Source: Mytilus californianus
Taxonomy: Eukaryota
Length of the DNA: 64,000 nt
NCBI RefSeq assembly: GCF_021869535.1
Contig: NW_026262690.1
Span: forward strand, 77,996,001 to 78,060,000
Direction: 5' to 3'
Shown: in pieces, positions 1-64,000 of the stretch
Layout of the letters: each line of letters starts with the position of its first letter
How positions within the stretch are numbered: the first letter of the stretch is position 1
Made by a program: the position numbers and the translations under genes
Notes under the pieces: generated by a model
The model's database searches: none
Told to the model about the DNA's origin: nothing
What the model saw: only the letters and a program-made list of their open reading frames with translations

Positions 1-400
1 ACCAACTTGAAAACTGGGCCCATAATCAAAAATCTAAACACATGTTTAGATTCAGCATATCAAAGAACCCTAAGAATTCAATTTTTGTTAAAATCAAACT
101 AAGTTTAATTTTGGACCCTTTGGACCTTAATGTAGACAAATTTAAAAAACGGGACCCAAAATTAAAAATCTAAATACACGGTTAGATTCGGCATATCAAA
201 GAACCCCAATAATTCAATTTTTGATGAAATCAAACAAAGTTTAATTTTGGACCCTTTGGACCTCAATGTGGACCAATTTAAAAACGGGGCCCAAAATCCA
301 AAAACTTAATACACGGTTAGATTCAGCATATTAAAGAACCCCAAGAATTCAAGAATAAAACCCCATTGAAATTGATCAAGAAATAAGCAATTTATACGAA

Positions 401-630
401 GTATCTTCTTTTGCACAATACTGTGCAATTGAATATTTCTTGCTATTGCGCAATACTGTACAATTGACAATTTCTTGCTATTGCGCAATATTGTGCTATT
501 GGATATTTCTTGCTATTGCGCAATACTGTTAAATTGAAGATTTCTTGCTATTGCGCAATACTGTGCAATTGAAGATTTCTTGCTATTGTGCAATACTGTG
601 CAATTGAAAATTTCTTGCTATTGCACAATA
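401..630. repeat. 35-bp tandem array, about 6.5 copies
   Basis: TTTCTTGCTA recurs at 436, 471, 506, 541, 576 and 611. The unit is approximately TTTCTTGCTATTGCGCAATACTGTGCAATTGAAGA. Confidence 0.95.
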
Positions 631-799
631 CTTATTATATAATAATTTACACATCCTGTTTGGTGTGTATCTCCTACCATATCATTATTATTTGCTTTTA
701 AATATAAATCAGAAATAACCAACTTAAAATGGAAAATTTTAAAAGAAAAAAAAAAGGAAAAAAAGAAAAAAAAAAAAAAAAAAAATCCCCCCCCAATTT

Positions 800-1340
800 T
801 TTGAACCCCCTTATGATTCATCACCCCCAAACTCAATCCCAGCCTTCCCTTTGTGGTATGGTACCTTGCAGTACAATTTCAGAGAGATCCATACACTTGA
901 ACACAAGTTATTGTCTGGAAACTAGAAAAATGCTTATTTTTGGCCCCTTTTTGGCCCCCAATTCCTAAACGTTTCGGGCAATTACCCCCAAACTCAATTC
1001 CAGCTTTCCCTTTGTGATATGGAACCTTGTAGTACAATTTCAGAAATATCCAAACACTTACACACAAGTTATTGTCATGAAACTAGAAAAATGCTTGTTT
1101 TTTGCCCCTTTTTTGGCCCCTAATTCCTAAAATTTTGAGGCAATTACCCCCAAAATCAATTACAGCCTTCCCTTTGTGATATGGAACCTTGTGGTACAAT
1201 GTCAGAGAGATCCATACACTTACACACAAGTTATTGTCTGAAAGTTACAAAAATGCTTATTTTTGGCCCCTTTTTGGCCCCTAATTCCTTAACTGTTGGT
1301 ACCATAACCCCCAAAATCAATCCCAACCTTCCTTTTGTGG
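800..1340. repeat. ~161-bp tandem array, about 3.3 copies
   Basis: GGCCCC-AATTCC anchor at 953, 1115 and 1276 with conserved intervening sequence. Confidence 0.9.
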
Positions 1341-2156
1341 TATTGAACCTTATGGTGAAATTTCATGGAGATCCATTCACTTAAACTAAAGTTAGAGTGC
1401 GAAAACCAATGTGTCTTCGGACGACGCCGGACGACGACGACGACGACGACGACGACAACGACGACGACGACGACGCCAACGTCATACCAATATACGACCA
1501 AAAAATTTTTAATTTTTGCGGTCGTATAAAAATGAAGGGTCCGTGTGCTTGTTTTCGAGATATATGCCATTGAAAATTTGGCGGGAAATAATTCTCTCTA
1601 GATTTTTCATACATTTAATATCAGCACCTTTTTTATTTCAAAAACTATAAAAAAATAACAAGGATTTTACAAGATTTTGAAAAATGGCTTTTCAAACTAT
1701 ATGAAATAAATTATGAAAAGAAAAGTAAAGGTTAGTGGGCAAAATTTTTATTGGCATTACATGGATAAAACCAGAGGATTCCGAATATCTGGCAAAAATT
1801 CAAAAACAAGAGGAGCAAACATTCTTAAGTTACAATGACAGATTTATAATATGGGAGTTTTCTTGAACATAGATTGAAGATGCTTTCATTTATATTCAAA
1901 GTAATTTTTTTTGTACATGTAAGAAGTAATGTGCTTCAAAGTTTTGAAGGAGTCAATTTGTAAAGTTTTGACTACTAATAACCAGTCACACAATGCAAGT
2001 TGAGGATAAACATGCATGTACTATGCATGAATATGCAGAAATGATCAAACTTTTTTTTTTAATGAAAAATTTTGTGTTGATGGCAGATCTTTGATTATTT
2101 CTGTTTATTCATTCACAAATTTACAAGACTTAAAATGATTCAGAGTTTATTATATT

Positions 2157-2327
2157 GTATAGTCACATGTATATTGTTGCAGAAGACTGTATGTTGCCCT
2201 TTATGGTTAATTTGTATAGACACATGTCTATTGTTGTAGAAGAGTGTATGTTGCCCTTTATGGTTAATTTGTATAGACACATGTCTATTGTTGTAGAAGA
2301 CTGTATGTTGCCCTTTATGGTTAATTT
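2157..2327. repeat. 57-bp tandem repeat, 3 copies
   Basis: Units start at 2157, 2214 and 2271 (GTATAG.CACATGT.TATTGTTG.AGAAGA.TGTATGTTGCCCTTTATGGTTAATTT). This explains the 19-aa periodicity of ORFs 2155..2493 and 2163..2354. Confidence 0.95.
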
Positions 2328-3301
2328 TGACATTAGGTTTCTGTCATATCCCACATCTACATTAATATTGTGCTCTAATGTAATTTTGAATTTACCAATG
2401 AAGTTTATGCAACAAGTAACAGTGTCCCAGGTAGAAGGAAATAGAGGGGAGCTGCGCCTGGCCCTAAAATTTTACACCCCTGTGCCGTATTAGTATGCCC
2501 TGAGCCTTTTTGTGACCCCCTTCTGTCTTTTTCAAGAAAAGGACGAGTTTAAAACTAATCTATTTTCCATAATCATCAACCATTCACCAGAACTTTTCAA
2601 GCTAATTAAAGATACCTGATTTAATTATGACATGTACCTGTTAATTACTTGTAACAGCTTGGGTGACAAACATATAATGTTCATTAACTAAACCTCAATA
2701 ATTTCAGCCTGAGGGAATACACTTGCACTTATTTTCAAAATTATATTTAATGCACTTTCATGTATTGCAAATCATTTAAGATACCTTGACATATAAAATA
2801 CTTATTTTACCAAAAGACATACAGCAATCAAATTTTAAGAATTAATGTCCTGTAACTATACAGATATTCTAAAAACTTTGTTTGTACATGTTTATCAAAT
2901 GTGTAAATAAATGTGTTTGTTCTCCTGGCTAACGATGTTATTTGTTTAATTGTGCTGCTCTCGTCAATGTATTCACATAATGTTTATTGTACATGCAATT
3001 ATTATTCTCTATACAGGTGTATACATTGGCTGTATGAGAATAAACATATACATATTTAAATGCCTTTAAACGAATTTCATAGAATTTGCTTTCAAAGTAT
3101 TGTCCATCTATTATTTCATGTATTTAGAAACATATGATCATGGATCCTAATACTAATATGTAGGAGTTTGCAGTATCATAGTTTATAATACAAATAATAT
3201 GTGCAGATGTCCATTTTGATGGGCACACATACAAAATTGCCACTTTATTCATATACCAGCCCTCCATTTTTAAATCCTAGCTAGAACACTGTGTAACTTA
3301 C

Positions 3302-3392
3302 TTCTGAGCATAGGTGGTGTGTCTCTTTTGACATATTTCCCTGCAATACCATCATTGATACCTGATGATGATTCTTTTTTCTTTGACAGCAT
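3302..3392 (-). CDS. SAV1: Salvador homolog (Hippo pathway scaffold), first coding exon only; the rest of the gene probably lies left of the window
   Basis: The minus strand from ATG at 3392 reads MLSKKKESSSGINDGIAGKYVKRDTPPMLR + A, then a GTAAGT donor at 3301. This matches the N-terminus of vertebrate SAV1 as I recall it (MLSRKK...QGKYVKKETSPLLRN). The exon is 91 nt, phase 1. No second exon was found in 1-3300. Confidence 0.85.
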
Positions 3393-3967
3393 ACTATTTC
3401 ATTATTTTGTATTTACTACTAAAATACACATGCTTTTTAAATTAGTCATATCAATATCACGGGTCCTTCATTGTTCCTGGTGAGAAACTGTACACTCTTT
3501 TATTTTCTCAATCAATCTTAAACACCATTTAACAGTATTTACTTAAAAGGTAGAAAATGTCAACTTTTATTAGTACATTTCACTTTCAGCACAATGGAAA
3601 CGCCCCATTAAACTTTAAAAGGATATGTTTGGCACAAGTAACTGTTCCAATTCATTTATAAATACAATTTGTATTACTTTAAAAGTTTTTGACAGTTTTA
3701 AAGTAGTTGAAATGTGGAAGATTTCGTGAATTCTAATTCCTAGTTTGTTGACAAATCTGCAAGTGCCCGAGTAGTGTGTAAAATGTCATTAAAATTGGGC
3801 CGGAAGTGACGTTTAATAAATTTTACGCAAATATGTGTATTTACCTTGACAACTTCACTGTCAATGTAGTGTGGTAGTTTGGCAACAAGTAAAGACGTAA
3901 CAACACCATTTTTTGTCTTAATTGCCGTCATTTTGCAAAAGGAGGATAAGCCTCCCATTATTCCAAG
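3393..3967. promoter_or_regulatory. Candidate bidirectional promoter and 5'UTR region between SAV1 and the RSPH gene
   Basis: 575 bp between divergent ATGs. Contains CCGGAAGT (3800-3807, ETS/GABP consensus), overlapping TGACGT (3807-3812), and two RFX X-box-like motifs, TTTACCTTGACAAC (3840-3853) and GTAGTTTGGCAAC (3874-3886). Confidence 0.6.
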
Positions 3968-6900
3968 ATGACTACAACACCAGCAAACACGGAACTAAAC
4001 ATGAACCCGAAGGACCAACAATTTATTAGTGCAAAATCATATCTTCTCACTTCAAGCACAGACACAGGAACAAATTTGTAAGTTTATCTGTGTATATATT
4101 TGTCTCATTTTAAGTGCGAGATTAATTTAAAGCCATATTTTCAAACTTGAAGCATTCTCTTTAATTCAGCTATTCATAAATTATATCTTTTAATTTCTTG
4201 TGAAAAATATTGAGATCATTTCTTGTGGGATTTCAACTTCTTACCAATAGAATCAGAATTGTCACAGGTTTATTTGTTTATATATATTTGTTTTGAAGTG
4301 TACTCATTTTCTGATGATATAAACACCAAGTATATTTTTTGAACTGAAATTTGCGATATATTTCAACCATATTAATTATATTGTTTACATCAGGAGAAAC
4401 AAAAGATTTTTTTTTCCAATGTGTTATAATTTATATGATATACATGTATATACATGTAGCTACAAATTGTAGATGATGAACCTTTTGCATTACACCGTTT
4501 GTGGAATGTTTTTACATTATACATTATATATATTACCTTGTATCATATTTTTTTGTAATTTCATGATCAATTAGTTATGAAAATGATGTTTTTACCCATT
4601 AAGAACACAAAGAATTTATAAACTTACTTTTTTGAATTTATACATATACAAAGTCAACCTTGTATACATTTATATACTTTTCAAATACCACATTCATAAA
4701 AATGTTTTTAGCAGTATACTTTGGTTTAACAGCTGTCTATAATAAATATTATTATTTTCAGATATGATCATTTGAGTTGTGTCTTGGCAAAAGTACTTGA
4801 TGAGAGACCAGAAAATGCATCTGACATTATTGAAGACATCAGTAGGGATGTCAAACGGTCAAAGTTTAATTCAAAAGTTGACACAGTACAAGACAAAGTA
4901 GACAAGTCAACAGAAGTTGCCCTTGCTGAAATTCATCATAAACTGTTTTCGGTAGGTATCAAACCAAACTTGACATTCATTTGTTCAATTTACAGTACTT
5001 ATAATATTTGAAAACACAGGATATATTTCATTTAAATTTTATTTTCCTTTTTTATTGATTAGTTTTTAATTTTTTTGATAGGACAGGATAGAAAAATATT
5101 TGTTCAACCACATTTCATACAATGTATATATATATATTTATAATCAAACTATCTTTTTGTAATTTGCATTCAAATAATAAGAATAATTTTTATTTGAAAG
5201 ACCCAATCAAAAAGAAATTAAAGTTGAGACTAATTTTGTGTTTCTATTATGTAGAAAGGAGAAGGAGAAGATGCAGACCAGGATCAAGATGAGGAGGTAG
5301 AAACACCACTACCAAATTTGATGGATCATTTTTTCTATTTTGAACAAGCTGGCATTGGATTAGGTCGTGAAGAACTTGTGCGTATTTGGCTAGCATTAAA
5401 AGACCTTGTAGATCGTTATCCATTACAACATGTGCATTTCTGGGGTAAAATATTTGGAACAGAACAGAACTATTATGTAGCAGAGGTAGAATATAGAGAA
5501 GGAAATGATGAGGGAGATGAAGAGGAAGAAGAGGTAAGTTAATTATATACTCCATCCCAGCAGTGCATGGTAGGAAACTGGTATATCAGTTTTTGTAATT
5601 TGAAAAAGCATTACAAAAACAAATAAGGGTTCTTTCTTCAGATGGTCTGTCAATTTTAATACACTTACTGGCCTGTCACAAATACTGACGATTTCAATAC
5701 TGTTAAAAACATTAAGTTTGAATAACTTGAAAACCAGAAGTAACTACAAGTGTATTGTTATATATTGAGAAATATCTGATTTGGACCATCACTTTCTAAC
5801 AAGGTTAACTAATCAATAATTGTTAATAGACATTTATCATAAAAATGAAAAAAAAGTTATCAGTATGTTCTGTAACCTTTGTAGGAAGAAGCTCATGCAG
5901 AGGAAGAAACAGAAAAAGAAGGAGACGAAGATGGTGAAGAAGGTATGTTGTGTATTAATTATTTACATCTTTGCTATGTTAAAGCTTACAAAGAACCTTT
6001 TTTATAAATGTATTAAATTTTAAATTACAAGATAAAAGCTTGGTATTTAACTATTTTATTTGAAGAGAGAAAACATGTCATTCATAGTAAGTACATGTAC
6101 CCATAGTAAATTCATCTGTCTGGCAATAAATTAATTTGGAAATAAAAATTGTATTATTGAATGACTATACACAACAAACATTGGTTTGAGAAGATTTATG
6201 TTTCAAAGTTTGATGAAATCCAGATGAGAAAAAAAAACATATGCTTACACTACATGTACAAAAATGTAATTTGGAAATGCATTTGTTATATTTTGCATTG
6301 GTACACTAGTATATTGAATTATTTTTTCCATTTTTTTCATAGAGGAACAGCAGGAAGATGATACCCCAAAACCAGACTGGAAACCTCCAGCAGAAGTACC
6401 AAAAGAAGAAAACAGATCTGGTGCAAATAAAAAGACATATTTTGTGTGCAATGACCGTAAGTACATGTAATAAATATTCTGTTCTTTTATCTTCCCTGAT
6501 CATGACCTAATACACATTTTAAAATAACATTAGCTCTACATCAAGTATTTAAAGTTTGTAAAGAGTTTTTTTTTAATTTTGAGACTAAAAGAATTATTCA
6601 TAATGGCATAATAAAACAGAACAATTTGATAAGTTACAAGTTTGAAAAGTTTATTGTTAAAATTATTGGTTAGATTTTCCAGAATATTGATACAAAACAA
6701 TAATGAATATACATTGAAAATGCATCACAAATCTATTTATTTTAATTTAGCTGGTAAGCCATGGATTAAACTCCCACCAGTAACACCTGCACAAATTCAC
6801 ATTGCCAGAAATATTAAAAAGTACTTCACAGGACGACTAGATGCTCCGGTAAGTTGTTATTTAAGTAGAATACTCAATAGTTCTTGCTTATTTTTATTGC

Positions 6901-9363
6901 ACATAAATGGATTATACGACACATGCATGAATATTAAGAAATAGGCAAAAATATGTTTTATCAGTGTTACATTTATATCTGAGCTTTTTTTTAAATTTGT
7001 TTTTAAATGTGTTATTAGGGAAACAAATTGGTTAGTAAAACTTTAGTAAGAAAAAATCTTGTTTTTATCCCGATATTGTCTAATAAAATTGATTCTTAAT
7101 TTTAGAGAATAACATGAGCTGCTTGTTTGTACTAATCTGTTTGTTCTTGCCTGTAGATTGTGAGTTATCCCCCATTCCCAGGAAATGAATGTAACTACCT
7201 GAGAGCTATGATTGCACGTATCAGTGCTGGAACACACATTTCACCTCTGTCATTCTACATTTTTGATGAAGAGGAGGAGGAAGAAGAAGAAGGAGGCAGT
7301 AAGTGACCATTTTGTATTAAATTGTTTAATTACACCACAGGGTGGAAACACTAGTACTGTAGTTATGATTTTTTGCTAACATTTAACCTGGAATCTGTTT
7401 AAGTTTTTGCTGAAAGTATACCATTGGCTTCTACAAACTTATAGACAGAGATATAAAGTTTAAATACTACTTTTCAATTAAAAAACCCATAGTATTTACG
7501 TATAGATAAGAAGATGTGGTATGAGTGCCAATTAATTAATATTTAAGTAGAATACTCAATAGTTCATGCCTATTTTTATTGCACATGTACATATGATATT
7601 ATGCCATCAAATACTTTACTGAATCTTGATAAACTGTATAACAACAAAGAAATAACACAGAATACTTCTATACACAAAATATTACAGTTGTCTGGCATCC
7701 ATCAAGTTATTCACTGCAACTATATATTTATACAGCAGGAATTCAATAGAAATTTACTATTTTCCACAGCAATACATGGCACAGTAAACTGAATTCCCTC
7801 CTTGTTTTCTCATCTGCAGTAAACAATTCATTGTTTGCAAGTTATCAGTAATGTCTGGTACACAATCAATTAAAGACTTAATTTTTAGTATATTTTTTCT
7901 ATTCTGTTTTACAGGCAGGGAGAATTTCATCATTAACCCTGAATATGAAGCCCATCCAATGAGAGATCTGGTAGATCAGTCATTATCACACTGGGTCCAT
8001 CATGTACAGCACATCTTACCACAGGTAAACAATTTATACAATGAAAGATATGATTAAAGTAAACATAAGGGTAGATGATCAAAAGACACATTAACGTAAG
8101 ATTACAGAAGATGGCAACCAATTAATGATACAAAACTAATGTTGTAGTTTATATGGCTAAAATTAACCATAAATTTATTGGATTACATCTTTTTTTATTA
8201 AAATGTTATTCTGTCTTTTGTGGCCTGAAATATGGGAACTTTATTAATGATTGCTGTTACTTAAAAGTTTTTTTGTCAATTAGAAAATTTGCTGATAATA
8301 GATCTTATGCAGTCTCTAAAAAAATAATTTGCAACTTGTTTTGAGGTGGTAAATTCATAGCCTGACATATGATATGACAACTTGTTCGTCAATAAAAACT
8401 GTATGCTGACCTTTAGATGTAGTATTTTTTTAAATGTTGTTGGGTTAAGAACTTCTTGACCTTTACCCCAGACCTTCATTATTATGTTTTTGAACAAAAT
8501 GTATAATTGATTGTTGTTTGACTTTCAGGGAAGATGTGTCTGGTTCCCACCTGCTAAACCAGATCAGGATGAGTTTGAGGATGAGGAAGAAGAAGAAGAA
8601 AGAGAGGAGCCAGATGAACCAGAACCAGAAAGAGGTCCAGAACTGCTCACTCCTCTGTCTGAGGATGCTGAAGTTGGAGATATGCCACCATGGACACCAA
8701 AACTTTCTTACAATCTCATTCCACAGTATGCATGTGCTGTAATGCGATCAAATCTATGGCCAGGAGCATATGCATTTGCTGCAGATAAGTAAGTCAATTG
8801 TAACTCTATATAGCTCTGAATTTATTTTCAGAAAATTATTTGAAACATTGTTATATATATTTAGATTCCAACTTATATTGAAGTAGTACTAAATATTATA
8901 AGGTTTTAAATCTTGTGAACTTTCATTTAAAATTTGGCAATTTATATAATCTATAATTGATTTTATAGAATGTATTGCTGATGACCTTAACTTAAGAAAA
9001 AGACTGTAATGAAAAAATACATTTATTCATCACATTTAAGTAATATAGTTATATTTAACAATGTAATATGATAAAACAAAATATCTATAAATAATTTGTA
9101 CAGTTTTATAACTCTTTCAATCTGTTTCTGTCAACAGGAAATTTGAAAATGTTTACATTGGCACTGGACACAAATACTCTAGAGATAATTACAGTCCACC
9201 AGAAACCACACCGATCAGAGAAGAATTCCCAAGCGGTGCTGAAATCACTGAAATTGAAGATCCATCAGTTGAAGAAGAAAGACAGATTCGTAAAGCACAA
9301 CAAGAGGCTGTTGAACCCGAAGAAATGGAAGAGGCAGAAGAAGAAGAGGAAGAAGATGATTAA
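3968..9363 (+). CDS. RSPH4A: Radial spoke head protein 4/6 homolog, 10 exons, 528 aa
   Basis: Exons 3968-4077, 4762-4951, 5255-5533, 5885-5942, 6343-6456, 6751-6848, 7157-7298, 7915-8024, 8529-8788, 9138-9363. All introns are GT-AG with consistent phases; total 1587 nt ending TAA. Family motifs: AKSYLL...[133 protein letters not shown] at 9370-9375. RSPH4A and RSPH6A cannot be distinguished by eye. Confidence 0.95.
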
Positions 9364-9590
9364 ATAACAAATAAATTATAAACTTACAAACTGCCAAGAA
9401 ACAACAGATAAATAACTGAATAGTGTTGTGATCAGGAAGTGTCAGCTATAAACTTTTAAATCATGTCATTCCATAGTCGATGCCTACTTTTACAGCATAC
9501 CAAATGTTAAAAGGAAGATTTTACATTTGTACATAAACTTATTTATATTATATAAATGCATTTTTTGCTCCTGTTATGAAGTAAAAGTCT

Positions 9591-9656
9591 GGACTGTACA
9601 TAAGTTTCTATTTAGTGGCCCATGGACTGTACATAAGTTTCTATTTAGTGGCCCAT
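9591..9656. repeat. 33-bp perfect direct duplication downstream of the RSPH stop codon
   Basis: GGACTGTACATAAGTTTCTATTTAGTGGCCCAT at 9591-9623 and 9624-9656. Confidence 0.95.
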
Positions 9657-10006
9657 AGATTTGTTTAAAGAATCTATAAGCAGATAGAATCTGCAGGAAT
9701 AGTAAATGACATATGGCTATATAAAAATAAGGAGATTTAGTATGATTGCCAATGAGACAACTATCCACCAGAGTTTAAATAAGTGGATAATCAATTAGGT
9801 CACTGTACAGCCTTCAACAATGAGAAAAACCTTACCATATAGCTTGCTATAAAAGGCCCAGACATGAAAAAATGTGAAGACTATGAGAAATTGGGAATAC
9901 ATGTAGTGTTATAAAGCTTCTCATAGTTCTTCTTTTGCTTCAGAACACATGGCATGTAAGTTAAATGATAAAAGGACTTGCTTTTTTGAAAAAAATATCA
10001 GTCTGC

Positions 10007-10685
10007 TTTTTGTCGAGCCTTCGACTTTTGTCGAAAAAGTGAAACATAGTGATCCTACATTCCGTCGGCGTCGGCAGCGGCGGCGGCGTCCACAAATATT
10101 CACTCTGTGGTTAAAGTTTTTGAAATTTTAATAACTTTCTTAAACTATCCTGGATTTCTACAAAACTGGGAAAGAAGCTTGTTTATGATCATAAGATAAT
10201 ATTCAAAAGTAAATTTTGTAAAAAAAAAATTCCATTTTTTCCGTATTTTACTTATAAATGGACTTAGTTTTTCTGCCAGTTAACATTACATTCACTCTGT
10301 GGTTAAAGTTTTTAACTTTTAACAACTTTCTTAAACTATCCTGGATTTCTACCAAACTTGGACAGAAGCTTGTTTATGATCATAAGATAGTATCCAGAAG
10401 TAAATTTTGTAAAAAAAAAATTCCATTTTTTCCGTATTTTACTTATAAATGGACTTAGTTTTTCTTCCAGTTAACATTACATACAGTCTGCAGTTTAAGT
10501 TTTTAAAACATTTATTAGATTCATTAACTATCCTGGATTTTTACCAAACTTGGACAGAAGCTACTTACAATCAAAAGATAGTATAGAGAGGAATATTTTT
10601 ATTAATTTTTTTCCTCATTTTTGTTGAGCCTGAGATTAACAGCAAAAGTAGGCGAGACACTGGGTTCCGGGGAACCCTTACGAAT
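10007..10685 (+). mobile_element. HINE-like element with a ~192-bp internal tandem repeat
   Basis: Starts TTTTTGTCGAGCCTTCGAC...GTCGAA. (GGC)n-like microsatellite at ~10063-10089. Repeat units start at 10098 and 10290, with a partial third. 3' hairpin GGGTTCC-GG-GGAACCC (10662-10677) followed by a T-rich end. Confidence 0.7.
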
Positions 10686-12589
10686 TTTTATTTATAAAGA
10701 ATTTTTGCACAGAAGTTTGTAAGTACTTCCCCCTTCTATTGTAGAAACTATATTCAGGGATACAAGTCAATGTCATTGAACAAATTATTATCTTCTTTTA
10801 ACTGATAAACCTGGGACATATTTGATGGTAATAGGATTGGTTTACAATCATTTTGGGATAAAAAGTTTTGGTTATCTCCCTTGCATATAGAATTCTTATT
10901 TTATTGGACAGTATTTTTAAAAATATTTTGTTTATTTATATTCAATTAGTAAACTTGCAATTGTACATGTATATTGAGCATTAACACCAAAAATATTCAC
11001 CATTTCTCATTCTCTTCATTTTAAATGATGCTCTCCCTTAAACACCCTTAGTCATAGAAATTAGACTATATATATTGTACATGCGTAATGATCTTCTAAC
11101 TCATGAGACATAGAATTGTATTACAATTTTGTAAAGAAGACAACATGAATGTAATCTGTTGCATTCATTGGATTTTGAATGGTAAACAGTAAGTAGATAG
11201 GTACCTATATGAAGATAAAGCACCTATATGGAGTTACCTAAAAAAATATGAGATAATTATAAACACATAAAAAAGGACAAAATGCCCATAGTCTTTGGTG
11301 GATAGTTGTCTCATTGTCAATCATCAACCTAATCTATTTGACAGTGTATCAAAAATGCTTCTTAAACATATTAAAGTTGTAGTCACGTGAATTGGAATAA
11401 GTATTGACAAAGAAACTGCTTAAATAGCAATTAAATTCATGCACTTATGAAATGAACATGCCCTGAGAATGCTTATCTCCCTTTATTGTAATACTTAGCA
11501 TTTTGGTATCTATTATACAATGAACTACATATGGAATTTCTACAAAAGGTTTATCTTTCTTATAAAATTATACAGAATACAACAACATGAATCATCTATC
11601 ACAAATAAAACACTTTAAGGTATTGAACATAACACTTTTGTCTGAGGCACTTTTCTGGATTTATGTTCATCAGGAACGCTCAAACTTTAACAGTTGAAAG
11701 CTAGGGACGTATACATATGTAGAAGTGTTTGGAAAGATAATAAACCAAACCAAATTTTTTTTTCCAAAGCTATTAATGATAATGACATCTTTCAAGAAAT
11801 TTAATACTAGTAGTTGTTACCAGTAGTTTGAAAAAAAAAAAAGAATGAAGAATAAAAATATTAAGTGTTTGTAGTTTAATCCCAAATTGGCACACAATAT
11901 ATATTCTTAGAAATAAACCATTTTAATGTTGTGACGAGGGAAGCTTCATATCTTCTGAACACAAATTTAAAATTGGTGGTGCACAATTGCATTTTTAGTT
12001 CTGACTAGTATCTAAAATGTCAATATTCACTGTTTGGGAGGAGTTGTGGCTCCTCCATATATTTCCATAAAAAATCTTGCATCATTCTGATAAAAAAAAG
12101 TTGGTGCATAATGATACAAAGCATTGCTTATTGATGTATTATGTAAACTATTCAAAAACCTCACTAGTTTAGGATGAGTTAGTGTTTTGGGATGCTTAGC
12201 CCAAGGTATAAAAAAACGACAAGTTCTATGTTTTGCTCTGTCAGTTAAAACGAAACAATCTGATCGATTGGTTGATTGTTGTTTCCTCAATGTTTAGTGG
12301 TCAAACACGATGATATTAGGTGCACAGTTACATTTGATATTGAAGATGCTTTTTAATTTGAAGGTTAAAATCATTTCGATGAAATTAGGAGCTACAGATA
12401 AACAAATTAATCATAATCAACATCTGAATGGATAAAGCATTTACGTTTTTCTCCATTTTAAAGATTAACAGTTATATATACGGAGTAGTTAATAATGGAT
12501 ACCACACCGAATTTGCTTAGCTTTATTTGGAAAACCCTTTCAGAATTTTGGGTCCGCAATGCTCTTCAACTTCGTATATCTCATATATC

Positions 12590-12930
12590 CACGTGAACTT
12601 GAAATTCTAAAACAAGATGGTCTGCTTCTTTTCCAAATCATTTACTTGAACTTAATGCTTGAAAGACAAATATATATTACTTTTCATGAAAAACTCGATG
12701 ACTTCATTTATTCTATTTTCAACTTTCCAGTCTAGAGTAGTAATACTCCATTTGCCCAAGCCAATGGCATTTATATCTCAGTTGATAAGGTATGCTTGAG
12801 CTTGTTCTCAATATGGTGATATTACCATTAAACAGAGATGAACTTTGAATTCAAATGCCACTCTATCAAGGTATGACGGAGAACTACTAACAGTATGACT
12901 TCTTTTGGTTCTTTGGTCGCCATGATGAAC
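12590..12930 (+). mobile_element. Degenerate Penelope-like retroelement RT C-terminal fragment
   Basis: Interrupted translation resembling LIYPRELEI...DDF..SIFNFP..SSN.P.A.A.GIYISQL.RYA.ACSQYGD...QGY...FFGRHDEL. Confidence 0.6.
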
Positions 12931-14239
12931 TTTATGATCATTACAGTGTCTCAGTTTCTCAACTCACTAGTGATATTTTAACTTTTGTCATGAGTCCCAT
13001 TTATCCATTAATGTCCGTTTAGTAAGTTTATTAATATTGGAAATGTTTTAGGCTTTGGGACCAACTACTGCGTGTAATCGTGTTGCTGGGGATGAACGCA
13101 TTGCATGGAATGTTTTGAAATATCGTGTCGATACACCTGCATGGCCTCATTCCAAACCTTCAAATTGCTCCTATACATCATCCCTATACAAGTCATGTTA
13201 TTTCCGAGACATTGGCATCGTAAACAATGAACAACTTAGAACGAGTTGTTAGCCAAACGGCCGAAATATTGAATTCCATAGCCAATCAACTAGGAGAAGA
13301 ACGTCAGGTTAACTACTTATGAATTCAATACAGGACTATGTTAGAAAATTGGTAAAGCGCGATGGAAAAAATCAGATGACATAAAATGGACACTTAATGT
13401 GAATGGACCAACGCAGTTCTGTCATGTGTAAAGGCGCATAAGAAAAATACGACGTACCATGAGAATACGGGTTTCTAACTCATTCAAAAAGCCCGATGCT
13501 GTGGATGCTTTATACTCTTTTCACGACAAATATTTGCTGTTCCAGCAGACAAAGCGCCAAAAATATTGTTTTTAATGTATTAGCAAAGCTTAATATTGGG
13601 AAAAGTCTATACTGAAAAACCGTGAATTCACAGCAAATCTTGGAATCCCACAGATAATCCTACATCATTTTCGACTTTTGGGATTTTAGAAAAACACACA
13701 TTTGTCCTTCTCTCTTATGGTTATACTATTAAAATCGCTCGATTTGTATACTGATACCTGGAAATAAAAAAAAACCAACACTTTATATATTTCATGTGCT
13801 TTAGACGACAAAAATCCTTTAAAAGAACGACATTTAGCCGAGTCGTCTTGAAGTTCGACTAAACATCTTTTTAAAAAGTTTTTACTATCATTCTCACTAC
13901 AATAAAAGATGTCCTTCAGAACAATTGTGATGAGATACATTCAGCCAGTGGTGTCAATCTGATAATGTGAATTCTTAAAAACTCTTAAACTTTCAATCAC
14001 TATCTTTATCATTTTGCAGTAACGTTAAAACTTTTGATTTTTCAATCTACATTACTACAATTCACATGCTCAATTGAAAGATCGACTAGATCGTCGTATA
14101 AAACAAAAAAAAGGCAACAGTAGTATACCGCTGTTCAATAGTCATAAATCAAAGCCTTTACTGGTTAAATTGGTTTAAATCTGCTGAATTGTTTTAGGTC
14201 ACGAACAATCTTACTTGTGAAGAACCTCACTGATTCCAG

Positions 14240-14530
14240 CAACAAATACACCGTCATACCATAAAAATGCTGGACTTTTTGATCGACAACATATGTGTTG
14301 AGATTGGCGTATTTGTATTTCAACAGACAGTCGACATTCCAATGGATAGTGTGCTTCCCCACTGACCGACTTGTTTTTCATATAGGGCCTTCTTAAAGAC
14401 AAAAAGACAAAAAAAATCTTGCAAATATTTTAATTGCATTTTCAGTTATATCGATGGCCCGATCACTCAATTACCCATGTTTTAGTGAATTTTATGTGTG
14501 CTTGAATTCATATATTCAAGTGAAATAGAT
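14240..14530 (+). mobile_element. Degenerate Penelope-like RT fragment (middle motifs)
   Basis: IKMLDFLIDNICVEIGVFVFQQTVDIPM corresponds to the Penelope-type MLEFLIDNIFV.FG..VFQQ.VGIPMG motif, followed by a decayed F.YIDD-like region. Confidence 0.6.
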
Positions 14531-14714
14531 ATAGATAGGATACTATCGAAGTTCTGGTGCAGATTCAGGCCATCCAGCGCCTCTCTTACAATGGAAAAAA
14601 ATTATAAAAGTAAAATTAAAGCCATTTTGTGTCACAATAAGGTCCTCTAATTCCTATTCTGAAGAGCGCCCTTCCCCCTCAACATCAAATTGTTGATCCA
14701 CGCCTGGAAACTAG

Positions 14715-17382
14715 TAGATAATGATAATAATGGGCGATATCAATATTGATTTTACAGGGGGGTGCTTGAACAATAAATGGGGAAGTCTTTTACATACACA
14801 ATCTATTGTACAATTAATTGATACTCCTACCCGTATCACATCAACATCAAGTACAATCATTGATCATGTTTATACTAACCACCCTGAAAATATAGTTGAA
14901 ACAAATGTCCCCAAAATAGCCCTTAGTGATCACTATCCAGTATGCATTACGAGAAAAATAAACTAAAAAGATATCCCGAGCTTACAACATAAACAAATTC
15001 GGTATCGATGTTTCAAAAACTTGAATGAAAACATTTTTTGGAGGATTTAAATAAGACAAATTTTGCTCAACTAGAACAAATAAGTGACATTCAATCTGCC
15101 ACTGACATGTGGTATAAACTATTTCTGTCAGTTATTAACAGACATGCTCCTGTCAAAGTTAAAAGAATTAAACATATACGCCAACCAGATTGGCTTACAG
15201 ATGAGGTGAAAGTCGCTCAAAAGAAAAAAAAATATTATCAAAGCAAGAGGGACGTTATTGGCGCAACAAATGTACCAAATTAATAGAAAACTCTAAACAG
15301 TCCTATTTCAAGCAAGCAATAGAAAATAACAAAAAACCTAAAGAAATTTGGGCTTTACTTGAAGATTTAAAACCCAAAACACAAAATGAAATTCCATCTA
15401 CCATGAATTTTGACAATAAAGAATATGATAATATGCAAGATATAGTAAATCATTTCAACACACACTTTACAACAATAGGCGATATATATGTAACAAATAA
15501 CACGCAATTTCAAGAAAATAAATTAAATGATTATGTTCAAGATAAAATACCCGCTGGTGTTAAATTTAAGATTCCATTTATTAAGCTAGATGAAACTGAG
15601 AAATTACTTTCTAAACTAGAAACAACCAAAGCGACTGGACTTGATGAAGTTGGTCCGTTTTTCATCAAATTGTCATCGGATGCTTTAGCCCCAACGGTAT
15701 AACGTATTTAATAATTCTAAGTATACTAGAAGGTGTTTTCCCAGAAATTCTTAAATTAGCTAAAGTAAATCCAATATTTAAAAATGGTGATAAACACACG
15801 CCAGAAAACTACAGACCAATATCAATACTTCCTACTCTATCAAAAATACTTGAAAAACATGTCGCAAAACATTTTTATCTATATCTGTCAAAATATAAAG
15901 TATTACACGAGGCACAATCTGGATTCCGATCTAAACACTCATGTCGGACAGCCCTTACCAAATTAATTGATACCTGGATTAAATGTATTGATGATGGCAA
16001 TGTTGTAGGAACAATCTTTCTAGATTTAAAAAAAGCATTTGATCTGGTTAATCACGTCATTCTCTGCCATAAATTACATTTATACAAAGTCTCTGATCAT
16101 TCAATAAAATGTTTTGAGTCGTACCTGTCTAACAGAAAACAAAAAGTGTGCTCTGGTAATACAGTCTCAGATTCTAAATGTATCAAATATGGGGTTCCCC
16201 AAGGGTCTATTTTAGGTCCCCTTCTGTTTGTTTTATTCATAAATGACATGACTTTAGAAGCCACTCATACAGCCATTGATATGTATGCTGATGATACAAC
16301 ACTTCATACATATGGAACAAACAAGGAAGAGATAGAAAGAAAATTAAATTACGATGCCAACACCATACATAGTTGGTGTTCGAACAATAGGATGGTTATG
16401 AATCCTTTAAAAACTACTTCTATGTTGATTGGAACAAATAAGAAACGGACTTTGCTAGGAAATGATATGAATATATCAATGCAAGATAGCCCAATCACAC
16501 CCGTTGAAATACAGAAACTTTTGGGTGTATATATTGACAAAAATTTGGACTGGAAATTTCAAATGGACAATGCATGTAAAAACTTAAGTTCTCGTATCGC
16601 ACTGCTATCTAGAATTAAGAAATTTTCGGATATTAGTAGTAGAAAGCTGTATTATATATGTTTTGCTTATATTCTGCCCATATTTGATTTTTGTTGCTCA
16701 ATATGGGGAAATTGTTATGAAGATGGATATCACAAATTTCTTAAAATGCAGAAAAGAGCTGCAAGGATTATACTTGATGCACCAATACTAACACTTAGTA
16801 AAAATTTATTTAAAGAGCTAAAATGGTTAAATTTCAAATCTAGAATTTCATATCATAAACTTATTCTTGTTCATAAAATTCTCAACGATAAAGCACCTGA
16901 TTACTTAAAGGAACTCTGTTGTCCAATTGTTAACCTACATAGTAGAAATAGAAGGTCATCTGCAAATAATAATTTAGCTGTTGTGCGACCGAACACAAAT
17001 TCAATGAAGAAATCTTTCACATAGAGCTCCTCAATACTTTGGAATAAACTACCAATTGAAATAAAATGTTGTGAAATCCTGGACACTTTTAAACAAAAAT
17101 GTGTAGATTTCTTAACTGTAAATGATTTATAACAACACACTCATATATTCTAATGATTTTGTATTTTATGTATATATATATGAATTTAATTTTCTCTTGT
17201 TCTACAGACGACAATGTATAGTTAGCATGAATATTGCATCTACATAATATGTTCAAAATTGTAAGCTTTGTAATATTTGTACTTTTTGTTCTTATAGTGA
17301 GGGCCTCTAGGTAGATTAGTGAATGCTAATTGAGTCACCCTCTTTAAATAAAGTCATTACTAACTTACTTACTTACTTACTT
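14715..17382 (+). mobile_element. 5'-truncated CR1/L2-group non-LTR retrotransposon (APE C-terminus + RT + 3'UTR), inactivated
   Basis: Endonuclease motifs IIMGDINID, TPTRIT, IIDHVYTN, SDHYPV. RT motifs KATGLD, ENYRPISILPTLSKILEK, QSGFRSKHSC, FLDLKKAFDLVNH, GVPQGSILGPLLF, YADD (16284-16295). Premature stops at 14964-14966 and 17022-17024 plus frameshifts; natural stop likely 17130-17132. AATAAA at 17347-17352 and an (ACTT)5 tail at 17363-17382. Confidence 0.92.
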
Positions 17383-20300
17383 AGATCTGCTTCATATCTT
17401 GACATTTTCCTCGATATTGAACCATATTGACGACTTCAAATTAGAATTTATGACAAACGTGATGATTTCATTATTCCAATTTTTTGTCAACTTCCCATTT
17501 AGCGCATACAAATATCAGTTAATACGTTTCCCTCATGCAAGTTTGAACTATATGATGTTCATTAACAAGGGTGTGCTACTGACACAAACAAATGATCCAA
17601 CAAGTTATGAAGAAAAACTACTGAAATTGACAATACAAAAGCTTTACGTCACCATCACTACTAGAAATAAATGTCTGATCTAAAAATCTACCGATTCTGT
17701 CCTTATCCCGATTGTGACTTTTTGATTGAGTGTGGATTCGCATTGTGAGTGTAACATGTTTATCATTAGACGCATACCACGTCGACGCACCCGGTCTCAC
17801 AATCTCTGTAAACAATCTGTTGGAAATGAGTTTTATTAAATTTTCTGTTGTGAAATACATGTATTGAAAGATAGAACTAAATATATAGCGGGTTACTTTG
17901 TAAATGTGCCGAGTAGGTTAAAAATGAATACAATTTTGAAAATAGGAAATACACAAGTTCTTAGTCACCTCTCATGGTTTCTAAAAACATAATAATGTAA
18001 AACTCTTATAGAGTCAATCTGCTAGATTCACTTACTTCATAATATAGTAGAGGATACTATAATTAATCACATTACAATAACACTGCACTCTATTTAACAC
18101 TTGGTTGTTATGTACAAGAACAGAATCGAGTGCACTCAAGGCATAAATCATTAAAGTATGAACTTGTGTATTATCTTTTGAAAATTATACGTGATAATAT
18201 ATATATGTATCACCGTAGTACGAAGTTGTATAGTTTTATAAGTTAGATAATTTATACTAATCCTGTCATCTGTAATTATAATTATAATGTATTATGTATA
18301 ATTGATGCTCCTGTAGCGCAGTTACGGTGTCTGAGTTTATTTAATAAAATTCTAAAAGTTCTAAGTTCTCCGTTTTGGAGTTCATGCGATGCTCTCAGTT
18401 TTTATGCTTACATATACTTGTACCTTCTTAATGGAGTTATCGGTAAACTGTAGTATCCTTGAATATATTTGAAATTCATGCGATTCCCATTTTTTCACTA
18501 AATTTTTTTCTGTTTTATACTTTAACTTATTAGAATAACAGAACAACGGTGTACTACCTAAATTATGTTTTATCACAATATGAAGGAATCGGAATACTGT
18601 AGAGGCGAACTCAGTGCTTGGATAATGAGTTTGACGTTGTCAGTGCATTTAGAAACTCTACATATCCTGACCTTGCTTTACAAAAGAGGCGACACCTGCA
18701 AATTTAGATTACCTTAGTTCTATAAATGTTACTGTATATCGCATGGTCTGCCTAGGACTTCACAAGGGTTCTTTCAAAACCTTTGGTTTATATCTTGGAG
18801 ACAGCGGAAGAAGTAAAGCTAGTGTTTTGTGATGCAATCTACTTTGCAAGTTGCCTGTGATGGTATTTTAGAACTAAAATAAAGATGTATTTATATAGCG
18901 AAACAGGTTGACTTGGGTGATTTACATAGATACTTATCCCCCAATTGAAATCATGTTCCAGGGCGTTAGTTTCCTATCACGATTTCAAAAAGTACAGTTG
19001 AAATTTTTTCATCAAGATTTGGTTGTCTGGATAATCAGTGTCACAAATAACCACTGATATATGTCATAATTGTCGTAGTCACATTTTATACCTATTTTTA
19101 TTTATTAGGACATCACCGAATGCGACTGATCCCCGTTTTTTTAACTTTCCTTTGTGGTTTAGCGGATTTGTTAAAAAAATAAATATAAGTAGTATCTACA
19201 TAGGCCTTGTTTTTTTCAAGAGATATTTTCAGATGTTCGTTTATGTCAGTCTAATGAGAATATGTACCTGTTTTAACACAAATTGTGTTGAAACATGGTC
19301 AAACAAATTCAAATGTAGGTCATCACGCTGTTAGATCTGCATGTCTAGAAAGTTATAGTCACTCTATTTTCTTCTTCTTTCAGTGAAAAATTTCTTCAAG
19401 TATATTTCAATAAAAAAAGCAGCAACCATAAAAAGATGATTTTTTATGAAATTAAATGTAAATATTTGCCATGTTCTATTTTCGAAACTAAAAGTAACTT
19501 AAAGGATTGACTAATGAATTAACTGCATGATATATGTTGTATATGTATTTCAGTTTGCTATTCTTTAACATATTATTGAAACTATAGTATATAATATTTA
19601 TCATCTAAGTTATTTGAAATTCGCGCTTTTAAAAGAACTTTAAATAAGTTTTATTCCGCCCACATGCACATGACGTGTTTTTCCCCAGGATTATTGTAAA
19701 ACCATTGGAATCATTTAAGGCCATCTTAGATGTGTATGTAAGTGCGCTTTTCTGTCTTTGTTATTTATTATTGTGATAACACACAGGTACAATTTACATT
19801 TTTATTGCAAGATATAAATCATCCCAAGATGGCGATTTAAAGGGTATGGATTGATGTCGTCACCCTTCTTTCACACCAGTTATCACAACAAACCTCGGAT
19901 GGAAAAACTATTGTTTTAATTTTGGATAATGTAATTATCTGTGTCAATAATAATTTGTGATGTTAATTTATTGATGAAAAATATACGAAAACAGGAGAAG
20001 TAAATAAATCTTAAAGGTAACAAGTTTAACATGAATCATAATGATAGTCATATGATTTCAACCAAATGGTTATTTTTAAACTTTTATATTAATATATACA
20101 CAACCTAAAATAAATGTGTTTGTTTTTCTCCATTTTTGTGTGTGTAATATTATAATACTGAATTGGCAACTAGTAGAATTGTGATGTTTTCGCATGCATG
20201 CTATTTTTTTGTCACTTTTCTATATTGATATATGATCTCCTATGACCTCTTTGTTGTTATAAGGCAGTTTATTTTTGGGTGTTGACACCTACTTAAGCTT

Positions 20301-21092
20301 GTGCACTGTAAAAATTACAATTCGAAATTGATTCTCTCTATTTTTCTTGAGAGTAGATAAAAAGTTTTCAAATATACTAGGGTTACAATTTTTGTACACC
20401 AAATGCGCTTTTCGTCCAATTAAGACTCATCCGTGCACTCAAATCATTTAAAAGAGTTAGAAGAAAAAATCATTACGAAATTAAAGATCTTCGAAAACCA
20501 GAAATCACAAAAACGGTTGCGCCAAATCTGGCTTAGTCGTCTATCTATATCTGGGCTAGACAACCTGATCTTTTCGAATATACTACGCATTCGATACACA
20601 GTAAATTTACACAAAATTATTTAACCCTCGACATTTCTGCGCTATTACCGCGTTAGTGATACACCCAAGGCCGAATCGGTAACCACTATTGGCATCGAAA
20701 AAGTATATGCCGACACGCGTTTCGTGAAGAAGAACGTTAGTGTTTCGAATAATTAAAACATTTGATAAACAATGTAGATTAAATGAACAAATAAATGACA
20801 TTTCAAGTCAGCACGAATTGATTATTTGGCTCGTGATACTCTCGGGGACTAAACGTTTACCAGAAATGGTAAAGGAAATATATATATGTAAAAATAAATA
20901 ATCCTTCAAATTTGAAGCAAAATTATGATAGTTGGATGTAAGAGGGAGATATTAAACTATTTTGCAAAAAACGATATACCATACATGCAATGCACGTAAT
21001 GTATAAATGTAAAAGTATTTTCTAACGTATAGCAGTGATTAATTTGGCAATATAACCCAATAGTCTTTAAACTGTTTTTCAAATGTCTTTTC

Positions 21093-21327
21093 GGGCCTCG
21101 GTGGCCGTGTGGTCTAAGTAGACGAACTACTGTATCACTAGCCTGTCATTACCGAGCTTTGAGTTCTAATCCCGCTCGTTGCAGGTGCTCTCGACTGCGA
21201 TCCAAATGGACTAGTATTGTCAGTTTTCCTACCAAAGGTCGGTGGTTCTCTCCAAGCACTCCGGCTTCCCCCACCAATAAAACTTACCGACGCGATATAG
21301 CACAATAGTGCTGAAAGTGGCGTTAAC

Positions 21328-21365
<38 letters not shown>
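21093..21365 (+). mobile_element. tRNA-derived SINE with V-SINE-like central domain, (CAAT)9 tail and 14-bp target-site duplication
   Basis: A-box-like TGGCCGTGTGG (21100-21110) and B-box-like GAGTTCTAATCCC (~21161-21173). Core GGTTCTCTCCAAGCACTCCGGCTTCCCCCACC. Flanked by TCAAATGTCTTTTC (21079-21092) and TCAAATGTATTTTC (21365-21378), one mismatch. Confidence 0.85.
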
Positions 21366-21369
<4 letters not shown>

Positions 21370-21607
21370 TGTATTTTCCAAGAAACGTTTGTCATATTGT
21401 TTTTTAAATGAAGTTTTAGACAAGCGTTTCGAATTCAGTGCAACATATGGGATTTAGCAACTATTTCAATCTGAACCGCTTATGTAAAGATATACAGGCA
21501 GAAAAGTTAATGGCAAAAAATAAAAACAACTAGTTAAATAATTTCATGCGTATGTGTATTTCAAAGTGTTGTTGCCGATAGAAGGAAAACAATGCCATTC
21601 ATTTGCC

Positions 21608-22180
21608 TTATTAGTCCCCTACCGACGAAGTCGAAGGGGACTTTAGGTTTGCACTCCGTCTGTCTGTCCATCCGTCAGTCTGGCAAATCAGTTTTCCACA
21701 CTTTTTTTTCTTCGTGCTTGAAGATATTGATTTGATATTTGGTGTATTGTTTTATCATGACAATTTACAGATCAAGTTCGAATTATGTTCCGGTCTGATG
21801 ATTTTGTGCAGAGTTATGGTCCGTGGGGATAGAAAATTCACTCAATTAATCAGTTTTCCGCACTTTTTTTCGTCGTGCTTGAAGATATTGATTTCATAAT
21901 TGGTATATAGTTTTATCATGACAAGTTACAGATCAAGTTCGAATTTTGTTCCGGTCTGATGATTTTGTGCAGAGTAATAGTCATTGGACTTAGAAAATTC
22001 CTTAAATAATCAGTTTTCCACACCTTTTTCGTCATGCTTGAATATATTGACTTGATATTTGTTATATAGTTTAACTCCGTGACAAGATATAGATTAAGTT
22101 TGCATTTTGGTCCAGTACAATGAACTTTTAACCGGTAGGGGACTATGTATTGCCATGCAATACTCTCAGAATGCTTGTTT
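21608..22180 (+). mobile_element. HINE-like element with a ~161-bp internal tandem repeat
   Basis: Perfect 12-bp subterminal inverted repeats AGTCCCCTACCG (21613-21624) / CGGTAGGGGACT (22133-22144). GTCT/GTCC microsatellite. AATCAGTTTT anchors at 21686, 21848 and 22008. 3' hairpin GTATTGC-CAT-GCAATAC (22147-22163). Confidence 0.85.
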
Positions 22181-22479
22181 GATATGTAATTTAAACGTTT
22201 CAAGATCCATTATTACTGTATCAAGCTGCTGATAGATATAACGAAAGAATTATAGTCTGCTATGCAATGTTTGACAAAATGATACATACATTATAACAAA
22301 GGAGCTTGACACAAGTATAAGAATGTGTTAGTGAGTATTGAGATATCATCCAAAACAAAACGAAAAAAAAATTAAACAAACAACAAGACGAAAACAGAAC
22401 AAACACTACCATAAAAAAGATTGGAAAACATCATTAGTAAATCTAAACATCTGAAATTAAATTTAAAAAACGCAAATTG

Positions 22480-22650
22480 TGTGTGTGACTCCGATTTTGA
22501 TTGACAAGGATTGCCCAATTTTCTACTGAATGTCTGTGGTTTTCTCCGGGTACTTCGGCTTCCTCAATCAATAAAAACTGACCGCCATGATTTAGCTCAA
22601 TGTATCTTAAAGTGATATAAATACCAACAAACAAAACAAACAAAATAAAC
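22480..22650 (+). mobile_element. 3' fragment of the same SINE family as 21093-21365
   Basis: GGTTTTCTCCGGGTACTTCGGCTTCCTC...AATAAAAACTGACCGCCATGATTTAGC followed by an A/C-rich tail. Confidence 0.75.
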
Positions 22651-22693
22651 AACTTAAACTTTTTCATCATGTATTTTAGGTAATTTCATCTAG

Positions 22694-23234
22694 AATTTGT
22701 TGGATTTCTCAAGGAAACCTGAACATGAGAAAATGCCGCTTCCTATAACGTCTTCAGTGGACTATAGACTATTGGAGTGCAATACATATTTACCTATTTT
22801 GAACAAAATAATATTTGATGAGTTGACTGAGCTACTCAGGGAACTTTTACAGCATTCTATTGCCAATTCTAAAATAGAAGACTATTATCATGCAGTTAAA
22901 AGAAAGTTAAAGAGACGATTTACCCAAAGAGAAGAAGAACTCATATTCAATGCTTCAAGAACTGGATACCGACCTTTCGACATAACAGTCATAGCGGTAC
23001 TCCTTCGACATTTTTACGAGAAAAACAATGTTGAAACACATATAACATCACTGATCAGAATTAGAAACGAGTTATGTCATTTAAAAAATACAAATATAAC
23101 AGAATCACAGTTTGACATCTATTTTGGCGAGTGCTGTGACATAGCCTTTGCTTTGGAGGAATACCTGAAGAAACCGAAGTTTTTGGTGCAGAAATTCCAA
23201 ATTATATACGAAGTTAACACACGTTCCAAACAAG
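22694..23234 (+). CDS. HEPN_DZIP3-like domain exon of the HEPN-TIR gene
   Basis: Reads ...RPFDITVIAVLLRHF...ITSLIRIRNELCHLKNTNITESQFDIYF..., fitting the FDIT..LLR / IR.IRN.L.H / I....F pattern of DZIP3-like HEPN domains. R-N-E-L-C-H at 23063-23080. Donor G|GTAATA at 23235. Confidence 0.75.
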
Positions 23235-26200
23235 GTAATATTCATTATGGATGTTATTTTTAAAATATATATCACTCATGACTGCTGTGTGTATAATATT
23301 GCACAAATGCCTCAAGTACAACAGTAATGCTCCAAAATTGTTTATCCTGAACCGTTTTTTCCCTTTCATAAATTAAGCTATTAGGTTTTCCTTATATGTT
23401 AAACGAACTAAATGATTCATTAAATAATAGTCTTCTTATACTTTTTAACCGGATTTTCTTATTTAAAAGAAAAATCGGTTATTGATTTGGGGATGTACGG
23501 CGGGCGGGCGGGCGGCTGCCAAACAGTGTCCGTTCATTAACATGGAAACGCTTTGACGAAATCTTTTCAAATTTAGATATGTTGTTTCCTGTAACTAAAT
23601 AAAGATCAAGTTCAATTTTCACGATTTTAGCTGTTCTCGTTGTTGAGTTGTAGACCTTTCAGTAGCAAAAGTGATTCTAATTATGATTTTGAGTTATTTC
23701 CCTTTGAACAGAAATGGTGTAATTAATAAGTAATTTCTATGTCATTTGGTCTCTTGTTTATATTTTGAGTTATTTCCCCTTGAACAGAAATGGTGTAAAT
23801 TATAAGTTTATCAATGACTGTATCTGTTCAAATGATTTTAGTCAGGAGTTGTCAAAAACTTCTTTATAACTATTTTTTTTTTAAAGTTGTGTGTTTTGAA
23901 GGTAGATGTCACAGTTGTTCTGTGGTATTTTCTTTTTGTTGTGTGTGTTACTGTTTAATTAAGTTCTTTGACCACATTCATTTTGTGTCACAAACCTATG
24001 CTGTGTCGAATATTCAATCACAATCCAAATTCAGATCTGTTTTAAGCTTAAATGTTGTGTCCATACTTGCTCAACTGTAATCAGGGTTCGACCTCTGTAG
24101 GAAAATCCGGTTTGCTGTCATTTGACAGCTTCTTGTTTATATTTTAAAAAGGTTTTTGTACATCAGGGAAATCAGAGAAAGACCACTTATGATAAAAAAC
24201 GGGTTTTATTTGACTGCTGTGTTTTTTATTTGCAGATAGAAATGGCATACAAATAGAAACAATAAAACATTCATTGTTGGATCTCGAACTCGCAGTAAGT
24301 GTTGATGGTGATATCACAAAAGACAATATGATTTATAACTCAGTCAAGTTTAACTCAATACTGAAACGTTAGAAATGCGAGAACAGGAAATAATAAAAAA
24401 TGTTCAACATAATTTTGTTAGAAATTATAGATACATGTACAGAAAAGATAAACATTAGTACTTAAATATGTCGAAGAATGTACAGGTCAATAGATTGCTG
24501 ACATAATATAGATTTAAGTCTTTTTTCAAATTTCAGTGTGAAGGCATACATTGTTCAGAATGGGAGGAAAGACTTGAATTCTTGGAGGAAAATATAAGTC
24601 AGATAGACAGAGAAATAAATGAAAGCCATAGAAAACTGGTTTATTTGAAGAAATATGTACAGCAAGTAAGTTTAACATATAGAAGCATCACCATGCAAAT
24701 TAAAAAAAACATTATGAGAACCTACATAAAGAACTGAACGCAGATAACAGTTAATTAAAAGAGATGTGGTGTTTTGCGTAAATAAACAGCATCTAACGAT
24801 TGAAAACCTATTGATATTTAGATTTGTTTTCTTAAAAAAAAATAAACGAGATGTATATTCTATATGTCAAGCGATTAAACGCCAGATAAAAAATATCAAA
24901 GATCTCCCATCAATACTCAAAATGGATAAAAACATTAGGACATGAGATGAATAACGACTCACAATATTATTGACTTGTGCAAGGCATATGTATTTATTGG
25001 CGGGCTTCAACTAGTTTTTTTATAACTTAAGGTAGATAGGGTGTCTTCCTCCATCTTGGATTTTGAAATACCAGAAAACAGTCGGTCTAGATTTATAATA
25101 AAAGGTGCAAATTTTGAGAGTAGGTGGTAATTCATGTGTAAGAATATTCATTTCAATATAGAAAATGACATATTTTATCATATTTATGGTTGTATTTTAC
25201 AAAAAAACAGAATACTTTTGTTTGATTCTATTTTTTCCAACTTTGCCACATAAGGGGAGGCAACTCAAATGTAAGGGCAGATAATTCACATAATGTTACT
25301 TTTACAATAGAATGTGTTAGGAATTTACCTATTTTATTATGTAGCAAGAAAACGGGTCCGGTGACCCCATTTTTTCTTTTTCTTATATGAAAGCATACTA
25401 TTAACCCTATCTTCTCATATTTTATCTCAAAATTCTATGGTGTAGTTTTCATTTTATGGCAGAAAATTGGGTTTTCCATGCATAATCTATACAAAATCTG
25501 TCAATTTTGCACAACCTGTAGCGTGAAAATAAGGCCCGTGACCCATTCTTTTTATTATTTTTTTGAAAAAAGCATGATATAAACTACATTTTGGCAAATT
25601 ATCAAAAAATTCTATGGATTATAATTTAGACACCCCATCTACCTTAACCTTTTTTTCTCTTAATCTCGATAAAAAAAGAACATCAAATAAATACCAGTAC
25701 AGAATAAGTACTTACTCTTATATTACAATACAATAGATAACAAAAACCACAACTATTATACATACTACCTTATCAAAGAATGATCGCTCTTACAATCTCA
25801 AAAGAAATAAAATTGCCGATCATCGAAGTGTACCCATGCTAAATTTCGGTGAAATCATGCTGTTCTAAAATCTATCATCGAAGTGCACCCATGCAAAATT
25901 TTGGTAGAGTACTGGTTATTTCTAATAAATTTTTTGAAACAGTGAAAACATGTCTAAGAACATCAACGCAAAATTAAAGAAATCTTGATTCTGTCTCTGC
26001 CCAAAATTTGTTTATTTTTTTTTCAAACAAACGCATGAGGCCACGCCAAATTAATACCTCGTTCGTCGGATTTCCCGCGTGTTGTGAAAGGTCGATCAGA
26101 AAAAAGTACTTTTTTTAAGAACCCGCGTCCAGTACGGAGCCGCGCGCGTCCGCCTCTAAATTTATGAAGCAACAATTTTGATCAGTTGTGCGTTTGAAAG

Positions 26201-29200
26201 TAACGCCATACAGACATAGAAATTGACATTAAAAACGATCTAGATCTAACATTCACAACGTTGTAAATTTAGTATGATAATCATTCTTAACGTAAGACAG
26301 GAGTGGAATATTGGTAGTTACAGTGGTAACGCAGGCAAACACATCAGTAGAATTTGTGATTTGGGCAATTCTTTTACCGATTTGTTGGAAGTGCTTCCTG
26401 CATAACACTAAACTACAAATTATTACGACCCAGGAAATATGACAGCAATTTTATGACCAGCTGCAACTACCATCTCTAAAAGATCGTCGAACCCAAAACA
26501 GATTTATCCTCTTCTGCAAAGGCATACACGATCAAGCCAACTTACCATCTGTTTATGATGATCTGATCAACTCAACGGAGAAAAAAAAACATCTAGGACA
26601 ACCAAAAACATGCATTTATATGGCCAACATTTCCTGAGACTGCAAACAAAACCAGACACATTAAAATTCTGCTTCATACCAATACAATTAAAGATTGAAC
26701 CTACTACAACTGGGTATTTTCACCAAGATTTAAACAGCAGAAGAACCAGCTAAAACTTTCAGTGTCACAGTGAGGGGTGTCCAACTAAGCGAATTACTAG
26801 AATCACGTTTGGTGTAGTAATATCCTTGAATGATTCACTGTATACCTATCAAGATCAAACGATAAAGCAACGACATCACCGAACTGAAAAAATTAAATTG
26901 TGACAATATACATGATAAAACATGCATAAGAATAAAAGAGAATCCCAAAGCTGATGATACATGAATTGAAATGGCACCTCAACCGAAACTATTTTATTGA
27001 TCTTTTTTTTTTTTTTTTAGAATAAAGGTTTTTCCTTTAAAATTTTGAAATTTATTTATATATGCTTGTATCATTACAAAGTAATATTAAAATAAAATGG
27101 AAAATGGAAAGGGGAATGTGTCAAAGAGACAACAACTGAACAAAGAGCAGAAAACAGGGAAAACAGCCCAAGACCACCAATGGGTCTTCAACAAAGCAGG
27201 AAAATCCAGCACCAGAGGCTGGCTTCAGCTGACCCCTAAATAAAGGCAACAGTAGTATACCGCCATCTAAAAGTCATAAATCGATTGAGAGAAAACAAAT
27301 CCCGGTTACAAAGTTAAACCGAGGGAAACACATCAACTTTAAGAGGAAAACAACGAAATAACAGAACACAGAAGTGCAACAAAAAACAAACAACAATGCA
27401 ACATTCATAGAAACGATATATTAAATAACAACTGCCATATTCCTGACATGGTACAGGACATTTTAAGAAAAAATGGTGGGTTGAACCTGGTTTTGTGGCT
27501 AGCCAAACCTCCGCACTTTATGGCAATGTTAAATATACCGCTAACATGACAACATTACATGACGGGAACAGAGTACAAATAAATGCAAAAACACCAAAGA
27601 CAGAGAAATACATAAATAAATATTATAATAGTACATTTCGACATGTTAACCACATAATAACTAAAATAATTTAGGATAGTACACAAAACAGCTTAATAGA
27701 ATTACGAAGTGTGTGTCTGTAACACGAATGGATCAACGCCACAAAAAGTAACGTCACATTTTTTGAGGTTTGCAACTACTTCACGGTATGGCCTTCAACA
27801 CAGAGCAATGTCCACATGCATATATTCATGTATATATACCCGGTATGTAAATTTGATTATCATTAAATTCTACAGGAAAGCAGTGACTTAAGTGGAATGT
27901 ATTGAAATGTTCCTTTCGTTTAGTTAGTATATAGCATCTTATGGGTTCATTTGAATGGTATAAATTGGTGTGGTTTTGTATGGTCAGTCCTTTATTAATG
28001 TTCAGCTTGTTAATATACAGAAATATTTTTGGATGTATATACAAGCTTTATACATGCATTTATGCTTTGTATACTTTATTTAAAGTAACATACAATGCAT
28101 CAATTATAATTTACATTAAACACGGACGCATGCCTGTTCAAAGCTGTTGCACTTTTTCATGTTCAGCAGGATCATATTTATTTGATTAGACTACACAAAG
28201 TTGTAGGTTTTGCTACAAGTTAACCATTTTATACTTGGAAATGTTTTGAAAAGATTAAACTGGATGTTAGAGAACAAATAGAGAAGCAAAGAAGGTTAAT
28301 ATAAGAACTAGGATGTGAGATATATAAAATATAAAGCACCGAAACTATGTAAATTTCTAATCGCTCGCTTGCTTAAAATTCTTTTCACAGATTTTTTTTT
28401 AAATATTTCAAAAATAATATCGCTCGCTAGTAAAAAATTTCTTCGTCTGCCAAAAATCAATTTTCAGAAAAAAAAAAACAAATGAAAAAATTTCGCTCTC
28501 TCGCTACCCTTTTTCAAAGGAAAGAGTCCGAAGAACTAGAATTTGATTTGGTGTGGCCTAAACGTATTCTTTTTTTTTCGGCTTAAAATTTGTTTAATTT
28601 TCTCAAACGAACTCATAAACGTATTCTCTATTTTTTTTTGCTTTACCAAACTTCTAATATAAATGGCTTTCAGTATAAAACAACTATTTTCAACATTTTG
28701 ATTTGTTAACAGCGAACTTCATTTAAACGATATAACCTGTGAGAGCCATATGGAATGTCCAACTTTCGATTAAATTTGTCCATTTGAAAAATACTTCATC
28801 AATAAATCTGTATGTTTGTGAAACAATAAAAGTTTTGACCAACATATGCTATTTATATATTTTTTTTAAAAATTTTTTTCTAGTAATACTTGAAATTTAA
28901 TGATCGAAGACAGTACCAAAGAGATGTTTCTCTCCGCGGTAGTTGAAATCAATGCATATCCCTGTACTATTTTAAATATGCATTGAAATATTGTATAATT
29001 TACAGGTGAAGGAGAAATTTGATGCACCAGAAGAAAAACAGTGGTTTGGAACTTCAAAAGGTGATTTTTTTATTATCACAAAAGAAATAAGGACTATCGC
29101 AAATATTTTCAATCAGGTTCATTCAAAAATATATATGAAACAATACTGGATTTTTATGGTCTATTCGGTACGTACAAGACATGCTTTCTTCTACCAGGAA

Positions 29201-32200
29201 AGGATCTATACTATAACTTTGATTACTCATTACTTGATATTATCGATTTTGTCTTCATACGGTTTCTTTCATAATTATTTGAATTTTTAAATCTCTCATT
29301 AAGAAAAAGCATTTGTCAATAAAAAAATAATACCGAAAAATATTTCCTTGGAGTGCGGTATTTTTGCTATTTGTTATTTGTGTGTTGAAGTCTTCGTTTC
29401 ATCTCAATCTAGAAGAAGTAATACTTTTTATATACATATCTATAGTATTAATACCATTAAAAATCTAGAATACCATACCGGAATGTATTAGTATTAGGCT
29501 TTATTTTTTAGACGAAGAACAAATTGAGACTTATGGACTTAAATGTAGACAGAAAGTCGCAAATGCCAGGGTAAGAACACTGTTTCTTTATGCTTTATGC
29601 AAATTAAATGAATTGAAAGGAGACATTCGCACAGGAAATGATTATATCTTGGGTCATAAAATTTAAATTGAAGAATCAAACAGTCAAGAAAATTCCATAT
29701 ATATAATTCTAAAAGGCATTATAAAAGATTCAAAGTCAAAATGTTCTCTAAAACATATACTAGAGACTCCGTTTTCATAGATACATAAGATGAAAAGGAT
29801 GAACAATAATTCATTAAAATTATATTTCTTTTGTTAATCAGATGTAATGTTTAACATCAATACTACTCAACCATTTTTAAATTGAATTTAATTTGAACAA
29901 GCCTTGTAAATTTTTTACATATCTTTCTTCTTATTCCTTATCATTATCTTCAATTTTTGAGTATCAAAATCAATGGAACGTTAATGTTGCTTTTTCAAGA
30001 ATCTTATATTTTTATACCCGCATGTTTCAAATTCCAACACATTCCTGATCAATAGTTTTATTTGTATGTAACTAAAAAACTTTACTAGTTAAGATAAACG
30101 CATAAAATATACCCGAACTATATTTTATGCGTTTATCTTAACTAGTAAACACATAAAATATACCCGGCCTATAAACGAGTAATACAAACTGTTATTAGAT
30201 ACGAGTGTTTATAGCCTTTAGAATAACTGATTAGGACATATTCAAAATAAAATTGAAAATAAATAACTTATGGTACTTACTGTCATATGAGTGAGAGGTT
30301 TAGCTAGCTATTAAACCAGGTTTAATCAACAATTTTCTACATAAGGTGGTGTCTGTACCAAATCAGGAATATGACAGTTGTTTTCAATTCGTTTTATGTA
30401 TTTCAGCTTTTGATTTTGATATTTAATAAGGGTCTTTCCGTTTTAAATTTCCCTTGGAGTTCGATATTTTTGTTATTTTACTTTTTCAAATGCTTATACG
30501 TGGTAAAGAGAACCCGATCGACAATCTCAGCAAACCGATGGTTCTGCAATTCAAAACTGCTTGTAATTTAAAGTTATTGAAAGACATCATTACATGCAGC
30601 TCTCTCTCTCTTTCTGTAAACATCATAGCTGAGCATCAACTACAAATATACTGTTGGCATACCTTAGTGATGGAACAGTATAATATGGATTAATAAAGGA
30701 TTTCTTTTTGTCACTTGGATTGGTAAATTCTTTTACCGTTTAAAAACAAAAGTTTTTCTCGAATCTTTAAATAATAAGTAATTATCGAATTCATGCAATA
30801 ATTATACATGAAATCCATGCATATTGCTGCACACATATTGATTTTTACAGACTAAACTTCATCTGCCTTTGTGCAAATCAGAAGAATCTAGCCGAGAACA
30901 TGATAAGCTCAGATGTAAATGGCAAATGAACAAACAACCTCCTATACGTTCGTATGGGTAAGTTTTTGTTAAACAGAATTGTCCTATATATCTTTTTAAA
31001 GTACAGGAAATTTTTTTTACTATAAATTGTGATAGGAAACTGGCTATAGAAATCTTCAACATATAGTCTAAATAATGACACTTGCATTATCTTTGAAAAC
31101 AAATAGAAAACCGTCATTTAGTGTGATTTCATTGCCAATATATTAGCACACACTTATTAATACAAAATCATGTATTCCGTTTTGAATTTCTTACAAAAGA
31201 GTATTTTGTGGTTTTGATTTATTTTATATGTTTTGTTTCTATCACGAAAAATCTGTCCTTAAGAAAACTATGTACGCAAAAGCCTAATGTTTGTCACAAC
31301 GTCTAATGTCTGTTACATACCGCTATGTTCTAAGGTTCATTCTTATTGTAGATTAGAGACTGTAAATAGAAATGCAGAATATGGTATCATAAAATGTGTT
31401 GTTGAAAATTTACTACCGAACGTTCAACAGGAGTTTACAGAAAAAAATAATATTAAAGCATATAATGGAAGAAGTTCAAAGGACAAAGAAACATTCCACA
31501 ATTCTGCAGTTTTTTCCACTTTAAAAAAATGGGATAAGAAATCTAATGTTTTGATGCCAAACCAGTCAAATAATGAAGATCGACCAGTGGTTAGCATAAG
31601 AAATGTAACTAAATATAGTTGTGGTTTAGGAACAATTGCTTGTGTTAACAAGGAAACTACCAGGAATGATACCCTGTTGTTTAAACCAGACCCTGTGTTT
31701 GAAACAATCAATCAGTTTTCAGATGAAGTTGCAGGAATCTGTCCAAAACTTTCAAAAACAGAAACAAATGAAGCCGCCAAAATGGAATACACACGAAAAC
31801 CAGTAGACTTTCCCTTAATAGTTTGTGAAAAGGACCCGGAACCGGAATCCCGTTCAACATTTTCACCGCCACTCGATCACAATTATTTCAATTCAAATAA
31901 AATTGTTGTACCAGTAGGTAATGGAGAACATCGTCAACATAGACAATCTTACAAACCACATTCACTGAAAAAAATCAGTGAAGTTATCTTGTTGGCAAAA
32001 CAACTATCCGATGTGAAACCCAAAGCAAGAAAGTTATATGAAACTGTATGTGTTTTGATGAGAAACAGGTATATAATATATTAAGTCAGTCAAGTTTGGT
32101 AGACTTTGAATTGAAAAGTCAAAATGTAAAACGTCTGATATCATAAAAACCAAATGGCCCTAACAGGATAGCCAAACCAGTTTAAGATTAACTTTTTTTC

Positions 32201-34786
32201 ATATATGACAGTTGTTTTCCATTCGTTTGATGTGTTTGAACTTTTGATTTTGCCATTTGATTAGGGACTTTCCGTTTTGAATTTTCTTCGGAGTTCGATA
32301 TTTTTGTTATTTTGCTTTAGACTTAGAAAGCACAATCACGTTTAATGAACTGAAAATATACAAATAATGGTATCATTTAAATCAAGGCTACAGTAATCTA
32401 CCGATATTCAAATCTCGTAAATCGATTAGTATGAGACAAACAAAAACTGAATTACACTTTTGAAGTTTGAAAGGAGCGAGAACAGGTTTGTCGACAGGGT
32501 AAACGTCTCCTGTTATGCATGCATCACCCGCCAAGCGAATTCACACTCAGTCAAAATGTCATGAACGGAAATAAGACACAATCGGTTAAATCACAGATAA
32601 GACTACTTTACAGGCATCATAATATCGTAAACTGCGAAAAATATGTCGCTAGTGAGTTGAGACAACTTTACATCGTATCGGTCAACCAAATCGTGATAAT
32701 GACTGTAAAACTTATGCAGTGTTGATTTCCGTCATTCTTCCTTATAACTCTCTTAGAGTATTTTTTTGCAAGGAACACCTGTTAATGAAGTCCATTTGTT
32801 GTGAAGATGCCCAAGCGTTACGTATTAACTTCGATATGTAAACGCCATTCAATGTCTCAGAGGGTATGTAATTGCTGAGAAACGGGAAGTTGGCAATTGG
32901 AAAGTTGAAATCATTACGGTTGCCACAGATGCTAGTTTTGAGTCATCTATACGTGTCAATATCGTATCATTAGTCTTAAGTTCACTAGGACATATGGGAT
33001 ATAAAAAAAAAGGAAAATCACAAATATACTGAAAATTGTGGATTATTGAGTGATGAAATATCATCAGTATATCTGGAGGTGAAATAAAGAACTTTGCAAG
33101 ATGCCTTTCCTTGTATGAATTCAGCTTCATATTAGTACAAAAATAAGTCGGTCAGAAGTTCTGCACTGTTATTACCCATTTGAATAACGGTTGTCTGCTG
33201 AAATGTCAATGCAACAAACTCAACAAATATGTTTAAAAAACTAAAGCATTTTGAACATATCAACTTGACGGTGTATTTGTTGTGGGAATCAGTGTGAAGC
33301 CTCACAAAATAAGATTTTTCGTTACCTGAAACAAAGAGTTTGTATCTGCGTTTCCAATTTTTGTAGAAAAAGCTCTGTTTAATGAGACGATGTAGTGATC
33401 TTTCAGTTGCGCATGGGGAATAGTAGTGTAAAACGAAACAAAACAAAATACTGCATTTCAGTCGGAATGTATTCTCGGTGGACTTGTAGTCAGGAAAATG
33501 GCCATTGTTATATTATAGTTCGTTTCTGTGTGTGTTACATTTTAATGTTGTGTTTTTGTTGTGTCGTTGTTCTCCTCTTATATTTGATGCGTTTCCCTCA
33601 GTTTTAGTTTGTAACCCGGATTTGTTTTTATCTCTATCGATTTATGAGTTTCGAACAGAGGTATACTACTGTTGCCTTTATTGAAGACCTCAATCAACGG
33701 TGACGCGGAGAAGGGGAAGTAAAAATGTACAAACATTTTGACAACATATAAATCAAATTATTCTTAACAATCAACAAAAAAGTCGTAAAATAACAGCCAA
33801 CGTCGTATAATGTCAACTTTGCTTTAGGATAGTGCAGCCTCAGCAATATTTAGAAATGTTATATTCATATCTGACCTACTTAACTTTTCTAATATATTTA
33901 GGAATAGAAGAAGGAGAAAAAAGATGAAAGACCGTTTGAATGATCTGGGAGTAGATTGGAGGATGGGTGTTACAGAACTTGAATTAGAAGATATACCTCA
34001 AAGTAATTTCAATTGTTTGAGTTTGTAGCATAGAATGAAAATATTTTGTGTTTTTGGACGAAACATTCATTAGAAGAAATTAAATTATATCCTTTTGTGG
34101 GTTCTTATTTTTTCAAAAAAGATGCATTGTCCTGAAATATAAAATGAAAAAAAATAAATCACCCCAACTGACTTATCTCATCAACTAACTTATAAAAAGA
34201 TGAATTCTGTCCATCAAAGCATGTAGGTTCACTCAAAGTTTTTTTTTGTTATAAATGCGCTTACAACTTTCCGAACGCAACTGCTGAGTCTTGATAACTT
34301 ATTATTTATTTACCAAATGATCAACTACATTTCATTTACATATTTACAGGTATTGGTTGTTATTGTGGAACAGCTGTTGTACTCCATTCAGAACATAAAG
34401 AAGACTACCATGACGCAGAATATTTTCTTAAAGAAGTGAACAGAATATTGCCAGAGGTCAAAATAGAGCTTCAAGAAGAGGTGCGATTGCCAGGAAAGAG
34501 AAAACTTGACGTACGGCCGTATTTTTCTAGACAATATATTTTTGTGTTATTATCTAATTACAAGAAATCGCAAACGTTTAAATACATAGTCGACATGTGC
34601 TTGCTGTTATCCTTACAGGAGGAGGATAAACATGGAAGAGTTATTCCCGTTTTGTTTAGAAAGGAAGATGAGCTACCTGACGCGTTTCTTCTAAAAGAAC
34701 CAATAGAACATTATGATCAAAGTTCAATGAATAGACTGACACTTTTGTTTAAACCAAAACTACAAAGATCGATGTCTTGTTTGTGA
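22733..34786 (+). CDS. Predicted HEPN (DZIP3-like) - coiled coil - low-complexity linker - TIR (TRIF/TICAM-like) protein, 9 exons, ~721 aa
   Basis: Exons 22733-23234 (acceptor possible at 22694), 24236-24294, 24537-24665, 29006-29060, 29512-29570, 30851-30957, 31352-32068, 33902-34002, 34350-34786. All introns are GT-AG and the phases chain 1,0,0,1,0,2,2,1 with no in-frame stop; total 2166 nt ending TGA. AATAAA at 34951-34956. The start codon and the joining of all exons into one transcript are inferred. Confidence 0.72.
23442..24138 (+). mobile_element. HINE-like element in the first intron after the HEPN exon
   Basis: Subterminal inverted repeats AACCGGATTTT (23447-23457) / AAAATCCGGTT (24102-24112). 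(GGCG)n microsatellite at ~23498-23515. 3' hairpin GCTGTCA-TT-TGACAGC (24114-24129). T-rich ends. Confidence 0.85.
25031..25643. mobile_element. 613-bp MITE with TTAA target-site duplication (Kolobok-like, GG termini)
   Basis: TTAA (25027-25030) + GGTAGATAGGGTGTCT ... AGACACCCCATCTACC + TTAA (25644-25647). TIRs match at 15/16. No ORF. Confidence 0.85.
26400..26740 (+). mobile_element. 3' fragment of a non-LTR retrotransposon ORF2
   Basis: Decayed reading QLQLPSLKDRRTQNRFILFCKGIH...FIPNTIK, resembling the C-terminal RR...RL..YKI...F.P.TI..WN region of CR1/RTEX-like LINEs. Confidence 0.5.
27241..27600 (+). repeat. Abundant interspersed repeat, variant B (other copies ~33488-33680 -, ~45530-45810 -, fragment ~14112-14150 +)
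   Basis: Shared GGCAACAGTAGTATACCGC...CCTGAC.TGGTACAGGACATTTT...GGTTGAACCTGGTTTTGTGGCTAGCCAAACCTC sequence among the copies in this window. Confidence 0.85.
34350..34786 (+). CDS. TIR-domain terminal exon (TRIF/TICAM-like) of the HEPN-TIR gene
   Basis: Reads AVVLHSEHKEDYHDAEYFLKEV...EEVRLPGKRKL...RQYIFVLLSNYKKS...LLLSL...RVIPVLF...TLLFKPK. This parallels the recalled TRIF TIR elements FVILHARAD / EDFQVPGRGEL / FIILLLTSNF / CVIPFL / NTFK. BB-loop Pro-Gly at 34490-34495. Acceptor TTACAG at 34349. Confidence 0.75.
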
Positions 34787-37700
34787 TACCGGTAATACAA
34801 ATGAAGGTTGAACTGTCTTAGTATACAGTGTGAGTTGATTCGCTGTTCTATAAAAGTTGTTTAATATAATGATCGCCACATTTTTGTATATTTATGAGAA
34901 TTTGTTATCTTACTTTATTATTTTATTCAATATATGATGCAATTTATACTAATAAATCTTAAAACATTTGCCTTATCAATAAATCAAATTAAAATGACTT
35001 ATTCCTAACAATAAGATTAAAAAAACAACATAACAAAACAAACACAGACTGTAGTAAAACACCTGTCAATGGCATAGATGAATGTATGTAAAATCCTGTA
35101 CATGTAGCGTAAAAACCTTTAAGCTCCATTAATATTATTTGGAACAACCGAATACACTTTGCAATGTTATCATCTTCTAGATCACAACTGGCAAATAAGA
35201 TAAAAGCAAATGGTATTTTTTTGTTTGAATATTTTTTTGGTCGTAATATACCGTTGTCAAACCATTTCTAATGATTTCTAAAGGCTTTTCCTTTATCAGG
35301 AACGCTCAAATTTAAATATATGAAAGTCAAGGATGTATAAGAACCAGAAACATGTGAAGAGCTACATGACCAATAGGGCCCTAAAATTATAGCTCCAATC
35401 TAACAAGTTATGATTTGATTGTGAATGAATAAGGCGTTAAATAAAGTTAAAATGTGCATATCAACATTTTTTTTCTTCAAGTATATTCCCTTACAAAGGT
35501 TAGCAATCCTTTTGGTCTCTAGTTACCACAAAACAATGTGTCCCACCATTGAGTGTCAGAAATAATTTGGTTAAACTCCAGTAATTTAACAATTTGTTTT
35601 TATCGTTTAAAGAATTAAATAAAAAGTCGAGCTTACTTGCAGTAACTGAAAAATATTTTAACACAAACATTGAACTCCAAGGTAAATTCAAAAAGGGAAA
35701 GTCCCTAAAAACTTACAAAATCAAATGCTCGACTTAAGAACAGAACAAATAGAAAACAACTGTCATATGTCTGACTTGGTAAATACATTTTCTGAAAATA
35801 ATGGGTTAAACTGAGTTTTATAGCTAGCCAAACCTGACCACATTTTAAATACGGTATAATTTTGTTATTAAGTTGTTTGATTGTTTGATTTCTCTTTACT
35901 TCCTCTATTATGCTGAAGATATATATATATATTTATAACATAAGTATACTTATTACAAGAAAAAAAACATAAGTTACAAAGGGGGGACGAAAGATACCAG
36001 AGGGACATTCAAACTCATAGATCGAAAATAAACTGACAACGCCATGGCTAAAAAAGAAAAAGACAGACAAACAATAGTACACAAGACACAACATACAAAA
36101 TACAATCAAAGCAACAACAAATAAACAACAAAAAGCCCATACCTTTTTATATATATGTATATTTATATGCAGCATTTGTCTGATAATAAATAATAAAGTG
36201 TCAAAAGTTAAAATTATGCTTAGATAATTAGCATATACATTTTTGATACTAATTTTTAGTATGTTCTAATAATTTTATATATTTCTTTGTTAATTTTTCA
36301 TCTATACTAAAAAAAAGAACGGTTGGGATTTTGAATAACTAGTATTACTGCATACTTCACTGCACTCTCTTCAACTCACAACCATTCACTGAAGCAGTTT
36401 GTTAAAATATTTTACCAATATATCAGTTTGTGGGAGAAGAATTCAAACTGCAATTTGGTAAACTGTTTGAGCAATTGCTATTGAAATAGGCCAAAGCCTA
36501 CTGAATAAGCACAGTTATTCTTCTAGATATTTGAAGAATTGTGTGTTGATAAATCTAAAATATCTTTGGTTAGTTTTGTTACATTATCCAGTTATTTACA
36601 TCGATTATAGATTTGAAACAATTTATAGCAAGACATATTGTAAAGAAAACTGTCTATAATTGAAGACTGTACGTTGCCCTCTGTGTGTCTCTTGGTTATT
36701 TACATTGTTTTCGCATTGCTGTCGCATTGACATATACGCTGCATTTCTTTTTTTCATATACAAACGTAGCTTTAGTTAAATAAACACTCACGGTAACGTT
36801 ACAGTAATTGGACTATGTCACAGATTTTTTGTTAAAATTTTGCTTGAAACTTTGGGTCGTTGAAATTTAACTGAACATCGGAAAAATTAATGCATATGCC
36901 ACTTTTATTTTCTGAAATATTTCTGATCGAATTCTTTCAAAATAGGTGAAATTTTGAAAAGAAAGAACATCAAATCCTTGAAAAACGTTCCTAAATTTGT
37001 CTTTCAATCATTAAATCGTCTATTTCAAATACATAAATAATTTTTAATAAATGTTAATAAATTTCTGTTTTAGTGATGTAAAATAATGATTTGGTCAACC
37101 TATATGAACATACCTGGTTCAATATTGTCTACTAGGTACAAAGTAATACGTATATTTAGTTTGAAGGTTCTGAAAATATGGATGGTGTGATACGATGGTC
37201 TTAACACGCAGTTCTTCTTCTTATATGTCAGAATGTAATTTCAGTGATAAAGCTTTTATTAATAATATTGTGCAGAGGCACCACTGAATGTTTAGTTTAG
37301 AATTAAAGAAAGCAGATAAGTACTAAGTATAAAATATTAAAAAATCAAATCAAACACAGATGAACATATAATTTCCACTTTTGCAAATAATAAAAATTTC
37401 TCCTTAGCAGTAAATCAGCCTTTCAACATTATTTATGTTTACTTATCCATTTGCTAGATGTAATCCGGTTTGTCAGATTAATTTGGCCTACAACACTTGA
37501 CAATTCAGTTTTTCAAACATACTAAAATTAATATAAAAATATGTAAAATTTTCGATTAAAACTATATAATGTTTAAAGTGCTGAATTTATAAGATGACAA
37601 AATATTTTTTATGATTAAATTGTACTGGATACTGATCTTTTTTCCAATACAGAAACAGCAAAAAAAAATTCAAAATTGATGTGACCATGACTTTATAGTA

Positions 37701-40319
37701 AAGTATCTTAAACCAAAACTTGAACCTGACAGGGTCGGACGAACGAACGGACCGACCAAAATAGAGACTAGAAAGCATATCTACCTCTTTTTATATGCGG
37801 ATAACAAACCGATACGACTTCGGTTGATATTTTTTTGTTCAACAAAAAATCTATATAGGAAGCGCTTTTAACCTATCATAGAAAAGAATCCCATATTATG
37901 CAAATCATATTAAAGGTACAGTTCGGTAAAGCTTTAACAACAAATATTTCAGATGACTACTGCTTTTACAACAGTTAAGAAACTCGTTATCACTAATTTT
38001 TTAAACTTATCATGCATTCACTAACTTTTAGGAGGTCGAACTATTAGAAGTCTTGTATAAACTGTGGTCCCTTTGATGTACACTGTATTTTCGTTGGCAA
38101 ATATAAGATATCTTCAATTTACCTTTATTTGATATGTCAAAATGAATAAAAAAAAAGGGAAAAGAAAATGAAATATATATATGTCAAAGCCGTTATCATT
38201 TCTTGTTTTTTTTCTATTTTCGTTTTTTCCCCATATACTTGACCGGCAAGAAATTTTTATTTCAAAACAAACTATCCCCTCTTATTCCAGATGTGTTCTT
38301 CCCCTTTAATGAAACTGTGTTTGGCCGAGTTTAAATTCTGACAGCAAAACTCCATATAACTCTTATAAATATCTTCAGATATTAAGACAACATTTTCTCT
38401 TGAAATAATTGAGACTTTCCTAATTACGCCTGCAACGTTTATTCACATAAACTTACTATCACAAAAGGGTCATATACATGTTTGTTTTAAAACCTTCTTA
38501 AAAATTCTAAAAATTCCTAAAGAATATGTCTTCTTAATGCATAGTTCAAGTCCTTGTCCATGTTGGCTATTCTTGTGAACATGATCTACCTTGTAATGCA
38601 TTTGTTAATTCATTGCTTATCAAATTTTAGTTTACCAAATACTTATAAATGAGAGGCGAAAGACATATTCAAACTCATAAGCCGAAAATAAACTAACAAC
38701 GCTTTGGCTTAAACAGAAAAAGACAAACAACAGTATGCAAAACACACCATAGAAAACTAAATAGTGAGCATAATGAGGTGCTGCAGAAGGGTAAGCAGAT
38801 CCTACTTCACATATTGCACCCGTCGTGTTGCTCATGTAAGCACTTACCTGGTGATAAGTTTAATTCGGTAGGCCACATTTGGGGGAAAAGGGACAGGATT
38901 TCAAATGTATATGATTTCAGGAAATGACAATGTATGAACCTTTTTCAATTTACGAGGAATCAGAGCAACATCAAAAATGATGTTAGTATGCTTTAAGTGT
39001 GTGATGTGTTTTAACATACCTCGATTATCAACTTCCTGTTTTCCGAATACTTATAGATGGGGTATTATAAGTAAACAATAGCTCACATTTAAATTGTTTT
39101 TGCTATCAGCGGTTCTTTCATCTTTCTAACTAGCTTTCAAATGTATAGAAAGAAATACTTATATTTGTTAAACATATTCATCAAAGGGCAACGACTTCTT
39201 GCGATGATTAAAAATGGAACTAACACTTTATACATTTGAAGCGCTTTCTGGATTACTTATACATGTTATATATCAGCAGCAAAACTTGATAACCAAATTC
39301 ATTTTAAAGCAAATGATGCCTGCCGATTCAGGGCTTTGATCACATGGCGGATGTCACATATAGACCAGGATCTGCTAATCCTACCGGAGCACCTGCGATC
39401 ACCCCGGGTTTTGGTATCGTTCGTGTCTTAGTTTTATGTATTGTACTTTACAGACTGATTTTGTCTTTTGATCGCTTTTCGTTTTTTTTAGCCTTGGTGT
39501 TATCGGTCTGTCATCAATAAAAACGGAATATATCAAGGGTTAACTTTATAATCGCATGATAAAAAAAGTGCATCAAATATAACTCAAAGGTCAATTCAAA
39601 AAAGGGTGAAGTCCATTAAAACTGACAAAATCAAACGTCGCACTTAATCAACCAACTACGCAAGTAGAAAACAACTTACCTATTCGGGACTTGGAACAGG
39701 TATTTTTACAAAGAAAATGATGGATTACACCTGGTTTTATAGCTTGGGGGTAGCTCCAAATTGTGATATAAGTTATGTCAGTTACAAATCACTGATTACT
39801 GATCATTAGCTGATAAAATTTTCGGAGACAAGCAATCCACTGAGAGTAGTGATATAAAATGAAAATAAGACTAAATAAATTTCATTAACTTAAGCGTGAC
39901 GGATGTTACTTATAGAGCAAGACTTATTAACTTGTTCAGTTAACTTGAGTGAATCCCCATTATTTACCGGATTTTTGTCGCTTAATCATTGGTTGTCTAC
40001 AAAGTGTTTTGCAAACTGTTTTTGTCGGTTTGTCTTTTATAGCCCTAGTGTTGTCTGTATTTTTCATTTTATTGTTATGATTTGCACCTTTGTGTATTCT
40101 GTTTCTATAGAAAAGAATGTATCACATTGCAACAGGTTTCAATTACATCTGCAAAATAAATTGCACTGTCATTAGAGGACTTATATATTACCTCCCTCTT
40201 ACACACATACACACACTTTTACTTATGTTAGTGAAGACTTGTTGAATGTAATCAGACTTTGAACATAAAGTGACTGAAATTCATTTGTACATTTGCATGA
40301 GTCAAAACTTCCATCTCCA

Positions 40320-41152
40320 TCAAGTGTAATATTGAACTGTTCCAATTAAGTCTTCCGCATCAGTTATATTTGGCTTTCTCAAGTCATTACTTAATTCACC
40401 AGTATCTTGTTGGTATGGACGATCGAACGCATCCATTTGCATTAACATTTGCTTCAAAATCGGAAGTGCAGATGCGTTCCGTTTTATTCCTATGACTGCA
40501 GCTTTCGTGGCATTGCTGTTCTTAACATATGTTTGTAATTCATTGATCGACTCGCTTTTCTAGCATTTTCCTTTATCTTAATTGACTTTAAATCTGTTAC
40601 AATCATTTTCACAACTTTGTCTATCAAATCTTTAAAGTCATTTCCATTTTTGTTGATATCCTTGCATAAGTTTTCTATATCCGAATTGAAAGTTTTCAAG
40701 TGCGATTCAAGTCTCTGAATGTAATTGTTCATTTGTGAGATTTCCATGGAAAATTGTTTCATTGTTTCTGACGATGGACTAGCAGTTGCCGTTATAAAAG
40801 CTATAATTTCGCACATGTCATGTCCTCTGTGGTCTTGTACGACACACATGTTGCAAGCAGCTTCTTCGCAGTCCTCACAGTAATAGATGAGTTCGTTTTT
40901 GTGTAACTTACACATGACTGGTGTTTGTTTCACGATAGGAGAGGACTGGCTTACATCGTTCTTTATATCTTGTCTTTTATGGGTCCGTTTAATATTGACC
41001 GTTGTCCCTCTGAACGTATGACTCCGACTGATGTGTGAACGTAAATGCAACGCCTTACAAGTATTACAGAAAAGTTGTTGACATTCCTCACAATAATCAT
41101 CGTTTCGAGCTACAGCAAAAATTTCACAGCTTTTAATCGGTACTTGTGCCAT
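40320..41152 (-). pseudogene. Intronless B-box1 + B-box2 + coiled-coil (RING-less TRIM-like) sequence with a frameshift
   Basis: MAQVPIKSCEIF...YCEECQQLFCNTCKALHLRSHISRSHTF (B-box1, second ligand position Phe) and CKLHKNELIYYCEDCEEAACNMCVVQDHRGH (B-box2), followed by a helical coiled coil. At ~40560 a second frame (40559-40320) stays open for 79 codons, ending LIGTVQYYT*, which is consistent with a 1-nt frameshift. Confidence 0.75.
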
Positions 41153-41879
41153 GTTTTAAACACTACTGGAAGATGTGCACAACATTTAGTCTGTTCGTAT
41201 GTTATCTGAATTAATATCGAAAGAAGTTATGTTCTTCTATAACGGATTTTAAAACGTGCAGAATTTACAAAAGGTAATTTTCTAGTTTTATAATTTTGAA
41301 TTAAGTTAATTGAGTTATTACTTCATAATCAATTCTAATGCATTCACCTATGTGATAATTCGACTTATCTTATTTGATGTTTAATCATAAACAAAATTTA
41401 TCTTTCAAGTTCCCTAACAAGGGCCTCCAAAACTTTAACCTAACTCTGAGTTATTGAAAAAAAATCTCTTCTGAATTGGTTTATTCTATATTTATTTGTT
41501 TGAAGTCATTTATTGAGATCGATTTATTGTATATAACACCATAGGTATTTACAAAGCAAATATTATAGAAAACGAAGATAGATTTAAATTTTTAAGTTTG
41601 TGTTTAAAATCAAGAAGGAAGGTTTTGTTCTTTGTGACCATTAGATTTTTTCTCAAGAAAATGCTCTTTATTTAACGAGAAGGATGGATATTTAATGAGA
41701 AATCTGTAAAAAATGTAAACAAGTACAATGATGTCATTCAGTTAATCGAGAACTCTGTTCGTTGATTCATAACTGTATATAGTTATATGGAAAAAAGTCC
41801 GTTGATCTGAGTAGTAAGGGTTCGTTGACTTGATTTATCGAAGAAACGTTTGGGGATCAGTTGCAAACCTTATATATCT

Positions 41880-43850
41880 TTTTTTTTAATTTGCTAATTG
41901 TATCCATTTTATAAAAGACGAAATACATAAAGCTACCAAATACAGACCTGTATCGCTAACCTTTATCACATGCAAGATATTGGAACACATATCTACCAAC
42001 ATAATGGACCATATAGATGGATAAAAAATACCAACTAACGCACAACATAGGATCCATAAAAACGATCATGCGAATTGAAAATAAGTATTCCTTATGTGAG
42101 TTGTTTTATTTAACACCATTTTGTCCCAGTTAAGAGTTGTTTCATTGATACCCTTCCTACATCTTTTTTTTATTACTACCTATGACGTCTATGTTATATA
42201 GGCACGTTTTAATATTATATTTAGATTGTGTCAGAGATCAATCTTACTCGTTCAGTGTATGGTTACTTGTTTTTGTTTGAATGATCGAGTTAAGACATTT
42301 CAATTGATATTTCATAGTTTGTTCTCTTATGTTGCAATGTTATACTACTGTCTTAGGTAAGGGTGAAGGTTGGCGCCTGTAAAAACTTATAAACCAGCTG
42401 AATTTTTATGCACCTCTCCTAAGTCAAGAGCTTGTTGTTGAGTGTTTGATGTTGTTGTTCATATGTGTTTCTCGTTTCTCGTTTTTATATAGATTACACC
42501 GTTGGTTTTCCTGTTTGAATTGTTTTACAAAAGTCATGTTGGGGACCTTTATAGCTTGCTGTTCTGTGTGAGTCAAGGCTCCATGTTGAAGGTCGTTCTT
42601 TGAGCTATAATTGTTAACGTTTGATACATTGTGATTTAGATGGAGAGTTGCCTCATTGGCTTTCATTCCGCATTTTCTTATTTATAATAACCTCCATGAC
42701 ATTGCAAGTCAAATTAAAAAAATATTCCCGACATCATCGTTCTTGACTTTGGAGGTTATAATTTATTACGATTCGTATGATGGTTTTTTTGTGAATTCAA
42801 TTTGTGTATTAGTTAGGAATTTTATCTATAAATATGGTCCATTATGTTGCTATGAACTATGTGTTCCAAGATCTTGCATGTGATAAAGGTAAGCGATACA
42901 GGTCTGCAAAGGCATTCGACATTGTACCTGCCCATAGCCTATTTTACAAGCTTGAATACTTTTGAATCAACCCTAAAACTTACACATATATTATGACTTT
43001 TTTGAAAACAGAAAGCAGAGCGTTGTGATAAAGCTGTCTCTTCGCAAGTCCCGGTACTCTCTGATGTACATCAAAGGCATAATTCTTGGACCTGTACTGA
43101 TTCTGGCCGACATTGATGAAAAGCCGAAAAAGCAACGTCATCATAGACCAAATAATTTGGAGACGATAGCCTTCTCTTTTGAACGATCAACAATAAGGCA
43201 GACAGGGACATTTTTTTTTCTTCAAAAAGACCTAACATCATTGGAAAATTAGGAGAATGAATGGCAAAAGAGCTTTAACGCAAAACATGTATAGTAATGA
43301 GAATACTATAGAAAAACAAACAGCAAGATACAGCATACAAACTTCACGGAAATACGCTCGACAATGTTAAAGCCAGCAAATACATAGACGTAACCATAAG
43401 CAACAAATCATCCTGAGATAGACTATTGACAACAGTGTAGTCAAAGTTCATAAGAAATTAGAATTATCTGCCAACACCTGAAAGATTGTACTAAACATGT
43501 AAAGCAGCAGCATATACATTCATGGTAAGAAACACGGTTTGGAAACCAAAGATCAAATCTATAGAAGAAATACAAAAAAGAGCAGCTAGATTTGAAAAAA
43601 AAAACCAACTACACTGACCGAACACCTGGCTGTGTAACATTGATGGAAAAACAGATACAATTGATATTTGGAAGAACAGTATTCGATTTTACTTTGTGCA
43701 TGGCTTTACATTTAGAACTAAATAGACCTATGTTAACTATTCAGGGTAGACCCCTCGGGAAACAACTATTCACGAGCTTACACATTTTTACATCTATCAT
43801 TAATGCGTTCGAAATTTTATACGGTCATCCTTAGAAATATGAACAATTCA
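41880..43850 (+). mobile_element. Heavily decayed non-LTR retrotransposon RT, interrupted by other repeats at ~42200-42850
   Basis: Remnant motifs in order: YRPVSL...CKILEHI (~41940-41990), AKAFDIVP (~42905-42930), QG.ILGPVL (~43070-43100), LQKDL..LE (~43220-43250), KYI.VTISN (~43380-43410), with many stops and frameshifts. Confidence 0.75.
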
Positions 43851-45846
43851 CTCATACATACGCCTGTAAAGTTAATATGGTCGCTCTGTCTCAAAGAAAA
43901 AAAATATGGAACACCACTGGTACCCTCTGGAAAATGCATTACGAATAATTGCACTCCTGTAACCTCAAACATACGCATATACAATTATTTTCTTCGCTTT
44001 TTGAAACTGCTCTATTATGAATTTCAAAACTTTTATAACAGAATAAAATAAAGTTTATCTATTGGGGTTGTCTTTCGATTAGCGTTAATAATGACCATGC
44101 GGTTTTTGTGTGATAAAGAGTGTTACAACTGTTTATATCATGTTAAAAAATCTACAAATCTACAACTTCCTGTGTAAAACTACTGTACTGTAAAGTAATA
44201 CAGTGTAAAACTACTGTACTGTAAAGTAATACAATACAAAAAATATATAACCAGATCGGCCCTGTGGTTACGATGAGATTTTCGGGCGATATTCCAGAGT
44301 ATTTCATAATTTGCTGAAATTTTCCCGCATATGCTATCGTAAAAAGAGTGTCAACTAAAGTACCAAATTCCAAGGTAAATACAAAAATAGGAAGTCCCTA
44401 AAAGCTGACAAAATCAAACATTAGACTATATTAACCAATGGAACGAAGGGAAATCAACTGTCATATATACCGCACTTGGTACAGGCATTTTTGGGCTCGC
44501 TAAAACTTTGTATGACAGTTGTTTATAGTTCGGTTAAATTGACAAAATTACGTGAGCAAACTAAACAGCCTTTTAAAACTGACTATGTGGTATGGATTTT
44601 TCCTTATTGTTGAAGGCCGTACGATGACAAATAGTTGTTAACTTCTATGTTATTTTGTTAACATACATCACAGACAAAAAACACAACTGATTGCAAAATT
44701 TAAACAAGCAAACAAACAAACAAATAAATCTGACAAAGTCGTCAACAAAAAAAGTTATTGTAGTATTAAGTAAATCTATCTTAGATGCCAAGTTAATAGT
44801 ACATACAGTTTACCAAAACATAATACCGTACTAGTATGCACTTTTGCAATAAAGTACAAATCAAAGTAAAATACGAATACTATGGTAGACGAAATTAAAA
44901 CAACACTAACAACACCCCTTGCTTCTAAATCGTACCTATGGACCCACCTGCATCAGGAACGCCCAAAGCCAAAACCAAAATAGCACAGATGTAGCATGAT
45001 CTATATTAAGCAATATGTCTGTGAGGTGGAGCTTTTGGTCGCATGGTATAATTTAAGCCCCGTGATATAGTGAGAAAAGAACATCAATAGAATCGCTGTT
45101 CCTTTGCTTTTTGTATTTTTAGCTGCATAACATGAACTAATCCACATCATACCTTGTCTGTTATCGATAAATTTCAGAAAAAAAACCGTTAGGAATTTGT
45201 ATTATATTAACACTGATATTTGAAAAAAAAAATTTCATCAGTATAGGATGGACTCCTTAAATTAGCGGAAAATAAAGAAAAAAAATGATAAGACAGTTGG
45301 AATAGTCAATATTTATTTCACAACTGGCAGATCAAAATGCATTATAAATAATGAAAAAATTGAATGCTTTGAAAGCTGAGTTTTTTTATCTTATGTGGCC
45401 ATCTTTTTATGCTAAGCTTTTTACGATGCACATGTCCGAAGTGCTCTAAAATTGATTTTATAAGCTTGTGCTCTTTAATTGAAACTGCAGATGATGGTCT
45501 ATCATGATACATCTAACTACGATGATATGTTATATTTAACATTGCCATAAAAGCGGGAGGTTTGGCTAGCCACAAAACCAGGTTCAACCAACCTTTTTTT
45601 CTTAAAATGTCCTGTACCAAGTCAGGAAAATGGCCATTGTTATTTTATAGTTCGTTTCTGTGTGTGTTGCATTTTAGTAATGTGTTTCTGTTGTGACGTT
45701 GTTCTCCTCTTATATTTGATGTGTTCCCCTCAGTTTTAGTTTGTAACCCGGATTTGTTTTTTTCTATCAATTTATGAATTTCGAATAGCGGTATACTACT
45801 GTTGACTTTATTTATCTACCCCAGGAATAGATTGCCCTAGCTGTAT

Positions 45847-46170
45847 TTGGCCAAATTTTTTGAATTTTTAGTCCTCGATGCTCTTTAACTTTATACTTTA
45901 TTTGGCCTTTTAACATTTCTTTTCCTTAGAGTGTTATTGATGATTTTTTCGTCTGGCGTGCAAATTATAAGTCTGATATCTTTAATGAGGTTTTTTCAAT
46001 AAACACATCATAGATACCAGGATTGAAATTTAGTATTTGCGAATAACGCGCGTTTCGTCTACAAAAGACTCATCAGTGACGCTCGAATAAAAAAAAGTAA
46101 AAAAGGCCGAATAAAGTACGGAGTTGAAGAGCATTGAGGACCAAAAATTCCTAAAAGTTTTGCCAAAGTT
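45847..46170. repeat. Two inverted, diverged copies of one interspersed repeat (other fragments ~12500-12575, ~20370-20860, ~53095-53465)
   Basis: 45847-45995 aligns by eye to the reverse complement of 46003-46170 (GTCCTC.ATGCTCTT.AACT...TACTTTATT.GGCCTTTT...). Confidence 0.7.
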
Positions 46171-49100
46171 TTTCAAGCGTCCGAAGCGTATTTCTGGATT
46201 AACCTTCATCTGGAACGCTAAAACAACTCCCAAATGATGAAATCAGGGAAGATAAATACATAAACACGTCAGGAGCTTTATGACAAAAGAGATTGGAAAA
46301 GAAAAGCCAAATTCATTTAAGGTCGTTTTGCAAGACGGAGCTGGAACCTAAGTGTCTTAATAATTTATATATTTGTAAACAGAGAATTTGATAAAAGAAT
46401 GATTACAATCATGTCAGTACCGAACCACTGACTAGACTACTGAGCTGACTATACATTTTGGTTACTTTCATCATAGAAATGCAGCAGTAAAGTAAGTAAT
46501 ATTAGACTGATAACAAACTATTTTCTTTTTTATACAAAATCTATATAGGGTCATTGATTCCAGGGCCCTCATTTCTCCTAATATTAAATGGTGTTACAGA
46601 GAAAATTTAGCCAGACAAATATATTACAACCTGAAATAGGCTTTTAATTAAAAATACCATGTTCGGTGGTCGTAAGGTAATGGATTATTTGACAGGTTTA
46701 TAAAATAGTAAACTTGTATATAATTTAGGTTAATTGAATGTCTGCCTTTCTTACATATTACAGTAAGTAATAACGATGTGTATTTGATGAATTCAATAGC
46801 TGAAGATTGATATTTAGTATGTAATTACAATACTAGTAGTTATTGGACTATGCTTCCGGCTCCATTTGTAGATTTTGGATTAAAGGTGGTGTACGGTAAA
46901 TGCAAATGATACAGTAACACAACGACACAAAACCAAATACATCTTTAAAAAGTAAAATAACAAAAATACCGACCCCCTAGGAAATTTCATAGCGGAAAGT
47001 CCCTTATCAAATGTCAAAATCAGAAGCTAAAACACATCAAGAGAATGGAAAACAACTGTGAAATGATTGATTAGATTGGTTACTTATTGCCTGCATGTCG
47101 TATCCTAATGAAATTGTGTTGCCTTGTTTCTTTTCTTTGTTTAAGACAGGTGCGTAACCCAGTTATTGAATGCAGTTATAAGAAAATGAAAAAAAAAAAC
47201 ATTACACAAAAAGTTCTAAATCTTTTTTTTATCTAAGCAAGAGCCTAGACAACATAGCAGGAAGAATTACAATAGTACTTAATGATATAATCGCACCGAG
47301 ATATATCGTCAGGACATTTTATCAGGAATTTTCTGTTTGATAAGATAATGTGGCAGTGTCACAACGGAGAAATCATGACTGTCAATGGAGACTAATTGGC
47401 CCATAAACGTAGCGTATCCAAGATTTCGGGAAAATTGTAAGAATGTCCAAGTTAATGGCATTCAATGATTGTAATAGCGCAATTACAGAATAAAATGGGC
47501 TTGAACATGTCTTGAACATATCTACATAAAGTGGCTGATTTACTTGTTGACAAAATAAGATTGATCCAATTGCTTGTGTCCACAATAATTAGATCCTTTT
47601 ATTTGATAATAGTTCATTTCAATATGCGTCTGTGAGAGTTAATAATCTGAAGATACAATTTACGACCATTTAACAGTTTCATTTTTTAAGAAAATAGCAA
47701 AATGTACACAATTTATATATATTATGTCTTGTCATAAAAATGATAGGTTTCAGTTCCAATTCATCATATTATTTCAATAATGTAATTATATCAGTTCATT
47801 GATAAATCAGCGTTTAATAAACGACTGATACACGATTACCAATAATAAATCGGAATATGCAATAAAGGAAATAAAATGAGAAAGAAAATATTAAATTTTT
47901 TAAACGGATATATTGGGAGAAAAAAAAACAAACTTGAGAAATAACATAACATAGACTGAAAACTACTGTCCAAACTTGGTACATGTACGTTCGTGAGAAA
48001 ATGTAAGGTCTTAAGACTTGTTCGTGTTGATAACAAAATTGGTGTGTTCAGGATATTAATGCAAGTTCATATTGCTTTAAACTTGTGATATAACTGTGCG
48101 CTGTTTGTCTGCATCTTATGTTGTTTTTACAGTAACCTTGGATTTGCCCTCTTGATTTCGGTATTTCAAGTCGTTTATCGGTTAATCGTTTAAATGATGG
48201 GTTACTCATCAGTATCTGCGCCCTAAAAAGCTACGATTTTCACAATTTTCTGCTCGACTTTGGTGGTTTAAAAGGAATATTGTATATACATGCCCAGTAC
48301 GACTCCAAAAACGTATTAGTAGACAGGTACCAATACTACAGGTATTGGTTTATTCTTTTAAAAAGTCAGAATTTGCCAGGGGAAAAACATTTGTAAATGG
48401 AATTCAATTCGAATGAAGATAATTAAACAGGATATTAAGAAAAGGGGCAGAATTTTGACCTAATTTGGTGAAAAGACAACAACAAATAATGGACACACCT
48501 TATATCGAGTGTTCTAAGAGTATTCAAATACACCAAGAACAAATACAGTTCAAAACCGAAAACAAAATTTAAAACAGCAAACAACTCTTAATTGAATTAT
48601 ATTAATGGTATAAATCTGCTTTTGATTATTTTTCGTCCATTATTCATATGACTAAAGCAGTTGTGAAAACTATATATTCTGAGTATGAAGTGCATGCAAA
48701 CGAGAACCTAAACCATATACAAGACCAGTGAATGACATAGTGTTTCTTCATCTAACTTTTACCTTTTTTACTTTTACCATTATGCTTTTTTTATTCTACA
48801 CATTCCCAATCTCTAAAAGCTAAATATTAAGGTTAATATTCTAATGACAGTTATATCACAAATCCAGAAACAGGTAAATTAAGTAAGAAAATAGTTGAAA
48901 TTGAATTAAATCTAATTCTTCCTTGAGATCATGATATTTTGAATTGGCCGAAGTTTACGTTCGTATATGTGTTTTGCCAGCGAAAATGTCAGTCTTGTTG
49001 AATGGTCATTCAACCATGCAAGAATTAGCATCACTTGCGTTTTAAAACGACCATTACAATACTGTTAATAATGAGTATTTCGACCAATTCAAAATTTTGA

Positions 49101-49515
49101 AAACATTTTATCTAAAAATATGACAATATCGATGAAATGTTTTAAGATTCCTGACAGTTGTCAATATACTTTAACACTAGACCGGAATGTTTTTTAAATA
49201 GTTTTGGGCTTCTATTTTTATCTTATAACCCCATTGCATTAATTAGTCTTTTCTGTTGACAACTTAGGTATGATAATTCCTGGTCAAGGTAAGCGATTTA
49301 TTTGACAAATATGATGTGTCTGTGTCTCTACTCACTAGCTACATGTTTTCAGATTTATGAATTTTTCTACTTATCTAGTTGTATAGAATATTTTTTTCTG
49401 GTCTCAATAAGTGTTTGTCCTTATACAAAATATTTATCCCCAAAGCAGCTTTGCTTAATGTTATACACAATTAACGGATCAAATGTGTCTAGACTTCTGT
49501 TAATATAAAGCCATA

Positions 49516-51742
49516 CAGTGGCGTAGCCAGGGTTGAAATGATGTGGATGCCCAACTGTCGGCGAGCGTAGCGAGCCAAAAAAAATTTTTGGACCATTTTT
49601 TGCAGAAAATTATATTTTTTCAGACATTTTTCCTGTAAGCACATGTACTCCACCAGAATCCGACACTGGTTAGATTTTTGTTTAATTTCAAAATACCCAC
49701 CAATTTATATTATTATATTTCCAACTGTATTTTATTGTTTTCTCGAAACTACCATCATTCAATTCATAAATATTTGATGCAAAAGTTTCCAACCTAATCT
49801 TATATTTGACATCTCAAAAACGGACCCATTAAAGTGGCACTTCTGTATAAGGAACTTCGGAAATAGGAACTGAACTGACCCCTTTTCAAGAAATTTGAGT
49901 CTCCCCATGGAGATTTTGATTTTTGTCGAGCCTGCGACTTTTTTCGCAGAAAACTCGACATAGGGATAGTGATCCGGCGGCGGCGGCGTTAGCTAAATTC
50001 TTAAAAGCTTTATATTTTAGAAGCTAGAAGACCTGGATGCTTCATACTTTGTATTTAGATGCCTTATGTTACGAAGTTTTCGTCTGTCATATGTCTATTG
50101 TCCTTGACCTCATTTTCATGGTTCAGTGACTACTTGAAAAAAAAGTCAACATTTTTTGTAATGTTAATTTCTATCTTATTATGGGTATTAAGATAACTAT
50201 GTTTAGTATGTGCGTACCTTGCAAGGTCCTCATGCCCGTCAGACAATTTTCATTTGACCTAGACATCATTTCATGGATCAGTGAACAAGGTTAAGTTTTC
50301 GTGGTCAAGTCCATATATCAGTTACTATAAGCAGTAGGTCTACTATACTTGGTACATGGAATGATTGTAAGGTGTACATGTCCAACTGGTAGGTGTCATC
50401 TGACCTTGACCTCATTTTCATTGTTCAGTGGTCAAAGTTAAGTTTTTGAGTTTTGGTCTTTTTTTCTAATACTATATGCAATAGGTCAACTATATCTGGT
50501 GTATGGAAATATTTTATGATGTACATGTCAGTCTCGCAGGTTTTATTTGTCCTTGACCTCATTTTCACGGTTCATTTCTCAGTGTTAAGTTTTTGAGTTT
50601 TTGTATGTTTTTCTTCAACTTTAAGCAATAGATCAACTATATTTGTTGTATGGAATGATTGTAAGGTGTATATGTCTGTCTGGCAGGTATCATCTGACCT
50701 TGATCTCATTTTCATGGTTCATTGGTCAATGTCAAGTTTTCATGGTTAAGTTTGTTTCTTAGATACTATAAGCAATAGGTCAACTATATTTAATGCATAA
50801 ATTGATTGTAAGGTGTACATGTCTGTCTGGCATGGTTCATCTGACCTTGACCTCATTTTCATGGTTCATTGCAGCGTGTGCACTCTTGTTGATTACTTGG
50901 CTTAACGCGTTGCAGGAGACATGGAAATACCGAGCGTCCGTCCGGTCTTGTTAGCACTCTCAATTCTTGTAAGATTTTTATGAAACTTATGTCATCAGCA
51001 ATATCTTTGACACTTTCGAAAATAAGTCATCAAATATTTTATGACCCTTTGAAATACAAATTATAATGGAAATCCCATTGCATTTGCTCTGAAGCTTTTA
51101 TTTCTCTTAAGATATATAGAAATAAAATTAAAAGGAAAAAAATGTTTTTTTTTAGTTATTGCCCTTGTTCCTTGGATAGATAAAATATGAGCAATGTGGG
51201 GGACATTGGATCTTTGTTCTTTTATTGAAAATAAAAATAATATTTGTACCTAGATAGAAACAGGAATTTATAAGCCTAGGAATGATCACACTCTATTACA
51301 AATTGATTTTTTATCACGTCGTCTTATATGTCACAGGAAACGATATCGGGATATGGTGGTATAGTTGTTAGTAACGTTGCTAGTCAGATGTAGAAGCCAT
51401 CGCTCCCTAGGCTCAATTTCAGATGAAACATGTCCCCGGGTCTGCGTATCATCATCCTCTGCGCTTGCCGTAGCCGACGACGTAGACTTTTTACGAAAAA
51501 AGTCGAGAACGCTTTTCTGCGATTTATCAAACTTGTTTACAAAAACTAAATTATCCTAAATGAAAGACCACGTATACTGCTTCGGAAAAGATTGGACTGT
51601 ATCCTCATATCCTGACCCTTGTTAAAATTTTATACCTCCGAGATTCAAGCATTTAAAGTTTAACTGCTGCGAACACATATTTTTTTTGTCAAAATGATGT
51701 GGATGCTTGAGCATCTGAGCATACATGCAAGCTACGCCACTG
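49516..51742. mobile_element. Non-autonomous or deleted DNA transposon with 12-bp TIRs, containing nested HINE-like sequence
   Basis: CAGTGGCGTAGC (49516-49527) and GCTACGCCACTG (51731-51742) are perfect inverted repeats. CCATA flanks both ends (49511-49515, 51743-51747). AAATGATGTGGATGC occurs near both ends. Confidence 0.75.
49920..50870 (+). mobile_element. 3'-truncated HINE-like element with ~150-bp internal tandem repeats, nested in the TIR element
   Basis: Starts TTTTGTCGAGCCTGCGAC (same terminus type as 10007), then a (GGC)n run at ~49975-49988 and repeated GACCTTGACCTCATTTTCATGGTTCA motifs. Confidence 0.75.
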
Positions 51743-54700
51743 CCATATTTAGTTGAAATCTAATCCATTTTTTATGTTACTGCTTATAATAAACTGTTCC
51801 ATCTTATTCAAGATGCATGCTACATGCAAAAATACAATAGCAGCCATCCGTTTTTTTTAATTCTTAAATGTATTACTTATGTACTTGAATTTGCTGTAGT
51901 GCATGATGAAATTCGAATAGTTAAAAATGATTTTAAACAAAGCCAAGAGCTTTATGTCTTCAATCAGAAAAGCACAGAGAAAAAATATTTTGTGATGATA
52001 GATATGAAATTGTATCAATTAAACAATCAATTATACATATCTGTATACATGAACAGGTATATACAAAAAGAACCTCCATTAAAAACATTCGAACACAATG
52101 AAAACTTTTAAAACTACAGTATTAGATAAGTGAAGATAATTCGTAATTCATAAAGCATGTACCTAGTCAGGAATATGGCAGTTGTTTTACACTTGTTCCT
52201 TTTATTGATAGCGTTTGATTTTGTCAGTTTTTATGGACTTCCCCTTTTTGAATTTGCCTTGGAGTTTGGTAATTTTGTTATAATGTCAGTCTAACAGCTG
52301 TCCCCTGACAAATTTGTTATAGGCAATGTCATAATATGTGATCCTATATATTGGAATAAATATTCGATACCCTTTATTTTGTTAGGAACAATTACTGTTA
52401 TATTTGTTTCATTGGTAATAATACTCAAGAATATTTTTTCCATTAGGAATTAATGTAAAAAGGAACTTCTTATTTCATGACATACATACTGTCTTAAAAC
52501 AGCTTTAACGCAGACCTTTATAACAAATAGAATTAGTCTTTCTTGCGTGTTTGTGCGAAAAGAAAAAAAAACATTTTAGACTTATTAGTTGAAGAGTTTG
52601 CCTAAACATTTGGTCGAGAAATCTTTGATAAATCTACCAGTTCATACGTAGGGAATACGAAGAAAGCGTGTCGTCTTTTGAGAAAAGTCCTTTAATTTCC
52701 GATTGCATATTAGAAAAATCATTGATCACACGTCAGTTTAAATGATGTCAATACATTAGTGTTATCATTGAATGACCTTACAGAAACATGAATTAAACCG
52801 GTAAAGCAGATGATTATTATGAACATTTGTTCTGTTTAAGTCCGTCGGGATTATTATACAGGGTACATGCATCATCAATAATCAAATAATAAAACGCAAT
52901 GCATGACAACAAAGCTGGTACATTTCAGGATTATGAGTTGATTTAATCGTCAATATTCTTGTTCATTGGCGCTTTTCAATTTGTTTACAATAAGATGTAA
53001 ATATACAAAGCAATACGAAATTAACTAAAATCATAACTGGAAAATGCTGATATCATTGCAAAATATAACGAACTATATATATATATGTTAATAACATAAA
53101 CGGTACCATTTTTATGGACCAGGTGCGCATTTCGACTTGTCTCTTCAGGGATGCTCGAGGCCAACATATTTGAAATCCAAAATCATATACAAATGTTAAA
53201 AAGCGGATCAAACCCAAAACTTACAGCCAAATTCGGAGAATGAATCAGAGATTTGCATGAGGGATATCTATTTCTTATTTTAAAATAATTTCAAAAATAT
53301 TTATTACAGCAATTTTAATCAAACAATATCCGTATTTTCATGACAGCACTGGCTACTGGGCTGGTGATACCCTCGGTGACTAGCAGTCCACCAGCAGAGG
53401 TATTGACCCAGTGGTAGTAATACCATAAACGGTACCAACTTGTATGCACCAGATGTGCATTTACACAGTTAATATCTCCACGTAAGGATTTGTTACAACG
53501 ACAGGTTTTCTTTATTCTTTCTCAAAGTTTCAAAATGATTTACAGATTATATAGACATATGTCTATTGTTGAAGACTACATTTTTATGTTCAACAAAGAA
53601 AGTACAAACATCACAATAATAAACAATAATATATCGTATCATAGAATGCTCGCCGCTACTGAATGAAAGCTCAATGTAAAGTTTTCAACCCATTTGATAT
53701 GAAAAAATATCGTCCAACACTTTTATAAGTAGCTGTAGCTAAAAAAGATTATATATTGCATTAACAGAATCTGAGACATAATCTTGTGCAATGCCCAGTA
53801 CAAAACACATAATTTCAATACAGATAAATGAAAGAGATATTTAAGTTTGCCCTCCAATTATCAACAAGCGAATTGATTTTAACGCCAAAAAATATCATTT
53901 ACTTCCTGCAGGTTAAATCAAATTTCTACAGTATATCTCTTTATTGTGATAAAACTTAGGAAAACATTTTGACCAAAAAGTAAATAAACAAAAATACCGA
54001 AATCTAAGGAAAATTCAAATCGGAAAGTCCCTGATGGCAAAATCAAAAGCTAAAACACAAAAAACGAATGGAAAACAACTGTCATTTCCTGACTTGCTTC
54101 AGGAATTTCAATATGTAGAACATAGTGGATTAAACCTGGTTTTATAGCTAGCTAAACCTCTCACTTGAATGACAGTCGTCTAAAATTCCAACTTATGACA
54201 TTCATATTTCTGCTGTTTATGTTTTAGTAATGGAAATGTTTCGTTCATTTAAAACTGAGACTTCACTGCAAACACGTTCATACCGAACCAACTGAGAACT
54301 GTACATTCTGCTCTTCAGAGAAATAGAAATACACAACTGGAAAGAAAAAGTCGTTCTGTTAAGTCGTATCCTTGTACGAAGATAATACCATCAGACAGTC
54401 TTAAATGTCAATCACTATTTATGTTTCCCTCAATTTTACCTCTTTACATATGATATTCTTATTGTCTATTTCATTGAGCGATCTTTAAAATATGCATTTC
54501 TTGTTTTTGTCAAAGAAAATCCAGTATGGCAATTTAAATTCAACTCAAAAAGAGATTTTATATGGATCTATCAATTGCAGGTTATTTACACAACTATCAG
54601 GAACTTTCTTCACCTTTTATTTGTAATACGATTATTTGTAACCAGAGGCTTTAGTGATTTTGTTTATAAAGACTACCATGACATATCACATTTTGTTGAT

Positions 54701-56635
54701 ACAATACCTAAGAATGGAATTTATTTCATTCTTAGTTATTTAAAACGACTACATTTGGGATCAGCAATCTAGTCAACCATTTGTTTTCAAATGTTAAAAA
54801 CGCAATTAGCAGGAATGTTTGTCGAAATTATACTTAGGTAAAGTTGACATTGTTGTACAGTGCCTAACAAGATTTTGTGAGGTAGACGAAATTGACCTTA
54901 AAACGATCGTATTGAATTTTGATGTCCGAAAATAGTCATATCGGACATATTTGCTGAATTTTTTATTTTGGGATAAATTGTAATTATAGCATTCTAATGA
55001 GACTGAAAATGTTTTTTTTGTTAAGATAAACAATAATTTTACCTGGCGTAACTGTGCATAAAATGTATTTCTGCATTACTTTTTTAATGGAATAAAACGT
55101 CTTATAAACTTTCTCTTTTTTCTTCGAAATAGGCTATTACAAACAATTTATCTACTCTATATGTGGAAAATTTTGTAAAAATATAAGAAAATGCAAATTC
55201 TCACCCTTTCATACCTTAAGTTTCTTTGATAAAAGATAAAAAATAATTTGGACTCGTCATCCACGTTCTGATTTAATCGATATCTATGTATGAAAAGTTT
55301 GAAGGTCAACTAATAATAACTCAATCCAATCAAATTGCGTAAGATTCAATAACAATGAGCTGTCTACATCATAATAAGTTTTCTTTAGCGGTAAACTGAG
55401 TAGGAAGAACTGGGAGAAAATTACATATATTTAAAGTTATTTTCTGCAATAACGAAAATTTATCAACCAAACGTTTTGCTATAATTTCAAACACATGTCG
55501 TTCTGTATTGGTTTTTGGATCTTTCATTTGCGTATTTAAGCCAATAAAAAGTTTGGGCCTCAAAGGTCTACATAATTATTGAATTTCTACAGAAAATTTG
55601 CCCTTTTAAAACATTTAATGTTTCACAAATAATAATACATGGATACAAAGCAAAACGCGCCAAAATATTTCATTCCGATTAGAGTAGTGGTTTTGTCATA
55701 AAGTGCGTTGAAATGAACCGAGGTATAGCAAACATCGAATTCCCTCACAAAATGTTATCACACAATATAGAAGAGATTCAGTTGATATTTTCGCTTTTTT
55801 TTCTCTCTCTTTCAAAGTGTGTATACTTTCGAAAATTTGTTCTCACATCTTAATCATTTTAACATTACTATTTAAAGATTTTGTTTTGTAGAAATCAGAC
55901 CTGAAGTATTTCTGTTTGAATTATTTCATGTAGGCGTTTTAAAATGAAGTTCGATGCTTTCCATTTTATTCTTAAAAATCAATTTCAAATGATGTTATCC
56001 ACAGAGTGACTTCGCCTGGCTGCGCGGGTGTTTGAATGCGCAGCCAGTTCCGATCTGAATTGTAACATTAAATTCAAAAGCCAGCATTGAGAAAGTGATG
56101 GGCTCTTTTCACGCTAAAGAACCATTGCAAAATTCCACCGGAGAAAGCAAATTTGACATTTTAGACGGTAAAGGTTAAATACGCAGCCATGTCCGATCTG
56201 AATTGATATATAACCCATCAACCATTTATTTTTGACAAAAAGTGGATCGTCTAATCATAAAGGGAACTTGCTTGCCAATATATGAATATATTCATTTATG
56301 AAGGATGCTTGGAGCTTGGCTCCAATAGTTCACGAATCGTTGAAAAGATAAAATGATACCATGCAGGTGCCACGTTAAACTAAACATATCCCTTACTGCG
56401 AATATGATACATATGTCACTACCTCATGGTCGAATACGCAAAAAATAATTTATCGTATCAGGATGGTAAATGTTTGTAGATAGAAATTATTTGTATGCAG
56501 ACAATGCATGGCGTATTTATTTTTTGATTGGTTCAACTCGCATGGTTTGCAGTAAAGTCTCAAATAAGCGTAAACAAATTATGACTAAAAAATGTTTATA
56601 TCACCGTGATAAATATTTTAGTCATTAATTGGTCA

Positions 56636-57297
56636 AAAAGTAAAATCACAAAAATACTGAACTCCAAGGAAAATTCAAAAAAGGAAAGTCCCTAATCAAA
56701 TGGCAAAATCAAAAGCTCAAACACACCAAACGAATGGATAACAACTGTCATATTCCTGACTTGGTACAGGCATTTTCTTATGTAGAAAATGGTGGATTAA
56801 ACTTGGTTTTATAGCTAGCTAAACCTCTCACTTGTATGACAGTTGCATCAAATTCCATTATATTGACAACGATGTGTGAACAAATCAAACAGACAAAAAT
56901 AGGGGTACAGCAGTCAACATTTTGTTATAATCTTAATCACTATAAAAACAAACAAATATGTAACAAAGAAGCACAAAATGGTATACAGACCAAGCACACC
57001 AACAAAAACCAAAGACAGGAATACACAAATTTACCATAGTACAATAACACAATGACGGGATATATAAGTACAGAGCCACGTCATATATGTATCAAAGAAA
57101 CATAAAATGGCAAACAGACAAAGCACACTAGCAAAAATGAAAGACAAGAATACAAAAATGTTTTACAATAGCACAATAACGGGATGTATAAGAAGCCACG
57201 TCATATCCATAAAAGAAACACCAAAAGACACACAGACAAAGAACACTAGCAAAAATGAATGACAAGAATACGAGAATTACCATAAAACAATAACACA
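56636..57297 (+). repeat. Abundant interspersed repeat, variant A, longest copy (others ~30290-30495 -, ~32195-32320 -, ~35670-35840 +, ~39590-39750 +, ~44375-44560 +, ~46945-47065 +, ~52165-52285 -, ~53980-54190 +, ~59758-59815 +)
   Basis: Shared AAAAGTAAAATCACAAAAATACTGAACTCC...GGAAAGTCCCTAATCAAATGGCAAAATCAAAAGCTCAAACAC...AACAACTGTCATATTCCTGACTTGGTACAGG...AAACCTGGTTTTATAGCTAGCTAAACCTCTCAC. Confidence 0.9.
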
Positions 57298-57965
57298 TAA
57301 CTTCAATAAGAAACTCCAGCATACTGATCACTTGTTCCTCTGTGTAGCATGTTTTACCTTTTTGTTCACTATTAACAAAATATGCCGTATGGTATACCAA
57401 AGTAATAAATTTATAGCGTATGCTACCGTTCTTTTATCTTAAGAATTGTAGATTATTTCTTTTAGACGATTTTTCAATTTCACATGGGGAATGGTGGTAT
57501 ACAGGGTTGAAAAATCAAAAGTTTTGATAGAACTAATTTCAGAAAATGATCAAGATTTAAAATTATCTAGAAGTTCTTTAGAGTTTTTTAGAATCCACAT
57601 ATGGTTAATACCACTACGCGAGTAAACAGTTTCACAGTATTTCTGAAGACCATCTTTCACTGCGGACAGAATTTTGGTCAATCTAATGGACAATTCTTTA
57701 GTCGAACATGCAGATGAGCCGGCAATGTACCGTTGGTTGTACGGAATTTTGGGAAGCTAAGGTATCCAATACAAACAAGGTAAGTCCTCCGATTTGTTGT
57801 TCAATGCAATGTTCATTGAAGTCATGAAGGACTTATGATTCGCCAAAATCTCATCCTTATCAAATGATATGTCTTTGTATGTAGAATTACCTGAGTGCTC
57901 ATTTATTCGTAATTCTTTTACAAGACACTCGTAGTAGTACGATTTACATACAAAGACAATATTAA
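57298..57965 (-). mobile_element. Penelope-like retroelement RT fragment (N-terminal RT motifs)
   Basis: The minus strand reads NIVFVCKSYYYECLVKEL...LPCLYWIP*LPKIPYNQRYIAGSSACSTKELS..LTKILSAVK.GLQKYC..VYSRSGINHMWILKNSKELL...KTFDFSTLYTTIPH..LK..., then a frameshift to AYFV...TCYTEEQVISMLEFLI. Confidence 0.85.
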
Positions 57966-58968
57966 TTAAAACGTACATAATCTTATTTATAAAAAAACTA
58001 AATTTTTGTGAAATTAATTGTTTAAAACGGCATTTCACAACCACTTTTTAATGATGACATAATATATAGAAAGCTAACAATATATGGAGTTCTCCCCTTG
58101 AATCCTTCTTTTGGCATACTATTTATTCGTTTATAATTGATATAATATGAACCATGAACCCTTTTTCTCTGCATTGAATTTCTGTACGCAATTTATTCTG
58201 GCTATTGCATAAGATCGTGTCTTTAGATTTCATGAACTCTTTATGAATGATCTATACTAGAAAAAACACCCCGAGATACTCAAGTGTATAACAGTGTGAT
58301 TTTATATCGGTAGGTCTAGTACTTTGCGTCTACGTTCAGTTTTTGAACAAAGATTACTGTTTAACTATTGCTTTGATTGTACTTGAATTTTTATATAACT
58401 TAAATTTTTAGTCAGTATCATAGAGTTAATTGCTTTTTCTGTACTGATTTTATGGCAGGTTCTTCTTAATGATCTCTTCGTTTCATAGTTAAAAGTGGAG
58501 GGTGTAAAATCTTAGACACATGTCGGCATAGAAAATAGTTCTAGTCATCTTTTTCGGTCTTGTTGCGTCGTGTTGCTATACCGTTGGCATATACCCAAAC
58601 TATTATTTTACTCGTATTGACTTCCGTTGACATGTTCAAAATGGAAAGCATTAATTTTTCAAGAGACTTTTTTTATATCTTACGGCAAAGCATGATTTAT
58701 TGCATTCACGAGAACGGAATAGTAGCATTATTAAATGTCGATATGCACATATGTAGAAGTTAAATTGGTACACATCATGCTTTTAGTCAGACGATTAAAG
58801 ATAAAGCAAAATAAGAAGATCTTATACGTGATTCCCTTATGATCTTTCTGTTTTTATGTTACTTCCTCTTTGGTTTCGTATGGTGGTGTTCTCATTCTTA
58901 TCAGAATTTCTTTTTATATACACTAAATATCGCCAACATATTTATTGTTACCGGATTTAGAAGACGAA

Positions 58969-59425
58969 ATGATGTATCATATGTTTCTTGTCATTAGCAT
59001 TGTGGTCATAGTATCAGGACAGGAAGAAAGTAAATATACGGCGTTTCTCGATCGCGATGTGAATACTTTGATTGAACAGCTATACAAACTTTCATTTGAA
59101 AATAGGGAAATTGTTAAGTTCAATTCAAAAATCCTAAGAGAGAATGAAAATTTGAAACATTCAATTCAAAATCTTGCCGATAAAAATGTCGAACTAGAAC
59201 GCAGAGTATATTTTATTGAGCGAAATATTCCTATTCCTAATAACCAGCAAAATAAACAAGGATTTGAAAGTAGTATCCATGCAAATTTGTACAAAAATTT
59301 GACAAAAAATAATAGCCAAGGATATCCCTTAACCGCGAAAATGAATCATCCAATGCTAATATCAAAGAAAATGAATGATAATAACCATACAAAAGACAAA
59401 CGACAAGTTAAACGAGAGGCTTCAG
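58969..59425 (+). CDS. First coding exon of a secreted coiled-coil protein (C1q-domain-containing-like architecture suspected); downstream exon not found
   Basis: MMYHMFLVISIVVIVSG-QEE looks like a signal peptide, followed by a heptad-rich segment (LIEQLYKL...LRENENLKHSIQNLADKNVELERRVYFIE) and a dibasic KRQVKREAS end. Donor G|GTTAGT at 59426, phase 1. Confidence 0.65.
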
Positions 59426-60499
59426 GTTAGTACTTTACTTACTATTATTACTGCTAAATAAATATTGAACCAATTCGATGGATTTTGCAAGGATATTGTT
59501 ATATCAATATCTTAATACGCTATCTCAAAACAATTTCGACTAAAAAGTGTAACATAACCATCTGAAAGGTGGAAACTAACTCAAGCGTAAATAATTAGAT
59601 TTTGTGACTTGAACTTAAAAAATGTATATTTCAAAAGATCGATAATTGTTTAATTCGAAATATTATAGTTGAATTTTGGAAAAATACAAATTTTGACCGA
59701 CGATTTGCATATTTTTTAAAATAAATAGTGCAACCAAGACTGTCTCTTAATAATTAAGAAGTAAAATCACAAAAAATTCTGAACTCCGAGGAAAATTCAA
59801 AACGGAAAGTCCCTAAAGAGACATAATGGAACAGCGTTACCTCCTATAAACTTCCAGGACCATCATGGGTTAAAAGCATTCACATGGGGACTGTATACAT
59901 GTGTATATTTAATAACAGGTCAATGGGCGTGGATCAATTTGAATAGTAAATTGTAGACTTACGTTCCGTTCAAAGAAAAAAATCCAACACGGTTTTGTTC
60001 TCAAAAGATTTAGACTGTGATCATATAATATTTTAACGTCTGCATTTTTAAAATTTATATATAGAAATTATCACTCCCTAATTTTGTCTGAAAATGTCTA
60101 TTCTTTTATTTTCTTATGGTTCTTCTTAAATATTATACATTCATGTACTTGCTACATGAGGACAATAGCAAATTTATTATTCTCTTGACACCACCTATTT
60201 CCCAAAATGACACTAATAAAATTGAGAATGTAAACAAGGAATACGGCAAAAAGACAACAACCCGACCAAAGAGCAGAAAACAGATTAAAACAACAAATGG
60301 GTCTTCAACACAGCGAGATAATCCTGCACCCGTAGGTGGGCTTAAGCTGGTCCCTAAACAAAAATGTATACTAGCTTAGAGAAAATGGACGTCGCACTAA
60401 ACTCCGAAACATATAAATGAACCAAAATTTAATAAAAAACATACAACAATAACAAAGGCTAGAGGTTCCTGATTTGAAACATGCGCAAAAATGTGGCGG

Positions 60500-61560
60500 G
60501 GTAAAACATGTTTTGTGAGATCTCAACTCTCCCCTTTTCATCTAGAAAATGTAGAATAAACAAAAGCAATGATATACGCACAATAAAACTCAGTTTAAAA
60601 GAAGTCCGAGTCCGATGTTAGAACAGGTGACAGAAGAAACTAAGCAAAAAGTCAACAATCAACAAAAATCAACAAATGACTGCAGTTACTGACATGACAG
60701 CTACAGAACTCAATTAATTTGATTGAAAGATTATGCCTTCATTATATGAAATTCAAGCACGATCCCTCCCGTTAAGGGTTTATTATCATATCATTATAGT
60801 ATATACGTGAAAACATAACCTGTGTCATGCCAGAAATTGGATTAATAATAAATGTGTTTATTTCCGATGCAAAGACCCTATGAGTGAATCACTATTTGAA
60901 ATTCAAAAAAGTCATCTTAAGGAACTGCCAACAGTATCATACCTATATATATCCTTTCTAAATAATTCTTTCCAAAGGTTAGGTTAGTTTTTAATGTGAA
61001 TGACGACATTTTTGTGCTTTTTATAGAAATAAGAATATTACCACAAAAGATGGGATGTGAAATACCTGAACGAAAAAAATGTCTGCACTTTGATTTATAT
61101 TTACGAATGATGTCTTTGTACCGGTGATAAATTTTGGTAAATGTTTTGACAAGTTTGTGATATCTAAAACCGTGGAATAACAATTTTTCAATATAACAGA
61201 GATTTCTTTCGTTAAAATTAAATACGTTGTTACATACACGAGCGAATCAAACAAGCTGAGATATATAAATACCATAAGATGGTGACAATGGGAAATGAAA
61301 AATCATCTTTTTTATCGTACATTTTGGGTTTTAGCTTCCCGTTAAGTTAAAGATAAAGATGTTAAGATCCAGGAAAGTGCAGTGTTCATTGTTAGTATTA
61401 GCTTTATTTAAAGTCAGTTCAGCAGTCTCATTAGTGTTCATACTGAAGTCGTCATTATTGGGAGCCAAGCTATCATCCAAAATAATCAGATGTTGTTTCG
61501 ATGGGTCATTGCTGATTTAAGTCATAAATTGTAGCTAGTTACAATACAGAAACAGGTCCG
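60500..61560 (-). mobile_element. Penelope-like retroelement, RT C-terminal region and downstream sequence, degenerate
   Basis: The minus strand reads DLFLYC...NDPSKQHLI...ELTLNKANTNNEHCTFLDLNIFI...YDKKDDFSFPIV...YISQLV*FARVCNNV.NFNERNL...KLLFHGFRYHKLVKTFTKIYHRYKDIIRKY. Confidence 0.8.
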
Positions 61561-62197
61561 GGAAAAATGCCTGCTTCCGCTTAATAAGTCAGAATAAGTA
61601 AATAGTTTATACCATTGCTTTCGCAAAATAGATCCCACGACTTACATACTGTGTAATGTCAACTTCAAACCGTACTTGATACCAATTAGCATTTAGTATG
61701 TACTTATTATTTTATTTATAGATTATAGACTTATAAATTAAGTAAAGTAGATTTACTAGTTTTACGAAATTGTCTGAAAAAGATTATTTACCAGATTATA
61801 CTTTTTAAAACGTTTGCGAATGACATTTATATGTTTAAACAATAAATACAATTCTTCAATACAACATGTTTGACATGTATCCCTATCTTTTAAATTCATA
61901 CATTTTTTTGCTTACAACTTCTTGTGCTTCTTCCATGATTTGGCTTCTCTTTCGACAAACATCACGTGTCATTATCTCGTATTTGAATCTTTAGCAGCAT
62001 AAGAATTTCAAAGAAATTTGCAGTATCTGGTTCATAATCATCCTAGAATCAAGGGCTGAATTGGGGTTTGAAATGCAAGGTGTTTTCTTAGTTTCATTAG
62101 AAAATTCATCACCATTTCCTTTTCAGTAAAACAAATTTTAGAATTTATGGTCCGTCAGGGAAGGTTTCAACATTCATTATAAATATTTCAAAAACCT

Positions 62198-62210
62198 TGG
62201 TGGCAGCGGT
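62198..62210 (+). other. Primer-binding site complementary to the 3' end of tRNA-Leu (AAG/TAG type)
   Basis: TGGTGGCAGCGGT is the reverse complement of ACCGCTGCCACCA, the 3' end plus CCA of eukaryotic tRNA-Leu(AAG/TAG). It lies upstream of a gag ORF, 25 nt after a candidate LTR end GGTTTCAACA (62172). Confidence 0.8.
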
Positions 62211-62289
62211 AAAAACAACATTTAAAAAAAAAAAAAAGAAAGGAAAAAAGTAATACATAAAAAAAAAACAACAACATACAAATCAGCTT

Positions 62290-62672
62290 ATATTGAAACT
62301 CAAAGTGTGGTTTACATATAATATTATTGAACACCAAGAGTTATTGAAATTCAAGGTGTATTTTTCCATATAAATTATTGAACACCAAGAGTTATTGAAA
62401 TTCAAGGTGTATTTTTCCATATAAATTATTGAACACCAAGAGTTATTGAAATTCAAGGTGTATTTTTCCATATAAATTATTGAACACCAAGAGTTATTGA
62501 AATTCAAGGTGTATTTTTCCATATAAATTATTGAACACCAAGAGTTATTGAAATTCAAGGTGTATTTTTCCATATAAACGATTAAACACTAAGAGTTATT
62601 GAAACTAAAGGTGTATAATTCCATATAAAATAATTGAACGCTAAGAGTTACTGAAACACAAAGTGTATTTTT
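62290..62672. repeat. 51-bp tandem array (~7 copies, outer copies diverged) in the retrotransposon leader
   Basis: Unit TTATTGAACACCAAGAGTTATTGAAATTCAAGGTGTATTTTTCCATATAAA. This explains the 17-aa periodicity of ORF 62283..62573. Confidence 0.95.
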
Positions 62673-62736
62673 CTAAAAATATTTTAACATTAAGGGTAAC
62701 TGAAATTAAGTATTAATTCAGTCTGGTAAATTAAAT

Positions 62737-64000
62737 ATGAATTTAAGACACAGACAATTACCACTTCCTATGTTTTTAAATAATAGAGGGGGAGGGTCCC
62801 CAAGAGCTCCCTTATATAGTGTTAATTCCAATTTTTCTGACTTAACAAGAGAAAATGAGACACAATTTGTTTCAAATAGTGGATTATAAAATATGCCAAG
62901 TTTACATGGTTCTTCAAGTCAACTTACCTTGCCTGCTTTAACCAGTAATAATTCATTAAATGAACCGAGGGTGTCAATGATAAGAGACAGTGCACTGAGC
63001 ATTAATGTTCCTGTACAGAGTGCACTGAGCACAAACGTACAACACCAGAGTGCATCAAGCACATATATTCAAACTCAAGGTGCACCTAGCACATGTATTT
63101 CATCACAAAGTGCACTGAGCACTGGTCATTATACCCAAAGTGCACTGAGCACCGCTCCATATACCCATAGTGCACTGAGCACTGATCCTTATACCCAAAG
63201 TGCACTGAGCACTGGTCCATATACACAAAGTGCACTGAGCACTGGTCCATATAACCAAAGTGCACAGAGCATTGGTTCATATACCCAAAGTGCAACAAGC
63301 ACATTTATTCAAAACAGTAGCGCTTCAAACACTTATGCAAAAGTACAAGGTGTACCAAGCACATGGTCCTTTTCCACGGGAGGAATAAGCTCATCTAATG
63401 CCTCTAATCCATTTCATGATCAGACAAAAACGGCTAATATACCAAAAATCACATCGTTCAGTGACACCAGTTTCAACAGACCAATCAGCCATAATAACGG
63501 TGATGACCAACAAGGTGTATTTAAATTGAGAGAGAAAATAAGGGAAATTGAAAATGAAAGAGATTATTACAGACAGCAGAATAACCAACCAGATAATACA
63601 AGACAGCAAAATTTTCAAATTGAAAATGAAAGAGATTATTACAGATAGCAGAATAACCAACCAGATAATATAAGACAGCAAAATTTTCAATCAGAGAATG
63701 CAGGACAGCAAAATTTTCAACCAAATTATACTAGACAGCAAAACAACCAAATGAGATACCGAACAGACTCCACATCTAGCATGCAAGATAGTTATCACTC
63801 AAGACTACCATTCTACAATGGAAGAAGTGACTGGAGTACATTTCAGATGCAATTCGAAATAATTGCTGAAAGAAATAATTGGGACCCAAGACGTCAAGCT
63901 GAGGAAATATTACTGGTGCTTAAAGATGAAGCTGCAAAATTTGCATCAGAGCTACCGTATGACACAAGGAGCTCGTTTCGACTTTTATCCAAAGATATGG
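62737..64000 (+). pseudogene. gag: Gypsy gag-like ORF with two in-frame stops
   Basis: One frame runs from ATG 62737 to the window end with TAA at 62887-62889 and TAG at 63646-63648. The C-terminal part RLPFYNGRSDWSTFQMQFEIIAERNNWD...EEILLVLKDEAAKFASELP fits the Gypsy capsid pattern P.FDG...W..F..QFE..A..N.W...L...L.G.A. Contains 30-nt QSALSTGPYT repeats (~63107-63296) and a 72-nt duplication (63547-63618 / 63619-63690). Confidence 0.8.

What the first reader, a model, noticed from the sequence alone, without database searches (positions are those of the whole stretch)
22733..34786. Predicted HEPN-TIR fusion protein: putative RNase domain joined to a TRIF-like TIR
Seen: nine GT-AG exons chain in phase with no stop, although most are too short for the ORF track, giving HEPN-like domain, coiled coil (EERLEFLEENISQIDREINESHRKLVYLKKYVQQ), long polar linker and TIR-like domain. 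Known: HEPN domains with R-x4-6-H are RNases activated by dimerisation (Cas13, HEPN toxins, the KEN domains of RNase L and Ire1), and TIR domains oligomerise in innate immune signalling; DZIP3-like HEPN and TIR families are each expanded in bivalves. Inferred: TIR-driven assembly could dimerise and switch on the HEPN nuclease, linking Toll-type signalling to RNA cleavage in one chain, reminiscent of prokaryotic sensor-effector defence. I do not know of this architecture being characterised.
Basis: partly seen in the sequence, partly recalled or inferred. Interest (0 to 1): 0.85.

Follow-up and report, generated by a model that had tools for sequence, protein, structure and literature searches.

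The report
Mussel HEPN-TIR immune fusion gene
This is a real, expressed mussel gene whose single protein joins a predicted RNA-cutting HEPN domain to a Toll-pathway TIR docking domain, a combination we found in sequence databases but not in the papers we searched.

Summary
Nine GT-AG exons (22733-34786, + strand) translate to 721 aa, identical to the RefSeq model 'uncharacterized protein LOC127698732 [Mytilus californianus]'.

- **Transcript support.** RNA contigs and raw RNA reads of the same species confirm the joints E1-E2, E2-E3 and 24665|29006. One 851-nt contig carries 5'UTR-E1-E2-E3-E4. A 1740-nt transcript contig from a close relative (94.5% nt identity) carries E3 to E9.
- **HEPN.** Exon 1 passes Pfam HEPN_DZIP3. 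The RNELCH motif is invariant in eight relatives. Fold searches return HEPN proteins.
- **TIR.** Pfam misses it, but a family profile hits TRAM and MyD88 TIRs. The AF2 model (pLDDT 81) matches MyD88, TRAM, MAL and TRIF. The BB-loop Pro-Gly is invariant, and there is no conserved NADase glutamate.
- **Dimer.** A homodimer of residues 1-250 is predicted (ipSAE 0.47, best control 0.01), with the two R/H motifs facing each other.
- **Family.** This genome has three HEPN+TIR loci. Relatives were found in Mytilus only.

Best reading: a MyD88-style adaptor in which an RNase replaces the death domain. Function is inferred only. Six literature searches found no description of an animal HEPN-TIR fusion. 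I rate it a new variant of a known kind, of moderate interest.

The parts
22628..22732 (+). minimal 5' UTR
   Evidence: X2 contig record 9 (851 nt) starts 472 nt before 23100, assuming it is colinear with the genome. An in-frame stop lies upstream of the ATG.
22733..23234 (+). exon 1: start codon and DZIP3-type HEPN domain (aa 1-168)
   Evidence: Pfam PF18738 scores 31.4 bits against a cut-off of 27. It is 100% identical to P0025. Fold matches are to HEPN proteins.
23063..23080 (+). HEPN Rx4H motif RNELCH (R111, N112, H116)
   Evidence: R111, N112 and H116 are invariant in 8 family members. The third paralog keeps RNKLSH. The motif lies in the predicted dimer interface.
24236..24294 (+). exon 2 (aa 168-187), helical
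   Evidence: The joint 23234|24236 is seen in one X2 contig and 6 raw RNA reads.
24537..24665 (+). exon 3 (aa 188-230), coiled-coil segment EERLEFLEE...YVQQ
   Evidence: The joint 24294|24537 is seen in 2 contigs and 8 raw reads. AF2 predicts helices 166-187, 193-214 and 220-235.
29006..29060 (+). exon 4 (aa 231-249)
   Evidence: The joint 24665|29006 (GT..AG, skips 4340) is seen in contigs of X2, X1 and X25.
29512..29570 (+). exon 5 (aa 249-268), start of linker
   Evidence: It is part of P0025. It is spliced in the ortholog transcript L007.
30851..30957 (+). exon 6 (aa 269-304), linker
   Evidence: It is part of P0025 and is contiguous in L007.
31352..32068 (+). exon 7 (aa 304-543), polar fast-evolving linker
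   Evidence: RNA-type runs X1-X4 hold 63-82% of its words. dN/dS against L007 is 1.18.
33902..34002 (+). exon 8 (aa 543-577); with the end of exon 7 it encodes the basic patch RNRNRRRRKKMKDR (aa 541-554)
   Evidence: Coordinates. The basic cluster is kept in P0002, P0003 and P0007.
34350..34786 (+). exon 9 (aa 577-721 plus stop): the complete TIR domain (aa ~584-715)
   Evidence: The family profile hits TRAM TIR at E 8e-4 and MyD88 at 3e-3. The AF2 model has pLDDT 80.7. Foldseek top hits are MyD88, TRAM, MAL and TRIF. The Atlas model gives TM 0.77-0.78 to TRIF clusters.
34490..34495 (+). TIR BB-loop Pro624-Gly625
   Evidence: P and G are invariant in all 21 aligned TIRs. Coordinates.

Best explanation
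Shown: one Mytilus gene, low in the runs laid, encodes a 721-aa protein that Pfam gives no membrane or secretory domain. The order is N-terminal DZIP3-type HEPN domain (intact RNxxxH motif), helical/coiled-coil segment, ~300-aa fast-evolving linker, basic patch, and C-terminal adaptor-type TIR domain.

Inferred: it works as a MyD88-style adaptor-effector.
1. The TIR domain is scaffold type. It keeps the BB-loop Pro-Gly and has no conserved catalytic Glu. It would dock onto activated Toll-like receptor or adaptor TIR assemblies.
2. The basic patch next to it may help membrane or nuclear targeting.
3. The HEPN plus coiled-coil part forms a symmetric dimer that brings two R/H motifs together into a composite RNase site.
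4. TIR-driven recruitment or clustering would concentrate or release this RNase, which would then cleave host or viral RNA. The pathway would therefore have an output that needs no transcription.

The confidence below is for this whole mechanism. That it is a single real HEPN-CC-linker-TIR gene I put at about 0.95.
For: Gene and transcript:
- The exon chain equals RefSeq P0025 exactly.
- Spliced RNA joints E1|E2, E2|E3 and E3|E4 were seen. All raw RNA reads across the joints came from one strand orientation. One contig spans 5'UTR-E1-E4, and another runs 475 nt beyond E3.
- Ortholog transcript contig L007 spans E3-E9 to the stop.
- The same architecture is modelled in M. edulis, trossulus, coruscus, galloprovincialis and californianus.
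- Three loci in this genome pair a HEPN exon with a TIR exon 5-7 kb apart on the same strand.

HEPN:
- Pfam gives 31.4 bits against a cut-off of 27.
- RNxxxH is invariant.
- The Atlas nearest neighbours are mollusc HEPN_DZIP3 clusters, TM 0.54-0.81.
- VIA-align top match for residues 18-149 is the Csm6 HEPN domain: Z 9.9, rmsd 2.8, 113 residues aligned. AF_0298 HEPN and AbiF also match.

Dimer: ipSAE 0.47 against a best control of 0.01. Runs share at least 77% of contacts and partner pLDDT is at least 72. The interface contains R111 and residues 115-121 of both copies. In calibration, 21 of 30 solved homodimers and 0 of 23 monomers reached the mark.

TIR.

Context from papers: DZIP3-type HEPN sits at the N-terminal effector position of bivalve and cnidarian NLR-like proteins and mostly keeps Rx4-6H (PMC9646362, PMC8260672, PMC3710099).
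Against: - No activity, binding partner, localisation or induction was tested.
- Pfam TIR models stay below their cut-off (best 19.8 bits against 28). HEPN_DZIP3 falls to 26.5 bits on the full-length protein.
- The HEPN model has only moderate confidence (pLDDT 68), and Foldseek against the PDB found nothing.
- Helical-bundle Z scores below about 13 can be generic (note).
- The dimer pass is a model's own confidence. The calibration for eukaryotes is weaker.
- Constraint against the ortholog is weak: TIR dN/dS 0.64 and linker 1.18, on small counts.
- No single transcript from E1 to E9 was seen in one data set.
- Ortholog contig L007 has a 1-nt A-run insertion before the TIR.
Confidence: 0.45

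Rival explanations
1. Sensor-first model. The HEPN domain binds RNA, with or without cutting it, and acts as the input. RNA binding would drive assembly, and the TIR domain would be the output that recruits MyD88-like adaptors.
For: Some animal HEPN domains bind RNA; papers on the SACSIN HEPN domain appeared. HEPN-NLRs have been proposed as cytoplasmic RNA sensors (PMC8662601). The TIR is of the adaptor type that nucleates filaments.
Against: The catalytic R, N and H are invariant across paralogs that have diverged to 38-68% identity. That argues for retained catalysis. In NLR-like relatives the HEPN domain occupies the effector position (PMC9646362).
Confidence: 0.22
2. Regulator or decoy. 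This would be a fast-evolving TIR protein that titrates or dampens TLR signalling. The HEPN domain would be vestigial or serve only as a dimerisation module.
For: The gene evolves fast: linker dN/dS is 1.18 and TIR 0.64. TIR-only relatives exist in the same family (P0004, P0019, P0005). Expression in the runs laid is low.
Against: The Rx4H motif is invariant and sits in the predicted interface. The HEPN domain is the best conserved part: 85% against 53% for the TIR between P0025 and P0024.
Confidence: 0.15
3. Enzymatic TIR. The TIR domain would be an NAD+-consuming enzyme like SARM1, so the protein would carry two enzymatic effectors.
For: SARM1, SPARTA, AbTir and Cat1 appear lower in the fold list. 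Prokaryotic HEPN-TIR fusions exist (PMC3710099).
Against: The column aligned with the catalytic Glu holds Ile, Lys, Thr, Gln or Leu. The nearest acidic column varies (D, N, H, K, E, Q, R) across 21 TIRs. The best matches are scaffold adaptors.
Confidence: 0.05
4. Annotation artefact. Two neighbouring genes, one HEPN-CC and one linker-TIR, would have been merged by gene prediction and by the reader.
For: No single read set spans E1 to E9. Two Logan contigs of relatives (L006, L007) begin in intron-like sequence rather than in the HEPN exon.
Against: The evidence overlaps. E1-E4 lie on one contig, another contig runs 475 nt past E3, and E3-E9 lie on one ortholog contig. The same HEPN-TIR pairing recurs at three loci and in five species.
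Confidence: 0.04

Closest known systems
MyD88 (Death-INT-TIR adaptor)
   Same: Both have a C-terminal scaffold TIR with a BB-loop Pro-Gly. Both have an N-terminal module that would carry the output, and a linker between the two. MyD88 TIR is the top Foldseek match and a profile hit at E 3e-3.
   Different: There is no death domain. The N-terminal module is a predicted RNase, not a kinase-recruiting domain. The linker is about 300 aa, and a coiled coil is present. TIR identity is only 13-16%.
TRIF/TICAM-1 and TRAM/TICAM-2 TIR adaptors
   Same: These are the nearest TIRs. The family profile hits TRAM best (E 8e-4). The Atlas model gives TM 0.77-0.78 to TRIF clusters. A basic patch next to the TIR recalls the membrane-targeting basic regions of sorting adaptors; that comparison rests on my own knowledge.
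   Different: No TRIF-NTD, RHIM or myristoylation signal was detected. Sequence identity is 12-19%.
DZIP3-type HEPN-NACHT (NLR-like) and other HEPN_DZIP3 fusions of bivalves and cnidarians
   Same: They share the HEPN family, its N-terminal position and the RNxxxH motif. They also share lineage-specific expansion in marine invertebrates (PMC9646362, PMC8260672, PMC3710099, PMC8195603).
   Different: The partner here is a TIR. In those papers the listed partners are NACHT, Death, CARD, TRADD-N, LRR, RING, ankyrin and TPR; a Roc-COR partner was seen only in an Atlas cluster. TIR is not among the partners listed in any of those papers.
RNase L and IRE1 KEN domains, and Csm6
   Same: All are HEPN RNases whose active site forms across a dimer and that are switched on by induced assembly. 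Csm6 HEPN is the best solved-structure match (Z 9.9).
   Different: The sensor modules differ: ankyrin/2-5A, lumenal/kinase, and CARF. No ligand-binding domain is seen here. Activity is untested.
Prokaryotic HEPN-TIR fusions (for example DUF4145-type HEPN with TIR)
   Same: The same two superfamilies occur in one chain in a conflict context (PMC3710099).
   Different: The HEPN family differs. The bacterial TIRs are usually enzymatic. Nothing here points to shared descent, and the Mytilus domains group with animal families.

Membership tests
HEPN superfamily, DZIP3/hRUL138-like family (PF18738) | Match to the family HMM at or above the curated cut-off | tested here: met
   Exon 1 alone scores 31.4 bits against 27. 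The full-length protein scores 26.5 bits, just under the cut-off. The database's precomputed Pfam lists PF18738 for P0025 and P0024.
HEPN superfamily, DZIP3/hRUL138-like family (PF18738) | Rx4-6H motif, usually RN...H | tested here: met
   RNELCH lies at aa 111-116. R, N and H are invariant in 8 relatives. The chromosome C1 paralog has RNKLSH.
HEPN superfamily, DZIP3/hRUL138-like family (PF18738) | All-alpha HEPN fold | tested here: met
   The AF2 model has pLDDT 68. The Atlas nearest neighbour is a mollusc HEPN_DZIP3 cluster: TM 0.54/0.65, rmsd 2.8 over 156 residues. The Atlas's own model gives TM 0.72-0.81. For residues 15-150, VIA-align returns only HEPN proteins: Csm6 Z 9.9, AF_0298 Z 8.2, AbiF Z 8.0. 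Foldseek against the PDB found nothing.
HEPN superfamily, DZIP3/hRUL138-like family (PF18738) | Dimer with two R/H motifs facing each other | tested here: inconclusive
   A dimer is predicted: ipSAE 0.47 against a best control of 0.01. Contacts include 115:115 and 111:115. This is a prediction only.
HEPN superfamily, DZIP3/hRUL138-like family (PF18738) | RNase activity | not testable with these tools
   This needs a biochemical assay.
TIR domain superfamily | Match to Pfam TIR or TIR_2 at the curated cut-off | tested here: not met
   The best score is 15.4 bits for the window exon and 19.8 bits for P0001, against a cut-off of 28.
TIR domain superfamily | Profile-level sequence relationship to solved TIR domains | tested here: met
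   A profile of 21 sequences hits TRAM at E 8e-4 and MyD88 at 3e-3. The ten best hits are all TIRs.
TIR domain superfamily | Flavodoxin-like beta-alpha TIR fold | tested here: met
   The AF2 model has pLDDT 80.7 and pTM 0.78. Foldseek returns MyD88, TRAM, MAL and TRIF at E 3e-5 to 4e-4 with TM 0.58-0.72.
TIR domain superfamily | BB-loop Pro(-Gly) used in scaffold TIR signalling | tested here: met
   P624 and G625 are invariant in all 21 sequences.
Enzymatic (NADase) TIRs such as SARM1 | Conserved catalytic glutamate at the start of helix C | tested here: not met
   The aligned column is hydrophobic or polar. No acidic residue is conserved nearby. This mapping rests on alignment to TRAM and on the TIR_2 consensus recalled from memory.
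TRIF/TICAM-1 family | TRIF N-terminal domain and RHIM | tested here: not met
   Pfam finds no match to either on P0025. Only the TIR fold resembles TRIF.
MyD88 family | N-terminal death domain | tested here: not met
   Pfam finds no Death match. The N-terminus is HEPN.

The most novel reading that the evidence does not exclude
Mussels would have a Toll-pathway adaptor that carries its own nuclease. Receptor-triggered TIR assembly would recruit a pre-formed HEPN dimer and directly unleash RNA cleavage. This would be a one-protein, transcription-independent immune output. It would be an animal counterpart of prokaryotic sensor-effector defence proteins and of RNase L, wired instead to TIR signalling.
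Probability: 0.3. Interest if true: 0.8.

Novelty: new variant of a known kind. Interest (0 to 1): 0.55.

Why it matters
In known animal TIR pathways the adaptor passes the signal on through death domains, kinases and transcription factors, or, in SARM1, by consuming NAD+. A TIR adaptor fused to an RNase would be a different output: a direct attack on RNA.

It would extend the known use of DZIP3-type HEPN domains as N-terminal effector modules. These are so far reported with NACHT, Death, CARD and TRADD-N. It would also add to the very diverse TLR and TIR repertoire of bivalves.

The family is small and Mytilus-restricted as far as these searches show. It has at least three HEPN+TIR loci in this genome and is expressed. 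It is therefore a tractable case for asking what invertebrate HEPN domains do.

If the HEPN domain proves inactive, the finding reduces to one more lineage-specific domain shuffle.

Tried and rejected
- Pfam on single exons and on the full-length protein does not call the TIR.
- Foldseek of the HEPN+CC model against the PDB gave no match with E <= 0.001. The long helices probably dominate the model. VIA-align and the Atlas search were needed instead.
- The HEPN family profile against PDB sequences gave nothing meaningful.
- The word-indexed protein search with the HEPN region found only family members. It gave no census of other HEPN partners.
- The exhaustive representative search with the TIR exon found only 8 proteins, all in Mytilus or in unnamed transcript contigs, and one of them spurious. 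I could not show the architecture outside Mytilus, nor exclude it.
- L006 and L009 (Logan contigs of relatives) begin in intron-like or unrelated sequence. They say nothing on linkage to the HEPN exon.
- My first guess that a 'KVFFCY' ORF at 34196-34291 was the first TIR strand was wrong. Its phase does not fit, and the whole TIR lies in exon 9.
- I could lay reads on one 6-kb stretch only, so joints E4|E5 to E8|E9 were not checked in this species' own reads.
- dN/dS rests on few substitutions and is only indicative.
Full report
**1. What is there**

The window is AT-rich eukaryotic DNA with about 31% GC. It lies at G000:C110:77996001-78060000 of a 1.65-Gb assembly.

- ORF listing and three-frame translation showed exon-like open stretches on the + strand between 22733 and 34786.
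- A search with a homolog returned P0025, 'uncharacterized protein LOC127698732 [Mytilus californianus]', 721 aa.
- tblastn placed P0025 on the window at 100% identity.
- A script confirmed that nine exons translate exactly to P0025. Every internal boundary is GT..AG with a pyrimidine-rich acceptor. The exons are 22733-23234, 24236-24294, 24537-24665, 29006-29060, 29512-29570, 30851-30957, 31352-32068, 33902-34002 and 34350-34786.

The window is from M. californianus or a genome identical to it at this locus.

**2. Is it one transcript?**

RNA-type runs of the same species hold both exon 7 (shares 0.63-0.82) and exon 1 (0.42-0.61), among them the same runs X1 and X2. I laid three contig sets and one raw RNA-seq run on 23100-29099.

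- *Joint 23234|24236.* It appears in one X2 contig and 6 raw reads.
- *Joint 24294|24537.* It appears in X2 and X25 contigs and 8 raw reads.
It appears in contigs of X2, X1 and X25.
- *Strand.* All raw junction reads have the first mate on the - strand. In the usual stranded library that means a + strand RNA.
- *X2 record 9 (851 nt).* It runs from about 22628 through E1, E2 and E3 to the end of E4.
- *X1 record 2 (590 nt).* It covers the last 115 nt of E3 and continues 475 nt in the 3' direction. Only about 59 of those lie on the stretch. This fits E4 followed by exons outside the stretch.

For the 3' half, Logan contig L007 (SRR13891793, 1740 nt) is 94.5% identical in nucleotides to CDS positions 563-2166. 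It carries E3 through E9 and the stop without introns. The two lines overlap at E3-E4.

No single data set spans E1 to E9, so full-length cDNA remains the clean proof. I put one gene at about 0.95.

**3. The HEPN domain**

- *Pfam.* Exon 1 matches HEPN_DZIP3 at 31.4 bits against a cut-off of 27. The full-length protein scores 26.5 bits.
- *Motif.* RNELCH (aa 111-116, window 23063-23080) is an Rx4H motif with the usual Asn after Arg. R111, N112 and H116 are invariant in the eight relatives aligned.
- *Model.* The AF2 model of residues 1-250 is all-helical with pLDDT 68.
- *Foldseek.* Against the PDB it found nothing.
- *Atlas shape search.* It put a mollusc HEPN_DZIP3 cluster first, at TM 0.54/0.65 and rmsd 2.8 over 156 residues. 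Other HEPN families followed.
- *VIA-align.* Against 48,161 chains it gave Csm6 HEPN as the top match: Z 9.9, rmsd 2.8, 113 residues aligned, model residues 18-149. Csm6 of E. italicus, AF_0298 HEPN and AbiF also covered that domain. The tool warns that helical Z scores below about 13 can be generic. Here, however, every match that covers residues 15-150 is a HEPN protein.
- *Atlas's own model.* It gives TM 0.72-0.81 to mollusc HEPN_DZIP3 clusters.

**4. The TIR domain**

Exon 9 holds the whole domain.

- *Pfam.* TIR_2 stays below its cut-off, at 15-20 bits against 28.
- *Family size.* An exhaustive phmmer search of 1.84 billion representatives found only 8 proteins.
- *Family profile.* I aligned 21 TIRs from those hits, their cluster members and four paralogous exons of this genome. 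The profile hits TRAM TIR at E 8e-4 and MyD88 TIR at 3e-3. The ten best hits are all TIRs.
- *Model.* AF2 gives pLDDT 80.7 and pTM 0.78, with alternating strands and helices.
- *Foldseek.* It returns MyD88, TRAM, MAL and TRIF filament structures first, at E 3e-5 to 4e-4 and TM 0.58-0.72.
- *Atlas.* Its model is nearest to vertebrate TRIF clusters, at TM 0.77-0.78.
- *Key residues.* Pro624-Gly625 of the BB loop is invariant. The column aligned with the NADase glutamate is hydrophobic or polar, and no acidic residue is conserved nearby.

This is a scaffold, adaptor-type TIR. It is TRIF/TRAM-like in fold but not a TRIF family member.

**5. The middle**

- AF2 predicts helices 166-187, 193-214 and 220-235.
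- The linker has no domain hit. It evolves at dN/dS of about 1.2 against L007. The TIR is at 0.64 and E3-E4 at 0.51, all on small counts.
- A basic patch, RNRNRRRRKKMKDR (aa 541-554), sits just before the TIR. It recurs in relatives.

**6. Dimer**

Two copies of residues 1-250 gave ipSAE 0.47 in three runs against a best control of 0.01.

- Runs share at least 77% of contacts, and partner pLDDT is at least 72.
- In calibration, 21 of 30 solved homodimers and 0 of 23 monomers reached the mark. The numbers for eukaryotes are weaker.
- The symmetric interface includes R111 and residues 115-121 of both copies.

This is the arrangement expected of HEPN RNases. It is a prediction, not a measurement.

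**7. Family and spread**

- Full-length relatives with the same order of parts are annotated in M. edulis, M. trossulus, M. coruscus, M. galloprovincialis and M. californianus. Names are 'uncharacterized', 'TIR domain-containing' or 'DZIP3-like HEPN domain-containing'.
- In this genome, HEPN exons lie 5-7 kb upstream of TIR exons on the same strand at three places: this locus, C110:78.44 Mb (which is P0023), and C1:106.54 Mb. The third keeps RNKLSH.
- TIR identities define at least six lineages. Four of them carry the HEPN domain.
- HEPN is the most conserved part: 85% against 53% for the TIR between P0025 and P0024.
- Nothing outside Mytilus was found. The searches cannot prove absence.

**8. 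Literature**

- Six searches found no paper describing an animal HEPN-TIR fusion.
[quoted passage not shown] It is also reported with TRADD-N (PMC8195603) and, abundantly, with NACHT in bivalves and cnidarians (PMC9646362; PMC8260672).
- Bacterial HEPN-TIR fusions are listed in PMC3710099.
- Gerdol et al. 2017 on bivalve TIR proteins is not in the library and could not be checked.

**9. Verdict**

The gene is already modelled in RefSeq, but it is unnamed and, as far as I could find, undiscussed.

The most likely mechanism is a MyD88-like adaptor whose output module is a dimeric HEPN RNase. The direction of signalling and the RNase activity are inferred, not shown. It is a new variant of a known kind, namely bivalve immune domain shuffling, and of moderate interest.

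Noticed in passing
window 24537: The genome has T, giving TGT (Cys188) as the first base of exon 3. All 8 raw RNA reads and both contigs across the E2|E3 joint carry G there, giving Gly. Ortholog contig L007 also reads GEGIH. This is probably a polymorphism or a reference-specific allele.
   Followed up: partly
L007:~1150 (CDS position 1643, aa 548): The ortholog transcript contig has one extra A in an A-run just before the TIR. As read, this would truncate the protein after the basic patch. It could be an assembly error, an allele, or a natural HEPN-only form.
   Followed up: partly
window 23300-24100, 24900-25700 and 27100-27500 (introns 1 and 3): RNA contig depth here reaches hundreds to thousands and reads lie on both strands, whereas the exons have depth of about 5. 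These look like transcribed repeats or transposon fragments, not part of the gene.
   Followed up: no
G000:C1:106544078-106544485 (L008:7585-7980, - strand): M. californianus has an intact HEPN exon with RNKLSH at the third HEPN-TIR locus. The M. edulis models P0007 and P0010 keep only its first ~49 residues. This is likely a mis-splice in those annotations or a lineage difference.
   Followed up: partly
P0024 (M. edulis, 694 aa) compared with window exon 3: The closest M. edulis protein lacks the coiled-coil exon-3 segment. Its TIR is only 53% identical although its HEPN is 85% identical. It is probably a different paralog, or exon skipping or gene conversion has occurred.
   Followed up: no
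P0026:76-243, P0003:76-221: Pfam DUF4559 (PF15112) matches the HEPN plus coiled-coil region at or near its cut-off (27.0 and 23.5 bits). DUF4559 may be a HEPN_DZIP3 relative.
   Followed up: no
window 40490-41152 (- strand): A 220-aa ORF carries a B-box zinc finger (PF00643, 48 bits), an ANCHR-like B-box and a coiled coil. This TRIM-like exon lies about 6 kb downstream of the gene.
   Followed up: partly
window 16146-17024 (+ strand): A 292-aa ORF matches reverse transcriptase RVT_1 (43.5 bits). It is a retroelement fragment upstream of the gene.
   Followed up: partly
window 62893-63648 (+ strand): A 251-aa ORF contains repeated QSALST.PYT units and has no Pfam match.
   Followed up: no
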